From contig CBDIID010000003.1 of assembly GCA_965279515.1 (NCBI GenBank), forward strand, positions 800,001-864,000: a stretch of DNA of 64,000 bases. The letters run 5' to 3'. The notes below the pieces were generated by a model. The model ran no database searches, was not told the origin of the DNA, and saw only the letters and a program-made list of their open reading frames with translations. Origin of the DNA: Turneriella sp. Its GTDB lineage: Bacteria; Spirochaetota; Leptospiria; Turneriellales; Turneriellaceae. The number at the start of each line of letters is the position of its first letter. Position 1 is the first letter of the stretch. This document shows, in pieces, positions 1 through 64,000 of the stretch. The translations under genes and the position numbers were made by a program.

Positions 1-1441
1 TCCGCGGATTTACAATTCTGCGCTGACCGCCGATCAGATCAGGCAAATCTCCATACAGGTTCCCAAAGGTCTCATGGCGCGTTATGACTTTGCCGGCGAT
101 GCAAAGGATGTCAGCGGTTTTGGTAACCACGCGACGAATAGCGGAGCAACCGCCGCGGCAAACCGCCTGGGTCAGACTTCGGCCTTCTCTTACAGCACGG
201 GGCAGTTCCACCGCGCTCCGGCGCAGCCCTACCTGTCGCCGACAGACATGACTATCATGGCCTGGATAAAACCCAATTCATTGCCGAATGCGGGCGATAT
301 TTACCCGATCGCGGGAAACATGCAGGCCGATGCGTCGCGCGGCGCAGTTCTCGAACTCTACAACAACGCCGGAGTACAGTCCATCTACTGGCTCAATAAA
401 ATCAACCTTACCACCAATAACGACTACATCGCATCTTATGCCATACCAGGAAATTTCAATCATATCGCCATCACGCGCAGCGGCACAACCCGGGCCGTGT
501 ACCTGAACGGTGCCTCCTTGCCGTCATCTCCCGCGGGAACCAGCGGCGGCGATTCGACAAGCACTGAAGATTTTTTCATCGGTAAACGCATCGACTCGGC
601 CACGGTAAGCCAGGTGAAATTTTTTGACGGCGTCATCGCCGATGTCCGCATCTATAACCGCGCGCTGTTGCCGACAGAAATTGCCGCGATCAGCGGCTAC
701 CATCCTTTACAGGCGAGTACCGGCGTTTCGAGTGTTGCGCTGCACGTTCAGGCAGATACGGTTGCCGCTGCAGACGGCGCGAGCGTCGGCACGTGGACCG
801 ATAGCGGCCCCGCGGGTAATACACTCACGGGTGGAGTTCTGCCGACGGGTTGTACCGGCACTTGCAATCCGCAAATCAATCCGACATTCCGCGCAAGTAA
901 CCTTAACGGCAAACCCGCGATTCGGTTCGACAGCGGCAATGACATCATGACGAAGCTGGCGCCAGCAGGCGTAACGCAGAACAGCAGCGTTTTTTCGGTC
1001 GGAACGCCGATTGTGGTCGGAGGCACGCTCATGCTGGCGGGAAATCCGCTGAACGGCATCTCTGTATATTTTACCGGTGGTAGCCTTGGTATGGACTCCC
1101 GGCTGATTCCGCCAATCTGCCTTAAAACCACATCGACGTTCTCGGCCGGGAATCCCTGGCTCACGGGTTATTCATTTTTAACTTCGCCGGTGACCCGACA
1201 CACTTATACAAACGGCGTCGATGATACATCGGGGGCAGGCCCCTTCTGTGGTTCACCGAGTTTCGGCTTGGTTACCAGCAGCATCACCGTGGGTTCCGAT
1301 GGCGCCAATGCCGGGCACTATGATCTCAACGAGCTCATCTATTATAATGCGCAGGTGTCAGCGGGAGATGCGCTCCTCATCCATTGTTACCTGTCTTCGA
1401 AATACGGATTGCCGCTGAGCAGCAGCGCCATCTGCCCGTAA
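1..1441 (+). CDS. LamG/concanavalin A-like jellyroll repeat surface protein (5' partial; frame is open from the window edge)
   Basis: The frame reads open from nt 2 (PRIYNSALTADQIRQ..., end of a previous LamG domain). LamG motifs: TIMAWIKP, NHIAIT, YLNG, FDGVIADVRIYNRAL. C-terminal YLSSKYGL. Confidence 0.85.
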   Translation, partial: PRIYNSALTADQIRQISIQVPKGLMARYDFAGDAKDVSGFGNHATNSGATAAANRLGQTSAFSYSTGQFHRAPAQPYLSPTDMTIMAWIKPNSLPNAGDIYPIAGNMQADASRGAVLELYNNAGVQSIYWLNKINLTTNNDYIASYAIPGNFNHIAITRSGTTRAVYLNGASLPSSPAGTSGGDSTSTEDFFIGKRIDSATVSQVKFFDGVIADVRIYNRALLPTEIAAISGYHPLQASTGVSSVALHVQADTVAAADGASVGTWTDSGPAGNTLTGGVLPTGCTGTCNPQINPTFRASNLNGKPAIRFDSGNDIMTKLAPAGVTQNSSVFSVGTPIVVGGTLMLAGNPLNGISVYFTGGSLGMDSRLIPPICLKTTSTFSAGNPWLTGYSFLTSPVTRHTYTNGVDDTSGAGPFCGSPSFGLVTSSITVGSDGANAGHYDLNELIYYNAQVSAGDALLIHCYLSSKYGLPLSSSAICP

Positions 1442-1480
1442 TTTTCTTTTCGGCGTGCGCAAGTTCGCAGAGTTACCCCT

Positions 1481-1735
1481 ATGAACTTCCGTGAAACCCA
1501 GCAAAATCTCGAAAACCAGATAGCCCAATCGCTCGACTCGCTTGAAAGCCTGCACCGCATGGCAGCAGGTTCGCTCTTTGAACAGGCGGGCCAGGTTGCA
1601 CCGATCGCATCGCTTGCCGAGAGCGTGCGCCCCGTCTATGAAAACGGTGCCGCGCAGGTCTTTGAGCTGGGGCGCAGTCTCAACCGTTCCGGCGGCGACC
1701 TGACGCGCGCCCTGCTCGACCGCATCGGTATGTAA
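1481..1735 (+). CDS. hypothetical protein (84 aa)
   Basis: ATG-initiated ORF filling the gap, 4 nt upstream of the SDR gene; no recognised motif. Confidence 0.6.
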   Translation: MNFRETQQNLENQIAQSLDSLESLHRMAAGSLFEQAGQVAPIASLAESVRPVYENGAAQVFELGRSLNRSGGDLTRALLDRIGM

Positions 1736-1739
1736 TTCC

Positions 1740-2558
1740 ATGGCCCACCAATTCACCCACGGTACGTATCTCATCACCGGCGCCTCGAAGGGCATCGGCC
1801 GCTCGATTGCGTTCGGCCTCGCCGCGCATGGCACAGAGCTGATTCTTTTGGCGCGCGATAAAAAGGCGCTGCAGAAGACCGAGCTCGAAATCAAAAAAGC
1901 GCATGCGCGCAGCAACGTCTCGATTTTTCCCTGCGATCTTTCGGACCGCAAAACCATCGAACGCACGGTGAAGGACATCCGCAAAAAGCATAAGAATCTC
2001 TCGGGGATTATCCACGTGGCCGGTTATGCGCGGCCCGGCTATTTCGGCGCATTGCCCCCCGAAGAATTCGAAAAAGCGGTGAAGACCGATTACCTGGGTG
2101 CCGTCTTTCTAACGCATGGCCTGCACGACATCGTCGACGCAGGCGGCCTGATCAGCTTCACCTCTTCCGTCGTGGGTTACATGGGCGTGTTCGGATATAC
2201 CTCGTATGCAGGTCCGAAATTCGCCCTGATCGGTTTTGCCGAATCGCTCAGGCAAGAGATGATTTCGCGGAAGATCCAGATCACTGTGCTCTGCCCGCCT
2301 GACACCGAGACCCCGGGTTATGCCGAAGAGAACAAGACGAAACCCTATGAGACCCAGGCGCTTTCAGAAAGCGCAAAACTCATGACTGCCGATGCCGTTG
2401 CGGAAAAATTTATCCGCGGCGTCAAAAAGGGAAAATTTATCATTACCTGCAACGGCGAATCGACGATGCTTTACCGCCTGCACGGCATCTGGCCATCCCT
2501 GGTCTTTTGGATCATGTCGGGCATGATCAAAAAGGCGCAAAAGAAACGAGGAGCTTAA
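1740..2558 (+). CDS. SDR family oxidoreductase, 3-dehydrosphinganine reductase (KDSR/TSC10)-like
   Basis: TGASKGIG cofactor motif, YAGPK catalytic YxxxK, and PPDTETPGYAEENKTKP typical of the KDSR-like SDR subgroup. Confidence 0.85.
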   Translation: MAHQFTHGTYLITGASKGIGRSIAFGLAAHGTELILLARDKKALQKTELEIKKAHARSNVSIFPCDLSDRKTIERTVKDIRKKHKNLSGIIHVAGYARPGYFGALPPEEFEKAVKTDYLGAVFLTHGLHDIVDAGGLISFTSSVVGYMGVFGYTSYAGPKFALIGFAESLRQEMISRKIQITVLCPPDTETPGYAEENKTKPYETQALSESAKLMTADAVAEKFIRGVKKGKFIITCNGESTMLYRLHGIWPSLVFWIMSGMIKKAQKKRGA

Positions 2559-2600
2559 CCCCACCTAATAGGGGAGGGGTGCCGAAGGCGGGGCGGGGTT
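2555..2600. repeat. REP-like GC-rich palindromic element between convergent genes
   Basis: AACCCCACC...GGGGCGGGGTT arms with an internal GCCGAAGGC hairpin; related arms at 16826-16900 and 59425-59450. Confidence 0.45.
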
Positions 2601-3432
2601 AAGTCACCAGCACGTTGTCAATCAGCCTTACGCCTTCGACAAAGGCTGCAACCGCGATGAGCACCTGCGGCCTGACCTTGCTGAAATCGTCGAGTTCTTC
2701 GAGCGAATGCGCGTCGTAAAATGACGCGTATTCGACCTCGAGCGGCTTCAGGTCAGAGGTGAGCTGATTCTTCAAAAACGGTAAATTCTGCGTGTAACGC
2801 GAGAAATCCCGCTTGGCTTTCAGTAGCGCCTGCGAAATTTTCAGCGCCTCTTTGCGGCCCGCGCTGCTCAGCCGCACATTGCGTGACGAAAGCGCCAGCC
2901 CGTCGCTTTCGCGCACCAGCGGGCAGCCGACAACATCGACCGGCAATTCCAGGTCGCGCGCCATTTTCTGGATTAACAGAAACTGCTGATAATCTTTAAG
3001 ACCAAAGTACGCTCGCTGAGGCGCAACCCACATGAAGAGATTATGCACAATGAGCAGCACGCCTTCGAAATGCCCGGGCCTAAAGGCACCGCACAGGCGC
3101 CCCATCAGCGCATCATAACGCAGCGTTAAGAGCGGCACACCGTGCGGGTAAACCTCCTGCCGCGAGGGCAGAAACACGGCGTCGACACCCTCGGCTTCCA
3201 GCAGTTTCGTATCGTGGCTGAGATCCACGGGATATTTTTCAAAGTCCGCAGGGTCGTTGAACTGCGCTGGATTGACGAATATCGAGACAACCACGCGCTT
3301 ATTCTCCGCCTTCGCCCGGCGCACCAGCGAGAGATGTCCCTCGTGCAGGTAGCCCATAGTCGGCACAAAACCGATGTCCTGTTCGGCCCGGCTATAGGCG
3401 AACATCTCTGCTTTCGTTTCAATGCGGTGCAT
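2599..3432 (-). CDS. panC: pantoate--beta-alanine ligase
   Basis: FVPTMGYLHEGH, SIFVNPAQF, RPGHFEGV, FGLKDYQQ, GLALSSRN, RLIDN motifs. Confidence 0.97.
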   Translation of the reverse strand: MHRIETKAEMFAYSRAEQDIGFVPTMGYLHEGHLSLVRRAKAENKRVVVSIFVNPAQFNDPADFEKYPVDLSHDTKLLEAEGVDAVFLPSRQEVYPHGVPLLTLRYDALMGRLCGAFRPGHFEGVLLIVHNLFMWVAPQRAYFGLKDYQQFLLIQKMARDLELPVDVVGCPLVRESDGLALSSRNVRLSSAGRKEALKISQALLKAKRDFSRYTQNLPFLKNQLTSDLKPLEVEYASFYDAHSLEELDDFSKVRPQVLIAVAAFVEGVRLIDNVLVT

Positions 3433-4294
3433 TAACTAAAAACCTATCGATCACCCGGGCCACTTCGGCGGCGCTGTCCATATGCAGGTGGTGGTGGCCC
3501 GGCAATGTTTCAACGACTGCATGCGGGAAAAATTCTTCTTTTTTATCAACCGCAGTCCTGAGCTGGGGCATTCCCTTATCGCCGAGAACGACGAGCGTCG
3601 GCACAGAAATCTGCGAGAGAATGGTTTTCACCTGCGGAGAAGTCATGCGCACCAGCGACGGCGCGCGCAAACGAAAATCGGCGCGCCATGTGTAACCATT
3701 CTTGGTTTTCAGCGACGCCCGTTTGACAAGCGGTATAGCCGCCTCTTCGCTCAGGCTGTTGATCCGCATGCGCACCTTGACGGCATCGGAAAAATTATCG
3801 TAGTGCGGCTTCGGCAGGTTCTGCGCTTTTTTGAAATCTGCAATGCCTTCACCCAGAATCTTTGCCGCATCTTCAGTTTCTGCCGTCATCGGCGCAAAAC
3901 CCTCGATCAGGATCAGCTTCTGGATGCCGCTCACGGAAGAAGCACCGGCATAGAGAGCGCAGGCGCCGGCCCCCATCGAGTGCCCGACGAGTATCTTTTT
4001 GTCACTGTGTACCTCGGCGAGAGCCGCGTCGATAAAAGGTACGAGATCGATATAATGGTAACGCTCGCCGAGGTGCCTGTGCTCGCTTTTACCATGGCCT
4101 AAAAAATCCCAGGCAAAAATTTCAAAATCACCCAGGTGTTCGGCAAGCGGAACGAACGAGGCGGCATTGTCGAGCCAGCCATGAAAACAGACCAGGGTCG
4201 CGCGCGGCTTTTTACAGCTATAATGCAGGTACTGGGTGCGGTAGCCGAGTAACCTGGTGGTCTTCTCGCGGGCTTTACGTTTGAAAGTTGCCAA
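3419..4294 (-). CDS. alpha/beta fold hydrolase
   Basis: HGWLDNAASF, DFLGHGKS, GHSMG nucleophile elbow, C-terminal GHHHLH. Confidence 0.9.
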   Translation of the reverse strand: MATFKRKAREKTTRLLGYRTQYLHYSCKKPRATLVCFHGWLDNAASFVPLAEHLGDFEIFAWDFLGHGKSEHRHLGERYHYIDLVPFIDAALAEVHSDKKILVGHSMGAGACALYAGASSVSGIQKLILIEGFAPMTAETEDAAKILGEGIADFKKAQNLPKPHYDNFSDAVKVRMRINSLSEEAAIPLVKRASLKTKNGYTWRADFRLRAPSLVRMTSPQVKTILSQISVPTLVVLGDKGMPQLRTAVDKKEEFFPHAVVETLPGHHHLHMDSAAEVARVIDRFLVNAPH

Positions 4295-4305
4295 TGTTGC
4301 CGCGC

Positions 4306-5004
4306 TTATGATCCTGCGAACTTTTTCGCGCGTTCGAGCAGCTTGATCGCCTTGGCTGCAGCGGTGTGGATCGAGGCAAAATCCGGGTTCTGGTCCAGGA
4401 ATGCCTTATATTCGTCGAAGCCGCCCAGGTTACTGAACGGATTCACGCCCAGGTGCTTGAGGGAAAGTTCGGCAAACCAGGGAATGGTACAGTAGGCAGC
4501 GCAGTCGGCAGCAGTGATTTGGTTACCCGCGATATAGGGTGAAAATTTTGCTGCACGATTCAGGCTCTCAATGCCCTGCCCGACTTCGTCGAGCACCAGG
4601 CTTTTCAGGGTATCGGATGTATCTTTGCGGCGGCTATGAAAATCGCGCAGCACACGTAACGGCTTATCGATGTGGATATCAATGTAGTTGACGATCTGGC
4701 GTACACGATGACGCCCGAGAGCATCTTTCGGCATCAGCGGCATCGTTTCGGGAAAGGCATCATCGAGGTATTCTATGGTCGGATGCGTTTCTGCGAGAAA
4801 AATACCGTCGATCTCCAAGGTTGGAATCACCCCCAGGGGATTCATTTTCAGGTAATCGGATTCGCGCGACGGCGCGGCGCGCACCTCTTCGAAGGCAAGT
4901 CCCTTCAGCCGCAACGCCATCTTGATGCGGTTATAATAGTTGCTGATGGGGAAACCATGCAGGCGAAGCACTTGTGGTGAGTCGCCTACGGCATATCGAA
5001 CCAT
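4306..5004 (-). CDS. glutathione S-transferase family protein (true start may be GTG 4971)
   Basis: SNYYNRIK, MNPLGVIPTL, ITAADC GST signatures. Confidence 0.9.
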   Translation of the reverse strand: MVRYAVGDSPQVLRLHGFPISNYYNRIKMALRLKGLAFEEVRAAPSRESDYLKMNPLGVIPTLEIDGIFLAETHPTIEYLDDAFPETMPLMPKDALGRHRVRQIVNYIDIHIDKPLRVLRDFHSRRKDTSDTLKSLVLDEVGQGIESLNRAAKFSPYIAGNQITAADCAAYCTIPWFAELSLKHLGVNPFSNLGGFDEYKAFLDQNPDFASIHTAAAKAIKLLERAKKFAGS

Positions 5005-5080
5005 ATCGGGCGAACGATATGCTGACGTAAGGGGTCAATATTTTAATTGTCTGTACGTTTCGTGGGCGTCACTTGCCGCC

Positions 5081-5764
5081 ATGCGTTTTCGATTACTTGC
5101 TACCGTGTTCGCGGCTTCGGTGCCGTTTTTAACAGCGTGCCGATCTTCCGTCGCCGAGGCTGAAATCCGTCACGACGTCAAGTACCTGGCCGTGTTCTCA
5201 TCGCCCGCCCTGGTGACACTCGACGACGATAAGAAGATGAGCGCCGCGTTTCAATCGAAGTACAAAAGCCGCGTCGTGCTGCTGCGTCCCGTAACGGGCC
5301 TCGCCGCGCTGACAATGGCCGGTGCCAAAGCGTCGCTCTTTGCCATTATCAAAATCAACCCGCTGCGCGAGGCACGAGCAATTGCCCGCGAAATAGAACA
5401 GGCCATGGGCAATGCCTCACTGGCCGCTCTTTATCCCCTGGTAGAAACGCCCGGCTCACAGGATAATTTTTCAGGCACGATTTTTTACCTTGGCCTAGAG
5501 AAAAGAGCCAACTCTTTCACGCGCCTTTCGGGATCATCTAAACTTGAAACCTTCAAAACCGAGACAGACGAGTTCGGCAAAGACAGAAACATACTTTCTT
5601 ATTTCTCCGGTGCGCTGCTCAGCGACACGCCCTACCACACCGTACATCTCCTGGGTTTTTCCGGCGTTGCGGAATCGCAGTATGAAACCCTCGACGGTTT
5701 TTACCACCGCACCCTCAGAAAACTTGAGGGCGCCGACACCGTTTTAGTCGAGAAAATCCGTTAA
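5081..5764 (+). CDS. hypothetical lipoprotein
   Basis: ATG 5081 gives signal peptide MRFRLLATVFAASVPFLTA-C with a lipobox-like Cys. Confidence 0.65.
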   Translation: MRFRLLATVFAASVPFLTACRSSVAEAEIRHDVKYLAVFSSPALVTLDDDKKMSAAFQSKYKSRVVLLRPVTGLAALTMAGAKASLFAIIKINPLREARAIAREIEQAMGNASLAALYPLVETPGSQDNFSGTIFYLGLEKRANSFTRLSGSSKLETFKTETDEFGKDRNILSYFSGALLSDTPYHTVHLLGFSGVAESQYETLDGFYHRTLRKLEGADTVLVEKIR

Positions 5765-5817
5765 GGCCTGAAGGCCTTTAGCAATTTACCGTTTATTCCA
5801 TAATTTGAGGTTGTCGT

Positions 5818-6207
5818 ATGGCTAATATTCCCGCAGATCTGAAATACACAAAAGAACATGAGTGGATAAAGATGAATGGCACCACCGCGCGTGTCGGCAT
5901 CACACACTATGCACAAGAAGCCCTGGGCGACGTCGTCTACATAGACTTTCCCAAAGCGGGCGCGCAGATTAAGCAGAACGCTGTTGCGGGCACCATCGAA
6001 TCGGTAAAAGCCGTATCTGAAATTTACCAGCCGCTTTCGGGCACAATTGCTACCGTAAACACCGATCTCAATACATCGCCGGCTACGGTGAATACAGATC
6101 CTTACAGCGCCGGCTGGCTCTTTGAAATCTCGGGGATTGCAGACGCGGAAATTTCTGGCCTGCTCGACGCAGCCGGCTATGAAGCTCACCTGAAGACCCT
6201 CGCATAG
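5818..6207 (+). CDS. gcvH: glycine cleavage system H protein
   Basis: YTKEHEW, VGITHYAQEALGDVVY, ESVKAVSEIY (lipoyl-Lys), VNTDPY..GWL; GAGG RBS. Confidence 0.97.
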   Translation: MANIPADLKYTKEHEWIKMNGTTARVGITHYAQEALGDVVYIDFPKAGAQIKQNAVAGTIESVKAVSEIYQPLSGTIATVNTDLNTSPATVNTDPYSAGWLFEISGIADAEISGLLDAAGYEAHLKTLA

Positions 6208-6324
6208 CAGACGCAGCCATTCACTCAGGCGGCTTTGTGGGCAAAGCCGTAGCGCTTTCTTCTCGACGAAATACTGTAAGTTTCCGACCTTCCATACGAC
6301 TTATCCACAAAGGGGACCAAACAC

Positions 6325-6657
6325 ATGGCAAATTATTTTGAAAGCGAAGACCTGAAAAAATTCGGCAACATCGGACGCGTGAATAAAGAACTCGCCGACA
6401 AGTTTTTCGACTACTACAATTCAACAATGAAGGCCGGTGCACTGACCGAACGCGAAAAAGCCCTCATCGCCCTGGCAGTGGCACATGCAGCAAAATGCCC
6501 TTACTGCATCGACGCATATTCAAACACCTGCCTCGAAAAGGGGGCCGATGAGGCACAGATGGCAGAGGCTGTACACGTCGCCGCGACGATGCTTGCCGGT
6601 ATCACGCTTGTACACAGTGTGCAGATGATGAACCATATCGACAAAGTATCCGTATGA
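6325..6657 (+). CDS. AhpD/carboxymuconolactone decarboxylase-family peroxidase-like protein (type associated with ArsS)
   Basis: GALTEREKALIALAVAH..KCPYCIDAY; overlaps the radical SAM start (ATGA). Confidence 0.88.
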   Translation: MANYFESEDLKKFGNIGRVNKELADKFFDYYNSTMKAGALTEREKALIALAVAHAAKCPYCIDAYSNTCLEKGADEAQMAEAVHVAATMLAGITLVHSVQMMNHIDKVSV

Positions 6658-7640
6658 AAATCGCGGCGGGGGAGCAACTCGCACTTTTAGGGGCCAAAGC
6701 CCCGGACTTTTTTACGCGCACCGGCGCTGACGCCTCTTACCTGAAACCCGGCGAGCTGAAAACATTCCAGATCAATGTCGGCAAATGGTGCAACCAGGCC
6801 TGCCGGCATTGCCACGTCGACGCTTCGCCCACGCGCACAGAAATCATGAGCCGTGCGACAATGGATAAATGCCTCGCCATCATCGGCGCGGTGCAAAGTA
6901 TTGAAACTGTCGACATCACCGGCGGCGCCCCTGAAGGCCATCCGCATTTTCGTGAATTTGTGCGGCAGGTGCGCGCGCTGGGAAAACATGTCATCGATCG
7001 CTGCAACCTGACGATTCTTGAAGAACCGGGGCACGAAGATCTTGCCGAGTTTCTCGCGGCGCAGCAGGTTGAAATCGTGGCCTCGCTGCCACACTTTGCC
7101 CAGCACCGCACCGATCAGCAGCGCGGCGCCGGCGTCTTCGAAAAATCCATAACGGGTCTTAAGAAGCTCAATGCCCTGGGCTTCGGCTCACAGCTGAAAT
7201 TGAATCTTGTCTACAATCCCACAGGACTCTTTCTTTCAGGGGACCAAACCCAGCTCGAACGCGAGTTCCGCCAAAAGCTCGCTGAAGATTTTGGTATCGT
7301 GTTCCATAATCTCTACTGCATCAATAATATGCCGATCAACCGGTTTCTCTTTGCGCTGGAAAAGGCCGGCAAAACCGAAACGTACCTGACGACGCTGGTG
7401 AATGCCTTCAACCCACAGACGCTGCCCGGCCTCATGTGCCGCACGCAGATTTCGGTAAGCCATGACGGCAGCGTCTACGACTGTGATTTTAACCAGATGC
7501 TTGATATGCCCGCACAGGGCGTCGGCCATATCGACGAGTTTAACGCGCAGGCCTTTGCAACGCGGACAATCCGCACCGCAAACCATTGCTACGGCTGCAC
7601 GGCGGGTGCAGGCTCGAGTTGCGGGGGGGCCGTTGCCTGA
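6654..7640 (+). CDS. arsS: radical SAM/Cys-rich domain protein, arsenosugar-biosynthesis ArsS family
   Basis: CNQACRHCH (CX3CX2C), DITGGAPE, DRCNLT, LMCR, YDCDFNQM and C-terminal HCYGCTAGAGSSCGG. Confidence 0.85.
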   Translation: MKIAAGEQLALLGAKAPDFFTRTGADASYLKPGELKTFQINVGKWCNQACRHCHVDASPTRTEIMSRATMDKCLAIIGAVQSIETVDITGGAPEGHPHFREFVRQVRALGKHVIDRCNLTILEEPGHEDLAEFLAAQQVEIVASLPHFAQHRTDQQRGAGVFEKSITGLKKLNALGFGSQLKLNLVYNPTGLFLSGDQTQLEREFRQKLAEDFGIVFHNLYCINNMPINRFLFALEKAGKTETYLTTLVNAFNPQTLPGLMCRTQISVSHDGSVYDCDFNQMLDMPAQGVGHIDEFNAQAFATRTIRTANHCYGCTAGAGSSCGGAVA

Positions 7641-8916
7641 AGTTGTCATCGTCGGTAACGGTATCACCGGCATCACCGCGGCGTTGGCTTTCCGCCGCGA
7701 GAATAAAAATGCAAAAATCACGGTCGTCTCCGAAGAGACCGAACTGTTTTATTCCCGCACCGCGCTCATGTATGTTTACATGCGGCAACTGACCTTCAAA
7801 GACACGGTCGTACACCCCCTACAATTTTACAAGAAAGCAAAGATCGACCTGCAATTTGCCAAAGTCGCGCGGATAGATTACAGCCAAAAGCAGATTCACC
7901 TCGACGGCGGAAACGCCGTGCGTTACGATTATCTGCTGATGGCCCCCGGCTCGCGCCCGCGCATGCCTGGCCTTGCCGGTGAAAATCTGGGAGGCGTACA
8001 GGGCCTCTATTCCAAGCGGGATCTAGAGCGTCTCGAAAGTATCTCGGCCGCCGGTATTTCACATGCAGTCCTTGTCGGCGGCGGTCTCATCGGTGTCGAA
8101 CTTGCAGAAATGCTGCACACTCGCGGAATTCCGGTAAGCTTTTTAGTGCGCGATGCGCTTTATTTCGGCGGCGTCTTGCCGAAAGAAGAAGCGACGATGG
8201 TAACGCAGGAGATCCAGTCCCACGGTATCGATCTGAAACTGGCGACGGAACTGAAAAGCATCACAGGCGATGGCAGCCAGATCACGGGTGTTATTACCGC
8301 GCAGGGTGAAAAAATCCCCTGCTCCTTTCTGGGAATGACCATCGGCGTCGAGCCCCGGCTCGAATTGACGGCGAATACGCCTATAAAGACGGCGCGCGGC
8401 ATTCTCACCGATGCGTATCTGCAAACCGGCGTTCCCGGGGTTTTTGCCGCAGGGGACGCGGCGGAAGTTGTTTTACCCGAAGGCAGCCGCAAGGTACAAC
8501 AGCTCTGGTATACCGGCCGCATGCAGGGTGAAATCGCCGGGTATAATCTCGCGCAGGCCGTGGCAGGCGGAGCACTGAAAACTTATGATCCGGGCATATA
8601 TTTCAATTCGGCAAAATTTTTTACGCTGGAATACCAGACCTACGGTACCGTGCCCGCCACTGCCTCAGCCGCCGACAGTATTTTGTGGCAGAACCCGGGA
8701 GCTAAAAAGTTAATCCGCATCGCCTTCGCGGCGGAAGGCGCACAGCGCGTCGTCAAAGGCTTCAACGTGCTCGGCGTACGCTACCGACACCAGGTGTGCG
8801 AGGCATGGATTCGCGGGCAGGCACCGCTCGAAAAAGTTTTGTCAGAACTCGACAGGGCGAATTTTGACCCCGAATTCTACCAGCATTTTGAAAATAACCT
8901 GAGGGGAATTGCATGA
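7633..8916 (+). CDS. NAD(P)/FAD-dependent oxidoreductase (rubredoxin/ferredoxin reductase-like)
   Basis: TTG 7633 overlaps the arsS stop; GNGITG and GGGLIGVE dinucleotide motifs, VFAAGD. Confidence 0.88.
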   Translation: MPEVVIVGNGITGITAALAFRRENKNAKITVVSEETELFYSRTALMYVYMRQLTFKDTVVHPLQFYKKAKIDLQFAKVARIDYSQKQIHLDGGNAVRYDYLLMAPGSRPRMPGLAGENLGGVQGLYSKRDLERLESISAAGISHAVLVGGGLIGVELAEMLHTRGIPVSFLVRDALYFGGVLPKEEATMVTQEIQSHGIDLKLATELKSITGDGSQITGVITAQGEKIPCSFLGMTIGVEPRLELTANTPIKTARGILTDAYLQTGVPGVFAAGDAAEVVLPEGSRKVQQLWYTGRMQGEIAGYNLAQAVAGGALKTYDPGIYFNSAKFFTLEYQTYGTVPATASAADSILWQNPGAKKLIRIAFAAEGAQRVVKGFNVLGVRYRHQVCEAWIRGQAPLEKVLSELDRANFDPEFYQHFENNLRGIA

Positions 8917-9629
8917 AAAAACCGGTACTCGCAGCGACGCTGTTTTTCGGAGCCGCAGCCATGCTGTCAGCCGCGGAACCCGATTATGCCGCCTGGAACA
9001 GGGTGCTCGCGCGCCACGTCAAACCCGGCAGCAAAGCGGGTATCACCGCAAATCTCGTGAACTATGCCGCGCTCGCCCGGGATGCCGATTTTGCTATGGC
9101 GCAGAAAGACATCAGTGCTTTTAATCCTGCGGAACTCAAATCGCGCGCGGAAAAAATGGCATTCTACATCAACGCCTATAACATAGCTGCGGCGGCCAAG
9201 GTCATTAGCCGCTACCCGACGCCCAGCATCACCGCTCAGGGTGACGGTGTCTGGAAAGAGAATGCGATTACCCTGGGCGGTAAGACATTTTCTCTCGACG
9301 CGATTGAAAATACTGTGCTGCGGCCGATGGGCGATGCGCGCATCCATTTTGCCATCGTTTGCGCCTCGTTAAGTTGCCCCGATTTACGCCGCGAGGCCTA
9401 TACCGCGGCAAAGCTCGCAGGCCAGCTCGAAGCCCAGACCAGGAGCTTCATTGCAAATACTTCCAAGGGTGTCCGCATCGAAGGCAATAAAATCCATCAG
9501 TCTGCCATCTTTATCTGGTTTGCGAAGGACTTCAACGATGTGCCCGCTTTTCAAAAGAAATACCTGAAAGCGCTTCCGGCCGCTGGCGAAAGGATTGAAA
9601 TCCCCTATAATTGGTCGCTGAATAACTAG
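8913..9629 (+). CDS. DUF547 domain-containing exported protein
   Basis: Signal peptide; AFYINAYN, DARIHFAIVCASLSCPDL, YNWSLN motifs. Confidence 0.88.
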   Translation: MKKPVLAATLFFGAAAMLSAAEPDYAAWNRVLARHVKPGSKAGITANLVNYAALARDADFAMAQKDISAFNPAELKSRAEKMAFYINAYNIAAAAKVISRYPTPSITAQGDGVWKENAITLGGKTFSLDAIENTVLRPMGDARIHFAIVCASLSCPDLRREAYTAAKLAGQLEAQTRSFIANTSKGVRIEGNKIHQSAIFIWFAKDFNDVPAFQKKYLKALPAAGERIEIPYNWSLNN

Positions 9630-9643
9630 GCAGGTGAACGCAT

Positions 9644-9670
9644 AAAAAAAGCGGCCGAAGCCGCCTTTTA
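9644..9670. terminator. bidirectional intrinsic terminator
   Basis: A7-GCGGC-CGAA-GCCGC-CTTTT between convergent genes. Confidence 0.7.
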
Positions 9671-9687
9671 CAAACCTGTAGGGGAAA

Positions 9688-10137
9688 TTACTTCTTTTCG
9701 AGGTTTGAAACTGAAACTGTACCGTCGCCGTTAAAAGTAACTTTTTTGCTTTTTGCAGGAAGAGTCACTTCTTTCGCCTGGCCCTTGGCCTGATCATAAA
9801 CTACATCGCCGCGGACTTCTTTGCCCGCTTTGTCGTAGATTTTCACTTCTTCTGGCTTACCGTCTTTGAAAGAAACAGTTTTTGTTTTAGCGCCGTTTTT
9901 GTCGTCGAAATATTCGACCGATGTGAGTTTCTTGTCTTTGTAAGACGTTACTTTCTCATTCACACCGTTCTGGTTGGCGTCAAACAGCGCTTTCGCTTCG
10001 CTGTCATTCATGGTATCATAACGGCCGATAACTTTACCGGATCCGTCTTTGAGCTGCTGGGTTTTTGCAGATGTTCCGCAGTTCAGCGAAACCGCCGCCA
10101 CTGCGATAGTTGAAATAATAAACGTTGATTTTAGCAT
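9688..10137 (-). CDS. hypothetical Lys-rich lipoprotein
   Basis: Signal peptide ending SLN-C; GGAG RBS; repeated beta-hairpin-like units. Confidence 0.8.
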   Translation of the reverse strand: MLKSTFIISTIAVAAVSLNCGTSAKTQQLKDGSGKVIGRYDTMNDSEAKALFDANQNGVNEKVTSYKDKKLTSVEYFDDKNGAKTKTVSFKDGKPEEVKIYDKAGKEVRGDVVYDQAKGQAKEVTLPAKSKKVTFNGDGTVSVSNLEKK

Positions 10138-10213
10138 GGTATAGCTCCTCTCTTATATGTGTATCGTCAAGTCTTATGCCGATAGTTGAGTTTCCCGGGG
10201 AAACCCGGGCATT

Positions 10214-11653
10214 TTAGAACCGGTAAACCCATGACAGCGACCCGGTAAAAAACAGCCCGGGAGCGGTCTTATCGAAGATGTACTGTGTATGCGAGTTGAG
10301 GCTGATACCCCACTTCGGTCCGAAAAAGATCGCATAGGTAATACCTGCGGAAACCGAGGGTAAATAGAAGGTGATACTGGTAGCAGTATTCTTAATTACC
10401 CCCGCCATGACTCCCCCCATCACATACGGGGTCAGCGCCATTGTCGACCCGGAGAACAGAAACGTATAACCGAAACCGCCCGAGAGGCTGGCGCCGGTCA
10501 GATAATTCACCGGATCTTTTTTGAGGACATAATAGCCTTCGAGTTTAACCTGTGGCTGCAGCCACGGCTTCCAGACTTTCATACCAAATTGCACGTTGAG
10601 CCCCGTCAGTACCCCGAGATTCGTACCGGCGTCGAGAATCCCCTTGCCGCCCAAGACGCCGATGTGCAGCATCGTTACCGAGGCCGAGGTGAGCGTATCT
10701 TTTTTCAGTTCGACTTTCTCGCCTTTGGGGGTGACATCCTGCGAGGCCTTGGCGATACTTTTACGTTTTTCTTCGGGTTTTGCGGTAACCGCATAGACAA
10801 CAGCTGGCGCAGCTTTACCCTGGGCAACCGGGGTGATATTCACTTTTTTATCGCTGACCAGGACAATGAAGGCATTCTTCACACCATAGGCCTCTAGCCA
10901 GTTAATAATTTTGTCCCGCTGCCGGGTTTTTGCATAACCAGTTGCTTTATCTTGCTCTTCTTTGGTTACATTATATTCTTTATAAAACTCGTAGATCGTC
11001 AGGTAACGACCACGGTACGTGGTGCTCAACTCGTCTCTGAGCACCTCAAGTTCCTTTACGGCCGCCTTCTCTTCATCGGCGGTCGTGTATGTAGGCACGA
11101 GAACCAGAATCTTCAGCTCGTTTTGTTTGCTCTTTTCTTTTTCTGCAGCCAGGGCAAAGGCATAGATCTTCTGCACAATATCGCCCGACATACGGTCGAT
11201 GGCCTTGAAAATTTTCGCATCGAGGCTTGAACTGTCTTCAACCACGCCGATAATCTTTTTGCCCTGGGCATTGTAAATAACTGCCTTCATCAGCAGCTGA
11301 TCGCGGGTATCGTTGAGGCGAAAATTCCCGTAAATGAGGATATCTGACTGGGATTCGCGGGCGATTTTATCGGCATCGGCCTGCTGGTATTCACCGCCAA
11401 CATGTTTATACTTGTCTGCCGATGCGCGGACCTTATTCTCATCTTGCCTGACGAATTCGAAACGCGCGCGCATGGAATCATTGATCGCATCGGGTAGGCT
11501 CTTTTCAACCCATTCATGGTTTGCGCTGTCAGAGGCGTTAATGAAGGTCATGATTGCGACGCGCGCCAGGTCTGAGCCCTTAGTTTCTGCGGGTGCTGCG
11601 AGAATCGGACTCAGCAACAGGCCGGAGAGAAAGAGGGCGAAAACGCGTAACAT
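10214..11653 (-). CDS. outer membrane protein: N-terminal TolB-N/FlgO-like domain plus C-terminal beta-barrel
   Basis: Signal peptide from ATG 11653; VAIMTFIN...WVEKSLPDAI; amphipathic beta-strands ending in WVYRF. Confidence 0.7.
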   Translation of the reverse strand: MLRVFALFLSGLLLSPILAAPAETKGSDLARVAIMTFINASDSANHEWVEKSLPDAINDSMRARFEFVRQDENKVRASADKYKHVGGEYQQADADKIARESQSDILIYGNFRLNDTRDQLLMKAVIYNAQGKKIIGVVEDSSSLDAKIFKAIDRMSGDIVQKIYAFALAAEKEKSKQNELKILVLVPTYTTADEEKAAVKELEVLRDELSTTYRGRYLTIYEFYKEYNVTKEEQDKATGYAKTRQRDKIINWLEAYGVKNAFIVLVSDKKVNITPVAQGKAAPAVVYAVTAKPEEKRKSIAKASQDVTPKGEKVELKKDTLTSASVTMLHIGVLGGKGILDAGTNLGVLTGLNVQFGMKVWKPWLQPQVKLEGYYVLKKDPVNYLTGASLSGGFGYTFLFSGSTMALTPYVMGGVMAGVIKNTATSITFYLPSVSAGITYAIFFGPKWGISLNSHTQYIFDKTAPGLFFTGSLSWVYRF

Positions 11654-11815
11654 GACCGGCAGGAATGGACGCTGTGTTGAAATTTCAATCATAAATTTAC
11701 CAGCATTAAAAGGCACATTTTGGGGCCCAAAGGCTAACCGTTTGGTTAATACAAAAAATCGACGGGGTGGTTCCCGATTGTTATATTTTTTCTGAAAATT
11801 CAATAGAATAGCTCA

Positions 11816-12217
11816 GTGAAAACAAAAACAGTCAAAAAAGCTCCGGCCGGTACTAAGGCAGTCAAAGCAGCAGAGCCGATGTTTCAGCCGAAATGCCGCA
11901 ACTGCTCCGGTTTTGAAGAAAAACTCTCGGTTGTAGAGCAAAATCTCGTCAAAGAAGAAGTTTCACTGATGCATAAGCACGAAATCATTCGCCAGATGTC
12001 ATCGCTCATCGGCACAGATGCGCAATCGCTGACACAGGCAGAACAACTCTTCGAAAGCTTTAAGTACATGATCGCGGAGTATGTTGTGAAGCATGAATTT
12101 AACTGCGAAAGCAAACTCTCCGTGCAGATGGTCCTTTGGCTAGAGCAAAAATGCGAACCCGCGGCGATGCATCCTCTGCATGGCATCATCGGCCAGTATC
12201 TGCAGAAGCGCGCCTAA
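11816..12217 (+). CDS. hypothetical protein
   Basis: ORF fills the gap; contains CRNC; no recognised family. Confidence 0.65.
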   Translation: MKTKTVKKAPAGTKAVKAAEPMFQPKCRNCSGFEEKLSVVEQNLVKEEVSLMHKHEIIRQMSSLIGTDAQSLTQAEQLFESFKYMIAEYVVKHEFNCESKLSVQMVLWLEQKCEPAAMHPLHGIIGQYLQKRA

Positions 12218-12262
12218 TCACCATACGGCGCAAGCGCCGATTCGGTCACTGAAGAGCTCGAT

Positions 12263-13186
12263 TCACCTACCCGTATCTGAAGCCTGCCACACCCACGTCA
12301 GTTCATGGCCGTTGTGCCAGAGATGGTAGATCTCAGAACCTGCAATCTGCGCAAAATCGCCCACCACTCTCTTATCTGACATGCCATGGACTTTTAAGGT
12401 GCAGATCATTGCCCTGAGCTTCGGCAGCTGTGTCCATTCACGCACCGAGTTCAAAAGTTTCGCAGGTTCGCAGGCCATATCACTTAAAATAACCGACGCA
12501 GTTTCCAGTAGCGCTGGCGCAGGATGTAAACCGTCGCCGGCGATAAACTTCAGGCGCGGAAACTTTTTCATGAGTTTTTCATCCGGCGCGCTGCGGTCGA
12601 TCATGGTGACCTGGGCACCGAGCGACGCGGCGACATAGCTCCACCCACCCGGCGTGGCGCCGAGGTCGAGCACATGCTCAGCTTTCGCCGGGTAAATGCC
12701 GGTGAGTGTAAGCGTCTCCCAGAGCTTGAGATAAGCCCGGCTCGGCGGCCCGGTTTTGTCTTCGACAAAAGCAATTTTGCCTCCGGCAAAACTCCCCTTC
12801 AGCGGCTGCAGAGTGTAGATGAGGCTCTTGTCGTTTTCAAGCGTAAAGGCTCCGCCCGTGGGATGTACCGCGGCGGGGGAAAACTCCAGGTTCTTTTTGC
12901 TTTTTACCCTGAGGGCTTCGGCAATGAGTTGCCCGCGCCTGAAATGTGCGCCGCCTGCATAGGCCCAGTGGCGGCCGAGGCTGCGCAGTTTTTTCGCCGC
13001 ATCGTTGATTGAATTAAAACTCAGCCGTTCGGCAGCGGGCCAATAGTCGAGAACCCAATACAGCCGCAGGTCACGTTCTGCCCAAAAGATGTTGGGATAG
13101 ATTTCCGCGGGGCGCGCTCCGCTTTGCCTGATCTCGTCGGTAAACTCTTCCCGCAGCTCATCGCGGATAAAATAGACGGCACCCAA
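12263..13186 (-). CDS. FtsJ-like SAM-dependent rRNA methyltransferase, RlmM-like (start TTG 13186 or 13228)
   Basis: PPSRAYLKLWE, LDLGATPGGWS, SDMAC, ELT motifs. Confidence 0.85.
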   Translation of the reverse strand: MGAVYFIRDELREEFTDEIRQSGARPAEIYPNIFWAERDLRLYWVLDYWPAAERLSFNSINDAAKKLRSLGRHWAYAGGAHFRRGQLIAEALRVKSKKNLEFSPAAVHPTGGAFTLENDKSLIYTLQPLKGSFAGGKIAFVEDKTGPPSRAYLKLWETLTLTGIYPAKAEHVLDLGATPGGWSYVAASLGAQVTMIDRSAPDEKLMKKFPRLKFIAGDGLHPAPALLETASVILSDMACEPAKLLNSVREWTQLPKLRAMICTLKVHGMSDKRVVGDFAQIAGSEIYHLWHNGHELTWVWQASDTGR

Positions 13187-13187
13187 A

Positions 13188-14192
13188 TTATCCTTCAAAA
13201 AAGCCGCGGACCTTGCGCAGCTTTTCAATCCAGCCCTTTTTATTGCCGCCCGGATTGAAGATGACCGGCTTCAGGTCGAAACCGCGCAGGGTGTCGTGGA
13301 CAAATTTGAGGATATAATGGAACACCTTTTCGCGCGCCAATTGGTGCGTCACCAGCACATGGTGCGTGCTCAGATTTTCATCCAGGCTAAACACAAAGGC
13401 GCGTTTTTCACTCGACGAAATCTTGCGGAAGATATAATGCATGTTCTCGATATGCACGGTCTGGTCGCCGGTCGCATGGATAAGACAGGTCGGTTGTTTG
13501 ATGCGGTAGAGCCGGCTCTTTACTTTTTGAATCCCCAGCTTAAACGAATGCAGCGCCGGCAGCGTATAGGCCTCGCCATAACCGACCCAGGGAATCATCA
13601 CCTTCTCTGAGACGCCGCCCTGCGCCTTGGGTATATGTGTAATAAAGTTCTTGAGAATGCCCGACAAGAACAGCCGCGGGTCGCGCACCAGCAGGCGGCC
13701 ATTGAGAAAACCATTGAGCATTACAGGGGCAGAAATACAGATCATGCCGGTGGGGGGCGAATGTTTCTGCACCTGCGTTGCGAGATTCAGGCAAAGATTT
13801 CCGCCCATCGAAAAACCAATCAGGAAAAAATGCCGGAAGCGCGGCCGTTCGCGCAGGTAGATCTCAAGCACGGCAGCGAGCCAGTGTTCGTAACGCGTCT
13901 TCGCGAAATCCTTGATATTGGTACCGTGACCGGGTAAGAGCGGCGCCACAACGGTATGCCCTTCGCGGTGCAACAGGTCGCCGATGTTGCGCATCGTATA
14001 CGGCGAATCTTCAAAGCCATGCACCAGCAGAAAACCGACGTCGGTCGTGCCCTGCAGCCTGAAAGGCTCGGCGCCCCGCATGATCTTGATTGCTGGCGGG
14101 GGTTCCTGAAAATCGCGCGGATTGACTTTTTCGGGCAGACCGTAATGGCCGACGATGAAGACAATGGCGATCAGTACCAGAAGCCAAAACAC
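13188..14192 (-). CDS. membrane-anchored carboxylesterase (alpha/beta hydrolase)
   Basis: Likely GTG start 14192 followed by a TM helix; LLVHGF, LPGHGT, GFSMGG, D and H catalytic positions. Confidence 0.88.
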   Translation of the reverse strand: MFWLLVLIAIVFIVGHYGLPEKVNPRDFQEPPPAIKIMRGAEPFRLQGTTDVGFLLVHGFEDSPYTMRNIGDLLHREGHTVVAPLLPGHGTNIKDFAKTRYEHWLAAVLEIYLRERPRFRHFFLIGFSMGGNLCLNLATQVQKHSPPTGMICISAPVMLNGFLNGRLLVRDPRLFLSGILKNFITHIPKAQGGVSEKVMIPWVGYGEAYTLPALHSFKLGIQKVKSRLYRIKQPTCLIHATGDQTVHIENMHYIFRKISSSEKRAFVFSLDENLSTHHVLVTHQLAREKVFHYILKFVHDTLRGFDLKPVIFNPGGNKKGWIEKLRKVRGFFEG

Positions 14193-14232
14193 GAGGGAGA
14201 GAATCTTTTTCCCGCAGACGCGTAAAGAACCT

Positions 14233-14424
14233 TGCCACGTCCCTGTATCATGGTTCAAGCACAGACGACATCCTTGTCGGCTTGAACCTCCGTACATCCG
14301 TGTACCATGGTTCAAGCACAGACGACATCCTTGTCGGCTTGAACCTCCGTACATCCGTGTGCCATGGTTCACGCATAGATGACATCCTTGTCAGCGTGAA
14401 CCACGGCACATCCTTGTGCCATGG
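14233..14424 (-). repeat. 57-bp tandem repeat (3 full units plus flanking partials) of GGA-loop hairpins; candidate CsrA/RsmA-binding RNA
   Basis: Units start at 14249, 14306 and 14363 (CATGGTTCAAGCACAGACGACATCCTTGTCGGCTTGAACCTCCGTACATCCGTGTAC); seven ACANGGAYGT motifs on the minus strand. Confidence 0.9.
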
Positions 14425-14894
14425 ATCAAAGAAAGCGTATTGCCCTTGTCGCGCATGATAACTGCAAACCGGATCTCATCGAGTGGGCCGAATATAACTG
14501 GAGCACACTCGCGAACCACGAACTCACCACCACCGGCACAACCGGCGCGCTGATTGAAAAGGCGATCCGCACGAAAAATGGGGCGACCGCCATGGACCAG
14601 ATCAAAATCCGCAAACTCAAATCGGGGCCGCTGGGTGGCGACCAGCAACTCGGGGCCCTCATCGCCGAAGAGAAAATCGACGCCATCTTCTTTTTTTGGG
14701 ACCCGATGCATGCTCAGCCGCATGACGTCGACGTCAAGGCACTGCTCAGAATCTGTGTGCTCTACAATGTTGTCAGCGCCTGCAACCGCGCCACAGCCGA
14801 TTTTGTCATTTCATCACCATTGTTTTCGGCGCAGTATAACCGTAAGGCCCCGGATTTCAGCGAATATACCGGTCGCTACAATAAGGAGAATTAA
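14421..14894 (+). CDS. mgsA: methylglyoxal synthase
   Basis: IALVAHD, TTGTTG, SGPLGGDQQLG, FFWDP..QPHDVDVKALLR. Confidence 0.97.
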   Translation: MDQRKRIALVAHDNCKPDLIEWAEYNWSTLANHELTTTGTTGALIEKAIRTKNGATAMDQIKIRKLKSGPLGGDQQLGALIAEEKIDAIFFFWDPMHAQPHDVDVKALLRICVLYNVVSACNRATADFVISSPLFSAQYNRKAPDFSEYTGRYNKEN

Positions 14895-15336
14895 ACCACG
14901 GCCAGCGTGACCGTTGCGCGCGCGACGAGTTTTTTGCGCGTGCCTTGAAACGTGTAAACGAAAGAATCAGCGATAATCAGGGTCTTGCCGTTTTTTAAAA
15001 CAAAGGCTTCACAGTGTACCTTTTCGCCCTTCGCCGGGCGTAAAAGGTTTATCTTAAATTCTGCCGTTAGCACAATTTTGTCGGCAAAAATCAGCGTCGC
15101 TGCAGCGCCCCCCCCGTGTGATCGGCGATCGTCGCGAGAACTCCCGCGTGAATAAAACCGTTTTGCTGCTGATGTTTTCTCTGAATGATACATTCGGTGA
15201 CAGCACTGCCTGCGGCGACAGAAACCGGCAAAAGTCCCAGATCATTGATAAACGGCGCTGCGTGAAAAATACCGGCCACCCGCGCGGCGAAATCCGGGTC
15301 GAATGGTTTATAGGTTTCGTATTCGTAAGCGGGCAC
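14891..15336 (-). pseudogene. PaaI family thioesterase, frameshifted at a G8 tract (15108-15115)
   Basis: The 5' half (QQNGFIHAGVLATIADHT) and 3' half (AAATL...VLTAEFKINLLRPAKGE...VARATVTL) lie in different frames joined at the homopolymer. Confidence 0.8.
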
Positions 15337-15346
15337 GGAGCCGTGC

Positions 15347-16780
15347 CTATTTTGCCAGTTCTTCGGCAAGCAGCTTGTTCGCCACCTGCGGATTCACCTT
15401 ACCGCGTGTCTTCTTCATGATCTCGCCCTGCAAATGTTTGAGCGCGCGGTCCTTGCCGGCTTTAAAATCCGCAACGGATGAAGGATGCTCACCGAGCACC
15501 GCGAGTACGATTTCGAGAATCGCCTTCTCATCGCTGATCTGTGACATGCCTTTCTCGTCGACGATTGCCTTGGCCTTTTTGCCGCTCTGTACCATCTCGG
15601 CAAAGACCTCTTTGGCAATTTTACCCGAGATCACGCCTGAATCAATCAGGTGGATTAACTCCGCGAGGTTTGTCGGCGGAAAAAGCGCACTGAGCGCTTT
15701 GTTTTTTTCTTTCACGATCGCCAGCATCTCTACCATCACCCAGTTCGATGCCTTTTTCGCGGGAGCGCCAGCCTTGAGGACTTCTTCAAAATAGAGCGCC
15801 GTATCGCGCTCCGATGTCAGAACGCCCGCGTCGTACTCGGGCAGGCCAAACTCCGTCACATAGCGCGAGCGCTTTTGGTGCGCGAGTTCGGGCAGATCTT
15901 TACGAATGCGCTCGATATCTTCTCTCTTTAAGATAAGCGGAACCAGGTCGGGATCGGGAAAATAACGGTAGTCGTGCGCTTCTTCTTTGCTGCGCATCGA
16001 TGCCGTTGCGTCGCGCGCCGCGTTGTAAAGCCGGGTCTCCTGGGTGACTTTGCCGCCCGACTCAATGAGTTCCGACTGGCGGACAATTTCATACTCGATG
16101 GCGGCTTTGACCGACTTAAAGGAGTTCAGGTTTTTAATTTCGACGCGCGTACCCAGCTTGTCGGTACCTTCAGGGCGCACACTCACGTTCGCATCGACGC
16201 GTAAGCTGCCCTGCTCCATATTACAATCGGAGACATCGATATATTCGAGAATTTTTTTGAGTTCCGTGAGGTAGGCTACTGCCTCGTCGGAGTTGTCGAT
16301 GTCGGGCTCTGAAACGATTTCGATCAGCGGTGTGCCCGCGCGGTTGAGGTCGACATAACTTTCATGCACCGAGGGATCTTCAGAGTGCATGAGTTTTCCC
16401 GCATCTTCTTCCATATGGATGCGCGTGATGCGGATCGTCTTCTTGCCGCTTTCGATTTCAATATCTATTTTGCCTTTGGTGCAATACGGTTCGAAAAACT
16501 GCGAGATCTGGTAGCCCTTCGGCAGGTCAGGATAAAAATAATTTTTGCGGTCGAACTTACTGCGCTCGTGTATCGCGCCCTCAAGCGCGAGGCCCGCGCG
16601 TACGGCCTTGACGACTGCTGCGGCATTCAAAACCGGCAGGGCGCCGGGAAGCCCCAGGCATACCGTCTGCACTTCGGTATTGGCGTCGGCACCAAAGGAC
16701 GTCGCTGCGGTAGAGAATAACTTGCTCTGGGTATTGAGCTGGCAGTGGACTTCGAGACCGATGGTGGGGACGAACTTCAT
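15347..16780 (-). CDS. gatB: Asp-tRNA(Asn)/Glu-tRNA(Gln) amidotransferase subunit B
   Basis: IGLEVHCQL, RKNYFYPDLPKGYQISQ, HMEEDAGK, DYRYFPDPDL. Confidence 0.98.
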   Translation of the reverse strand: MKFVPTIGLEVHCQLNTQSKLFSTAATSFGADANTEVQTVCLGLPGALPVLNAAAVVKAVRAGLALEGAIHERSKFDRKNYFYPDLPKGYQISQFFEPYCTKGKIDIEIESGKKTIRITRIHMEEDAGKLMHSEDPSVHESYVDLNRAGTPLIEIVSEPDIDNSDEAVAYLTELKKILEYIDVSDCNMEQGSLRVDANVSVRPEGTDKLGTRVEIKNLNSFKSVKAAIEYEIVRQSELIESGGKVTQETRLYNAARDATASMRSKEEAHDYRYFPDPDLVPLILKREDIERIRKDLPELAHQKRSRYVTEFGLPEYDAGVLTSERDTALYFEEVLKAGAPAKKASNWVMVEMLAIVKEKNKALSALFPPTNLAELIHLIDSGVISGKIAKEVFAEMVQSGKKAKAIVDEKGMSQISDEKAILEIVLAVLGEHPSSVADFKAGKDRALKHLQGEIMKKTRGKVNPQVANKLLAEELAK

Positions 16781-16825
16781 GGTTCAGTTTTACGCTTGAG
16801 ATAGGAAGTAAAATTGATTTAAGAA

Positions 16826-16900
16826 CCTAACCCCACCCCCTATCCCCCTCCCCATTAACATGGAGAGGGGGAAAAGAATTAGCTAAAAACCCTCTCCACG
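16826..16900. repeat. REP-like palindromic element
   Basis: CCCCCTCCCCAT-TAAC-ATGGAGAGGGGG hairpin with a second CCCTCTCCA arm. Confidence 0.5.
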
Positions 16901-16939
16901 TCAGGCGTCGGCCAAGAGGCCACCAGCCGATTGGTGGGG

Positions 16940-17836
16940 CTACGCGACTTTGTCTATCCGCGCATCAACCAGGCTCGCAAACTCGTCGAACAACGCCTTA
17001 TCGTCCATATCGGACGGGTGAAAATTGGGTTTGAAGTAGGTCACAAACGCGACTGCAAACTGCCGGAACATGCCATCCTTGTGGAAGGATTCATAACCAA
17101 GCGATCGGATCACCTGCAGCCAGTCGATGTTTTTCTCCTGGCGGAAAATGTGGGCAAAACCCCAGACCGAAAGCCCGCCAATCAGGAAGGCGGTAATGAC
17201 CATCGCGCCCGTGCGCAGGAAATAATTCGGATCGACCTCGCGCATCACGTCAAACGCGACATGCTTGTGCTCGATCTCTTCGATGGCATGCCAGTAGATC
17301 AGGTCTTTGATGCTCTGGCTGTCAAATTTCGCGAAAGATTCCGATTTCAGCGCCGCCGCGCCCCAGGTCGCAGTAAAATGCTCGGCGGCTGCGGTCACCG
17401 CCACCTCGAGCTTACCCCCGCCATACGGCATCAATTTTTCCGAGAACTTTTCGAGAAAGCCGAAGGCAAACCCGGTCCAGTTCTTCAGGAAGCTATCGAC
17501 ATCGTAGCGTGTTCCGAAAATTTCATTATTCAAAATTTCATGCTGGCGGCCGTGCTGGGCCTCCTGCGCGATAAATGCTTTCACGTCGACGCGCAGCTGT
17601 GGATCGCTCAGCTGATCGGCATAACGCTTCACCGCGCGGATAAAAAAGCGTTCACCCTCCGGGAAAAGCAGGCTGAGGCCCACGAGGTAGGCGCGGCGGA
17701 ATACGTTATTCTCCGTCGCTTCGGGATTGGGGGATTCAAAACTGAAATCCTTAAAATTCCACTGGGGGGAGCGCACTTTGGGGGGCGTCACGGTTTTGTG
17801 CCCTGCGGGCGGATTCTTCTCATCAAAAAAACTCAT
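16940..17836 (-). CDS. predicted metal-dependent hydrolase (ferritin-like, PF10118-type)
   Basis: FPEGERFFI, QEAQHGRQH, EHFTA, WHAIEEIEHKHVAFD; GGAGG RBS before ATG 17836. Confidence 0.9.
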   Translation of the reverse strand: MSFFDEKNPPAGHKTVTPPKVRSPQWNFKDFSFESPNPEATENNVFRRAYLVGLSLLFPEGERFFIRAVKRYADQLSDPQLRVDVKAFIAQEAQHGRQHEILNNEIFGTRYDVDSFLKNWTGFAFGFLEKFSEKLMPYGGGKLEVAVTAAAEHFTATWGAAALKSESFAKFDSQSIKDLIYWHAIEEIEHKHVAFDVMREVDPNYFLRTGAMVITAFLIGGLSVWGFAHIFRQEKNIDWLQVIRSLGYESFHKDGMFRQFAVAFVTYFKPNFHPSDMDDKALFDEFASLVDARIDKVA

Positions 17837-17850
17837 AGTTCCTCCTATCA

Positions 17851-17902
17851 TGAACAAGCGTTCAACTTAAGCAATAGCCGGCAAACTTGACGCAAGCGTC
17901 AA
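17851..17902. promoter_or_regulatory. two short dyad sites in a divergent promoter region (putative operators)
   Basis: TGAAC-AAGC-GTTCA (17851-17864) and TTGACGC-AA-GCGTCAA (17887-17902). Confidence 0.4.
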
Positions 17903-17967
17903 TAAAAAAACGAACGATGCTTCACCAAATACTTGCCAAATTGTATACATTGTGTATATTATCTGCC

Positions 17968-18267
17968 TTGATTAAAGCGTTTCAACGCCCTTTTGCTATC
18001 CTATCGCTCTTTTTCCTTTTGCACGCCATTACCCCAGGGGCATTTTTCGGGCTCAGCCTGATCGATGATGATTCGCGCACGGTTGCACAGACCTCAAACC
18101 CGATGGCTGAAGAAGAAGAAGATGAAAACAGCGACCTCAACCTGAAATTTCTGCAGCCCGTAACCAGCACAGCCCTACCCGTCCTCATCGTTTCTTTTCC
18201 CAAGCCTGACGAAATCCCCATCTCGGGTTTCGTCGAAGAAATCCCCACCCCCCCTCCCCTGAGCTGA
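17968..18267 (+). CDS. small leader-like ORF: hydrophobic N-terminus, acidic tract, C-terminal IPTPPP (start uncertain)
   Basis: AILSLFFLLHAI, AEEEEDE, EEIPTPPPLS*; ends 42 nt upstream of the SulP-CA gene. Confidence 0.6.
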   Translation: MIKAFQRPFAILSLFFLLHAITPGAFFGLSLIDDDSRTVAQTSNPMAEEEEDENSDLNLKFLQPVTSTALPVLIVSFPKPDEIPISGFVEEIPTPPPLS

Positions 18268-18309
18268 GCTTCGGTTCAGTTTTTAATTTTTTTTCTGGAG
18301 GATTTATTT

Positions 18310-20481
18310 ATGCAAGGAATATGGAAACGTAATATACCGGCGGGTACCGTCGTGTTTTTTGTGGCCCTGCCACTGTGCCTCGGCATCGCTCTCGCCCAGG
18401 GCGCGCCACTGTTATCGGGATTAATTTCAGGAATCATCGGCGGCATCATTGTCGGCATTTTGGGTGCCTCACACGTGAGTGTCTCAGGCCCGGCCGCGGG
18501 CTTAACCGTCGTCGTCATCGGCGCCATCTCACAGTTAGGGGGATTTGCCGCTTTTACGCTCGCGGTCTTTCTCTCGGGTGTTTTTCAGATCGCCTTTGCG
18601 CTCATGCGTATGGGCATGGTGAGTAAGTTTATTCCGGGGTCGGTCATCCGCGGCATGCTGGCCGCAATCGGCATCATAATCATACTGAAACAGGTGCCGC
18701 ACCTTTTAGGTTATGACGCCGACTATGTCGGCGACCTGGGATTCTCACAGCGCGACGGCCACAACACATTTTCAGAACTGTGGCTGACATTTTCAAACCT
18801 GAATAAGACGGCAATACTCATCTCCATGGTCTCGCTGGTTCTGATTCTCTCGTGGGACAAGTACATCGCCCCGCGTGTAAAATATCTCGCAAGCATCCCG
18901 GGATCAGTACTCGCCGTACTCGCCGGTGTCGGCCTCAACCTTGTCGCGGCAAAGGTCGAGTGGCTGAAAGACCTCGGCGCCAACCACCTGGTGCAGCTGC
19001 CGACGAGCCTTGGCCTCAAGGATTTCACCAGCCACTTTGCCGCGCTCGATTTTTCATTGCTCATGAACAAGCAGGTCATCATGATTGCCCTCACGATCGC
19101 CATCATCGGCAGTGTCGAAACCCTGCTGAGCCTTGAGGCCGCCGACAAGATCGACCCGGGCCGGCGCATCGCCAATAAGAATAAAGAGCTTTGGGCGCAG
19201 GGCACAGGGAACATGCTCGCGGGCCTGCTCGGCGGCCTGCCGATCACGGCCGTTATTGTCCGCACAGTCACGAACGTGAACTCGGGTGCGACGCACCGGC
19301 TCTCTGCGATCTGGCATGGTGTGCTGCTCGTGATCGCGGTGTTTCTGATACCGCAGGTGCTGAATTTTATTCCACTCGCGGCGCTGGCGATGATTCTCGC
19401 GCTCGTCGGTTATAAACTTTCCAGTTACCGCATTTTTATGACCGAATGGCATGCGGGCAAAGAACAGTTCATCCCTTTTATTGTGACTGTCGTGGCGGTA
19501 ATCTTTACCGACATCCTTTTAGGCGTCGGCATCGGTTTCCTGGTCGCGATCGGTTTTATCATCTTCGAGAGCTACCAGAAGGGTTTTTTCACCTCGCAGA
19601 CCGATGGCAAAATGACGATCAAACTTGCCGGCGATATCAGTTTTATCCACCGCGCGAGTTTGGGTGAAGCGCTGCGGAAAATTCCGGATAATGCCCAGGT
19701 CGTTCTGCAGTCTGAGAACCCGCAGGAAATCCACCACGATATCGCCGAACTCATCAGCGAATTCAGGGAGAGCGCACCGCTGCGCGGAATTCAGGTCAGC
19801 GAAAAAGGCATGCCCTATATTGCGGACAAGAAGAATGCCCATACGAAAAAATCACCTACCTACCAGCGTTTGATCCACGGCAACCGGAACTGGGTCGCCG
19901 GCGTGCTCGAGCAGGACAGGTACTACTTCGAGAGACTGGCGCGCGGCCAGGCGCCGCAGATTTTGTGGATCGGCTGCGCTGACAGCCGTGTGCCGCCGAA
20001 TGAAATCACGGAAACCAAACCCGGGGAGATTTTCATCCACCGCAATGTCGCGAACCTGGTCGTGCATACCGATCTCAACATGCTTTCGGTCTTGCAATAC
20101 GCGGTCGAGGCCCTCAAGGTCAAACACGTCATCGTCTGCGGTCATTATGAATGCGGGGGCATCAGGGCGGCGATGGCGAACGTCGATCTCGGCCTTGCCA
20201 ATAACTGGCTGCGCAACATCAAGGAAGTCTATAATATGCGCGCGGTCGAATTGGATGAAATCGGCAGCCCCAAGGAGCGCGAGCGCATGCTCGTCGAATT
20301 CAACGTCATGGAACAGGTGCGCAATCTCGCGAAAACGTCGATTATCCAAAGGGCATGGAAAAAGCGCCAGATCGAAATCCATGGCTGGGTGGTCGATCTC
20401 GCGACAGGTTATATAAAGGAGCTACCGATCAAACTCGATGAACCGAAGGATTTGGAGCCGATTTTCAGGTATAAACTCTAA
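18310..20481 (+). CDS. SulP anion transporter fused to beta-class carbonic anhydrase
   Basis: ALPLCLGIA, VSGPAAGL, GGLPITAVIVR (SulP); IGCADSRV, HRNVAN, VCGHYECGG (beta-CA Zn ligands). Confidence 0.95.
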   Translation: MQGIWKRNIPAGTVVFFVALPLCLGIALAQGAPLLSGLISGIIGGIIVGILGASHVSVSGPAAGLTVVVIGAISQLGGFAAFTLAVFLSGVFQIAFALMRMGMVSKFIPGSVIRGMLAAIGIIIILKQVPHLLGYDADYVGDLGFSQRDGHNTFSELWLTFSNLNKTAILISMVSLVLILSWDKYIAPRVKYLASIPGSVLAVLAGVGLNLVAAKVEWLKDLGANHLVQLPTSLGLKDFTSHFAALDFSLLMNKQVIMIALTIAIIGSVETLLSLEAADKIDPGRRIANKNKELWAQGTGNMLAGLLGGLPITAVIVRTVTNVNSGATHRLSAIWHGVLLVIAVFLIPQVLNFIPLAALAMILALVGYKLSSYRIFMTEWHAGKEQFIPFIVTVVAVIFTDILLGVGIGFLVAIGFIIFESYQKGFFTSQTDGKMTIKLAGDISFIHRASLGEALRKIPDNAQVVLQSENPQEIHHDIAELISEFRESAPLRGIQVSEKGMPYIADKKNAHTKKSPTYQRLIHGNRNWVAGVLEQDRYYFERLARGQAPQILWIGCADSRVPPNEITETKPGEIFIHRNVANLVVHTDLNMLSVLQYAVEALKVKHVIVCGHYECGGIRAAMANVDLGLANNWLRNIKEVYNMRAVELDEIGSPKERERMLVEFNVMEQVRNLAKTSIIQRAWKKRQIEIHGWVVDLATGYIKELPIKLDEPKDLEPIFRYKL

Positions 20482-20504
20482 ATCTTCGGGTTGCTCAGCA
20501 GGCC

Positions 20505-20602
20505 GCAAAATGTAAAATCACAAGAAAAGTTGCGCGATTTTGTATCCAAAATCGCTCCATAAACGGGCTATCGCCCGCTTTTCTTGGATTTTAGCATTTT
20601 GC
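20505..20602. repeat. long multi-branched inverted-repeat element
   Basis: Arms GCAAAATGTAAAATCACAAGAAAAG / CTTTTCTTGGATTTTAGCATTTTGC enclose two hairpins, both with TATC loops. Confidence 0.7.
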
Positions 20603-20693
20603 TCATCTTAACAGATTAGATTCTCAGCGCCCTGCTGCGCCCCCCACTGGCTTTCGCTCGCCGCATTATGTCACATTGTGTGACTGACGCGCC

Positions 20694-22748
20694 GTGGCGT
20701 ATCCCCTCAACGCACTCCAGGAAACATGCGTCCGCCACGGTGAGGGGCCCCTGCTCGTGCTCGCAGGCGCGGGCTCGGGCAAGACCGGCGTCATCGTCAA
20801 TAGGATTACCCAGCTCTTAAAACGCGGTATCAAACCCTCCGCCATCTGCGCCGTGACGTTCACCAACAAGGCGGCGCGCGAGATGCGCGAGCGCGTCCGG
20901 GGCCTGACCGGCAAAAATGCCAAGGGCGCGGGCGGCCTCAGTATTAAAGGCATCTTCATCGGCACCTTTCACAGCCTCGGCCTCATGATTCTGCGCGAGA
21001 ATACCGACGAAGCCGGCATCCAGAAAAACTTTATCATCATGGGGCAAGACGACCAGCTCACCCATGCGCGCGAAATTCTTGTACAGAGTGGCGTCGACAT
21101 CGAAACCTTCAACGAGAAACATTTTATCAAAGCGGTTTCCGACTGGAAAAACTCGGGTGAGGCCCGGGCGGATTTCTTCGGCGACGACATCTGGAAGCTC
21201 AAGGTGCCGCCACGACCGATTGCGGAAATTGTCGGCGAATACGTCGAGCGGCTCGCGAACATGAACGCGCTCGATTTTGACGATTTGATTCTGATTCCCG
21301 AGCGCCTTCTGAGAAACAACGACGAGATTCGCAATAAATACCGCGAGCGCTTCGAATATTTTCTTGCCGACGAGTTCCAGGACACGAACCCCCTGCAGTT
21401 CCGCTTTCTGACCCAACTCATGCGGCCGCCGATGAATCTCTGCGCCGTCGGCGACGACGACCAGTCGATCTATTCATGGCGCGGCGCCGATACGCGCATC
21501 ATGCTCGAGTTCAAAGAGAGGTTTCCCGAAGCGGAGATGATTGCTCTCGAGCAGAACTACCGCTCCGAGCAATACATCCTCGATATCGCCAACCACCTGA
21601 TCGCGCATAACACCGCGCGCCACGCGAAGAATCTTTTCAGCGAGAATAAAACAAACAACCATGCCGTGATCTTTGAAGCCGAAGACGGCACGCTCGAGGC
21701 CGAGTACGTGGCTGACACGATCGTCGCACTGAAAATGCGCCACCAGCTCGACTACTCATCGTTCGCTGTACTTTACCGTACCAACTTCCAGAGCCGTTCG
21801 TTTGAGGAGATTTTACGCCAGCGCAATATCCCCTACCACGTCAGCGGCAGTTACCAGTTCTATGACCGCAGCGAGATCAAGGATCTGCTCGCCTACATGC
21901 GGTTCTTTGCCAACCATGCCGACGACCGCTCGCTGATGCGCATTCTGACAATGCCGAAGCGCGGCATATCAGAAGCTTCGATACAGCGGCTTTCACAGTT
22001 TGCCCAGCTCAACAAAAAACATCTCTGGGATATAATCTCAGAAATTGAGATGTGCGAAATCGACATCAGCGCCGCCGCGCTTTCGGGAATTCTCGAGTTT
22101 AAGGATTTTATCGCCGAACACGTCGAGGGCATGCGAAAACCCGGGCAACTCTCGAAGGCCGCGCAGAAGCTCATCGATGCGCTGCAGCTCGAGCGCGAAT
22201 ATGTGCGCCAGGGCCTCGATGCCCAGAAGATTACGAACAAGATTCTGAACGTGCGCGAACTCACGCGTTCGATCGAAGATTTTGAAGCGGGCGACCGGCA
22301 GATACCGGGCCTCGGCGAGGGCGCCGAACGCAGCATCTATACCTACCTGCAATTCGTGGCCATGCTGACCGCGGATGATAAAGAAAGCGAGAGCGATCTG
22401 CCGCGCGTGCAACTGATGACCATCCACCAGGCGAAGGGGCTCGAGTTCAACAGCGTGTTCGTCACGGGTCTTGAAGACGGCATTTTACCCCACCAGCGCA
22501 GTATCGACGGCGAGAACGAGGCGCATGCGATTGAAGAAGAGCGTCGCCTGATGTATGTGGCGCTGACGCGCGCCAAGGCGCGGCTTTATCTCACCCTGTC
22601 GCGCACACGCAAGAACCGTGGGCTCGTCACCGAATGCACGCCGTCGCGGTTTCTCGATGAGTTGCCGAAAGATTTACTCGATTGGGAAAACACCCTGCCT
22701 GCGGTGGCTGACCTCGCCGAGCTCGAAAATATGCTCGCGGGGATTTAA
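20694..22748 (+). CDS. ATP-dependent DNA helicase, UvrD/Rep/PcrA family
   Basis: AGAGSGKT, TFTNKAA, DEFQDTN, VGDDDQSIYSWRGA, TIHQAKGLEF, EERRLMYVALTRA. Confidence 0.96.
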   Translation: MAYPLNALQETCVRHGEGPLLVLAGAGSGKTGVIVNRITQLLKRGIKPSAICAVTFTNKAAREMRERVRGLTGKNAKGAGGLSIKGIFIGTFHSLGLMILRENTDEAGIQKNFIIMGQDDQLTHAREILVQSGVDIETFNEKHFIKAVSDWKNSGEARADFFGDDIWKLKVPPRPIAEIVGEYVERLANMNALDFDDLILIPERLLRNNDEIRNKYRERFEYFLADEFQDTNPLQFRFLTQLMRPPMNLCAVGDDDQSIYSWRGADTRIMLEFKERFPEAEMIALEQNYRSEQYILDIANHLIAHNTARHAKNLFSENKTNNHAVIFEAEDGTLEAEYVADTIVALKMRHQLDYSSFAVLYRTNFQSRSFEEILRQRNIPYHVSGSYQFYDRSEIKDLLAYMRFFANHADDRSLMRILTMPKRGISEASIQRLSQFAQLNKKHLWDIISEIEMCEIDISAAALSGILEFKDFIAEHVEGMRKPGQLSKAAQKLIDALQLEREYVRQGLDAQKITNKILNVRELTRSIEDFEAGDRQIPGLGEGAERSIYTYLQFVAMLTADDKESESDLPRVQLMTIHQAKGLEFNSVFVTGLEDGILPHQRSIDGENEAHAIEEERRLMYVALTRAKARLYLTLSRTRKNRGLVTECTPSRFLDELPKDLLDWENTLPAVADLAELENMLAGI

Positions 22749-22775
22749 GCGGAATACCGCGATCTCTGGCCGATT

Positions 22776-23555
22776 TTATCTGCGTCCCCATATTTCGATA
22801 TGAGAACCTGCGCCCATACTATTTGTGGAAGCGAACACAGTTAACGATGTTATGTTTGAGCCCGTATTACTCCACGATGTCGCAACATTCTGAAACCCAC
22901 CGACATTTCCAGGCGTCACAGAATAAATCTGCTGGGCGATGAAAACGCGTGCGGCCCCTGTCTGAGCGTAAACCGTGCCCGTTATTTCACAACTGGTCGA
23001 CGCAAGCGCGCTGCAAATATAAAAACCGGGAGAGGTTGCGTTTCCAGAACCAGGTGGACCTCCACTGCCTCCAACAAATAGGTAACCGAAGGTGGCGTCT
23101 TCTCCATTGGGTTGTAAATAGTAACTCGCACCGGCTCCTGTGGTGTTTACGAATCGAGCAAGTACCATATATACCTTATCTGCATTGCCATTGAGACCAG
23201 TTACGTTAATATTGGTCGTGGCCGAGACGAGATCTGTTTCGTAAATAAGGCGCCAGCTTTTACCTTCCATGGCGGTCAAAGAATTTGCGATAGCGTCAAA
23301 ATTGGCATTCACATCCGCTGCAACGGTCGGAGTCCCTGCAACAAAAATATTAGGAACCGTAAAGGCGTATACAGCCATCGGTAGCAAAATTAAGCCAAAC
23401 AGAACCAACAAAACTATTCGTTTGTTCGCCTTAAGCTTGCGGATGGTCTTTTGCAGCCTCGACAACTTAAGTTCGGTAAATTCTCCCTTAAGCTGTTCAT
23501 AGTCGGCCTTAAGCGATTCGAATTCATCCCGGCTAACTTGAGATCTACCGTCCAT
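22776..23555 (-). CDS. hypothetical membrane-anchored protein with a Ser/Thr/Gly-rich beta C-terminal domain
   Basis: Coiled coil, TM helix, FTVPNIFVAGTPTVAADVNANF, then a beta-rich domain; visibly more AT-rich than its neighbours. Confidence 0.75.
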   Translation of the reverse strand: MDGRSQVSRDEFESLKADYEQLKGEFTELKLSRLQKTIRKLKANKRIVLLVLFGLILLPMAVYAFTVPNIFVAGTPTVAADVNANFDAIANSLTAMEGKSWRLIYETDLVSATTNINVTGLNGNADKVYMVLARFVNTTGAGASYYLQPNGEDATFGYLFVGGSGGPPGSGNATSPGFYICSALASTSCEITGTVYAQTGAARVFIAQQIYSVTPGNVGGFQNVATSWSNTGSNITSLTVFASTNSMGAGSHIEIWGRR

Positions 23556-23669
23556 TTACACTTGTAAAAAACTCCTCAGGCACAACGTCAATCCAAACAT
23601 GGTTTTGAACTTCCGCCTTTTGAAGGGGGATTCACCTTTGTGCCTGCACGATAGTCGGAGCTTTCGCGC

Positions 23670-24146
23670 TTATGGCACCAGCGTTTTCGCGTTTTTTTTA
23701 AGCAGAGCGAATTCCTGGCCTTTTTCCCCGGGAATATGGCAGGTTGTGCAAGTCAGCGCCTTTTTATTCTCTTTCTTGTAACGGCTCATGAACTTCATAT
23801 CTTTATGGGCCCGGTCTCCCGCCTTCGTCATATCAGAACCGCCGAGGTGGCAGTGCGAGCATTCAACCTTAAACTTTTCGCTGATCGGGAACATGTCTTC
23901 GTGGGCGAATTCGCCCTCTTTTGTTAAGAGAGTATAGTCGCCCTCTTTCAGGCCGCGCTCGGCATCAGTGTGGCAGTACTCGCATTTGACATCGAGTTGT
24001 TTGGAGATTTTCTTCATCTCGACGGCGATCTTTTCTTTTTCAGCAAATGATTTAGGCTCAGAGCCTGAGGTTTTCTTTTTGGTATCGGCTGCCGCAAGCG
24101 CCAGCGCAACTATGAGCGCGGCCAGTGGTATAGAAAGATTTTTCAT
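23670..24146 (-). CDS. periplasmic triheme c-type cytochrome
   Basis: Signal peptide and three CXXCH motifs (CEYCH, CSHCH, CTTCH). Confidence 0.85.
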   Translation of the reverse strand: MKNLSIPLAALIVALALAAADTKKKTSGSEPKSFAEKEKIAVEMKKISKQLDVKCEYCHTDAERGLKEGDYTLLTKEGEFAHEDMFPISEKFKVECSHCHLGGSDMTKAGDRAHKDMKFMSRYKKENKKALTCTTCHIPGEKGQEFALLKKNAKTLVP

Positions 24147-24147
24147 A

Positions 24148-24420
24148 TCAGGTGTTTGGTTTGATGCCCTCTAAAAGATCTTCGAGCCGTGTCAGGTGAT
24201 CCTGGTTACGCGCCTGAATTTTTGCAATTTCGGTAGAAATCATCGCATATTCCTCAGGATTCAGCTTTTCCCCGGAGCTCAGGCGGTCCATCAGGCGTTC
24301 GATCGGCAGGGCATGCTCGGCGCCATTCGAACGCCTCAGCTGCTCTTCGAGCGCGCGGCGCAACATCTCTTCGCGCTCCTTGTCGTTACCGCCGCCTTCT
24401 TCGGACACAACCTTGCGCAA
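24148..24420 (-). CDS. hypothetical protein
   Basis: Charged helical ORF ending 1 nt before the cytochrome start. Confidence 0.55.
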   Translation of the reverse strand: MRKVVSEEGGGNDKEREEMLRRALEEQLRRSNGAEHALPIERLMDRLSSGEKLNPEEYAMISTEIAKIQARNQDHLTRLEDLLEGIKPNT

Positions 24421-24493
24421 GTTTTTGCGGCCCGCTTGTCAATCCAAAAGTGCTTGTCCGCTTGTGAGGCGAAAAGGATTTTCTGATTACTCC

Positions 24494-25711
24494 ATGGAAA
24501 AACGCGGTTTACTCATCCCCTACGTGCTTGTATTCGCCGGTGCACTTTTGGGTCTCGTCTTTTCGGCGGTACTGATCTACGAGCATAACGGCTCAAAAAC
24601 CAGCCTCGGTTCGGCGGTCTGCGACGTGAACGACACAAGCTCCTGCGAAAAAGCCAAAGAATCCAGCTTCGGTAAAATTTTCGGCCTGCCGCTCGCGCTC
24701 TACGGGTTTATTTTTTACGGCGGCATTCTGGCGCTCGGTGTTTTTCTGCTACTCGCCCTGAACGATACGGCGATACGGCTATTATTCTGGGGGGGCGTCA
24801 CCGCCTTCGCCTTCGATATATTCTTACTTCTTTATTCTGTAACCGTGTTAGGCGGCATCTGCCGGCTCTGCGCGATTACCTATGTGGGTGGCGCCCTGAT
24901 CGCCGCTGGCGCGGCAATGATCAGCCGCCGGGGAGCAAGTATGATTAAAGCAGAAGCGGTGCCTGTGACGGCAAAAGCCGGATTTTCCCTGATACTGGCG
25001 GCGACAGTCGCCCTGGGCCTGTTTTTCCATAACAATGCATTGTCCTCGGCTACACCGGTTGCCGCCGGCGCAACAGAAGAAGAAAAGAGGCTGCGCGAAC
25101 AGCTCAACAATGAATTTTATAAACAATGGAAAGCGGCGCCGAAAGAAGCCCTCGATACGCCCAAGAGCGGCGCCAAAGGCGGAGCAAACCCTGTCCTCAC
25201 GATTGTCGAATTTGCAGATCCCCTCTGCCCGCATTGCAGAGATATGGGGCATGTGCTCGGCGAATTTGTGAAAAAGAATTCTGATAAAGTACGTGTGGTA
25301 TTCCGCCACTACCCTCTCGACATCCAGTGCAACGATGCCATGAAACGGCCCTTCCATGTCGGCGCCTGCGATCTCGCGCGCGCCATTGAATGCGGCGAAG
25401 CACAGGGCAAATTCTGGCAAATGCATGACGCAGTCTTTGCCCAGCAAGAAAGTTTCATGCGTAACCCTGTGACAGACAAGGGCATTGAATCTCTCGCACA
25501 GAGCGGTGGCCTCAACCCCGCCGGGGTCTTGCAGTGCTTCAAGAACCAATCGACGATGGCGAAGGTGAAATCCGATGTCGCGGCAGGTAACCGTATTAAG
25601 ATCACCGGAACTCCTACAGTGCTGGTAAACGATCGCCGCCTGCCGGGCATACCGCTCGAATACATCGGCGGAATTCTGGAAAAAATCCTGAGCGAAGAAT
25701 CGAAGCGCTGA
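24494..25711 (+). CDS. VKOR-DsbA (thioredoxin) fusion protein
   Basis: VKOR loop cysteines (VCDVNDTSSC), CRLC in TM; DsbA domain with CPHC, FRHYPL and GTPT. Confidence 0.9.
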   Translation: MEKRGLLIPYVLVFAGALLGLVFSAVLIYEHNGSKTSLGSAVCDVNDTSSCEKAKESSFGKIFGLPLALYGFIFYGGILALGVFLLLALNDTAIRLLFWGGVTAFAFDIFLLLYSVTVLGGICRLCAITYVGGALIAAGAAMISRRGASMIKAEAVPVTAKAGFSLILAATVALGLFFHNNALSSATPVAAGATEEEKRLREQLNNEFYKQWKAAPKEALDTPKSGAKGGANPVLTIVEFADPLCPHCRDMGHVLGEFVKKNSDKVRVVFRHYPLDIQCNDAMKRPFHVGACDLARAIECGEAQGKFWQMHDAVFAQQESFMRNPVTDKGIESLAQSGGLNPAGVLQCFKNQSTMAKVKSDVAAGNRIKITGTPTVLVNDRRLPGIPLEYIGGILEKILSEESKR

Positions 25712-25717
25712 GCTGTC

Positions 25718-26110
25718 ATGCTTGTCGAGGTGAAACGCGAACTCGTCAAGCAGGACCACCGCTTTCTGCAGAAACGTTTTTTACAAGACGCGCATAACCG
25801 GCTGACGGTCTATATCTGGCAGTTACCCGACGACGATGAAGGCGAAATGCTGCGCTTCCAGGTTTCGTACAAAGAGATCGCCCTCGACTGGGCGGCAGAA
25901 CGCGGTATCCGGTTTGCCAGTGTCGACGACGGGGAAAATCCCATGGGCATGAAACGCTCGCCCATTCTGACCCAGGAACGATCCCTGAAGCACTCGCTTA
26001 TTGAAAAGCTCGTGATACTCCTGGATAATTATGCAGAAAAAAAATCACTGCAGTTTGTCCGCGACACCATCGTGCGCGACGCGCTGAGCGCCGGAACAAA
26101 CCAGCCATGA
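25718..26110 (+). CDS. hypothetical protein
   Basis: Operonic ORF overlapping the aroE start. Confidence 0.7.
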   Translation: MLVEVKRELVKQDHRFLQKRFLQDAHNRLTVYIWQLPDDDEGEMLRFQVSYKEIALDWAAERGIRFASVDDGENPMGMKRSPILTQERSLKHSLIEKLVILLDNYAEKKSLQFVRDTIVRDALSAGTNQP

Positions 26111-27045
26111 AGATCGATGCACAGACACAGGTGTTTGGCATCATTGGCAATCCCCTGAGCCATACTTTTTCGCCCGCAATGCACAATGCGGGTTTTGCCG
26201 CGCGAAAGACCAATGCCGTTTACCTCGCCTTTCCGATCAAAAACCTGATACAGCTGAAATATTCCATGAAGCAGTGGAATATACGCGGCCTCTCGGTTAC
26301 CATACCGTACAAGATAGCGATCCGCCGCCTGCTCGACCGCATTGACCCGCTGGCGCTGCAGATCGGTTCAGTGAATACCATTCTGTGGGGTAAAACCGGG
26401 CTGCTCGAGGGTTATAATACCGACGGCCCCGGCGCGATCATGGCACTCACCAAATCGAAAGTGACGCTTGCCGGCAAAAAAATTCTCGTCATCGGTTCGG
26501 GGGGCTCCGCGCGCAGCATTGCCTTTGCCCTCGCACGGGAAAAACCCTCTGAAATCGGCATTTTGGCCCGTAATCCGATGATGGCGATGCAACTCGCACG
26601 TAATCTGACGCTGAACAAAGATAACCCCAAAGTGACGCTTTACCTGACGGGCGTGCGGCAGACACTGCAGAATTCACTGGTGGAATTTATGCCGCAGAGC
26701 GGCCGCAAATGGACGAGTTTACGCTATAACGACCCCGATATGATCGCCGATTTTGACCTCATTATCAACACCACACCCATGGGAATGAAGGGTTCGCCCT
26801 CGGCGGCCCAAAGCCCTTTAAAAGCTGCCGAAATCAAAAAGCACCAGACGGTCTTTGACATAGTCTATAACCCGGCGCATACTCCTCTGCTTAAGATAGC
26901 AAAACAAAAACGCTGCCCCATTGTTTTGGGGCATAAAATGCTGCTCTACCAGGGCGTGCTGCAATTTGAGCTTTTCACCGGTCGTCCCGCGCCGGTTCTT
27001 GAAATGGAGAAAGCACTGATCGCAGAGATCAAAAAGGTTTCGTAA
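26107..27045 (+). CDS. aroE: shikimate dehydrogenase
   Basis: GNPLSHTFSP.MHN, SVTIPYK, GSVNT, NTDG, GSGGSA, NTTPMGM, DIVYNP. Confidence 0.96.
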   Translation: MKIDAQTQVFGIIGNPLSHTFSPAMHNAGFAARKTNAVYLAFPIKNLIQLKYSMKQWNIRGLSVTIPYKIAIRRLLDRIDPLALQIGSVNTILWGKTGLLEGYNTDGPGAIMALTKSKVTLAGKKILVIGSGGSARSIAFALAREKPSEIGILARNPMMAMQLARNLTLNKDNPKVTLYLTGVRQTLQNSLVEFMPQSGRKWTSLRYNDPDMIADFDLIINTTPMGMKGSPSAAQSPLKAAEIKKHQTVFDIVYNPAHTPLLKIAKQKRCPIVLGHKMLLYQGVLQFELFTGRPAPVLEMEKALIAEIKKVS

Positions 27046-27659
27046 TGGCCGACCCAAGAAGATCCAGACCCCGCCGCGGGGGAGCTCCCCGGGGAGGAAG
27101 CCCCCGGGCGAAAATCCATCCGCCCAAAAAGCCGCGCATCGCGCTGATCGGTTTTCGTGGTGTGGGCAAATCGGCGATCGCGCGCCGCCTTGCCGAATAC
27201 TGGGAAATGCCGCTCCTGTCGCTCGATGAAAAAATTGAACGCGATGAAAACATGCGTATCGACGAAATCGTCAGGCAGCATGGCTGGCAGTATTTCCGCG
27301 ACCGCGAATGGTCGGCGCTCGCCGCGGCGGCAAATGCGGAACGCCTGCTGCTCGATTGCGGCGGTGGCATCGTTGAAGAAGCCGAAGGACTACGCAGCGA
27401 CCGCAAGATGCAGATACTCAAAGATAATTTTTTTTGTATCTATATCGCCATCAATGAAGATAAATTGATGCACCGGTTACAAAATCTTAACCGCAACGCT
27501 TCGCGCCCCGATCTTTCGCCCGGCGATTCACCGCAAAATCTTTTGCAGGTGTTTAAGCGCCGCGAACCGCTCTATCTTGAAATCGCGCATACTGTTGTTG
27601 ACATTTCAGACACCAATGTCAGCGAAAGTGCTTTTCGCATCACACAAATGTTTAAATGA
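27045..27659 (+). CDS. aroK: shikimate kinase
   Basis: GFRGVGKS Walker A, FRDRE, CGGGIV, RP, REPLY. Confidence 0.93.
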   Translation: MADPRRSRPRRGGAPRGGSPRAKIHPPKKPRIALIGFRGVGKSAIARRLAEYWEMPLLSLDEKIERDENMRIDEIVRQHGWQYFRDREWSALAAAANAERLLLDCGGGIVEEAEGLRSDRKMQILKDNFFCIYIAINEDKLMHRLQNLNRNASRPDLSPGDSPQNLLQVFKRREPLYLEIAHTVVDISDTNVSESAFRITQMFK

Positions 27660-27666
27660 CCGTACT

Positions 27667-27737
27667 CATGGTCGACCAAAAAGACGGCATCCCTGTCGGT
27701 GAGCGACCCTTAGCCTCCATGCTCATGGTTGACGCAC
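27667..27737 (-). repeat. degenerate copy of the 57-bp GGA-hairpin repeat
   Basis: CATGGT at 27667 and again at 27724 (57 bp apart); AGACGGCATCCCTGTCGG core. Confidence 0.65.
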
Positions 27738-27738
27738 T

Positions 27739-29229
27739 ATGCGGCATCTGGAACGGGTCGAATGGATGTCTCGGGTTCTCCTCGTCACAAAAAATCGCAC
27801 GTTAGGTGAATTCTGCCGAAAAAATCTGCCCGAAGGTTACCGGCTCAAGATCGTCACGCAGCTCAACCTGCGTACCGAATCTGCGCACAGCATCATCGTT
27901 TTTGATTCAGACTACCTGACAGGCGTTTCGGATTCCGTGATCCATGCCGCAGCGCAAAAGTTTGGCGCGAAAGAAGGTGCCGCCTCTCTCAATATCCTCA
28001 TGAACGAGGAAAACAAAGCGCGCACTTTTTCGCTGTTTCCCGAAAGCCTGCCGCAGATACAGGCGATCCTCCACTTCCGCAGCGAAGGCGGAAAAATCGC
28101 CGGCCTTGCCGCCTCAGAATGGCGCTGGTTTCTCGACACGCAGAGCCGTTTCCTGAAACAACTGAATGACCAGGCGCTGGCAGTGGGTGAAAATGAACTT
28201 CTCGCCGAACGGCTGGCACGCCTGAACCCTGCGGCACAAAATCAGCTGCAATTCCCTCCTTTCATGCAAGGCAAATCGCAGGCCATCATTCACTTCCGCG
28301 AACAGCTCTACGCCGCTGCATCGCGGCAACCCTACCTCTTTCTCACGGGCAAGGCCGATATACCGACACAGGAGTTTATCGAATACTACTGCTCGCTGCT
28401 GCGCCCTGAAGAACCAGTGCCCTTCCAGCATATTGATCTCGCCAAACTGCCCAAACACCTGCATGCACAGGCTATGCTGACCGCCAAGAAGAAGACAAAG
28501 AGCAATGGCCGGGCAGGCACGAACGTGTTATGCGTCGAAAACCTGCATCTGCTGGGATGGCAAAACCAGGCAACGCTTCTCACCTTACTCAAAAATCCCG
28601 CCGAGACGCGGTTACGTTTTGTTTTTTTAGCGCCGCATGAAATCGGACAACTGGTACGCCGCGGCTCTTTCCGCCAGGAACTCTATTCACTACTGCGCAA
28701 AGCCGCGGTAGAACTGCCGCCGCTCTATGACCGCACCGAAGATTTAAGCCAGATCGCCGCCGAATATATCCAGAAACGCGACTTCTCGTCCCTGAACAGC
28801 GATGTCAGCGCCGTCGCCGGAAAAATCCTCAGCCGTTTCGATCTTTCGAGCGGCTACCGCGGCCTTTTTATGACGATCGATCTGATGAATGACCTCGGCA
28901 AAAGCAAAGGGTTGCCGGTCTTCGAACTGATGAACACCGGGGAAGTATCCGAGGCTTTCGCCGCGGCACGCAGTTTCCTGCGAGAAGAAATCGAACCCGA
29001 CCCGGCAACGCTCTTCGAAAGTCTCGCCGCCGGGGCCAAAGAGACGCTGAGCCTGGACTTTGTTGAAAGCAATTATATCGCCGCGGTTTGCCAGCGCTAC
29101 GCATGGCAGGTGACCGATGCGGCGCGGCACCTCGGTATCTCGCGTAAGACTCTCTACGATAAAATGCGCCGCTATAAGATCGCCCGTCCGGAAAATCAGG
29201 CAAGGGGCAAGGCACGTAAGGCTTCGTGA
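27739..29229 (+). CDS. Fis-HTH transcriptional regulator with a degenerate sigma54-activator-like AAA+ domain
   Basis: GSFRQELYSLL, LPPLYDRTED, AARHLGISRKTLYDKM; no intact Walker A or GAFTGA. Confidence 0.8.
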   Translation: MRHLERVEWMSRVLLVTKNRTLGEFCRKNLPEGYRLKIVTQLNLRTESAHSIIVFDSDYLTGVSDSVIHAAAQKFGAKEGAASLNILMNEENKARTFSLFPESLPQIQAILHFRSEGGKIAGLAASEWRWFLDTQSRFLKQLNDQALAVGENELLAERLARLNPAAQNQLQFPPFMQGKSQAIIHFREQLYAAASRQPYLFLTGKADIPTQEFIEYYCSLLRPEEPVPFQHIDLAKLPKHLHAQAMLTAKKKTKSNGRAGTNVLCVENLHLLGWQNQATLLTLLKNPAETRLRFVFLAPHEIGQLVRRGSFRQELYSLLRKAAVELPPLYDRTEDLSQIAAEYIQKRDFSSLNSDVSAVAGKILSRFDLSSGYRGLFMTIDLMNDLGKSKGLPVFELMNTGEVSEAFAAARSFLREEIEPDPATLFESLAAGAKETLSLDFVESNYIAAVCQRYAWQVTDAARHLGISRKTLYDKMRRYKIARPENQARGKARKAS

Positions 29230-29849
29230 AAAATCCCGGGCTCAGAATCGGCTCCGGGAAGTTTAAACATTCCTCAATCGCCGGCGCCAAAGCGCACAAA
29301 CACCACCAGAACTCCACCACATCGCGCGTTAAAGAAGCGGCTTTCCAGATTATCCGCAACCGCGTCGACACCGACGCCGAATGGATTTTTTACGATCTTT
29401 TTGCAGGTAGCGGGCAAATGGGGATTGAGGCCTTAAGCCTCGGCGCGACGCATGCCACATTTGCGGAGCTCGTGCCCGAGCGCCTCAGTGAAATCCAGCG
29501 CAGCCTGACCGCACTCGACGTACCCAAAGAAAATTTTACCCTCGCACGCGCTCGCGCAAACAAAATCATGCAGGAAGCCTTCGAGCTGCCGGATCTCCCC
29601 TGTGTGATCTGGGCCGACCCGCCCTACAGTTATAATCATACGCCGTCTAACGATCCCGGGATACTGATTGCCCTGTACCGCGCCGCCGCGCGCGAGCGGT
29701 CGCAGAAAATGCCTCTACTGATGATCCAGGTACACGAAAAAAATCCGGTGCTGACGCAGGAATTTCTCGCGGCAAACCCCGATCTTGAAATTTACCGTTA
29801 CGGCTCGAACTGCCTTACGGTGCTTCAGGTGCCACCAGGCTCCACTTAG
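29226..29849 (+). CDS. rsmD: RsmD family 16S rRNA m2G966 methyltransferase
   Basis: RVKEAAF, DLFAGSGQMGIEALS.GA, DPPY, YG. Confidence 0.85.
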   Translation: MKNPGLRIGSGKFKHSSIAGAKAHKHHQNSTTSRVKEAAFQIIRNRVDTDAEWIFYDLFAGSGQMGIEALSLGATHATFAELVPERLSEIQRSLTALDVPKENFTLARARANKIMQEAFELPDLPCVIWADPPYSYNHTPSNDPGILIALYRAAARERSQKMPLLMIQVHEKNPVLTQEFLAANPDLEIYRYGSNCLTVLQVPPGST

Positions 29850-30876
29850 CGACGCTTCCGGCGCGGAAGGGAATCAGTTCGTCTTTGCCGAGCGCGAAGG
29901 CCGCAGGTATGGGCGTGGCAGTTTTTTTCAGTGCAATTTTGCCGCCGTTGACCGGCAGGGAATAAAACGCGGGGCCGAACAACGACATGAAGCCCTCGAA
30001 ACGATCGAGCGCGTTCGCCTCGTCGAAGACCTCGGCATAGAATTCTACGGCACCGAAAGCGGTATAGATTCCTGCGCAGCCGCAGGCATTCTCTTTCGTG
30101 TGCCGGGCATGGGGAGCGCTGTCGGTACCGGCAAAAAATTTCGCATTACCCGAAATCGCCGCCGCGACCAGCGCGAGACGGTGTTTTTCCCGCTTCAAGA
30201 CCGGCAGGCAATAGTGGTGGGGATTTATCCCCCCGGCAAATAGGGCATTCCGGTTGAGGAGTAAGTGGTGTGCCGTTATGGTGGCGGCGACGTGATGATC
30301 CGCCGCCAGGACAAAATCCACGGCCTCAGATGTTGTGATATGTTCGACGACCACCCTGAGCGCCGGGAAACTTTTTATGAGCGGCGCGAGCTCGGTTTCG
30401 AGAAATACCTTTTCCCGGTCAAAGACATCCACCTGCGGCGCGGTCGATTCACCGTGGACCAAGAGTGGCAGGCCGCACGCCTGCATCGCTTCAAACACGC
30501 CATAGAGCGCCTTAAGGCTGCTGACACCCGCTTCGCTGTTGGTGGTAGCTCCCTGCGGATAGAGTTTCACAGCATGGATCAACCCGCTCTCTTTCGCTTC
30601 GCGGATTATCGCGGGAGTCGTGGCCGAAGTCAGGTAAAGCGTCATCAGCGGCTCAAAGGTAGCTCCCCGCGGAATAGCCGCAAGAATACGCGCGCGGTAA
30701 GCCTCTGCGTCGGCGACGGTAACAACCGGCGGTTTAAGATTCGGCATGACGATCGCGCGTGCAAAGCGTTCCGCTGTATGCGGCAGCACGGCGCGCATAG
30801 CCTCACCGTCGCGCAGGTGCAGATGCCAGTCATCGGGCCTCGTGATTGTGATGATGGTTCCGTCCGACGCCGCCAT
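29815..30876 (-). CDS. pyrC: dihydroorotase (homodimeric type)
   Basis: PDDWHLHLRDG, MPNL, KLYPQGATTNS, EHITT, YCLPVLK, GTDSAPH. Confidence 0.97.
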   Translation of the reverse strand: MAASDGTIITITRPDDWHLHLRDGEAMRAVLPHTAERFARAIVMPNLKPPVVTVADAEAYRARILAAIPRGATFEPLMTLYLTSATTPAIIREAKESGLIHAVKLYPQGATTNSEAGVSSLKALYGVFEAMQACGLPLLVHGESTAPQVDVFDREKVFLETELAPLIKSFPALRVVVEHITTSEAVDFVLAADHHVAATITAHHLLLNRNALFAGGINPHHYCLPVLKREKHRLALVAAAISGNAKFFAGTDSAPHARHTKENACGCAGIYTAFGAVEFYAEVFDEANALDRFEGFMSLFGPAFYSLPVNGGKIALKKTATPIPAAFALGKDELIPFRAGSVAKWSLVAPEAP

Positions 30877-30969
30877 GGGTATTGCAGGCTTTGTTTATGC
30901 CCGGCGGCGTAAATCCCTATGGGGCTTTGTTCTCCTTTACCCCCTGACTTTAGATACGGAAGGTTCCAT

Positions 30970-31752
30970 ATGCACTTCAAACTTTCCGACATCGGGTCGG
31001 CTAAAAAAGTCGCGCGGATCGTGGACATCCAGACCAATGAACAGAACTCACTGACGCGCGCCACGCTGCTCGAGCTCAAGGCGATTCTCGACGAAACGCA
31101 GGCCGACGAGAAATACTCCGCGCTGGTCTTTACCTCGACCAACCCGAAATTCTTTTCTAACGGCCTCGACGCTGCCAATGTCGGCAAAACGCCCGATGAT
31201 AAGCTCGCCGAAGAGGTCGGTGAAATTGTGCTGTTCTTCGGCCACCTGCTGAAATTCGACAAACCCGTGATTACGGAAGTTACCGGCTATGCAATGGGCG
31301 GCGGCGCGGTGATTACGGTCGCGAGCGACTATAAATACATGCTCGATGGTAAAGGCCGCATCTCGTTCAGCGAGGTGCTTGTCGGCCTGCCCCTGCCCGG
31401 CACCTTCATTGACAAAATCGTACGCACGATTTATCCACCGTATATTCACGGCATGTGCGCCGGTGAAAATTATAAGGCGGCTGAGGCGAAAGCAATAGGC
31501 CTCATCGACGAAATCGCCCCCGATCTCGAAAGTTTACGCAAGCTTACCGTGAAGAAACTGGACTACCTCAACCGGATTCCACTCTCTGCCCTGCAACGCA
31601 CGAAACAAGGCATCAATGCGCCGATTCTGGAGCGCGCCGATGTGGCACTCAAACACACCTATGAATCGTTCACGACGCCGATTGTGGTGAAAAACTTCCG
31701 TGAGGCGATGGCAGCACTTGCCGAAAAGCGCCGGCCGCAGTATTTTGACTGA
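30970..31752 (+). CDS. enoyl-CoA hydratase/isomerase family protein
   Basis: FFSNGLD, GYAMGGG, SEVLVGL, AKAIGLIDEI. Confidence 0.9.
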   Translation: MHFKLSDIGSAKKVARIVDIQTNEQNSLTRATLLELKAILDETQADEKYSALVFTSTNPKFFSNGLDAANVGKTPDDKLAEEVGEIVLFFGHLLKFDKPVITEVTGYAMGGGAVITVASDYKYMLDGKGRISFSEVLVGLPLPGTFIDKIVRTIYPPYIHGMCAGENYKAAEAKAIGLIDEIAPDLESLRKLTVKKLDYLNRIPLSALQRTKQGINAPILERADVALKHTYESFTTPIVVKNFREAMAALAEKRRPQYFD

Positions 31753-31753
31753 A

Positions 31754-33121
31754 ATGCTGTCGACATGGAAGCCAGCGGAAATCGTCCGCCACTTAGACCA
31801 ATTCATCATCGGCCAGGGTGATGCCAAAAAGGCGGTCTCGATCGCGCTACGCAATCGCGAACGCCGCCTCGCACTCGGGGAACATCCCCTGCGCGAAGAA
31901 ATCCATCCTAAAAACATCATCATGATCGGCCCCACAGGTGTGGGCAAGACTGAAATCGCCCGCCGCCTGGCCAAAATGGCAAATGCGCCCTTTATCAAGG
32001 TTGAGGCGACCAAATACACCGAAGTCGGTTATGTCGGCCGCGACGTCGAGAGCATGATCCGCGACCTGCTGATGACTGCGATCAAGATCGTGCGCGCCGA
32101 ATACGAAGAGACGGCAAAACCCGAAGCCGAAAAACGCACCGAAGAACGTTTGCTGGATTTATTGCTTTCAGGCAAATCGGACACGACGACGACGGCGGCT
32201 CCCGAAGGCGCTGTGCAGACGGCTGACGAAGATGAAAAAATTGCGCGCGATATTTTCCGCAAAAAACTGCGCGCAGGTCAGCTAGAGGACCGCGAGGTCG
32301 AACTCAAGATGCCGCAGCAGGCAGGGCCCCAGGTTGCCGTGCAGATGATGGCTATCCCCGGCATGGAAGAGATCGAAAACCAGATGCAGAACATGCTCGG
32401 CGATATATTCCCCAAGAAAAAGGAACGCAAAAAGGTAACGATTGCCCAGGCACGCAAGGCGCTCTACCAGGAAGAACTCGATGCCCTGATCGACTTCGAG
32501 AAAATCAAAGAAGAAGCAATTAACCGCACCGAAAATACCGGTATAGTGTTCATCGACGAGATCGACAAGATCGCCAGCCGCGGCAGCAAGGGCTCACCCG
32601 ATGTCTCACGCGAGGGTGTGCAGCGCGATATTCTGCCCCTTGTCGAAGGCTCGACGGTGAATACCCGCCACGGCTCGGTTAAAACCGATCATATTCTCTT
32701 CATCGCCGCAGGCGCATTCCATATCGCCTCAGTGACCGATCTCATTCCCGAGCTACAGGGCCGCTTTCCGATTCGGGTTGAACTGAAACCCCTTTTAAAA
32801 GAAGACTATGTCAGCATCCTGAAAACCCCGAAAAATGCCCTGGCAAAACAATACCAGGCCCTGCTTTCAACCGAAAACGTCAATATTGTGTTCGAGAGCT
32901 CGGGGTATGACGCCATCGCCGAAATCGCCTATGAAATGAACTCGCGCAACGAGAACATCGGCGCGCGTCGCCTGCATACAATCCTGGAAAAACTGTTTGA
33001 GCGGCTGTCGTTTGAACCCGAAAATTTCAGTAAGGACGACGTAGTCGTCAATCGCGCTTTTGTTGAGAAAGAATTATCGGAAATCGTAAAAAACCAGGAT
33101 CTATCCAAGTTTATCCTGTAA
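31754..33121 (+). CDS. hslU: ATP-dependent protease ATPase subunit HslU
   Basis: IIGQ.DAKKAV, GPTGVGKTEIARRLA, GYVGRDVESM, SREGVQRD, ENIGARRLHT, DLSKFIL. Confidence 0.98.
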   Translation: MLSTWKPAEIVRHLDQFIIGQGDAKKAVSIALRNRERRLALGEHPLREEIHPKNIIMIGPTGVGKTEIARRLAKMANAPFIKVEATKYTEVGYVGRDVESMIRDLLMTAIKIVRAEYEETAKPEAEKRTEERLLDLLLSGKSDTTTTAAPEGAVQTADEDEKIARDIFRKKLRAGQLEDREVELKMPQQAGPQVAVQMMAIPGMEEIENQMQNMLGDIFPKKKERKKVTIAQARKALYQEELDALIDFEKIKEEAINRTENTGIVFIDEIDKIASRGSKGSPDVSREGVQRDILPLVEGSTVNTRHGSVKTDHILFIAAGAFHIASVTDLIPELQGRFPIRVELKPLLKEDYVSILKTPKNALAKQYQALLSTENVNIVFESSGYDAIAEIAYEMNSRNENIGARRLHTILEKLFERLSFEPENFSKDDVVVNRAFVEKELSEIVKNQDLSKFIL

Positions 33122-36003
33122 TGCGACCGTTTTCGCGTCTCGTTGCAGCCATTTTCTGCGCCTTCGCTTTAATCGCTGCGCCCGCGGTTTTTGCCGACAG
33201 CTTTGAGGCCGAGCAGAACTTCCGCTCGGCGATGACGGCGTTTAAAGAGAAGAACTTCTACTCGGCGCGGCTGCTCTTGCAGGAAATCGTGCTCAAAGAC
33301 GCGCGCGGCGAATACGGTGATGATGCGCAATACTATCTCGCCATGTCGTATTTTTACGAAGGCGACTATAAGACCGCACAGTTTGAATTCCGCGCGTTGA
33401 TGCGCGATTATCCCGAATCTCCCTTTGTCGTACGCGCTGCGTTCTGGAACGGCGAGGCGTGGTTTTACCGTAAACAATACCGCGAGGCCCTCGAGACCCA
33501 TGCGGCATTCGTGCGTAAGTACCGCGAGAATATTCTCGCCGCTTCGGCTCTCTATACCACCGGCTATATCTACAACGAACAAAAGCGTTATGACGAGGCC
33601 GTTGAAACCCTGACACGCGCGCTTAAAGATTATCCGCAATCGACAGCCGCACCGGCACTGACCCTGCAGCTGGGTATCGCCAACTTCAACGCCCAGGAAT
33701 ATCCCAAGGCGCGGCGCGTCTTTGAGACGCTGATGGTCAAATATGTACAGGCGGATAACCTCGACCAGGCACGCTTCTGGCTGGGTAAAAGCTATTATGC
33801 CGAAAACAAGTTCCCCGAAGCGCTGCGTGAATTTGCCACAGTCGTCAAAGACCACGGCGCTTCGGCAACAGCGAGCGAGGCGCTCTATCTTTCGGCACTC
33901 TGCAAATATAAATCGGGAGCCATCGACGAGGCGCTGATCTTTCTCGACCAGGCGGCTAAAAATTATCCGCAGAGCCCGATCTATGCCTTCGCGCGCCTGA
34001 GGGAAGGCCAGCTGCTCTATGAAAAAAAAGAGCTCGCCGCGGCACTCCCTCCGCTCCTCGACATCGTCAATAATCACCAGGGCCATGAAACCTTCCCACC
34101 GGCGCTCGAGCTCATGGCGGAGATCCGCCGCAAGCAAGGCAAAACCGACGAGGCACTTGCCACCTTCGAGGCCCTGCGCAATGAAAAATCGCTGAAAGGC
34201 AAACCCCGCCGCGAAATGCTGCGGCATTACGGGGACCTGCTCTACCAGGAAAACCGCCACGCCAAGGCGATCGAGGTTTTGTCTGAACTCACCGACGAAT
34301 TCGGCGGCGACCCCGATGGTGCAACCTACTACCTGCTGCTGGCGCGCGCGCAGTACCGCGAAGGTAAGTATGAATCGGCGCAAAAGAATCTTGCAACGCT
34401 CGAAAAAAATTTCGACGATGTTGCCACAAAAGCGGAAGCTCTCTTTCTCAAGGCCGAAATTTCCTACGGCCTCGGCAAATTCACCGAGGCACTGCAGCTC
34501 TATGCGCGCCTCGTCAAAAAATATCCCGGGCATGCGAAAGTATTCGAAGCCGAGATGGGTATTGGCTGGATTTATTTCGAGCTCAAACAGTATGCGCGCG
34601 CCGGAGATACCTTCCGTAAAATCCTGAAAACCTATAAAAAGCCGGTACAACAGGCGAAAGCGCTGATCGCCTTAGGTGCCTGCCAGTATAACCTGCGCGA
34701 CCTTGAAGGCGCGCTCGCCAGCTATAAAAAGGTTATCTCGAAATACGCCGGCGCAAAGACTGAGGCCGCCGAGGCACAGTACCAGATCGCCTGGTTACGC
34801 TTCCGGCGCAATAACTACGAAGAAGCCGGAAAGGATTTTGATACCTATCTGGGGTCTGGCGATGCCGCAACCCGCGTAGCGGAAGCCACGTACTTCAGTG
34901 CACTCTGCCAGTACCAGCTCTCAGAGTACGCTCCAGCAGCCGAAAAATTCCGCGCTGTTTATGCGCGCGGCGATGCGCCGCTCTGGCTCAAGGAAAAATC
35001 CCTGGCCGACCTGGCGCGCACCGAGGCGGCCCTGAAAAACCACAGCGCTGCGCGGCGCGAATATCTGCAGCTGATCAAAGAATTCCCCGAGACGCAGAAC
35101 CGCGACGAGATGGAGTTTCAGCTGGTATCGCTGTCGCTGAAACTGAACGATGAAGCAACGGCACTCGAATGGGCTGGCTCACTCAAAAAACGCAACAAAT
35201 CCTCTACCTGGTATGCCGAGAGCCTCAGGGAACTGGCCGATTTTTACCGCAAAAAGAAGAATTATGCCGCGGCAGAAAAAGCACTGATTGATCTTGAAGC
35301 TGCGCAGAAGAAACCCGCCGAGAAGCTGGAGGTTCTGGTCAGCCGCGCGCAGATATTTGCCGACCAGGGGAAAACCCAGGCAGCAGCGGACCTCTTGCAG
35401 AAGGTACTGCAGAACGAAGAGGTCTCTGAATCCACCGCAATCAAGGCCGCCACCCTGCTCTTCCAGATTTTCGAAAAGGGTAGTAAGTATGCGGAAGCCG
35501 AGACGCAGGCTGCCCGCCTCTCTGAGCGCTTTGCCGACAATAACCGCCTCAGCGAAGAGATGCTCATCAGCCAGGCACGCTTCCAGCAGCTGCAGAAAAA
35601 ATACCGCGACAGCCGGGAGATCCTCACCGTGCTGGTGAAAAGCCGCAACGCCGGGCAACGCGCCCGTTACATGATCGCCGAATCTTACCGGGCCGAGGGC
35701 GATCAGACGCGAGCCCTCGATTACTACCGCCAGATTTCACAAAAGCAGGATGAATCGACCTATCTCAAAGCGCGCTTCCATATCGGCGAGATTCTCTATG
35801 CGAAGAAAGAATACGAAGAAGCGGCGCGCGAATTCAGCCGCATCGCCTACGCCGAGACGCGCGACGATGCGGTCTATGAAAAGGCACTCTACCGGGCGGC
35901 GCTGTCGTTCAGGCAGATTAAAAAAGACAAGGAATTTGAGACATTCAGGGCAAAACTGAAAGAGGCGTTTCCCCAAAGCGCCTACCTGAAAGAACTGCAA
36001 TAA
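33121..36003 (+). CDS. large exported tetratricopeptide-repeat protein (BamD/CpoB-type repeats)
   Basis: Signal peptide; many YP.S...A...G TPR units. Confidence 0.9.
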   Translation: MRPFSRLVAAIFCAFALIAAPAVFADSFEAEQNFRSAMTAFKEKNFYSARLLLQEIVLKDARGEYGDDAQYYLAMSYFYEGDYKTAQFEFRALMRDYPESPFVVRAAFWNGEAWFYRKQYREALETHAAFVRKYRENILAASALYTTGYIYNEQKRYDEAVETLTRALKDYPQSTAAPALTLQLGIANFNAQEYPKARRVFETLMVKYVQADNLDQARFWLGKSYYAENKFPEALREFATVVKDHGASATASEALYLSALCKYKSGAIDEALIFLDQAAKNYPQSPIYAFARLREGQLLYEKKELAAALPPLLDIVNNHQGHETFPPALELMAEIRRKQGKTDEALATFEALRNEKSLKGKPRREMLRHYGDLLYQENRHAKAIEVLSELTDEFGGDPDGATYYLLLARAQYREGKYESAQKNLATLEKNFDDVATKAEALFLKAEISYGLGKFTEALQLYARLVKKYPGHAKVFEAEMGIGWIYFELKQYARAGDTFRKILKTYKKPVQQAKALIALGACQYNLRDLEGALASYKKVISKYAGAKTEAAEAQYQIAWLRFRRNNYEEAGKDFDTYLGSGDAATRVAEATYFSALCQYQLSEYAPAAEKFRAVYARGDAPLWLKEKSLADLARTEAALKNHSAARREYLQLIKEFPETQNRDEMEFQLVSLSLKLNDEATALEWAGSLKKRNKSSTWYAESLRELADFYRKKKNYAAAEKALIDLEAAQKKPAEKLEVLVSRAQIFADQGKTQAAADLLQKVLQNEEVSESTAIKAATLLFQIFEKGSKYAEAETQAARLSERFADNNRLSEEMLISQARFQQLQKKYRDSREILTVLVKSRNAGQRARYMIAESYRAEGDQTRALDYYRQISQKQDESTYLKARFHIGEILYAKKEYEEAAREFSRIAYAETRDDAVYEKALYRAALSFRQIKKDKEFETFRAKLKEAFPQSAYLKELQ

Positions 36004-36012
36004 CGGAGTAAA

Positions 36013-36741
36013 ATGCGTATATTGATATCGAACGACGACGGCCTGTCATTTCCCGGGCTCACACGGCTCAGGGAAAAACTCGATGAATTCGGTGAGACCT
36101 GGGTCTTTGCACCCGCCGAGGAAAAGAGTGCCACCGGCCAGGCCCTGACCATCTACCGCGATATCCGCGTGCTGAAGCTCGACGAGCACACCTACGAGGT
36201 GGATGGCTTCCCGTGCGACTGCGTCAATGTCGCCCTGCATTCGGGTTTCGCTCCCCCCTTCGACTTCTGCGTCACCGGCATCAATAAGGGCGTCAATATG
36301 GGCCAGGACATCTGGTATTCAGGCACCGTCGGTGCCGCCCGCCATGCCTTCATCCACAATGTACCGTCTTTTGCGGTCTCTTGTGGTTACCTCGATGCCG
36401 CGGGCGATTTCAGCAAGGTCGCAGAGATCTTTGGCGAAGTCTTCGCACGTTTCAGCTCTGACGCGGACCAGAACTTTCTCCTCAATGTGAACATCCCCAT
36501 GACTGCCAGGGATGCAAGCGACATAAAATGGGCTAAATTGGGAAGGCGAATCTACCGAGATAATTATAAGCGGGAAACCCAGGCCGACGGCAGCATGCTG
36601 CTCAATCTTGGGGGTTCGGTATTAAGCCACGGGGGTGAAGCGGATACGGATTTTCACTGGTACGACAAGGGTTGTACCGTAATCACTCCGCTGACCATAG
36701 ATGCAACAGACCACAAAAAACTTAAAAAGCACAGCGCCTAA
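36013..36741 (+). CDS. surE: 5'/3'-nucleotidase SurE
   Basis: ILISNDDG, GFPCDCV, GINKGVNMG, YSGTVGAA, LNVNIP. Confidence 0.96.
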   Translation: MRILISNDDGLSFPGLTRLREKLDEFGETWVFAPAEEKSATGQALTIYRDIRVLKLDEHTYEVDGFPCDCVNVALHSGFAPPFDFCVTGINKGVNMGQDIWYSGTVGAARHAFIHNVPSFAVSCGYLDAAGDFSKVAEIFGEVFARFSSDADQNFLLNVNIPMTARDASDIKWAKLGRRIYRDNYKRETQADGSMLLNLGGSVLSHGGEADTDFHWYDKGCTVITPLTIDATDHKKLKKHSA

Positions 36742-36766
36742 AAAGACTATATCCATTGGGGAATAC

Positions 36767-37501
36767 ATGAGCCTGGACAACAAAAACCCGCTCATCAAAA
36801 AACAGCTGATGAATCCTCAGGAGCTCTCCCTTGGACAGGTCGAAGAACTCTCGCGCATCAAGCTCGAAGCCAAACGTGCCTACCGCCGCAAGGATTTTGT
36901 GCAGGCCCTCGCCCGCTTTGAAGACGCCGCTTCGATTATTCCCGGCGACCTTGAGTTTTCATACTACCAGGCGCTCTGCCTCTTCCAGCTGCACCAGTGG
37001 GACAAGGCGGAGGAATTATTCCGGAAAATCATGGAACTCGACGAACTGCGCCTTTTGCCCGACGTACGCAAAATGCTGTCGCTGACGCTGCTCAAGCGCC
37101 GTAAGTATGTTGAGGCAGAGGCCGTCTTAACCGAGGCATCGCGCGACCGCAAGGGCGATATGCAGCTCTTAAACATGCTCGGCTTTGCCCTCGAAAAACA
37201 GAATAAGCTGATCGAGGCCGAACGCGTGCTGGCCCGTCTCATTGAAAACGATCCAGACAATACCAATGGGATGAACTCGCTTGCCTTTGTCTATTGCCGT
37301 CTCGAAAAAAACTACAGCGAAGCGCTGAACCTGATTAAAAAAGCGCTGACTAAAGAACCCAAAAATCCTTCGTATCTCGATACGCTCGGCATGCTCTATG
37401 CCAACCGCGGCAACACGGCGGCTGCCAAAAAGACGCTCAAAAAGGCGCTGGAACTTGCACCGGGTCACCCGGAAATTATTTCACACCTTTCGAGAATTTA
37501 A
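36767..37501 (+). CDS. tetratricopeptide repeat protein
   Basis: TPR units, e.g. EPKNPSYLDTLG, ALELAPGH. Confidence 0.88.
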   Translation: MSLDNKNPLIKKQLMNPQELSLGQVEELSRIKLEAKRAYRRKDFVQALARFEDAASIIPGDLEFSYYQALCLFQLHQWDKAEELFRKIMELDELRLLPDVRKMLSLTLLKRRKYVEAEAVLTEASRDRKGDMQLLNMLGFALEKQNKLIEAERVLARLIENDPDNTNGMNSLAFVYCRLEKNYSEALNLIKKALTKEPKNPSYLDTLGMLYANRGNTAAAKKTLKKALELAPGHPEIISHLSRI

Positions 37502-38358
37502 GACTGAACGGCGAAACTGCTTTCGCCGACATACCAATGGATTTTCCGCTGCTGACTGAAGATCAGCGATGGGGAAAGCCCGAAAGTTTCACGGAAGGTA
37601 TTGGTAAAATGCGCCGAGTCGTAAAAGCCGGCGCGGAGTGCCGCATCCGTCAGGGTCATTCCGTCTTTTAGAAATAACACCGCATTTTTTAAACGATACC
37701 AGGTACGAAACATACGTATCGGCACCCCCACCTGTTCCTTAAAGAGATGAGCCAGCCGCGAAGGCGAAATATCCACTTCAGCCGCGAGATTTTCAATCGG
37801 AATGCTCTCTCCGGGTTCTGAGATCAGCCGGCGCATCACGAGCTGAATGCGTTCATCGTCTGCCGCCGGCGAGCGCGGATGCGGCGCGAGTTCGAGATCC
37901 GAAAGTCGGGCGCATAACGAGGGGTCATCCGCACAGGCAGAAATGGCTTCAAAAACAGAGCGCAGTTGCTGCTCTTCTTTGAGCGCTACAAGAATGCCGG
38001 TCATGCCCTCGCCCGCATTCGAGGTAGTCAGAAAATCAAAATCAGGATTGTCAGGGTCGAAGAACAGAAAAGCACAGCGCGCACCACGCGGTTTCAACGC
38101 ATGGTAAATCTGCGGACCGATGAGTGCGCTGCCACACTCAACGCTGGCGCCGCCTTCGCGCGTGAGCTCAAAAGGACCATCGATGCCGACGCAGACGAGA
38201 GCCGCGGCCTGCTGATGGAAATCCAGGTCGGGCACAGTCCCTAAAAAAAGCGCGCGGCCATTCCACAGACAAAGCTTTTCACCGGAAGGCGCCACCGGAA
38301 GAGCATCGGGTGGTAGAGCCGCACGTAAAGCCGTTTTTTCCGCAAAGCTGTGCAGCAC
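37498..38358 (-). CDS. AraC family transcriptional regulator
   Basis: SPSRLAHLFKEQVG, AGFYDSAHFTNTFRETFGLSPS. Confidence 0.93.
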   Translation of the reverse strand: MLHSFAEKTALRAALPPDALPVAPSGEKLCLWNGRALFLGTVPDLDFHQQAAALVCVGIDGPFELTREGGASVECGSALIGPQIYHALKPRGARCAFLFFDPDNPDFDFLTTSNAGEGMTGILVALKEEQQLRSVFEAISACADDPSLCARLSDLELAPHPRSPAADDERIQLVMRRLISEPGESIPIENLAAEVDISPSRLAHLFKEQVGVPIRMFRTWYRLKNAVLFLKDGMTLTDAALRAGFYDSAHFTNTFRETFGLSPSLIFSQQRKIHWYVGESSFAVQS

Positions 38359-38515
38359 AGCGAACTACCTTTGTAAAAACCTGCTATGGATTATTTTTGT
38401 ATTTTTTATCCGGATTAGCATCTTTTTCCAAGCCGCTACCCTAAGCGATGGCTATTATGCAGCAATGAAACTGCAAAAAACCTTGCCGCCGTCGGGTGGA
38501 ATAACAGGGGAGCAT

Positions 38516-39943
38516 ATGTCTGATAAGAACCAGAAAAGCGAAATCCTTCGCGTCTTTGAACTCCAGAAAAAATTCAAATGGAGCCTGAGACAAACAACGG
38601 CACAGGAACGCCGCGAAAAACTCAAGAAACTGAAAGAGAAAATCTTTGCAGAAAGCGAAAATTTATACCAGGCGCTGTGGCAGGATTATAAAAAGCCCCG
38701 CGAAGAAGCGGACCTCGCCGAAGTCTTGCCGACGATTGCCGAGATCCACGACACCATTAAAAACCTGCCCGACTGGATGCGCCCGAAAGTAGTCGAGACG
38801 CCGATCCACCTCGGTACGGCGCGCAGCGAAATCCACTATGAACCGCTGGGGCAAACCCTCATCATCGCGCCGTGGAATTACCCGTTCAACCTCAGCATGG
38901 CGCCGCTCATCAGCGCTATTGCCGCGGGCAACACGGTGATGCTCAAACCCTCAGAAATGGCGCCGCACACGGCAGAATTTCTGAACCGTATTCTCAAAGA
39001 TCTCTTCTACGAAGAAGAAGTCGCTGTTTTTCAGGGCGATGCATCGGTTTCCACCGAGCTGTTAAAACTCCCCTTCGACCACATGTTCTTCACGGGCGCG
39101 CCGCATATCGGCAAGGTTGTGATGAAGGCGGCGGCGGAACACCTTTCGGTCTGTACGCTCGAGCTCGGCGGCAAGTCGCCAGCGATCGTCGAAAACACAG
39201 CGGACATCCGCGAAGCGGGCAAGCGCATTGCCTGGGGTAAGTGGGTCAACGCGGGCCAGACCTGCATCGCGCCCGATTATGTACTCGTCTCTGAAGACAA
39301 AAAGATCGCTCTCATCGATGCGATTCACGATACGGTAAAATCGTTCTATGGCCAGACGCCGATCGAATGGCGCAACTCGCCCGATCTCTGCCGCATCGTC
39401 AACCGCCGCCATTTTGACCGCGTCAAGGGCCTTCTCGACGACGCGAAGAAAAAGGGCGCGCAAGTGGCATTCGGTGCCGACACCGATGAGCATGATAACT
39501 ACATCTCGCCGACTGTCATCACCGACATCGCCGAGGGCAGCAAAATTCTCGAAGAAGAAATTTTTGGGCCGCTGTTGCCGATCGTCACCTACCGCCACCT
39601 CGACGAGGCACTCGAGTATGTACGCCGCGGCGAAAAACCGCTCGCGCTCTATATTTTCTCCTCTTCAGAAAGCACGGTCGAGAACGTGATCCGCAACACT
39701 GCTGCAGGCGGCACTTCGGTCAACGACTGCCTCATGCAGTTTGTGAACCCCAAACTGCCTTTCGGCGGCACAAACAACAGCGGTATTGGCCGCTACCACG
39801 GCCACCACGGTTTCAAGGCATTCTCGCATGAACGCGGGGTATTCAAGCAGTCACGACTGTTCAACCCGATGCAGATTTTTTACCCACCCTATGGCGGGTC
39901 TTTCAGAGAAACGTTCCAGAAGTTTATTCGTCACATTATGTAA
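38516..39943 (+). CDS. aldehyde dehydrogenase (class 3/CALDH-like)
   Basis: PWNYP, LKPSE, LELGGKSP, NAGQTCIAPDY, EEIFGP, PFGG. Confidence 0.96.
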   Translation: MSDKNQKSEILRVFELQKKFKWSLRQTTAQERREKLKKLKEKIFAESENLYQALWQDYKKPREEADLAEVLPTIAEIHDTIKNLPDWMRPKVVETPIHLGTARSEIHYEPLGQTLIIAPWNYPFNLSMAPLISAIAAGNTVMLKPSEMAPHTAEFLNRILKDLFYEEEVAVFQGDASVSTELLKLPFDHMFFTGAPHIGKVVMKAAAEHLSVCTLELGGKSPAIVENTADIREAGKRIAWGKWVNAGQTCIAPDYVLVSEDKKIALIDAIHDTVKSFYGQTPIEWRNSPDLCRIVNRRHFDRVKGLLDDAKKKGAQVAFGADTDEHDNYISPTVITDIAEGSKILEEEIFGPLLPIVTYRHLDEALEYVRRGEKPLALYIFSSSESTVENVIRNTAAGGTSVNDCLMQFVNPKLPFGGTNNSGIGRYHGHHGFKAFSHERGVFKQSRLFNPMQIFYPPYGGSFRETFQKFIRHIM

Positions 39944-39945
39944 TA

Positions 39946-40058
39946 AGGCAACCGTTAAGAAACGCGATCTTCGGGCCCGCACGGCCCGAAGCAAAATATG
40001 GGCAGCCCGAAGGGCGCTTTAGGCAACGCGCCCATATTTTGAGCGTTTTAGGTTGCCT
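39946..40058 (-). repeat. long multi-branched inverted-repeat element (CTAAAGCG family)
   Basis: GGCAACC/GGTTGCC outer arms, CTTCGGGCC/GGCCCGAAG hairpin and CAAAATATGGGC/GCCCATATTTTG stem; the minus strand carries CTAAAGCG-hairpin-CTGC. Confidence 0.7.
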
Positions 40059-40899
40059 GACGTATCTCGATAACGATCATGTCGCCGGTCAGATGCCAAC
40101 GTGCCAGCTTATCGGCGATTTTTTTTCGCAGGCGGTAAGAAAAACCCGCACCTTCCTTCGTTGTGAAACCCGAGCCATAAGAAAATGCGCCTGAGATTTT
40201 AAGCCCGCATTTAGCGGCAAGCACCGAGAGGGATTTTTTATTGAAATAAAAAACATGTTCGGGCACGTTTAAATAACGCCAGGCTTTGCCATAACGGCGG
40301 GCGAAATAGCCGGTATTGCAGGTGCTGAGATAGATTTTTCCGCCGGGTGCAAGCAGCGTACGCATCTTCGTTAAGAATGCTTCAGCCTGAGGCAGATGTT
40401 CGAGCGTCGCCCAGTGGGTAATGAGATCGTATTTCTGTGCCTGAAAATCGTGGGAGAGGAAATCCGCTTCTTCAAGATTGCGGCCCGCGGCGCGGCCGGC
40501 TTCGATCATTTCATGCGCGATATCCATACCCAGTGCCTGCCAGCCCCGCGCCGCAAAATAGGCGACGGCATGGCCGGCGGCGCAACCGACTTCGAGCAGG
40601 CGCTTTTCGGATGGAAGGTTTTTCTCCCAGGGGAAAAAATCCAGATCTCTTAGATTCTTTTCCAGCGTCGAAACGACAGAGCGGTAGATTTTATCTGACG
40701 TATAGTCGGCATAGCCCCGGTCACTGCGCTCTTTAAAATATTCGTTTTGGTAAAGGGCGGTCAGTTCTGCGGGCGATGGCAGGGGTTGAATCTGCCATAC
40801 AGTGCAGAGCATGCAGCGGTGGATTAAAAAAGTTTTGCCGGCGGCACTTTTTTTTTCCAGATGCGGCACCGTGGCGCCGCCGCACAGGGCACAGTTCAC
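40048..40899 (-). CDS. class I SAM-dependent methyltransferase with N-terminal Zn-ribbon
   Basis: CALC...CMLC, LLEVGCAAG, LEHL, PEHVFYF. Confidence 0.9.
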   Translation of the reverse strand: MNCALCGGATVPHLEKKSAAGKTFLIHRCMLCTVWQIQPLPSPAELTALYQNEYFKERSDRGYADYTSDKIYRSVVSTLEKNLRDLDFFPWEKNLPSEKRLLEVGCAAGHAVAYFAARGWQALGMDIAHEMIEAGRAAGRNLEEADFLSHDFQAQKYDLITHWATLEHLPQAEAFLTKMRTLLAPGGKIYLSTCNTGYFARRYGKAWRYLNVPEHVFYFNKKSLSVLAAKCGLKISGAFSYGSGFTTKEGAGFSYRLRKKIADKLARWHLTGDMIVIEIRQAT

Positions 40900-42389
40900 G
40901 GTCTTGTCGCCGCCTTCCTCGCGATTGCATAGAGCGCAATGCTGAGCGCCGACTGCGCGTTGAGCGATTCGACACCGCCTGAGATGGGAATCCGCACAGG
41001 GATAGAATTGCCCTTTTCTTTAAAGCCATAACCCTCGACGCCGGGTAAAATCAGCGCATCGGCGGGAAAGGCGACCTGATCGATCGGCTCACCCTCAATG
41101 TCTAAGCGGTATATCTTGGTGCCCTGAAGTAAAAGTTCATCGAGCCCCGGCCCCGCCAGCAGCTCGACACGGAAAAGCGCGTTTGCCGCCGCGCGCACAG
41201 CCTTGGGTAGAAAAGGTGAAGCCGCTTCTTTCAGCAGTACAACGCGCTTGACCCCAAAAGCCGCGGCCGAACGGATCGCCGCACCGATATTGCCAGGGTC
41301 CTGGAAGGGGAGAAACACAGTCAGGCCGGCACTTTTAGCACTCTTCCATTCAGGTAATGCCCCCTGCTCCATGACGGCCAGCGGTTGGCGGGTGCCCAGG
41401 GAATCGAGTTCGCGGAAAAGCACTGGCGCCAGGACAATCTCTGATGCATCGTGGTCCAGCTCCGCGAGGCCAGGTTCTGTCACGATATAGCTGAGGCGGG
41501 CTTTGAGTTCAGGCGAATCGAGAATTTCCTGGACCAGCTTTTGTCCGCTGACAATAAATTTTCCTTCTTTGCGGATACCGCGCGCCTCCCCCAGAGAAAG
41601 CAGCATCTTGAATTGGTCATTGGCGCGCGAGGTTATCTCGAGCCGGCGCTTTTGCCGCGCAGGCAGATTCTCCGTTTTTTTTCGTATTGATTCGCGGGCC
41701 CGGCGGAAGACAACGAGGCGTCTGTCGTTATCGCTTTTTCCGAGGCGATAGCTGAATGTCTTCTCATGCTCGAAATCGCTGAGTTCACCCACTGCTTCGG
41801 CAATTTCTTCGTCGCCCCGCGGGCCCTTGAGCAGAATGACTTTGCCGCCTTGGGGCAGAAACGGCTGCACCCGGTAGAGCGTATCGCGGGCACTCTCGAG
41901 CGCGCGTGTCACGACACCCTGGATCTCGAGGGGAAACTGCGGGCCGATACGGTGCGCAAAAACGGAAACACCCCTGAGTCCCAGGTCGCGGATCACCTGC
42001 TCCAGAAATTTCGTGCGCTTGGGCCTGACTTCGCCCAGAATCACTTCGGTCTCGGGCGACAGGATTTTCAGCACAAGCCCGGGAAAACCCGCGCCGCTGC
42101 CGATGTCGAGTAGTGGTGAGGGCAACTGCAGGTACTTCAGCGGCAGCGCACAGTCGAGGTAGTGCTTGAGCGCAATGTCCTGAACGCTCTCGAGCCGCGT
42201 CAGGTCGGTGCGGTCGTCGCTGCCAACCATTGCCAGCCAGTGCCGGCGCAGCTGTTCGGCCTTCTCCGTATGGATTCCGGGAATCTCCCTGAGCAAATCC
42301 ATGATTTGCGGGACCGTTAATATGTTTGGACTCTTGTCAGACTTTTTCACCGGGGTATGTGTTCGATGCGTCACAGATATTTTCGGCAA
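40896..42389 (-). CDS. rsmG: RsmG (16S m7G527 MTase) fused to a TrmH/SpoU-family RNA methyltransferase
   Basis: N-terminal HYLDC, LDIGSGAGFPG, VTRA, LKG; C-terminal QDPGNIGAAIRSA, GVEGYG, IPI..VESLN. Confidence 0.88.
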   Translation of the reverse strand: MPKISVTHRTHTPVKKSDKSPNILTVPQIMDLLREIPGIHTEKAEQLRRHWLAMVGSDDRTDLTRLESVQDIALKHYLDCALPLKYLQLPSPLLDIGSGAGFPGLVLKILSPETEVILGEVRPKRTKFLEQVIRDLGLRGVSVFAHRIGPQFPLEIQGVVTRALESARDTLYRVQPFLPQGGKVILLKGPRGDEEIAEAVGELSDFEHEKTFSYRLGKSDNDRRLVVFRRARESIRKKTENLPARQKRRLEITSRANDQFKMLLSLGEARGIRKEGKFIVSGQKLVQEILDSPELKARLSYIVTEPGLAELDHDASEIVLAPVLFRELDSLGTRQPLAVMEQGALPEWKSAKSAGLTVFLPFQDPGNIGAAIRSAAAFGVKRVVLLKEAASPFLPKAVRAAANALFRVELLAGPGLDELLLQGTKIYRLDIEGEPIDQVAFPADALILPGVEGYGFKEKGNSIPVRIPISGGVESLNAQSALSIALYAIARKAATRP

Positions 42390-43159
42390 AGGAAGCCTTC
42401 GATCACCGTCGTATATCCAAAATCATTGCCGCGGGTGGCGACATCATCGCTGCGCTTGCTCCGCTCATTGTCTATGAGAATAACCACCTGATGGTGATCT
42501 TCAAACCAGCGGGCTGGCTTTCACAGAGTGATGAGACAGGTGATCTTTCCGTGAATGAAATCTTTGCCGCCTACCTCAAGGTAAAATACCAAAAACCCGG
42601 CAATGTGTTTTGCGCCGCTGTGCAGCGCCTCGACCGCCCCGCCTCAGGGCTCATGCTGCTCGCACGCACCTCGAAGGCGGCGGCGCGGCTGTCGGAGGAA
42701 ATCCGCGAGCGGCAGCTGGAGAAACGCTACCGGGTACTGACAGAGAAGGCGTTGCCGGGCATCGACGCCCCGGGTAAGCGAGGGGTGCTCATTGCCGATA
42801 TGCAAAAGATCAATCGCCTGGCCCAGAGAGCCGACCCCAAACGGCGCGTGCAGCCCGATGCTGAAAAATCTTCGCAATATATGCTGAACGCCCGGCTGGT
42901 GCACAGGGGGAAATCCGCCTATGCCTATGAAGTCTCGATCGAGACCGGAAAGTTTCACCAGATACGCGCGCTTTTTGCCGCGCACGGTGCCCCGCTCATC
43001 GGCGATGTCAAGTACGGGGGCCGGCGTCCCGGCGCCGGGGGCCATAACATCGCGCTTGTGGCGAGCTATCTGCGCTTCACACATCCGACGTTAAAGACGC
43101 CGCAAATCTTCTACCTCGGCGATGATTTCCTGGAAACGCTCGAAACATACTTTATTTGA
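42326..43159 (+). CDS. RluA family pseudouridine synthase (start uncertain)
   Basis: KPAGWLSQ, QRLDRPASG, TGKFHQIR, PLIGDVKYG, FTHP. Confidence 0.92.
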   Translation: MDSCQTFSPGYVFDASQIFSAKEAFDHRRISKIIAAGGDIIAALAPLIVYENNHLMVIFKPAGWLSQSDETGDLSVNEIFAAYLKVKYQKPGNVFCAAVQRLDRPASGLMLLARTSKAAARLSEEIRERQLEKRYRVLTEKALPGIDAPGKRGVLIADMQKINRLAQRADPKRRVQPDAEKSSQYMLNARLVHRGKSAYAYEVSIETGKFHQIRALFAAHGAPLIGDVKYGGRRPGAGGHNIALVASYLRFTHPTLKTPQIFYLGDDFLETLETYFI

Positions 43160-43190
43160 CGCTATGTCGTCTCACCGTGCTCTAAAATGA

Positions 43191-45665
43191 GTGCGAGGGC
43201 GGTTTTTGGCGTTGGGTGGGATCGCCTGCTTTCTGGCAATTTTCCTGTTGATCCACGCGTCCACCCTGGCAGCGCAGGATACCGACAAACCCAAATCAGG
43301 CAGTGCGATTGAAATTATCCGCGCTTCGGAAGCCGAATACGTCACTGTGGCCGAAGGCGATGAAGGAATTTTCATCATGCGCGGCGGCATCATTCTGCGC
43401 TCGGGAAAAACCTTTCTGCGCGCCGAAACGGTGAAAATGAACACCAAGACCGGGGAGATCTTCGGCGAGGGCAAAGTATCCTTTGAATCCGAAGAGAGCC
43501 GGCTCACCGGTGAAAAGTTCTATTACGACAACAACCATAATGCCGGCGTCGTTTATTCCTCGCGCGCTGCTGCCCTGCCATTCTTCCTCTCGGGCAGTGT
43601 GATTAAGCAGGTTGAGGCAAACCGCTACATTGCCCGCGATGCCTTTTTTACCACCTGCGATGCAAAATACCCGCACTATTACTTTAAGGCAAAGAAACTC
43701 TGGCTCTATAAGAACAACGAACTTGCCGCTATTTCCGCAGTCTATTATGTCGGGCAAACGCCGGTATTTTACTGGCCACTGATCCTACAGTCGGACACCG
43801 GGACCGGGATCGTCACGCAGTACGGGAATAACATCACGCGCGGACATTTTCTGCAAAACACCTGGAACTTTTCGAACCCGCTGTCTCAGGGTAGCTGGTG
43901 GCAACCCCAGAAAGGCAAGCTGATGTTTGACTGGTATCAGAAATCAGGCTATCTGCTGGGACTCAATGTCAGCCGCAACAGCGAAGCCCTGAAATATAAT
44001 TTTGATACGGCGATTGCAAACTACAAACAGCGCGAAACCAATGCAGACGGCACCGTGACAAACCAGGTCAGGCAACCCGACGGCAGCTACGGAACCACTG
44101 AGTATTTATGGTATAAGGTGAAAGCGGATATCAAAGCGAACTTACATAAGTCGCAGGCCGACGATTCTGTGACCTCGGCATACGTGCGCTTCGAACACTA
44201 TAAACACCGGAACTTTGCCCTTGAATTCGGGGAACGTTATGAACCCGATTTAACGCTCAACGCGCTGTACCGCCCCCGCTTCGGACAACAAAATACCTCC
44301 GGTTATTCTTTGAACTGGGAAACCGGGGTTGCTTATACCAGCAAGGACACACAGATTTCCGTGCGTGCACAGCGGCAGTTGTCATGGTACCAGGCAGTAC
44401 CTGATTCGGATTCTAAGTACGCGCCGGTCTATGACCTGACCCCGGAAATCATGTTTTCGAACCGCATGTACCTGATGCGAGGCGGCGAAGGTTTTTTTAA
44501 GGGCATCGTAAACCGCATCCAGATGACCACGCAATACAGCCGCTACTACAAGGACATCACCTCGACCCCGGTCAAAGAATTTCTGCGAAATGAGGGTTTC
44601 GACCAGGTGAACTTCTATTTCAGTTTTTTACCCTGGATTAACCTGATTCCCTCGGCGGGGGTCGGTGTTTTACATAGTTACACCGACCAGGACGACGCCG
44701 CATTACAGCGCGAACTGGCGCGGCAAAGTTATGGCTACATTTTCACGACCGATACGCTGCGCATCGGCTATCCGTTTCTGTACGCACAGGGTATTTACAC
44801 ACAGCGCTATTCATTCGCCGACCGCGGGCCTGACCTGACCTTCGGCCACAACCGTATGCAGGCAGTCACAACCTCCGTTGTTTCCGACTTAAACCCGTAC
44901 GCGCTCCTTTCTTTCACGGCGACACGCGATCTCAGGACCTATCCCAATGCCCTGACCGAACGCGAACGCTGGTCAGACCTGGTGGCGCGCACGCAGGCGG
45001 ATTACGACTTTATCCGGGGCTTTACGGTGAATCTCTATGGCCTGGGCCAGCGGAAATATAATCACTTTAACGGCATCGGTGTGCTCGATACGGCGACGTA
45101 TTCCATCCAGTACGACACGATGAATACCAACGATTTCCAGTTTTATTACCGCCTCGGCGGTTACCGCCTGCCGCTGATACGCGAGCTGACACTTTTTAAG
45201 ATTACATCAACCTACCGTCATAATTTTATCAATATCGCGGAATCCAATCTGCGGCTCGGCTTCGAAACCGACGTGTTGCTGCATGACTACTGGCGGTTGC
45301 GTTTTGCCTTGAACGCCCTCGCCGATCAATTCGAACGCTACCAGCCCGGCAACCCGGCTTACGTTCCGTTCTTTGACGATGCGGTAAAATCTCTCAACCC
45401 GTTCGACTCGAACGCCCGCACGAACCGTGTGCTCAACCTCGAAAGTTTTTTCGTCGGTTTGGAGCATGACCTGCATAAGTGGCTTTTCCGTATTACATTC
45501 TCATCGCAGCGGCGGACGATTTTTACCGGCGCCATCGGCCGCGACCGCACCAGTTTTCTCGAACAAACGATTTATATCAGTTTTACGCTAAAAGACATGC
45601 AGGGTTTCGGGCTCCCCTACACCGAAGTCTACCGCTACAACCCGACCGACGCCGGCATCAGGTAA
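43191..45665 (+). CDS. lptD: LPS-assembly protein LptD-like outer membrane protein
   Basis: Signal peptide, OstA-like N-terminal jellyroll, FTTCD..PHY, aromatic beta-barrel. Confidence 0.8.
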   Translation: MRGRFLALGGIACFLAIFLLIHASTLAAQDTDKPKSGSAIEIIRASEAEYVTVAEGDEGIFIMRGGIILRSGKTFLRAETVKMNTKTGEIFGEGKVSFESEESRLTGEKFYYDNNHNAGVVYSSRAAALPFFLSGSVIKQVEANRYIARDAFFTTCDAKYPHYYFKAKKLWLYKNNELAAISAVYYVGQTPVFYWPLILQSDTGTGIVTQYGNNITRGHFLQNTWNFSNPLSQGSWWQPQKGKLMFDWYQKSGYLLGLNVSRNSEALKYNFDTAIANYKQRETNADGTVTNQVRQPDGSYGTTEYLWYKVKADIKANLHKSQADDSVTSAYVRFEHYKHRNFALEFGERYEPDLTLNALYRPRFGQQNTSGYSLNWETGVAYTSKDTQISVRAQRQLSWYQAVPDSDSKYAPVYDLTPEIMFSNRMYLMRGGEGFFKGIVNRIQMTTQYSRYYKDITSTPVKEFLRNEGFDQVNFYFSFLPWINLIPSAGVGVLHSYTDQDDAALQRELARQSYGYIFTTDTLRIGYPFLYAQGIYTQRYSFADRGPDLTFGHNRMQAVTTSVVSDLNPYALLSFTATRDLRTYPNALTERERWSDLVARTQADYDFIRGFTVNLYGLGQRKYNHFNGIGVLDTATYSIQYDTMNTNDFQFYYRLGGYRLPLIRELTLFKITSTYRHNFINIAESNLRLGFETDVLLHDYWRLRFALNALADQFERYQPGNPAYVPFFDDAVKSLNPFDSNARTNRVLNLESFFVGLEHDLHKWLFRITFSSQRRTIFTGAIGRDRTSFLEQTIYISFTLKDMQGFGLPYTEVYRYNPTDAGIR

Positions 45666-47298
45666 TTTCAAGGGAAAAATCGGCCGGCTCGATCGTATTG
45701 GTGATCGAACCCAGGCTAACAAAATCAACGCCTGTGTCTTTCAGACGGTCGAGCGTCGTTATGTTGAAGCCACCCGATGCCTCAGCGGTAATTTTTGTCA
45801 CCTGGTTTTTATTGGCAGCACGGATACGGCGCATCGCCTCGCCCATGGTTTTTGCGTCCATATTATCGAGCAGCACCATATCGGGTTTGAGTGGCAGTGC
45901 TTCATCGAGCTGCTCCAGCGTATCGACCTCGATCTCCAGCGGGACAAACGGTGCATGGCGGCGGAAGGCGAGAATCGCGGCAGCTACAGAGCCGGCCTGG
46001 GCAATATGGTTATCCTTAATCAGGCCCATTTCTGAAAGATCGTGGCGGTGGTTGAGGCCACCACCTTTCACAACAGCGTATTTCGAAAGCACCCGCAGCA
46101 TCGGAATGGTTTTGCGCGTATCGAGCACCCGCACACCGTAAGGACGCACAAGATCAGCCACGCGGCGCGTGCGTGTGGCAATCGCGCTCATAAAAGCGAT
46201 GAAATTGAGGGCGACGCGTTCCCCGCGCAAGATGGTGCGGATATCACCCTGAAATTTCATGATGGTATCGCCAGCCTTAAGGACATCGCCATCGGCGGCT
46301 TCGAGTTTTACTTCAATACCGGGCTCAAAATAACGGAAGGTATGCTCGGCGAGTTTGACGCCGCAAAGCACGCAATCCCCCTTTACAAAAATTCTCGCCG
46401 ATGCCCTGGCCGCTGAAGTGAAAATCGCCTGCGTGGTGATGTCAGCCGAAGCCTTATCTTCAGCGAGCGCATAACGCACCGCGCGGCCGATTTCAAAATC
46501 GGTGAGTACAGGAATATTCGAGGCATAGACGGGCCTGAGGCCATCGCGCTGCGTGTGCGAGGTATACTCAAAGCCCTGGGCGAGCACCTGGCTTGCGTAA
46601 TACTGCAGGATAGCGAGATCGTTCTGCGTGAAAAACTGCAGGATCTCCCCCTCAGCCTCCGCCGCCTTTTTATCGTGGATCAACCGCACCAGGGTGCGGT
46701 ACACAGAGATTGCACTCTGCATGTTCCAGAAGTTTTTATTGAATGCGAGCACCGAGTCGAGGTAATCGCGTTTGATGCGGTTGAGCACAAACCGCGCCGT
46801 CGTAAAGCGTGACAGGTTTGCGATCTCGAGAAAAAACTCAAACTCCGTTTCGTGAAAACTCACCCAGTCCCAGGACTGATTATCGCTGAGGTCCTGCAGT
46901 TCATCCAGCCGTTCATCGATTCTTTCAAAAGTTTTACGCCCACGGCCGTCGTCTTTCCAGTTCTGCGCCGCCTTGTAGATAATCGCCGCGGTAAAATAAC
47001 GCCGCATCTCGAGAAATTCGGCGAGCAAGTCGGGATGCACCGGCTTTTCGTCGGACGGCCCGTGTTCAAAAGCGGAACGGATGGCTTTCAGGTTTTCCGC
47101 CGAAACAATGCGCAGCGTAATGAGCGCGGGGATAAGGCTCCAGCCGATATGGCGTTCTTTCGCGCGGTCGCGAACATAACTCACAACCTGGCGGAAGAGC
47201 TGTTGCCCGCTTTGCTGTAATTGCGCGTCGGGCTTTTTGTTGCGCCTTAAACCCGAAAACAGGGGGAGGAGTTTTCCCTTTTTTTTATCCCGTGCCAT
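45658..47298 (-). CDS. nadC: quinolinate phosphoribosyltransferase with a ~265-aa N-terminal extension
   Basis: C-terminal ALAED..DIT, ERVALN, DTRKT, HRHDLS..LIKDNH, EIEV, LLDNM, EASGG. Confidence 0.92.
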   Translation of the reverse strand: MARDKKKGKLLPLFSGLRRNKKPDAQLQQSGQQLFRQVVSYVRDRAKERHIGWSLIPALITLRIVSAENLKAIRSAFEHGPSDEKPVHPDLLAEFLEMRRYFTAAIIYKAAQNWKDDGRGRKTFERIDERLDELQDLSDNQSWDWVSFHETEFEFFLEIANLSRFTTARFVLNRIKRDYLDSVLAFNKNFWNMQSAISVYRTLVRLIHDKKAAEAEGEILQFFTQNDLAILQYYASQVLAQGFEYTSHTQRDGLRPVYASNIPVLTDFEIGRAVRYALAEDKASADITTQAIFTSAARASARIFVKGDCVLCGVKLAEHTFRYFEPGIEVKLEAADGDVLKAGDTIMKFQGDIRTILRGERVALNFIAFMSAIATRTRRVADLVRPYGVRVLDTRKTIPMLRVLSKYAVVKGGGLNHRHDLSEMGLIKDNHIAQAGSVAAAILAFRRHAPFVPLEIEVDTLEQLDEALPLKPDMVLLDNMDAKTMGEAMRRIRAANKNQVTKITAEASGGFNITTLDRLKDTGVDFVSLGSITNTIEPADFSLEIT

Positions 47299-47313
47299 GC
47301 TGGTGTCCCGGAA

Positions 47314-48135
47314 TTATTCCCCATTTTTGGAGAGCGTCAGGTCCCACAGGTGCGACGGCTTAATATTACCCAGTGCCGCTTTCGCAGAATCCATCAGCAC
47401 CGGGTTCTTTGCCATTTCGTCAGAGATCAGGCGTTTGATGCGGGCACGCTGCAACCCTTCCTGGTTGTTGCAGAGATTACAGGGAAGAATCGGGAAACGC
47501 AATGTTTCGGCCAGACCTGCGAGCGTGACTTCGTTGACGGCGATCAGGGGGCGAATGACCACACTGCGGCCATCGTCACTCGTCAGGCGCGGCGGCATCG
47601 CGGCGAGCTTGCCGCTGTAAAAAAGATTCATGAGCAGTGTTTCCAGCGCGTCGTTTGCGTGGTGCCCAAGCGCTATCTTCGTGGCGCCGAGCCGTGCGGC
47701 TTCGTCGTATAAAATACCACGCCGCAGGCGCGAGCAGAGTGAACAGAATGTTTTTCCCGCGGGGATCTTATCGACAACGATCGAATAGGTGTCGCGCTCG
47801 CCGATATGGTATTCGACACCAATCTCTTCATAATAGGCAATAAGCGCACTGGCATCGAAACCCGGCTGTTTCTGGTCGAGAGTATAGGCAAAAACGGAGA
47901 AATCCACCGGCGCCTTAGCCTGAAGGTCGAGCAGAATATGCAACAACGCATGCGAATCTTTGCCACCGGAAACAGCGACCATCACCCGGTCACCTTCGTG
48001 GATTAAGCCGTAATCGGCGATGACCCGCCCAGTGTCATGGAGAATGTCTTTGTAGGTTTTACGGAAGTCGGATGGAATCTTTCTCAGGCGATGCCGAACC
48101 GGTACGTCTGAAAGCGTCGGAACTTCGCCCTGCAT
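47314..48135 (-). CDS. ttcA: tRNA 2-thiocytidine(32) synthetase
   Basis: SGGKDS PP-loop, CSLCSRLRRG, LGHH, IRPL, PCNLC. Confidence 0.96.
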   Translation of the reverse strand: MQGEVPTLSDVPVRHRLRKIPSDFRKTYKDILHDTGRVIADYGLIHEGDRVMVAVSGGKDSHALLHILLDLQAKAPVDFSVFAYTLDQKQPGFDASALIAYYEEIGVEYHIGERDTYSIVVDKIPAGKTFCSLCSRLRRGILYDEAARLGATKIALGHHANDALETLLMNLFYSGKLAAMPPRLTSDDGRSVVIRPLIAVNEVTLAGLAETLRFPILPCNLCNNQEGLQRARIKRLISDEMAKNPVLMDSAKAALGNIKPSHLWDLTLSKNGE

Positions 48136-48142
48136 AGCTGGT

Positions 48143-48562
48143 TCATGCCGGGGACAGGCCGACGCGGTTTCTGCATTTTGTAGTGAAACCTAAAATACGC
48201 ACTTCACCTGAGCGCGATTCGAGATATTGTTTCATTGTGAGACCGAGATATAAAAGAGCGAGCAGCGAGCGACCAATGCCGAGAACCATAGGCCGCGAGC
48301 TCAAAAACAGGGAATCGAGCGTCTGCAGCAGGATCATCCCAAGCATATAGCCGCTGAAAAAGACCAGGGACTGGAAGGCCGTTTCAAAATGCCGCGTTCC
48401 CGGAGCATAACGCCACAGGCCGATGATAAAGCCGATCAGCGCAGGCCCCGCAATGAGAAATTTTTCCAGCTCGGGCCAGATTCTGTCCCGGAAAAAGCTA
48501 ACCTTCTCGTTCTTGAGCGCCGCTTCTGTCAGCCGCGTTTTCTGGTCCCCGAGAAATCCCAC
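48143..48562 (-). CDS. hypothetical membrane protein
   Basis: About three hydrophobic segments; abuts the ankyrin gene. Confidence 0.6.
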   Translation of the reverse strand: MGFLGDQKTRLTEAALKNEKVSFFRDRIWPELEKFLIAGPALIGFIIGLWRYAPGTRHFETAFQSLVFFSGYMLGMILLQTLDSLFLSSRPMVLGIGRSLLALLYLGLTMKQYLESRSGEVRILGFTTKCRNRVGLSPA

Positions 48563-49456
48563 TTATTTATCCAGGTGAACCGCGTCGCCCTTATCTGCGC
48601 CGGCCTTCGCCGCCGTTGCCTTAACCTTGGAGTGCAGTACTTCTTTAACAGTGGCTGCGATCTCTCCGCTGGAAGTTTTGATTTTCAGTTTTGAGCCGAC
48701 TGCCAAATCACCGATACCCTTGCCGGTAATCACGAGCTTCTTGCCTTCGGCGCTGAATACCTTACCCACGAGTTTGCCCAGTGCTTTTTTCTCTGCGCCG
48801 GAGAGCAGCGCTATGGTGCGCTTAAACTCGTCAGCACGGTAAGTTCCGTTTGCCTTCTCGCTCTCTTTTGCGAGTGTGAGCGCAGTCTTTTTCGAAGAAG
48901 TCTCGGCAGCTTTACTCGCGCCGGCGTCTAAAAGTACTTTCACAGTCTTGTCGTAGCCTTGCTGTGCCGCAAGCATAAGCGCCGTTACACCGTTGTTATC
49001 CGCATCAGCGACTTTAGCGCCTTTGCTGATAAGATATTGAACGATCTCTGTTTTGCCATGATAAGCAGAACGCATCAGCAGTGTTCTGCCCTGGCGCGTG
49101 CGCGCATTGAGGTCGGCCTTTTGTGAAGCCAGGTATTTCAGAACGCCGAGGTGCCCGTTATCCGCAGCACCCATCGCCGCAGTCCATCCGCCGCTGCTGC
49201 TGGTCTTGTTCACGTCTGCACCCGCTTCAACCAGGGCTTTTACGGCCTTGTCATAATTACCTGTCGCCGCGATACCCAGGTAGTGGCCGTAATAACTGCC
49301 CCCGTTCGGGTTCGCGCCGGCCTTAACGGCAGCTTTGACCTGCGCAGCGTCATTGGCGTAAATCGCCGATTCGAGTTGCTCGGTCGGGCTTTTTTGTTGC
49401 GCGAATAAAGTCGTAGTGAGGATAAAAACAGCGGAAAAAACAAGTCTCTTTAACAT
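48563..49456 (-). CDS. exported ankyrin repeat protein
   Basis: Signal peptide; GADVN, GWTAAM.AA, GRTLLM, GVTALMLAA repeats. Confidence 0.92.
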   Translation of the reverse strand: MLKRLVFSAVFILTTTLFAQQKSPTEQLESAIYANDAAQVKAAVKAGANPNGGSYYGHYLGIAATGNYDKAVKALVEAGADVNKTSSSGGWTAAMGAADNGHLGVLKYLASQKADLNARTRQGRTLLMRSAYHGKTEIVQYLISKGAKVADADNNGVTALMLAAQQGYDKTVKVLLDAGASKAAETSSKKTALTLAKESEKANGTYRADEFKRTIALLSGAEKKALGKLVGKVFSAEGKKLVITGKGIGDLAVGSKLKIKTSSGEIAATVKEVLHSKVKATAAKAGADKGDAVHLDK

Positions 49457-49525
49457 AAGTGCGGATCGCCTATGTGCGACAGGCTTTCAACCGGATTTCC
49501 ATCCGCCGTTACCCGCTTTAATGCC

Positions 49526-50854
49526 CTAAGCGCCGAAGATTTTCTGCGTTTCAGGGCTCACCGGCACCTCTTCAGCGAGGAAGGCCTTCTGCAGAAATGC
49601 CCCGGTATCATGCTGTTCTGCGGCCGTAATGGTAGCCGATGGCGCAGCTTTAGCTGCCGGCATCTCGGCCGCGCGCGGCGCAGCCGTATCATCGAAACTT
49701 TTTCCCGTCTCGATCGCTGTCTTCAGCCTTTCGATTTTCTGCACCAGCGCGCTCACCGACGGTTCCTTAAGCTTTTGCACGAGATCGACGAGCGCGATTT
49801 CGAGCGCCATCTTGAGTTCACTGCTTTTCGCCGAAAGCATCTGCGAAAAATCCTGGTTGAGTTTAAATAGCTGCTGGAAAACGCGGATCAATGCATGGCG
49901 ATCCCATTCGGCAGCACGTTCAGCGATCTGCGCGATGTCGTCTTTCGACAAGGAATGCACCTCGACCTTCTCAGCAACCAGCACCAGCGCGCGCAGGTAG
50001 GCCAGCAGGTCCTTGAGGAATACCCGCAGGTTCGCCCCGCCCTGTGTGAGTTCATGGATGGCGTTGAGAATTGTGTGCAAGTCGCCCGTTCTCAGCCCCG
50101 CGACGAATTTATTGTATACCTCGATCGGCAAGATATCGAGGGATTCGCGCACCGCGGCGATGGTGAGGGTATCTTGCCCCGAAAAAGCCAGGGTCTGGTC
50201 GAGCAAGGATATCGCATCGCGAAGCGAACCTTCGCCGCGTTCGGCAATCGGCAACAGCGCATCTTTTTCAAAGGCAATCTGTTCTTTTTCCAGGATATGC
50301 GCAAGGCGACCGGCAATCTCGCGCGCGTTGAACTTCTTGAAGGTGAAGACCTGGCAGCGCGAGGCGATCGTCTCGGGTATCTTGTGGAGTTCGGTCGTTG
50401 CCAGGATAAAGACAACGTGGTGCGGCGGCTCTTCGAGAGTCTTCAGGAGCGCATTGAATGATTCGACGGTGAGCATGTGCACCTCGTCGATGATATAGAC
50501 CTTGTAGCGCGATTTCATCGGCGCAAACACCGCTTGCGCCCTGAGCTCGCGGATGTTATCGATACCGCGGTTCGAAGCCGCATCGATTTCGATCACATCG
50601 GTTGAGCGCCCTTCAGAAATCTCGACACAGTGCTCGCAGACGTTGCAGAGCGTCGATGTAGGGCCATTCACGCAGTTAAGCGCCTTCGCGAGAATACGTG
50701 CCATGGTTGTCTTACCGACGCCCCGCGCGCCATGGAACAGATAGGCATGCCCGATCTTCTTAAAATCGAGCGCATTCTTCAGGCTCTGTGCGGCCGAGAG
50801 CTGGCCCACCAGATCTTCAAAGTTCTGCGGACGATAGCGCGTCGCCAAGCTCAT
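49526..50854 (-). CDS. dnaX: DNA polymerase III subunit gamma/tau
   Basis: RYRPQ.F, GARGVGKTT, EIDAASNRG, IIDEVHML, NALLKTLEEPP, SRC. Confidence 0.97.
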   Translation of the reverse strand: MSLATRYRPQNFEDLVGQLSAAQSLKNALDFKKIGHAYLFHGARGVGKTTMARILAKALNCVNGPTSTLCNVCEHCVEISEGRSTDVIEIDAASNRGIDNIRELRAQAVFAPMKSRYKVYIIDEVHMLTVESFNALLKTLEEPPHHVVFILATTELHKIPETIASRCQVFTFKKFNAREIAGRLAHILEKEQIAFEKDALLPIAERGEGSLRDAISLLDQTLAFSGQDTLTIAAVRESLDILPIEVYNKFVAGLRTGDLHTILNAIHELTQGGANLRVFLKDLLAYLRALVLVAEKVEVHSLSKDDIAQIAERAAEWDRHALIRVFQQLFKLNQDFSQMLSAKSSELKMALEIALVDLVQKLKEPSVSALVQKIERLKTAIETGKSFDDTAAPRAAEMPAAKAAPSATITAAEQHDTGAFLQKAFLAEEVPVSPETQKIFGA

Positions 50855-53259
50855 TCATCGTCTCCATCGAAGAAATCCTTTGTTTTGACCACCGGCTTTT
50901 TCTCGACCGGTGTCGGCATCGTGATTTCGTTATCGATAGCCGGGTTCTCACCTAAGTCGATTTTATTGCCCGTTTCGGGGCCGGTATCTTCGAGGAATAA
51001 TTCCTTATAGGGCTCGGAGCAGCTCGAGGTCGCCGGCAGACCATTGCTGCGGCAGAAGGTGATCTCCGTCAGTTCGGCTTCTTTTAGATAGGCATCCTCA
51101 TCCTGGATCTTCGCGGCGATACGGTTCTGGTAAGCAGCCCAGATCGGCGCCGCAACACCGGCACCCGCCTGGCCTGGCCCCAAAGACAGGCTCGGGCGGT
51201 CATAGCCGACCCACACCGCCGAAGTATAACGTTTATTAAAACCGACAAACCAGGCATCACGAAAGCCGTTCGTCGTACCGGTTTTTCCCGCCGCATAACC
51301 GCCGTATCCGGTCTTGCGCACACTCGAACCGGTTCCGTGCTGCACGGCCGTCTCGAGCAGCGAGCGCACAATCGTCGCCGTACCGGCGCTGATGACCTGT
51401 TCTTTTTTTTGCACCGGAGTAAAGTCTTTGATGAGCTTCTGGTTCCGGTCGAAAACTTTCTTCAGCATCACGGGCTCGATGCTTTCGCCCCCGCGCGCAA
51501 AATGGGAAAAACCGCGGGCCATCCCCAAAGGTGAGACCTCATAGGTGCCGAGCGCAATCGAGAGGTTGTAGGGAATCTGCTGCGGTTTGACATAGAGCTC
51601 TTTCGCCAGCGTCGGTAACATATTGCCGAGACCCACTTCACGGGCAAGTGCGATACTCACGGTATTTACCGAGTAGCGTAGCGCGTCGCGCAGTGTAATA
51701 AAGCCGCGAAAACCGGAGGAATAATTTTCCGGCATCCATAGATCACCCCGTTCATCGATGGAGACGATGGGCGAATCGGGAAACTGTGTGGCTGCGGTGA
51801 CCTTCTTTGTTTCCAGTGCGGCGGCATAGAGCAGGGGCTTAAACGACGAACCGGGTTGGCGTTCCATGTGGATAGCCCGGTTGATCTGGTTCTGTGTGCT
51901 GAATGGCAGGCCGCCGACGACCGCCGTGACTTCACCCGTCATATTATCGATTTCGGCGAGCGCGCCCTGCACGGCGAGATAGCGGTTAGCGAAAGGATTA
52001 TCAGCCCTGAGATGCGTCAGTACCGAATCCATGCGCTCATCACCACCGAAGCCGAGATTCACAAGTTCGAGTGGATCGAGGAATTCCTCGAAAAAATTCA
52101 TGTGGAGTTCGTATTGATCGAAACGTTTCTGCGGGTTGAGATCCGGCAGGTTCATGGAAATCTGTGCCAGCGAGAGCAGCGCCGAGTATTCATGGGAAAG
52201 CTCGAGCTGCTTGGAGAAGAAGTAATTACGCGAGATGGAATTCTGCGCGCGCACGCCGCGCCACAGGGCCTCCTGCGCCGCCTTCTGATGGTCGAGATCG
52301 AGACCGGTGTGTATTTTCAGGCCTTCATTATAAAGAGCCTGCTTACCAAATTCTTTCTCGAGAATCGGTCGCACCGTTTCTGAGAAATACGGCGCATTAT
52401 CGACGCGGCGGCCAAATGCGGTTTCGGTCGGCGCAATGTTGAGTGTGCCGTAATAATGCGTCGCCTCGGCCTCGGCTTTTTGCGCGGCGGCGATGTCGAT
52501 AAAGCCCAGATCGACCATCTTCATCAGTGCATGCTGCAGCCGGGCGCGCGAGAGATGCGGGTTGCGGATCGGCGAATAACGGTTCGGTGAACTCGGCAAC
52601 GTCGCGAGAATCGCCGCCTGCGCCACGGAAATATTCTTTACTGACGAATCAAAATAGAACTGCGACGCAGCCTCGACCCCGTAATTACCATGGCCGAAGT
52701 AGATCTGGTTGCAATACAGCAGGAGTATCTTATCCTTCGCATACCCGGCATCGATCAGCAGCGCCAGCGCGGCTTCTTTAATTTTGCGCGTAAATGTGCG
52801 CTTCTGGTCGGTCAGCACAACCTTCGCGAGCTGCTGTGTGATGGTCGAGCCGCCCTGCTTCACCTGCCCCGCCTGCAGGTTGATGAGAAATGCACGGAAG
52901 ATACCCTGCGGTGAAATACCCGCGTGATCGTAAAAGTGATTATCTTCCATCGCGATGAAGGCCTGCTTCAGATGCGGGGGGATATCCTGCTCGGGCGCCA
53001 GAATACGCTGGTCCTGGAAGAATGTCGTGATGAGCCGGCCCTTGCGGTCATAGAGCTCACTCGGTACCGATGGCTTATACGAATCGAGGTTGAACACGCG
53101 CCAGGCCTGGCTTAAGACCGCTACAGAAAGCAGCGTGACGACAAAGAGCGTAGCGCCCATGAAAATGGTCGCGGCGATACGGCGCGAGAGATTTTCCGCC
53201 AGCAAGACACGCGCAGCACGGTCTGCCAATTTTGCATAGAGATGAATAATGCCGCGCAC
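50851..53259 (-). CDS. class A penicillin-binding protein (PBP1A family)
   Basis: EDNHF..H.G, GGSTITQQLAK, RKIKE (glycosyltransferase); SSFK, SVN, KTG (transpeptidase). Confidence 0.95.
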   Translation of the reverse strand: MRGIIHLYAKLADRAARVLLAENLSRRIAATIFMGATLFVVTLLSVAVLSQAWRVFNLDSYKPSVPSELYDRKGRLITTFFQDQRILAPEQDIPPHLKQAFIAMEDNHFYDHAGISPQGIFRAFLINLQAGQVKQGGSTITQQLAKVVLTDQKRTFTRKIKEAALALLIDAGYAKDKILLLYCNQIYFGHGNYGVEAASQFYFDSSVKNISVAQAAILATLPSSPNRYSPIRNPHLSRARLQHALMKMVDLGFIDIAAAQKAEAEATHYYGTLNIAPTETAFGRRVDNAPYFSETVRPILEKEFGKQALYNEGLKIHTGLDLDHQKAAQEALWRGVRAQNSISRNYFFSKQLELSHEYSALLSLAQISMNLPDLNPQKRFDQYELHMNFFEEFLDPLELVNLGFGGDERMDSVLTHLRADNPFANRYLAVQGALAEIDNMTGEVTAVVGGLPFSTQNQINRAIHMERQPGSSFKPLLYAAALETKKVTAATQFPDSPIVSIDERGDLWMPENYSSGFRGFITLRDALRYSVNTVSIALAREVGLGNMLPTLAKELYVKPQQIPYNLSIALGTYEVSPLGMARGFSHFARGGESIEPVMLKKVFDRNQKLIKDFTPVQKKEQVISAGTATIVRSLLETAVQHGTGSSVRKTGYGGYAAGKTGTTNGFRDAWFVGFNKRYTSAVWVGYDRPSLSLGPGQAGAGVAAPIWAAYQNRIAAKIQDEDAYLKEAELTEITFCRSNGLPATSSCSEPYKELFLEDTGPETGNKIDLGENPAIDNEITMPTPVEKKPVVKTKDFFDGDDE

Positions 53260-53320
53260 GCCCCGGCAAGGGCGGCGATTTTCTTGCGGTGTAAAGTGAT
53301 TCGAAGGAATATCGACGGTA

Positions 53321-53466
53321 CCCAGAATTCATGAAGTTGGTCAAACCGAATCAGAGTTATCTACTTTCGCAGAATCCGGAAGCCTCGCGGTTTGGAAGAC
53401 CAAACCACTGCTAAAGCGGCCGAGGCGGCCTGCTTCCGGATTATGCGCAACTTTATGAATTCTGGG
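53321..53466 (+). repeat. long multi-branched inverted-repeat element (CTAAAGCG family, copy A)
   Basis: 19-bp outer stem, 16-bp inner stem, and junction AAGC-CTCG-hairpin-CTGCTAAAGCG-hairpin-CTGCTT. Confidence 0.75.
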
Positions 53467-53515
53467 GCCCCTTTATACCGTTGACGTGCTCCCCGGCGCA
53501 GAAAATCATTCCACA

Positions 53516-53857
53516 ATGGCGACTGAAATTTCACCCGAGAAACTTTCCGAACTCAAGGCTTTGGGCGGCGATGCCCTCATCACCAAGCTGCTGAGTAAGT
53601 TTGTCGAAAATTCGGCAAAACTGATCGCCGATGCGAAAACCGCCGTCGCCGCCGGCGATGCGCCAAAAGTCGATTATTGTGTGCACACCCTCAAAGGCAG
53701 CGCCATGAGTCTGGGCCTCGGTTCCATGAGTGCAATCCTCATCGATCTCAATGTGCGCACCAAGGCGCAGAATCTCGCCAATGTGCAGGGCGATCTCGAC
53801 CAGCTTGAAAAGCTGCTCGAAGAAGTGAAAGCCTATAAGGCCGCGACTTTTCCGTAG
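53516..53857 (+). CDS. stand-alone Hpt (histidine phosphotransfer) domain protein
   Basis: VHTLKGSAMSLG phospho-acceptor motif; four-helix-bundle size. Confidence 0.92.
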   Translation: MATEISPEKLSELKALGGDALITKLLSKFVENSAKLIADAKTAVAAGDAPKVDYCVHTLKGSAMSLGLGSMSAILIDLNVRTKAQNLANVQGDLDQLEKLLEEVKAYKAATFP

Positions 53858-53991
53858 CAGGCTCCGGAAAAACTCCCGAAAAAGCGAAAAGCCTCGTCGT
53901 TTGCAAAGCCAAACGACTGCTAAAGCGCGTCGTCGCTTGGTAGCCAAGCGACTTTGCTGCTTTTCGCTTTTTCGGTTCCGAGAGCCTGCTA
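53854..53991 (+). repeat. long multi-branched inverted-repeat element (CTAAAGCG family, copy B)
   Basis: TAGCAGGCTC/GAGCCTGCTA, perfect 17-bp CCGAAAAAGCGAAAAGC stem, and the same junction sequences as copy A. Confidence 0.75.
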
Positions 53992-54019
53992 GCAGTTTCC
54001 TTTTTCAGGAAACTGCTAG
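53989..54019. terminator. strong hairpin between convergent genes
   Basis: CTAGCAGTTTCCT-TTTTC-AGGAAACTGCTAG, containing the creatininase stop codon. Confidence 0.55.
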
Positions 54020-54948
54020 TTAACTGCAACCACGCCTGAAATCAGTTCGGTCACGCCCATAACCGGCTCAGGAGGAGATCCCCCTTCTATGAAAACGCTG
54101 CGCACAGCGGTCTCATACTCACTCAGAATTCGCGAAACAAAAATCTCACCGCTCTTTGCATTCGCAAAGCGCGGCTTACCAGTATAACCGGGAAACGGAT
54201 CGAGTTTAATCCAGGCGAGAGCCTCGGCGGCAAAGACTAACTCGCGCGCCGCGCCTTGCTGTCCCAGCGAACGCATGCCGCGTATCGCTGCCTTTTGCCA
54301 CGCAGGGATCTCCACCGGAGGGCAATCGGGCAGATTTTTATACGCGGGATCGACGCTTGCCCCGGCGAGCGCCAGCGTCAGCGAAGTTTCAAAGAAGCCC
54401 GCATGGTAATCGCTGCCGAGATGTTTGGAAATCTCTGCGCGTGCGGCCGTGTCTTTAACGGGCAGCAGTGCATCGGCATAGTCGCCCGGTGTATATTCGA
54501 GTAGTTTTTTGAGAATCGTATTCATCGGATTCAAAGCCTGAATTCCGGCAGCACCCAGCTTTTTCACAAAACGCTGTATTGCATGGTTATGCCGGGGCGC
54601 GCCGTGGAACGTCATGATGACTGCGCGTTTGACGCCGATGCCTGGCAGCTTATCGGCGAAAGCGTCGAGGTGATTTTCGAAATGCCGCGCGCTGGTGACG
54701 ATGGTGCCAGGCCCCGGGGTTGGGTCGAGCCCCATATTGATGAGCGGCGCCGCGATAAAACGTTCCGCAATCCCCCATTTCTTCATGCGTGCAAACAGGC
54801 GTTCGGCAAGCCCCTGACTGATCAGATAGTCATTCGCGAGCGGCAGGTGGGGCCCATGGTATTCGGTGGGATTGATAAAGATGAAAAGCGGATTTTCGGC
54901 AAAAACCGCGTTCAGGCGGCCTTCCGGCATTTCATCGTAGAATTCCAT
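54016..54948 (-). CDS. creatininase family protein
   Basis: EYHGPHLPLAND, PGT, FHG, HAGFFETS. Confidence 0.9.
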   Translation of the reverse strand: MEFYDEMPEGRLNAVFAENPLFIFINPTEYHGPHLPLANDYLISQGLAERLFARMKKWGIAERFIAAPLINMGLDPTPGPGTIVTSARHFENHLDAFADKLPGIGVKRAVIMTFHGAPRHNHAIQRFVKKLGAAGIQALNPMNTILKKLLEYTPGDYADALLPVKDTAARAEISKHLGSDYHAGFFETSLTLALAGASVDPAYKNLPDCPPVEIPAWQKAAIRGMRSLGQQGAARELVFAAEALAWIKLDPFPGYTGKPRFANAKSGEIFVSRILSEYETAVRSVFIEGGSPPEPVMGVTELISGVVAVN

Positions 54949-55027
54949 GGCCCGTGGCGGCGCTAAAATACGCCTGCGTCAAGAACATATTTACACCCTG
55001 TTTTCCAGCCGGTTTTTTACCAGCGTA

Positions 55028-56182
55028 ATGAAAAGTCAGGATACATCCCCCGAAATTCCTAAAATGCTCTTTGTAAAGCATCTCTCAAAAATTCTGCTGT
55101 TCTACTTCGTCGGTCTCTCTATCTTCTTTATCTCCGGGTTTGCTGTCTTCAAAATCCTGTTTGCCGATACCGAAAAAACCGTGGTGCCTGATGTTGTAGG
55201 CCGCCTGTTTCTGGGCGAGCATAACAAGCTGCGTGACGATTTTAAGGTTGAGGTCAAGCCTGCCTACCTGACGCAATATCCCTACGGCTATATTCTGGCA
55301 CAGGACCTGACGCCGGGTAAAACCGTGGATAAGAATACCAAGCTCGAAGTGCTGGTAAACCTTTCGGACGCGATTGTGCAGGTGCCACGCCTCACCGGTT
55401 TTTCAGAAGACCTGATTGACGGCTCGCTGGCAAGCCTGCCCGTCGGCGGCCGCATTTTTTCGCTGCGCAAAGGCATCATCACACGTGTGCCCTCGGCGCA
55501 GCCCAAGCGCGAAGTGCTCGCACAGTTCCCGCCCGTAGGCACTCCGGTTATTCCGAATACTCCCGTGTCGCTGCTTATTTCCGACGGCCCGGCGCCTACA
55601 GGTGCTGCAGGCGGCCCGCAGGCCTTGAACCGCATACGCATCGAAAAGGGCACTCCGGTATCGATTGCGTTAAATGCGGCATACCACCTGAGGATTCCCG
55701 GGGTCGTGAAACTTTCTAAAACCGAAAAGGCCGATGAAAACGCGGCACTCGTCGCCGACGCGAAAATTGCGGCGGACGGCATTGAGCTCATCGTCGGTGA
55801 ATTCGCCGAGATCATCGCGAAGGGCAAGTCGAAGATCGACTTCAGCGATCTGCCCTATGTGCAGCTTTTTGTACCCGAAAAAAAATGGGGCGAAAAGGAC
55901 CAGGTGCTTACGATCGCACGCCGCGAGGCCGTGCCATCGGAAGATGGCTCACCTTACAGTGAATATTTCCTCATCAAAAATCAATCCCCCCTACCGGTAT
56001 TTCGCCGCCGCGATGAAAAATTCGATGTCTATAAAGACTATTTCACGTACTCAGTCATAAAACCCGTAGAAAAATCGCCCGATAGCACAAAGACCATTGT
56101 CGGTGATCCTAACAAAACCGAAGCGCAGCAAAAACCGCGTACCCCCGATAAAACAGTGCGCCTGAAGGCCGATACGCTCTAA
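55028..56182 (+). CDS. PASTA domain-containing membrane protein
   Basis: TM helix then VPDVVG, ILAQ..PG, VPRLTG, VLAQFP repeats. Confidence 0.85.
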   Translation: MKSQDTSPEIPKMLFVKHLSKILLFYFVGLSIFFISGFAVFKILFADTEKTVVPDVVGRLFLGEHNKLRDDFKVEVKPAYLTQYPYGYILAQDLTPGKTVDKNTKLEVLVNLSDAIVQVPRLTGFSEDLIDGSLASLPVGGRIFSLRKGIITRVPSAQPKREVLAQFPPVGTPVIPNTPVSLLISDGPAPTGAAGGPQALNRIRIEKGTPVSIALNAAYHLRIPGVVKLSKTEKADENAALVADAKIAADGIELIVGEFAEIIAKGKSKIDFSDLPYVQLFVPEKKWGEKDQVLTIARREAVPSEDGSPYSEYFLIKNQSPLPVFRRRDEKFDVYKDYFTYSVIKPVEKSPDSTKTIVGDPNKTEAQQKPRTPDKTVRLKADTL

Positions 56183-56823
56183 TGCCTAAGATTTCACCGA
56201 GCATTCTCGCCGCACCCCTGGCGCATTTAGGCGCCGCGGCCAAAGAGATTGAAGCCGCGGGCTGCGAATACGTACACATCGATGTCATGGACGGCCACTT
56301 TGTACCGGCGTTGACATTCGGCGATCAGATCACCGCCGCCATCGCGGCCGAGACCAAGGTGCCACTCGACGTGCACCTGATGGTGGCAAAACCCGAAAGC
56401 GAGGCGCGCAAATATTTCGACCTCAAACCCGCTATTATCACCTTCCACTACGAAGCAACAACGGCACCCATCCGTCTCGCCGAAGAGATTCGGGCGCGGG
56501 GAATCAAAGCGGGCCTCTCTCTCAACCCGCGCACACCGGTTTCGGTGGTTGCCGACCTGACCCGTTATTTTGACGTCTTTCTGCTGATGTCGGTTGAGCC
56601 GGGTTTTTACGGGCAGAAATTCATAGAAGCCTCGTGGGATCGCCTCGCTGCGCTTGCTGCCTTCAAAAGCCAGGGGCATCCCTTTGAGATTGAAGTCGAC
56701 GGCGGGGTTTCTGACGTCAATGCAGCACGTCTCGCCGCGGCGGGCGCAGATATTTTTGTTTCGGGCAGTTATCTTTTCAAAGGCGATATGAAAGAAAAGG
56801 TGAAAAAACTTAAGGGGATTTAA
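56182..56823 (+). CDS. rpe: ribulose-phosphate 3-epimerase
   Basis: ISPSILA, HIDVMDGHFVP, DVHLM, MSVEPGFYGQ, EVDGG. Confidence 0.97.
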   Translation: MPKISPSILAAPLAHLGAAAKEIEAAGCEYVHIDVMDGHFVPALTFGDQITAAIAAETKVPLDVHLMVAKPESEARKYFDLKPAIITFHYEATTAPIRLAEEIRARGIKAGLSLNPRTPVSVVADLTRYFDVFLLMSVEPGFYGQKFIEASWDRLAALAAFKSQGHPFEIEVDGGVSDVNAARLAAAGADIFVSGSYLFKGDMKEKVKKLKGI

Positions 56824-57290
56824 TGCGCGGAAAATACATCATTCTGATGGCGGCCCTCTCCCTGGTCAGTTGTAAAAAATCTTCACTCTTCACGGAAATC
56901 GACGCCAGCTTCAAGTCTCTCGACGATGTCTTCATCACAGAATTCAAGAACCAGCAAAAGCAGGTAGAGAAAAATACCGAGCTGACGCTTGATGCGAAAG
57001 AGGCGAAGACCGGCCACTTTGGCACGCTGCTCTCGCTCGACGTCTGGGAGTTTGGCGCTGACGCCGATGCAAAACAGGCATACGAAACCCTCATCGCTGC
57101 GGAAAAGCAGAACACACCGCGCGAGTACGACCAGACGCGCTCGGGCGAGTACCGCTACACGTTTGTGCGCCAGACCGGCGTTGCCGGTGAAGTGTTCACG
57201 GCGAAAAAGATCCTCTTTCGTATTCTCGCCGAGAACAAAGACACTATCCGCGAATACCTGATTGCTTCTAAACTCGGGCGTATACGCTGA
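56823..57290 (+). CDS. hypothetical lipoprotein
   Basis: MRGKYIILMAALSLVS-C lipobox. Confidence 0.75.
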   Translation: MRGKYIILMAALSLVSCKKSSLFTEIDASFKSLDDVFITEFKNQQKQVEKNTELTLDAKEAKTGHFGTLLSLDVWEFGADADAKQAYETLIAAEKQNTPREYDQTRSGEYRYTFVRQTGVAGEVFTAKKILFRILAENKDTIREYLIASKLGRIR

Positions 57291-57292
57291 CC

Positions 57293-58084
57293 TTGTCTTT
57301 TCCCGTAGCCATATCACCCTGCCCCAACGACACCTTTGCTTTCTACTCGCTGATCGAGGAGAAAAAATACCCGGTTGATTTTCTCGACATTGAAGAATTA
57401 AACCGCGCGCTGCTGGCCGGCAAATACGCGGTTGCCAAGGGTTCCTTTGCCATCATGGAAAAGATTTCGGCCGATTATGAAATTCTGCCCGTCGGCGCCG
57501 CCATCGGCAAGGGCGTCGGCCCCGTTTTTGTTGGCGCACTCAAAAACGGCGCCCGCATCGCCCTGCCCGGTGAGAACACCACCGCAAACCGCTTGTTTCG
57601 TTTCTGGCAGGCGGCGCATCCGGAATTCAACCTGAACGTCGAGCAGATGCCGTTCTTTGAAATGATCCCGGCCCTGCAAAGTGGCCGCGTCAACGCCGCG
57701 GTGCTCATCCACGAGGGGCGCTTTGTCTACCCCGGGCTGGGCCTCAAACTCATCTCTGACCTCGGCGCTTTCTGGGAAAACGCCACGGGTGCCATGATTC
57801 CATTGGGATGCATCTATGCGCGCAAATCCCTGGGTGCAGAGGACAAGGCGGCGTTCGCGGCGGCGCTCAGGCACAGCCTCGAAACCAGCAGCCGCGAGTA
57901 TCGGGAGAGATCCCACCATTATGAGAACGCTATATTGCCTTATATGCTGAAAATGGCACAGGAAAAGGATGTTGCCGTGGTCGAGGCACATGTCGACACC
58001 TATGTCACTTTGGATACGGTTGAGATGGGGCCGACAGCGCTTGCCTCGATCGCCGTTTTCCGGGAAAAGTGCCTTAACCGTTAA
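57293..58084 (+). CDS. mqnD: 1,4-dihydroxy-6-naphthoate synthase (futalosine menaquinone pathway)
   Basis: SPCPNDTF, DIEELN, G.GVGP, PGENTTA, LIHEGRF, DLG.FW, IPLG. Confidence 0.92.
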   Translation: MSFPVAISPCPNDTFAFYSLIEEKKYPVDFLDIEELNRALLAGKYAVAKGSFAIMEKISADYEILPVGAAIGKGVGPVFVGALKNGARIALPGENTTANRLFRFWQAAHPEFNLNVEQMPFFEMIPALQSGRVNAAVLIHEGRFVYPGLGLKLISDLGAFWENATGAMIPLGCIYARKSLGAEDKAAFAAALRHSLETSSREYRERSHHYENAILPYMLKMAQEKDVAVVEAHVDTYVTLDTVEMGPTALASIAVFREKCLNR

Positions 58085-58167
58085 TTTTTTGCAACCGCCG
58101 CGCAGCTCTGGCATCTAATTCGCGAGACGGCGTATATTGACCTCGGTGTCTGCCGCCCCGTTTGATT

Positions 58168-58566
58168 ATGGAAACTGCTCAACTCAAGAATATAGAAGGC
58201 ATGCTTGAAAAATGCCTGACCACGTCGCACACCGCCGACGTGATTTTATCGATTGTGCCCATGGTGGCGGTCGTTTTTGGCTCTGTCCTTTTGTTCTTTC
58301 TGCTCTTTTACAATTACCGCATCCGGCGCGAAAAGATACGCCAGCAGATTCCGGTGGAAAGCGCGTTTGATCACCTGCGCTTCATCAGTCTGCTTGCGGG
58401 CTGCATGAGCTTTTCGGCGGGAATTCCGCTGACGCTGTTTTTTACTTTCACCAACCCGGCGAACCCGGGCATCCTGGGGGGCCTGATACCCCTCTCGGCC
58501 GGTATCGGCCTCATTGTGTTCTACTACCTATCCCAAAACAAGCCAGGGGCGCATGCCAACCGATGA
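58168..58566 (+). CDS. small multi-TM membrane protein upstream of an ECF sigma factor
   Basis: Three hydrophobic segments, GGLIPLSAGIGLIVFY; overlaps the sigma start. Confidence 0.7.
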   Translation: METAQLKNIEGMLEKCLTTSHTADVILSIVPMVAVVFGSVLLFFLLFYNYRIRREKIRQQIPVESAFDHLRFISLLAGCMSFSAGIPLTLFFTFTNPANPGILGGLIPLSAGIGLIVFYYLSQNKPGAHANR

Positions 58567-59062
58567 GCATGTCTTCACCAAAGAGGATTTTGACCGCGAG
58601 TTTGAGAAGGCGCTCGATATGACCTATTCGATCGGACTCAAACTCTACCGCGGCAATGAAGACGACGCGGCGGATTTTGCCCAATCGCTCTATCCCTTTG
58701 CGCTTAAAAAAATCGCCAAATTCGCCGGGCGCTCGGCGTTCTCGACCTGGCTCTACCGCCTGGCGTGGAATTTCGGACTCGAAGACCTGCGGCGCAAGAA
58801 GCGCCTCGCGGCCGAAGACATTGAAAATTTTGACATCGCCGCGCCCGAAGGCGCCGACCCGGAATTTGACGAAAACGAAATCGCGGCGCTGCGCCAGCAT
58901 GTCGGTGCCCTGCCCGACCAGTACCGTATTCCGCTCATTCTGCTGTTCTTCGAGAACATGCCCTACTCTGAAATTTCGGCCATTACCGGAATCAAAGAGG
59001 GCACGCTGAAGGCAAACGTGCACCGGGCAAAAAATATTTTACGCCAGCAAATGGGCAAGTAA
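58553..59062 (+). CDS. ECF RNA polymerase sigma-70 factor
   Basis: DAADFAQ, FSTWLYRLA.N (region 2); LPDQYR, YSEIS, GTLKANVHRAK (region 4). Confidence 0.93.
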   Translation: MPTDEHVFTKEDFDREFEKALDMTYSIGLKLYRGNEDDAADFAQSLYPFALKKIAKFAGRSAFSTWLYRLAWNFGLEDLRRKKRLAAEDIENFDIAAPEGADPEFDENEIAALRQHVGALPDQYRIPLILLFFENMPYSEISAITGIKEGTLKANVHRAKNILRQQMGK

Positions 59063-59075
59063 GGAAGGATCGCGT

Positions 59076-59426
59076 ATGAAAAAGTATAAATACCCCGAGG
59101 CAGTCAGCCGCGCCGTCGGCGACGAGTACACACGCACAGCGCCCGAAAGTTTACGCATCAAAATACGCGCCCTGATGCATCTGCCGCTGGTGAAACCCTG
59201 GCAGTTTGCCGGCAGCGTCTTGTTACTGCTTTTATCCCCGCTGAGCTTTTACCTTTTCCGCTCGAAACTGGTCTATTCTGAGAACATGCTGCTGATTTTA
59301 AACGTATCCGCCGGCGCCGTGGCTTTTCTGATCATCTTCGCCGGCGTCGCGCACCGCTATTCTGATCCCAGGCACAAGGCTGAACTGATCGATAAGCTGA
59401 ACGCCCTGCGCGCGAAAATTTCCTGA
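59076..59426 (+). CDS. two-TM membrane protein, putative anti-sigma partner
   Basis: Directly downstream of the ECF sigma; AGGA RBS; two TM helices. Confidence 0.65.
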   Translation: MKKYKYPEAVSRAVGDEYTRTAPESLRIKIRALMHLPLVKPWQFAGSVLLLLLSPLSFYLFRSKLVYSENMLLILNVSAGAVAFLIIFAGVAHRYSDPRHKAELIDKLNALRAKIS

Positions 59427-59448
59427 CCCCCTAACCCGCGGGGTGGGG

Positions 59449-59796
59449 TTACTCCGCTTTGCCCTTGATTGCCCGGGCCGCGTCCGCAGCTTCGGGATAT
59501 ACGGTAAAATGCTGGTCTGACTTTGTCAGCTTAAACACCATCTCGATCGTGGCATTGATACCGACGAGGTAGAGCGCCCCGCCATACGCCTGCATTTTCT
59601 TTTGCACCTGGAATAAAACACCCATCGCCGACGAATCAAGGTATTCAACCTGCGTCAGGTCAATAATGAGATGGTCGGGCTCGAGCGCCACTGTCGCCAA
59701 AAGCTTCTCTTTCAGATCGGGAATAAAATACATGTGGAGCTGCGCAGCGGTGATGAGGGCACAGGGAATGCCCTCGACTTCTTTCATCTGAACCAC
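59449..59796 (-). CDS. STAS domain anti-sigma factor antagonist
   Basis: IIDLTQVEYLDSSAMGVL. Confidence 0.9.
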   Translation of the reverse strand: MVQMKEVEGIPCALITAAQLHMYFIPDLKEKLLATVALEPDHLIIDLTQVEYLDSSAMGVLFQVQKKMQAYGGALYLVGINATIEMVFKLTKSDQHFTVYPEAADAARAIKGKAE

Positions 59797-59851
59797 GGGC
59801 GGACGTCTGGTTAAAGCGACCGCCGCGTCAATAATTTGTCAGATTTCTATT

Positions 59852-59955
59852 TAGGTAAGTTCTAAAAAAGTCATGCGCGGCCAAGGCCGCGCGAGGGAAT
59901 GCGCGCTCGCGAGTACGCAAGCGCTCCTAATTTTGCCTTTTTCAGAACTTACTTA
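59852..59955. repeat. long inverted-repeat element overlapping the rnr stop
   Basis: TAGGTAAGTTCTAAAAAAG / CTTTTTCAGAACTTACTTA arms enclose GCGCGGCC-AA-GGCCGCGC. Confidence 0.6.
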
Positions 59956-62219
59956 GTAAATTCAAATTTCAACGCCATCTCGAGCGCGTCGGCTTTGACG
60001 AGTTTTACCTTAAACTTGTCACCCAGCGAAAGCGTCTTCTGCTGTTTACCGGCAAAGATACTGAAATCGTCGAGAATCTGCACTTCACCGCGGCGGTCGA
60101 CCTGTGCGGCGTCGATATCCCCTTCTATGGGGAAATCCACCAGGGAGACAAACAGGCGTTCACTGGAAAAACCGCTCAGCCATGCATTAAAGGTCTGCCC
60201 GACCTTGCTGGCCATTGCCCGCACAGCAAGGAGCTTCTTATCGGCGCGCTCGGCTTCAAAGGCGATGCGCTCAAGGCGCGAGGTCTCGCGGCCATAGTGC
60301 TCGAGCTGCTCGTGTGTCAGCGGCAGGCGTTCACGCTTAAGATGCGCCGCCAGCTGAATATGCGTCACAAGGTCGGCGAAGCGGCGAATGGGTGAGGTGA
60401 AATGCGAATATTCGCGGAACGCCAGGCCCCAGTGTCCCTTGCCTTCGGGCATATAATTGGCCTGCATGAACGAACGCAGCAGCAAATACTGGAAGACCTC
60501 TTTCACTGGTTCGATCAGCTGGTGCGATAATACCCGGCCGATCTCGACCTGCTCGACGCCGCGGATTTTCAGGCGCGGCACATATTTCTCGAGATAGCGA
60601 TTGAGCTTTTCGAGTTTTTCTTTCGGCATGCTCTCGTGGTTGCGGTGCAGCACCGGCACATGGTAGCGCAGCGCATAACCGGCGACCGCCTGGTTCGCGC
60701 TCAGCATGCACTCTTCGACAAGGCGGTGCGACATGAGCCGGGCCTGGCTTTCGAGGCCAATGAAGCGGCCCTTCTTGTCATAGACCGCCTTCTGCTCCGA
60801 TAGATTGAGGTCGATGCGTCCGAGGCCGTCACGGTGCGATATCAGCGCCTCGGCAAGGCGCATCGCAGGGGCCAGCGGCGAGCCTTTCTTTTTTAGACTT
60901 TCATGCGCTTCCTTGTAGGTGAAACGTTTGTCGATGTAGATCACCGACTTAAAGAGCTCGTAATCTTTCATACGGCCCTCACGGTCGAACTGCATGCGCA
61001 CCGAAAAGGCAAGCCGCGTCGTCTTGGGCTTAAGACTGCAAAATTCATTCGAAAGAATCTCGGGCAACATCGGTATCACCGAGCCTGCGAGGTAATAGCT
61101 GTTGCCGCGCTTTAAGGCTTCTTCAAAAAGACCGTGCGGCACGGGAGGGCGTCCTTGCCCGCCGCCCGCAGTTGCCTCGTGCAACCTGGTTTCCGGTGCG
61201 ACGAAAAAGCCCACGTCGGCGATGTGCACGTCGAGCTCGAAGCCCTCGGTGGTTTCCATCACAGAGATGGCGTCGTCAAAGTCCTTGGCATCTTCACCGT
61301 CGATGGTGAAGATATAGCGGCCCTTTACATGAACGCGGCTCTTATCTTTAATCTCTTCTTTGACGAGCTTTTCGATGCCCTTTTTCTGGGGAATGAGTTT
61401 TTTCTCATAATCGTCAGGTAGCATAAAGCGCAGGCGCAGGCGCTCGAGGTCGCCCTTGCGGTCTTCAGTCACTTTGCGCGATGACGTCTCAAAGACAAAG
61501 GCGCTCGAACGTTCATAACCCTCGCCGCGGCGCGCATCGCGCAGAAACTGTTTCTGCGCGGCGCTGCGCTTGAGGTAGACAAGCTTCGCCGGGGCCTTTT
61601 TAGCTTTGAGTAAAACCTGCGGCCGGTCGGGCAGATCGATGAGTTCGGCCATGAAAAAACTTTCGCCTTTATCAGGACTACCCACACCCCGTGCGGCGCC
61701 GAGCACACGCGCCATATATTCACCCGAAAACGGTTCGACGATCTCGGTCACCTTCGCGGTAAAACGCCCGCGGTTAAAGCCGGTGATGGTGATCGCGACC
61801 TTGTCGCGGTGCAGCGCGGCCCCGCGCTCGCCATGCGGTATAATCGCTTCGACCTTAGGGCCCGCAGGCACAAAGGCAATGCCTGATTTCGCGGCGCTGA
61901 GATAACCGGTAAAACGGTTCTTGAGCCGCCACTCCTTGGCGACGAGTTCAGCCATACCCGAGTTTTTGAGAAACGTCAGAATTTCATCATTCCCCTGCGA
62001 GCCCTGCTCCCTGGCTTTGCCGCTGTCATTGCGACTGCGGCCCTGTTTGTTACCCCGGCGGCTTGTGTTTTTGCCTTTGCCTTCTGCGGTTTTGACTTCT
62101 GCTTTTTTTTCAACGACAGGAGGCGCTCCGCCGGGACGGGTTCCGCTGAGGCGCAGATCTCCCGATTTGAACGCGTGGTATAACCACTGGTCCATTGTTT
62201 TTTCTGTATTTTTTTCCAT
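59949..62219 (-). CDS. rnr: ribonuclease R (RNB family)
   Basis: FTIDGEDAKDFDDAIS, HIADV, PMLP.ILS..CSL, YSHFTSPIRRFADL. Confidence 0.93.
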   Translation of the reverse strand: MEKNTEKTMDQWLYHAFKSGDLRLSGTRPGGAPPVVEKKAEVKTAEGKGKNTSRRGNKQGRSRNDSGKAREQGSQGNDEILTFLKNSGMAELVAKEWRLKNRFTGYLSAAKSGIAFVPAGPKVEAIIPHGERGAALHRDKVAITITGFNRGRFTAKVTEIVEPFSGEYMARVLGAARGVGSPDKGESFFMAELIDLPDRPQVLLKAKKAPAKLVYLKRSAAQKQFLRDARRGEGYERSSAFVFETSSRKVTEDRKGDLERLRLRFMLPDDYEKKLIPQKKGIEKLVKEEIKDKSRVHVKGRYIFTIDGEDAKDFDDAISVMETTEGFELDVHIADVGFFVAPETRLHEATAGGGQGRPPVPHGLFEEALKRGNSYYLAGSVIPMLPEILSNEFCSLKPKTTRLAFSVRMQFDREGRMKDYELFKSVIYIDKRFTYKEAHESLKKKGSPLAPAMRLAEALISHRDGLGRIDLNLSEQKAVYDKKGRFIGLESQARLMSHRLVEECMLSANQAVAGYALRYHVPVLHRNHESMPKEKLEKLNRYLEKYVPRLKIRGVEQVEIGRVLSHQLIEPVKEVFQYLLLRSFMQANYMPEGKGHWGLAFREYSHFTSPIRRFADLVTHIQLAAHLKRERLPLTHEQLEHYGRETSRLERIAFEAERADKKLLAVRAMASKVGQTFNAWLSGFSSERLFVSLVDFPIEGDIDAAQVDRRGEVQILDDFSIFAGKQQKTLSLGDKFKVKLVKADALEMALKFEFTK

Positions 62220-62228
62220 TATTTTCTT

Positions 62229-62924
62229 CTATTCATGTATTTTTTGCCTGGGCCGCTGTTCGGCGGCCAAAACGAAATTGAGTTCATGCCCGTAGAGCGG
62301 TGCGAGTGACGCATGCTCCTGTGGTTCGGTAAGACACAGAATTTCGGGCGTGAGCAATTCTGTGCTGAGATGTGCGCTGCTGAACCGCAGCGGTTTCCAG
62401 GGGTGATGTTCTTCCGGTAAATCGCCTGGAGGGCCTCCGGGCCCGCGATTTACCTTGGTACTTCCTTGTACCCAGCTGTCTTCCAGGCAGAATTTTTCAC
62501 CGTCCAGTGCTGAAACCCCGGATACATCCAGCGCCTGGGCTTGCCGCTCCGGTGTGTATCTTTCACCATAGTAGAGTTTGGCATTCGTGCGCGTGAGAAA
62601 CCAGTCACCCGGCGCGACGCCGAAAAAGCTGCGCCACAGGCGCGACGACAGAAATGTACGGCACGGTATGCGGCGCAGCATCACCAGCATGCGCACGTAG
62701 GCAAAAGAAGAACGCAGCCCCACAAAGGAGCCAGGCCCTTCGCCCAGCCAGATCTCGGCAATATCATCCAGATCGGGAAAAAGTTCCGCTACCGCTAAAT
62801 CGATGGCGTTCTCTCCCTGATCGATGCTCGTCTTCGCAAAAATCAATCCACCCTGATCTCTGTCGATGCGCGCAAAGATCATTTGCCGGGTTGAGGAATC
62901 GATGAGCAGCGCGGGATAATTCAT
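62229..62924 (-). CDS. tsaB: TsaB-like tRNA t6A biosynthesis protein (divergent)
   Basis: LLIDSST, GEGPGSFVGLR; overlaps the tsaE stop (ATGA). Confidence 0.75.
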   Translation of the reverse strand: MNYPALLIDSSTRQMIFARIDRDQGGLIFAKTSIDQGENAIDLAVAELFPDLDDIAEIWLGEGPGSFVGLRSSFAYVRMLVMLRRIPCRTFLSSRLWRSFFGVAPGDWFLTRTNAKLYYGERYTPERQAQALDVSGVSALDGEKFCLEDSWVQGSTKVNRGPGGPPGDLPEEHHPWKPLRFSSAHLSTELLTPEILCLTEPQEHASLAPLYGHELNFVLAAEQRPRQKIHE

Positions 62925-63373
62925 GGCTCGATACGCCCGCGGCCAGTCGCCACAGGTTCTACAAACTTCAGTGCGCGGCTGTTGCCAGGGCCGATGTCGA
63001 TGCTGAGCCGGGCCTGCCGCGCGAACGGTGCAAACAGTTGCGGCTGCGCCTTTTCTGGCCATTCGGCGAAGACGATACTTTCGGAATAGTCTTCATCGGG
63101 CGGCAACAGGTCGAACCCACTGTCATTCGGCTTCAACCGGTAAAAGTCGAGGTGAATCACGTGAAAGCCCTGTACATCATAGTCGTTGCGTAGGTTAAAA
63201 GTCGGCGAATTGGCCCCCGCTACGCCCCAGCTTTTCAGCACCTCGCTGATAAACGTGGTCTTGCCCGCGCCCAAATTGCCAGTCACCCGCACCAACAGGG
63301 GTGGATGGATCTTTTCGGCAATGAGGCGGGCATATTGTTTGAAGGCTTCGAGATCGGGAGCCGTTGCTTCCAC
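62921..63373 (-). CDS. tsaE: tRNA threonylcarbamoyladenosine biosynthesis ATPase TsaE
   Basis: GNLGAGKTTF, SPTF, HLDFYRL, EWPE. Confidence 0.95.
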   Translation of the reverse strand: MEATAPDLEAFKQYARLIAEKIHPPLLVRVTGNLGAGKTTFISEVLKSWGVAGANSPTFNLRNDYDVQGFHVIHLDFYRLKPNDSGFDLLPPDEDYSESIVFAEWPEKAQPQLFAPFARQARLSIDIGPGNSRALKFVEPVATGRGRIEP

Positions 63374-63457
63374 TGCTTTGGGTCCGGCGGTTCAGACACG
63401 CCGCAAAGAACAATAATCCATTGCAGGGCTGAATGCCGATCGGTATACATCCCGCGC

Positions 63458-63847
63458 ATGGTCAAAATCGGCCAACGACAGACACGCCAGCGCGAGATCA
63501 TCCACGACATCATCATGGAGTCAGACCGCCCGTTAACGATAGCCAACCTCGTCACGCTCGCCCAGGAGAGGAAGGCCAAGGTCGGCCAGGCAACGGTTTA
63601 CCGCACCGTCAACGCCCTGCTCGAAGCCGGTGAGATACAGGCTGTGGCCATGCCTGGCGGCGAGGCGCTCTATGAAAAGGCGCACCTGCACCACCACCAC
63701 CATTTTAAGTGCCAGGTCTGCGGAAAGGTCTATGATTTGCCGGGTTGTCCCGACGGTGTGGATCTGCAAAAATTTCTACCGAAAAACTTTACCCTGGCAA
63801 CGCACGAATTTACATTCTACGGCACTTGTGCCGCATGCTCTACGTGA
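63458..63847 (+). CDS. Fur family transcriptional regulator
   Basis: TRQR, GQATVYRT, HHHHHFKCQVCG, GTCAAC. Confidence 0.93.
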   Translation: MVKIGQRQTRQREIIHDIIMESDRPLTIANLVTLAQERKAKVGQATVYRTVNALLEAGEIQAVAMPGGEALYEKAHLHHHHHFKCQVCGKVYDLPGCPDGVDLQKFLPKNFTLATHEFTFYGTCAACST

Positions 63848-64000
63848 TCCGCAATGACCCTGACGGGCTGCCGGCCAAAATGATTGCGGCCTTGCGCTGC
63901 ATGGTCGATGGTGCAGCTGTGCTTATGGCTTAGATGCATCACCAGGTTGCGCACATGCGCACCGATGAGGAATGCCGACCCGGCGATACTCATCCAGTTC
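63817..64000 (-). CDS. 3' end of a membrane protein, MerC-domain-like with a His-rich tail (partial)
   Basis: My translation: NWMSIAGSAFLIGAHVRNLVMHLSHKHSCTIDH...; stop at 63817-63819. Confidence 0.5.
   Translation of the reverse strand, partial: NWMSIAGSAFLIGAHVRNLVMHLSHKHSCTIDHAAQGRNHFGRQPVRVIADHVEHAAQVP

Follow-up and report, generated by a model that had tools for sequence, protein, structure and literature searches.

The array of GGA hairpins that lies between the divergent esterase and mgsA genes in Turneriella sp. is very probably a tandem expansion of a non-autonomous, mobile palindromic repeat that occurs throughout the genus. This reading is backed by copies dispersed over the genome, by orthologous sites that are filled in some genomes and empty in others, by in-frame insertions in both orientations, by flanking direct repeats and by a variable number of tandem units. 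At its own locus the array is most likely carried along in the mgsA leader as a tolerated passenger, on the strand without GGA loops, although passive decay fails to explain the strict conservation of the loops. A preliminary description of the window (the whole 64,000-nucleotide stretch that was analysed, G000:C3:800001-864000 of the 4.9 Mb source genome G000) had favoured a CsrB-like RNA or a CsrA-controlled leader of the esterase, with a selfish repeat as the fallback. It is the fallback that was borne out, by at least 77 dispersed copies, by filled and empty sites and by in-frame insertions.

The array (Table 1) has a period of 57 with 3.3 copies and 89% matches, and is the sole tandem repeat found in the window with TRF. 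Its minus strand carries seven motifs of the pattern ACANGGAYGT (ACAAGGATGT four times, ACACGGATGT twice and ACAGGGACGT once), and both this number and the 57 bp period had been described correctly. CATGG junctions recur at 14249, 14306, 14363 and 14420. With seven motifs in 200 nt, the array is the densest GGA-loop cluster of the main contig, the other three clusters holding 5, 6 and 5. Local stems with at least three Watson–Crick pairs beyond the C–G closing pair were found for five of the seven motifs; a sixth motif (14351-14360), which had also been assigned to a clear stem, has a C–A mismatch after ACA/TGT. The compensatory differences reported for the mgsA-proximal unit are present. Such changes between units belong to the family as a whole, which keeps its loops and covaries in its stems, and are no proof of selection at the array locus. 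Both strands of the array fold strongly (z-scores of −5.99 for the minus strand and −7.56 for the plus strand), and folding therefore does not tell the strand. In the equilibrium fold of the whole array three of the seven GGA sequences are at least 75% unpaired; co-transcriptional folding could differ.

Table 1. Coordinates in the window of the array, its flanking features and further copies of the repeat family.
Feature	Position	Strand	Remarks
Alpha/beta hydrolase (esterase)	13188..14192	-	GTG start at 14192, set by comparison with homologous M(L/F)W starts in relatives
Conserved block CTTTAC(G/A)...start codon	14190..14228	-	Between the array and the esterase start
Partial fourth unit or terminal direct-repeat copy	14236..14253	-	Seventh motif, ACAGGGACGT, at 14237-14246, without a good stem
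Repeat unit 3	14249..14310	-	H1 loop ACGGAU 14294-14303; H2 loop AAGGAU 14268-14277; 55.3 bits
Repeat unit 2	14306..14367	-	Weak H1, loop ACGGAU 14351-14360, C–A mismatch; H2 loop AAGGAU 14325-14334
Repeat unit 1	14363..14424	-	Adjoins mgsA; terminal CATGG overlaps the mgsA ATG of the opposite strand; 63.8 bits with the held-out model
Hairpins of unit 1		-	H1 loop AAGGAU 14408-14417; long H2, loop AAGGAU 14382-14391, 5-nt 3' bulge
mgsA, methylglyoxal synthase	14421..14894	+	mRNA leader would bear the antisense (non-GGA) strand of the array
Family copy, single unit	27666..27731	-	8-bp flanking direct repeat (CTCATGGT on the plus strand); downstream of aroK; one copy of the 8-mer in G003 and G008
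Weak family copy	61128..61191	-	Inside a predicted 757-residue ORF; 21 bits
Family copy	62412..62478	-	Inside predicted ORF 62229-62924 (-); 39 bits

The flanking genes encode an alpha/beta hydrolase and a methylglyoxal synthase, in agreement with the names esterase and mgsA given earlier; gene calls were made with our own simple predictor. A 394-residue esterase ORF running through the array was rejected as an over-extension, since homology favours the GTG start at 14192. The CTTTAC(G/A) block is kept in all ten loci examined (the source genome and nine relatives) and suggests a possible esterase promoter, in which case transcription of the esterase would start after the array. A scan of 14000-14700 for the sigma-70 consensus promoter and for intrinsic terminators gave neither. 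Because the array adjoins the mgsA ATG, the surest transcript across it would be that of the non-GGA strand.

One unit of the repeat family is about 50 bp long and consists of a short hairpin (H1), an NGG linker and a long bulged hairpin (H2), both hairpins having C-A(N)GGA-(U/G)-G loops; each insertion adds 54–60 bp, usually 57. Genome-wide, 145 of the 1101 CANGGAYG sites have at least three extra Watson–Crick pairs, compared with 2.0–4.6% for 12 control loops. Selection by the loop only gave 28 loop pairs spaced 18 nt apart in the source genome, where six control loops gave 0–3. Among 66 such pairs from the source genome and same-genus loci, 223 of 264 positions are paired in H1 and 178 of 198 in H2, with 37 different H1 arms. 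The structure covariation in an alignment of 40 copies from outside the array, chosen partly for pairing, was above that of all 500 shuffles. A covariance model (R1), from which the array was held out, scores two of the array units at the values in Table 1 and also recovers the window copies at 27666, 62412 and, weakly, 61128; a profile search of the source genome gave at least 77 copies outside cassette arrays (one cassette-array copy having been dropped) at a threshold of 12 bits, the reversed genome reaching 11.5. No strand bias between genes emerged from this genome-wide count, the intergenic copies being unbiased in orientation (13 sense, 16 antisense, six divergent and six convergent). 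Replication strand is likewise unbiased (37 leading and 40 lagging). Copies in coding regions lean towards sense (24 versus 12) and G–U pairs are more frequent than A–C (17 versus 8), both of which weakly suggest that the RNA strand has a role.

Model R1 matches all 13 other same-genus genomes, with at least 22–74 matches each (150 candidates scored), and 57-bp tandem arrays of the family are also present at other loci in these genomes. There are no matches in the five other genera of the family that were searched, and one of 12 genomes from other families has matches. A draw across the phylum, with 34 candidates scored per genome, gave weak matches in six of 150 genomes and none in 16 genomes from the family in the same class. 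A pattern scan across all genomes gave 52 stretches, and all 12 loci above 40 bits are spirochete records; the top-scoring named records with the model are Turneriella and unclassified Spirochaetota. Other spirochete families, and a small number of phyla besides, contain related two-hairpin GGA elements (L173-L181, L112, L252, L265 and L293); of these, L252 is also a match to TD-2, and the TwoAYGGAY score of L265 is 39.2. Nothing can be learned from the co-occurrence of csrA with the element, since csrA is present in all genomes (31 of 31) and the element is found mainly in one genus.

A comparison of the array locus among relatives shows filled and empty sites. Of the 13 same-genus genomes, 11 yielded mgsA, and the gap between the esterase and mgsA is intact in nine of them, a count that leaves out G008 (partial mgsA) and G012 (different neighbour). 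The element occupies the gap in one of these nine (G001, with four motifs). At the G008 locus (L021; G008:C57), the C-terminal 40 residues of mgsA alone match beside the esterase, possibly as the result of a deletion across the gap. The mgsA leader of G012 (L013) resembles a unit of the window with both GGA loops deleted, and the element may therefore be long-standing at the mgsA site. A contig from run X1 with more than 99% identity skips exactly 114 bp, leaving one unit in which one GGA is changed to GAA. Six letters are shared at the joint, and assembly collapse is an unlikely cause of the skip, which was seen in one contig from one study.

Insertions of 54 or 57 bp, in frame and in either orientation, are present in transketolase, MurA, sirtuin, RdgB and FlgN, with relatives that have empty alleles. 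The transketolase gene contains an exact 18-codon antisense insertion in the source genome only (one of 12 aligned loci; 12 of the 16 loci submitted were aligned and 16 of 19 were fetched). In murA, GGA elements are found in four of 12 aligned loci (12 of 17 aligned, 17 of 19 fetched), in the same loop at different positions. The sirtuin gene has two 18-codon insertions in the source genome and short remnants in G001 and G002 (six loci compared). Elements are present at flgN in four of six genomes, with zero to about three units in relatives; in the source genome the element (G000:C3:3202905-3202970) lies in frame and in the sense orientation at the 5' end of the predicted flgN, the first gene of an operon ending in fliW–csrA. 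For RdgB, five of 14 genomes have an empty 126-nt allele, three have slightly longer alleles without GGA loops and six have alleles with elements; two of the latter are exactly 57 nt longer and two contain in-frame tandem arrays. The G004 sequence has an N gap. Alignment with PDB homologues shows 18-residue gaps for transketolase and RecG, and ThiC has about ten extra residues relative to its PDB match. An element near csrA that is conserved in G001, G002, G009 and G011 has no counterpart within the stretch of the source genome compared.

Of 67 single copies, 11 are flanked by exact repeats of 7 bp or longer at a period of 54–60, where 0.75 would be expected with the flanks swapped, and the matches peak at 57 and 54; the remaining 56 copies have no flanking repeat of this length. 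The empty alleles of the sirtuin gene and of the site downstream of aroK (in G003 and G008) hold one copy of the repeat. In many cases the left flanking repeat and the 5' arm of H1 overlap, the target sequence thus appearing to complete the first hairpin. Sixteen of the 77 copies start with CATG, five of which overlap a start codon on the opposite strand, as at mgsA, and the base profile of the copies shows no conserved ends. We infer that a trans-acting enzyme inserts the element and duplicates a few to about 13 bp of the target, which would often supply the 5' arm of H1; at the array locus the target would be the CATG of the mgsA start. The flanking repeats could then permit expansion and contraction by slippage or unequal recombination, yielding one, two or three units, and a factor with CsrA-like A-N-GGA specificity may select the loops during spread.

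No mobilising enzyme was found for the repeat among Y1 transposases, reverse transcriptases and integron integrases. There is no transposase between neighbouring copies, and no integron integrase scores over the NCBIfam cut-off. The sole Y1 transposase (L028:1440-1900; G000:C3 about 2616100-2616550) is flanked by GGGAATTAATTCCC palindromes and was rejected as the mobiliser, its palindrome being a separate small repeat family. The sole reverse transcriptase, a protein of 511 residues (L183:775-2310; G000:C3 about 1300240-1301775, minus strand), matches Drt8 with an E value of 5.6e-152 and adjoins an attC-like repeat and a GGA hairpin; it was rejected as part of a Drt8 defence cassette. The element was also rejected as a MITE in the strict sense, with no conserved terminal inverted repeats and no partner transposase found either as a Y1 enzyme or between neighbouring copies. 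Separately, two large arrays of lower GC content (G000:C3:95000-172000 and 3733000-3806000) contain about 70–90 co-oriented attC-like palindromic repeats of about 200 bp. Many of these have a single GGA hairpin at their flank, with a stem of 4–10 bp and always on the plus strand.

The genome contains both csrA and fliW, the presence of which the preliminary description had left to be confirmed. The two genes lie side by side and close the predicted flgN–flgK–flgL operon, the names of which were assigned from translations and gene order. CsrA keeps Arg44 (R44) and Asn55 (N55), which we take to be functional residues of CsrA, and its best PDB match is 5dmb, presumably the complex with FliW. Asn55, this match and the adjacent fliW mark the predicted protein as FliW-type. 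An ORF between the predicted flgL and fliW (G000:C3:3198827-3199204) is GxxExxY-like.

Hexaloops of the form A-N-G-G-A-(C/U/G) lie in hairpins at 207 of 1334 sites, compared with 1.7–5.4% for each single substitution and a background of 2.2%, and position 2 is free among the enriched loops. The free variation of loops among genomic copies that had been named earlier as a counter-indication was thus not seen; A-N-GGA is kept and the stems covary. The pentaloops AGGAG and AGGAU are also enriched, and agree with the CsrB repeat either completely or at four of the five positions. CsrA targets are given as RUACARGGAUGU from SELEX and CAGGA(U/A/C)G for the CsrB repeat in the accessible part of PMC7652899, and at the level of sequence the A-N-GGA loop pattern matches CsrA specificity. 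Nine of 39 H1 loops are ACGAG or ACGAU and have no GGA. Leptospira CsrA binds GGA hairpin probes containing AGGAGG and AAGGAG in EMSA, according to the available text of PMC8668096, where a CsrA-like ncRNA in L. biflexa is also mentioned. The two flaB leaders found in the source genome each combine a GGA hairpin with a further GGA at the ribosome site. From the CsrA-pattern loops, the Leptospira EMSA and the flaB leaders, binding of CsrA to GGA-strand RNA is likely in vitro, and binding to transcribed copies is plausible. GGAM motifs proved to be a false lead, appearing in the accessible literature as guanidine riboswitch candidates.

The selector of the loops is most simply CsrA acting on GGA-strand RNA, which we consider somewhat more probable than a mobiliser reading single-stranded DNA. 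Under the latter reading the likeness to CsrA sites would be incidental, the loops being recognized as single-stranded DNA by the mobilising enzyme and the covariation arising from template-switch correction of palindromes. This is a real possibility, albeit the lesser one; it concerns the loops and is compatible with the mobile-repeat explanation. It is consistent with the absence of a transcription-strand bias between genes and the equally good folding of the plus strand, with the H1 loops that have no GGA and with the GGA hairpins beside attC-like repeats on the plus strand, which in the larger array is the poorer of the two in long ORFs (19 versus 39). However, the excess of hexaloops with a free position 2 over all single substitutions is the CsrA pattern, and the enriched pentaloops agree wholly or largely with the CsrB repeat given in PMC7652899.

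At the array locus itself, a dedicated CsrB sponge or an esterase leader is unlikely. The minus strand could encode a CsrB/RsmZ-type sponge RNA newly co-opted from the repeat, for which the seven motifs (four of them perfect ACARGGAUGU) in the densest GGA cluster of the main contig, the retention of Arg44, the flaB leaders and the binding reported for Leptospira CsrA (PMC8668096) all speak. We nevertheless regard this as very improbable: the element is absent from the gap in eight of nine relatives, the near-identical strain contig has one unit with GGA changed to GAA, neither a sigma-70 promoter nor an intrinsic terminator was found in 14000-14700, just three of the seven GGA sequences are exposed in the whole-array equilibrium fold, and the CsrA is predicted to be FliW-type, with fliW adjacent. 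Fainter still is the prospect of a 5' esterase leader, formed by the array, that responds to CsrA. The GGA strand is indeed the sense strand of this gene, and a distance of 45 nt separates the last motif from the GTG, but the promoter-like block intervenes between array and start in 10/10 loci, no motif overlaps the ribosome site, the gene is without the element in eight of nine relatives, and family copies show no preference for sense leaders. The initial proposal of a CsrB-like RNA or CsrA-controlled esterase leader found no support, in view of the many dispersed copies without strand bias between genes, the relatives without the array, the varying number of units and the lack of a consensus promoter or terminator in the scanned region.

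The element is a mobile palindromic repeat with a TwoAYGGAY/TD-2-like core that scores below both Rfam cut-offs. With TwoAYGGAY (RF01731), as described in the accessible parts of PMC2864571 and PMC4333381, it shares two sequential AYGGAY-type hairpins and many copies per genome; those hairpins were proposed there as Csr/Rsm sites. The available text of a preprint (bioRxiv 10.64898/2026.09.22.753630) suspects a mobile-element-like expansion of TwoAYGGAY and places 1,693 of 16,086 Pseudomonas hits inside CDS, which are excluded in its main text; its taxonomic figure could include spirochetes. Positions of about 45–113 of the TwoAYGGAY model match copies in the source genome weakly. The gathering score of 43 is reached in none of 14 genomes (best 30.7), and the best score in the source genome is 24.4, with the array not among the hits. 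Most matches cover the model core only, and the CATGG/CCATG ends could pair, yet the units fold without a basal stem. The element differs from TwoAYGGAY in apparently having no long basal stem, in having no 5' repeat tract, in having C, T, A or G at loop position 2, in forming head-to-tail 57-bp arrays rather than divergent doublets, and in a mobility for which empty sites and in-frame insertions are on record. TD-2 of Treponema denticola (RF03162) is likewise a multicopy spirochete element (36 copies) with two AYGGAU loops and is not in a 5' regulatory position, as far as the accessible text of PMC1950547 goes. It differs in its extra middle hairpin and unbulged A/U-rich stems, and the best score of its model in the source genome is 18.7 against a cut-off of 48.7.

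In behaviour the element resembles RPE of Rickettsia and YPAL/RU-2 of Yersinia, which are also non-autonomous palindromic repeats. In the available portion of PMC2229807, RPE fuses in frame into conserved genes and YPAL has target duplications of 3–26 bp with filled and empty sites. The present element shows filled and empty sites, in-frame fusion and target-site duplication, the last being absent in most copies; it is shorter (about 57 versus 105–168 bp) and unlike both it lacks a conserved terminal inverted repeat, combines diverse stems with GGA loops that are fixed, and forms tandem arrays. The GTAG/CGTC REP sequences, in the part of PMC3733652 that is accessible, are similarly small palindromes with 20–100 copies, some of them intragenic, and the CGTC REPs likewise have no dedicated transposase. 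Unlike these, the element has no terminal GTAG/CGTC tag, is tandem rather than arranged in head-to-head dimers, is not enriched between convergent genes and is not beside a Y1 transposase (RAYT). Like CsrB, CsrC, RsmY and RsmZ, the array has repeated SELEX-type GGA hairpin loops, with seven sites in about 190 nt, but it has no conserved locus, no promoter or terminator found in the scanned region and a FliW-type CsrA system. Rfam Csr/Rsm models gave at the array only a 16-nt RsmV fragment with 11.2 bits against 100, and other matches were chance.

A literature search, largely of papers outside subscription, gave neither a description of the element for Turneriella nor a case of an AYGGAY-type element inserting in frame. 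The proposal that two-hairpin AYGGAY elements serve as CsrA sponges reportedly goes back to 2014. How their mobility relates to regulation is called unresolved in the preprint (bioRxiv 10.64898/2026.09.22.753630). With its filled and empty alleles, its flanking repeats of host origin, its in-frame insertions and its variation in unit number, Turneriella makes the questions of the mobiliser and of CsrA binding addressable in one organism. For the array locus alone the result is modest. It is also a caution that an array of perfect CsrA sites need not be an sRNA gene, and the family shows how conserved enzymes can acquire insertions in their loops. A bolder and rather doubtful reading is that of a SINE-like bacterial element with an RNA built from CsrA sites, in which CsrA would be a host factor for spread, 18–19 new residues would be brought into housekeeping proteins, and the many transcribed copies would together form a distributed sink for CsrA in a spirochete of the FliW type. 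If true, tandem arrays would be raw material for CsrB-type sponges.

Two further observations were made on the same contig. A 60-bp tandem array of the element is present in the predicted C-terminal extension of rnpA (G000:C3:3053896-3054447). Outside the family, the hairpin loops CGGGAG (40/99), AAGTCT, ACAAGC and GGGAC are also enriched on G000:C3 and probably represent further repeat families.

Follow-up and report, generated by a model that had tools for sequence, protein, structure and literature searches.

Two MITE-like insertions beside a stand-alone Hpt gene of Turneriella share a branched core that probably folds as DNA

MITEs are usually regarded as two transposase-binding ends placed around filler. 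REP/REPIN elements are thought to act as single-stranded DNA, and IS5-family insertion sequences of the DUF772 type have a target preference for YTAR. Prokaryotic MITEs, as portrayed in the available text of a review (PMC10969869) and a census (PMC11602168), are short, non-coding, and mostly intergenic, with terminal inverted repeats. For the ISKra4 group (p-MULT 4), the accessible part of PMC3942029 describes insertion targeted to promoters, duplications of 8-9 bp, and intermediates that are probably circular. A further relevant structure is the d(GCGNAGC) mini-hairpin, which the available portion of PMC13037366 describes as unusually stable as DNA, with a related RNA hairpin much less stable, and as a feature of the N4 promoter and of sites where single strands are primed.

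The repeats described here, two of which (copies A and B) flank a stand-alone Hpt gene in a 64,000-nucleotide stretch of a Turneriella sp. genome (the window; genome G000), resemble the prokaryotic MITEs of the available text of PMC10969869 and PMC11602168 in being short, non-coding, and mostly intergenic, in their inverted repeats, flanking direct repeats, and stable fold, and in having ends in common with autonomous insertion sequences. They differ from the MITEs in those portions of text in that one branched core is common to MITEs of two unrelated transposase families, in the near-fixed letters of its junctions, and in signs that it folds as DNA on one strand. A constrained, strand-specific core common to two transposase families is what sets the repeats apart from those accounts. 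A literature search, covering sources other than the supplementary list of PMC11602168, which may include these repeats, found no description of the element.

The Hpt gene (53516-53857, forward strand) encodes a 113-aa Hpt domain protein and lies between a divergent gene for a penicillin-binding protein and a convergent creatininase-family gene. In two sequencing runs presumed to be RNA, reads cover no more than a piece of Hpt, too little to bear on expression. A promoter-like site of the sigma70 type (53481-53509, forward strand) is located downstream of copy A, which is 14 nt away from the -35 box. Copy A is a MITE-like element at 53321-53466, its folded strand probably the reverse one. It is composed of an outer inverted repeat (53321-53339/53448-53466), a 28-nt unpaired segment, a 16-bp closing stem (53368-53383/53432-53447), and the conserved branched core (53380-53435, reverse strand). 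The junction is ordered as closing stem, CTC, hairpin 53387-53408, T, GCTAAAGC, hairpin 53418-53430, and T.

Copy B is a 158-bp MITE at 53858-54015, again with the reverse strand as the likely folded one, bounded by IS5-family ends at 53858-53872 and 54001-54015. Its closing stem (53876-53892/53959-53975) encloses hairpins at 53896-53917 and 53927-53957, the conserved core spans 53889-53962 on the reverse strand with the second hairpin in its long form, and a 3' hairpin follows at 53993-54015. The target duplication consists of GTAG on the left (53854-53857) and CTAG on the right (54016-54019), which contain the stop codons of Hpt and of its convergent neighbour, the creatininase-family gene, respectively. 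Every motif that the initial annotation reported for copies A and B is present where it was placed. Its core for copy B also stands; the borders it drew do not, since the true span is 53858-54015, takes in the extra 3' hairpin, and leaves the GTAG outside. The folding z-scores of the two copies are -7.9 to -9.8, with none of 200 shuffles folding equally well. Both fold about equally on the two strands, each far above shuffles, which counts against a strand-specific reading.

Throughout the family the core runs from a closing stem ending in GC through CTC, hairpin 1 (8-9 bp, with G at its first and C at its last position), T, GCTAAAGC, a hairpin 2 whose length varies, and T back into the closing stem. 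In an alignment of 34 copies, 91.6% of cells are paired and two-sided change is found at 20 of 27 pairs. The covariation score of this alignment, 0.598 as against 0.158 when shuffled and at most 0.143 when slid, is inflated by kinship among the copies. Terminal loops are free to vary, and the junction letters are near-fixed: when the genome was scanned with no constraint beyond the geometry of the stems and a single G-C closing pair, all 25 matches had identical junction letters. One A-T pair of hairpin 1 is invariant in 144/144 distinct copies, and an A-tract lies on the closing stem 10-12 bp outward. The 8-nt linker could itself pair as a 2-bp mini-hairpin; its two pairs never covary among the 34 copies, so the core is compatible with a three-way or a four-way junction. 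The conserved junction with exchanged helices that had been proposed from copies A and B alone is therefore upheld by strong stem covariation around near-fixed letters. Its assignment to no known class agrees with Rfam, where no family matched: nothing reached the gathering score in the window, only weak miRNA-type matches appeared there by E-value, and five further loci gave none.

A covariance model built from the 34 copies and used for genome searches matches 32 dispersed copies in this genome, A and B included, as had been expected of a real element. These are non-coding and roughly 100-200 bp long. There are 50 copies in G011 and 22 in G002, and the count per genome ranges from 4 to 50. 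The family is found in 17 of 121 genomes of the class, namely all 14 of the genus (Turneriella-type) and three others of the order. None of 86 genomes of family f8 was matched by the model, nor, under strict filters, any of 150 other genomes of the wider phylum. A pattern scan of about half of GTDB found the full fold at 40 of 103 loci, 39 of them in spirochaete-labelled records; the remaining locus is an 830-bp contig in another bin, with flanks that resemble a congener locus. Among viral contigs, 5 strict-pattern matches lacked the fold and it was found in 0/120 looser-pattern matches, and plasmids gave no match.

The dispersed copies are insertions. At the Hpt orthologues both copies are absent in 13/13 congeners, and the TTGAC upstream of the gene is kept at 12 of 13 orthologous loci. 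Elsewhere, 42 of 97 loci of other genomes could be mapped to this one, and 40 of the 42 sites are empty. The 98 flanking frames scanned belong to unrelated genes; none encodes a transposase or an RT, and no partner recurs among them. Copies A and B entered the locus as two separate insertions of one dispersed, non-coding repeat family, and the Hpt gene is a bystander of the elements. The cassette that the same-direction arrangement had suggested is contradicted by the differing ends of A and B and by an Hpt gene that keeps its neighbours without the elements in 13/13 congeners. The other option raised at the time, a non-autonomous mobile element, agrees with dispersal, inverted repeats shared with insertion sequences, target duplications, and empty orthologous sites, all of which are features of MITEs. 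In two congeners these intergenic gaps contain palindromic repeats of other kinds, upstream of Hpt at L059 and downstream of it at L069, which indicates that the gaps collect repeats.

Copy B resembles IS5-family insertion sequences in its 15-18-bp ends and its 4-bp YTAG-type flanks. Counted from the tip, its ends match those of L345, a 1,252-bp IS5-family element of the same genome flanked by TTAG/TTAG, at 16/18 and 14/18 positions. The transposase of L345 is split over two frames, and its best match, NF033581, comes in two pieces of 127.6 and 94.4 bits against a cut-off of 140. The GTAG/CTAG flanks of copy B agree in three of four letters. Among 28 IS5-type copies the right flank is YTAR in 19 and TA is present on both sides in 13, with identical 4-bp flanks in 8 only; YTAR-type flanks are seen at IS5-family elements here too. 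Copy B differs from such elements in having no transposase and in that each of its ends in addition pairs with an inverted copy of itself inside the element, and the autonomous elements for their part lack the core. This genome also contains five near-identical 1,241-bp IS5-family elements with CTAG duplications (contig C3, 120620-121873, and four other sites), the product of a recent burst.

The GTAG at the start of copy B had been taken as a hint of RAYT-associated REPs. It is the target duplication of copy B, a left-flank GTAG occurs in that one copy of the 28, and no Y1 locus has the element. REP/REPIN elements with RAYT are likewise dispersed palindromic repeats, but the repeats here have neither a GTAG tag nor a flanked Y1 gene and do have target duplications and DDE-type ends. 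A search for a RAYT/TnpA gene flanked by the elements, as had been advised, found Y1 transposase genes flanked by the repeat at 0 of 23 loci. More broadly, none of 87 loci with Y1, IS91/Y2, IS1595-like, DUF772, ISKra4-like, or RT genes contains the core, the best score being 21.9 bits. On either side of the Y1 (RAYT-like) genes of the genus (L030, L070-L091) lie perfect palindromes that have only A and T at the centre and outer arms that vary.

A second type of end, 22 bp long and starting GGGCGCG, is found on other MITEs with the core. L403, a 1,459-bp element from a metagenome scan, has the same 22-bp ends around an ISKra4-like transposase, and the MITE ends match them with 0-7 mismatches. 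The transposase reaches 191.3 bits against NF033572, for which the cut-off is 205, in a frame from which the first 79 positions of the model are missing. Flanking duplications of 8-9 bp occur in 16 of 25 ISKra4-type MITEs (13/17 of those with the core), compared with 0.15% for mismatched flanks. An outward TTGAC lies within 45 nt of 12/26 ISKra4-type copies; the comparison figures are 2/28 for IS5-type copies and 6% for the genome (p 0.0015). This excess agrees with the promoter targeting and circular intermediates described in the accessible part of PMC3942029. With the ISKra4 group as described there, the repeats have in common inverted repeats in the range of 18-39 bp, 8-9-bp duplications, insertion by sigmaA-type promoters, and the proposed circular intermediate. 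They differ in that promoter distances here spread over 11-39 nt, where that text has them fixed at 13-17. Further differences are that the repeats are non-autonomous, that the autonomous L403 has no core, and that the ends of copy A are unlike those of L403.

Copy A has the ISKra4-type layout of outer stem, 28-nt unpaired segment, and closing stem. Its outer arms have no sister in G000 or 13 congeners, no target duplication was recognised, and no partner insertion sequence was found for it; a query with L403 found no ISKra4-like gene in G000. Many older copies have other outer stems, and more than two transposase families may be involved. Most copies are old, and a general search for duplications accordingly recovered no more than 14 among the 144 copies, a number that includes chance cases. 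At another locus (L402), a 479-aa transposase-like frame, possibly IS1380-like, lies directly inside an ISKra4-type end.

Mismatches within stems bear on which strand folds. On the strand used in the initial annotation, isolated stem mismatches are A.C in 55 cases and G.T in 10 (35 vs 10 as position classes, p 0.00025), counts that overstate independence, as the 144 distinct copies are related. An A.C excess on that strand means wobble pairs on the reverse strand, and the substitution spectra of three young families contain no matching bias (G>A/C>T of 12/7, 11/18, and 16/15). Loops tell the same strands apart. Among 93 hairpins, GNA triloops form 30 distinct hairpins on the reverse strand vs 6 on the forward strand, and 40/41 minimal second hairpins are GC-GNA-GC on the reverse strand, the form of the DNA mini-hairpins described in the available portion of PMC13037366. 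Tetraloops on the reverse strand are GNYA in 7 and GNRA in 6 of 111. Counting against a DNA-loop reading, most second hairpins of 12-13 nt lack GNA.

The strand preference is independent of genes. With genes called from a custom codon model, the contexts of the 144 copies are 53 co-directional, 47 convergent, and 27 divergent, with 2 in genes and 15 unscored. The orientation to transcription in the 53 co-directional contexts is 26 vs 27, without bias, and replichore bias is likewise absent (17 vs 15). With neither a transcription nor a replication bias, the strand asymmetry seems to stem from the life cycle of the element itself. The fold is probably one of DNA, on the reverse strand, opposite to that of the first reading.

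The core is not required for movement. It can be dispensed with, since two 74-bp derivatives that have the same ends without it are found at different sites, and the duplication of one of them is perfect. Hairpin-2 alleles recur across outer-frame types, and the orthologous copies L039 and L199 have the same frame with different hairpin-2 alleles, which suggests exchange between dispersed copies. In rsmG, an in-frame copy occupies the same loop in G000 (L439) and G011 (L440), with an unchanged junction and several compensated pairs; the loop is short in 9 other congeners. The kept junction and compensated stems of the rsmG copies also fit selection in place.

Two more copies had been indicated in the window near 20.5 and 40.0 kb, and they fared unequally. 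The first (20488-20645) is a diverged, sister-type element with near-identical junction geometry and other linker letters (31.4 bits, E 3.9e-6), one of four such elements in this genome, the others being at about 262068, 3285901, and 3392691 of contig C3. The second (39946-40060) is probably a decayed copy in reverse orientation that has lost one hairpin (15.2 bits, E 0.1, a weak score). The ISKra4-ended MITEs of 201-203 bp (L377, L378, L380, L382, L384, L385) have the same junction geometry with other linker letters and score 29-42 bits. In L381, part of the junction is missing.

For the two copies at the Hpt locus, an account can be given with high confidence. An IS5-family enzyme very probably moved copy B in trans into a target of the YTAG type that two stop codons form, and the insertion of copy A, upstream of the promoter, is older and possibly due to a Mutator-type enzyme. 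For the family as a whole, the chances are about even that the repeats are MITEs with IS5-family or ISKra4-type ends, moved in trans, that share a core folded as single-stranded DNA on the reverse strand. Under such a mechanism, transposases of IS5-family or ISKra4-type insertion sequences would move the non-autonomous repeats in trans. One defined strand would become single-stranded during copy-out circle formation, and the core would fold there. The folded core may then help, for example as a protein-recognised signal for priming or protection, and copies with an intact core would multiply faster whichever transposase lends the ends.

Asymmetric single-strand transfer is described for copy-out transposition in the available part of PMC7780238. 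That the core is kept through an advantage while one strand is single-stranded in copy-out circle formation is plausible at somewhat less than even odds. Against it stands that copy-out is reported for Mutator-type families, with no source for the IS5 family, and that the searches found neither an autonomous element with the core nor a partner protein. A more tentative possibility is that the core is a portable single-stranded DNA signal, read by a host replication protein for priming or protection, that gives a copying advantage to any small transposon and persists by swapping transposase ends. If so, the replicator would be defined by its fold and not by its transposase, and it would persist across a whole spirochaete lineage. 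The core has a 9-of-10 letter likeness to the primer start region of phage G4, but on the apparently unfolded strand, and the G4 origin differs further in having no match to the covariance model at E up to 5. A likeness between the 11-nt core and the end of the tmRNA reading frame is probably due to chance.

Of the alternatives to MITEs with a single-stranded core, one makes the core and closing stem a single-stranded mobile module of their own, with an HUH-type or recombinase enzyme, that acquired insertion-sequence ends secondarily. The presence of one core in many outer frames, the hairpin-2 alleles that are shared across frames and differ between the orthologues L039 and L199, and DNA-type folding on one strand would all follow from it. 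It is nonetheless unlikely: no core lies beside any of 23 Y1, 9 Y2, or 1 RT loci, the RAYT-like genes of the genus have other, simple palindromes, in G000 there is a single Y1 gene and nothing that matches Y2, and young copies moved as whole units with duplications of the insertion-sequence type.

The repeats could also be ordinary MITEs, in which covariation results from template-switch repair of palindromes together with exchange and common descent alone accounts for the shared junction. Core-less derivatives at separate sites and exchanged hairpin alleles are what such a history would leave, other MITE types of the genome are branched too, and prokaryotic MITEs commonly fold according to the available text of PMC10969869. 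This alternative is unlikely in view of terminal loops that vary freely where junction letters do not, a strand asymmetry that has no counterpart among the substitutions of young families, and a sister family that keeps the geometry with other letters.

It is improbable that the host adopted the core as a DNA signal, such as a site for a nucleoid or replication protein, selected in place. The rsmG copies of G000 and G011, which keep the junction including third codon positions while their stems are compensated, and the presence of the family in all 14 genomes of the genus would suit a host function, but the 40 of 42 empty orthologous sites, the range of 4 to 50 copies per genome, and the absence of replichore bias speak against one.

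A structured RNA, either a processing or stability element or a ribozyme as first suggested, could account for the fixed junction, the covarying stems, and the nearness of most copies to gene ends, with G.U wobble as suited to RNA as to DNA, but is improbable given the 26 to 27 orientation in co-directional gene pairs, the loops of DNA type (GNA triloops, GNYA tetraloops) on the other strand from the one proposed, the absence of an Rfam match, and a nearness to gene ends that YTAG and promoter targeting explain.

In these repeats the filler of the MITE is the stable part and the ends change. A stable core with changing ends points to selection acting on the element while it is single-stranded, a state for which DDE transposition of double-stranded DNA has no obvious need. 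Should the core prove to act when copy-out circles form, the repeats would offer a short natural substrate for the protection and priming of a displaced strand. They also hold a warning for searches for RNA motifs, since a covarying junction with fixed letters can be the DNA fold of a mobile repeat. Mismatch type, GNA loops, and orientation to genes are counts that separate a DNA fold from RNA.

Two other repeat populations were observed in the same genome. A third type of branched repeat, with terminal inverted repeats of 13-16 bp, is located at about 59860-59950 of the window and at four more places in G000, and is probably another MITE family. On contig C3, the regions at about 97-158 kb and 3.73-3.78 Mb contain many long repeats that resemble gene-cassette arrays.
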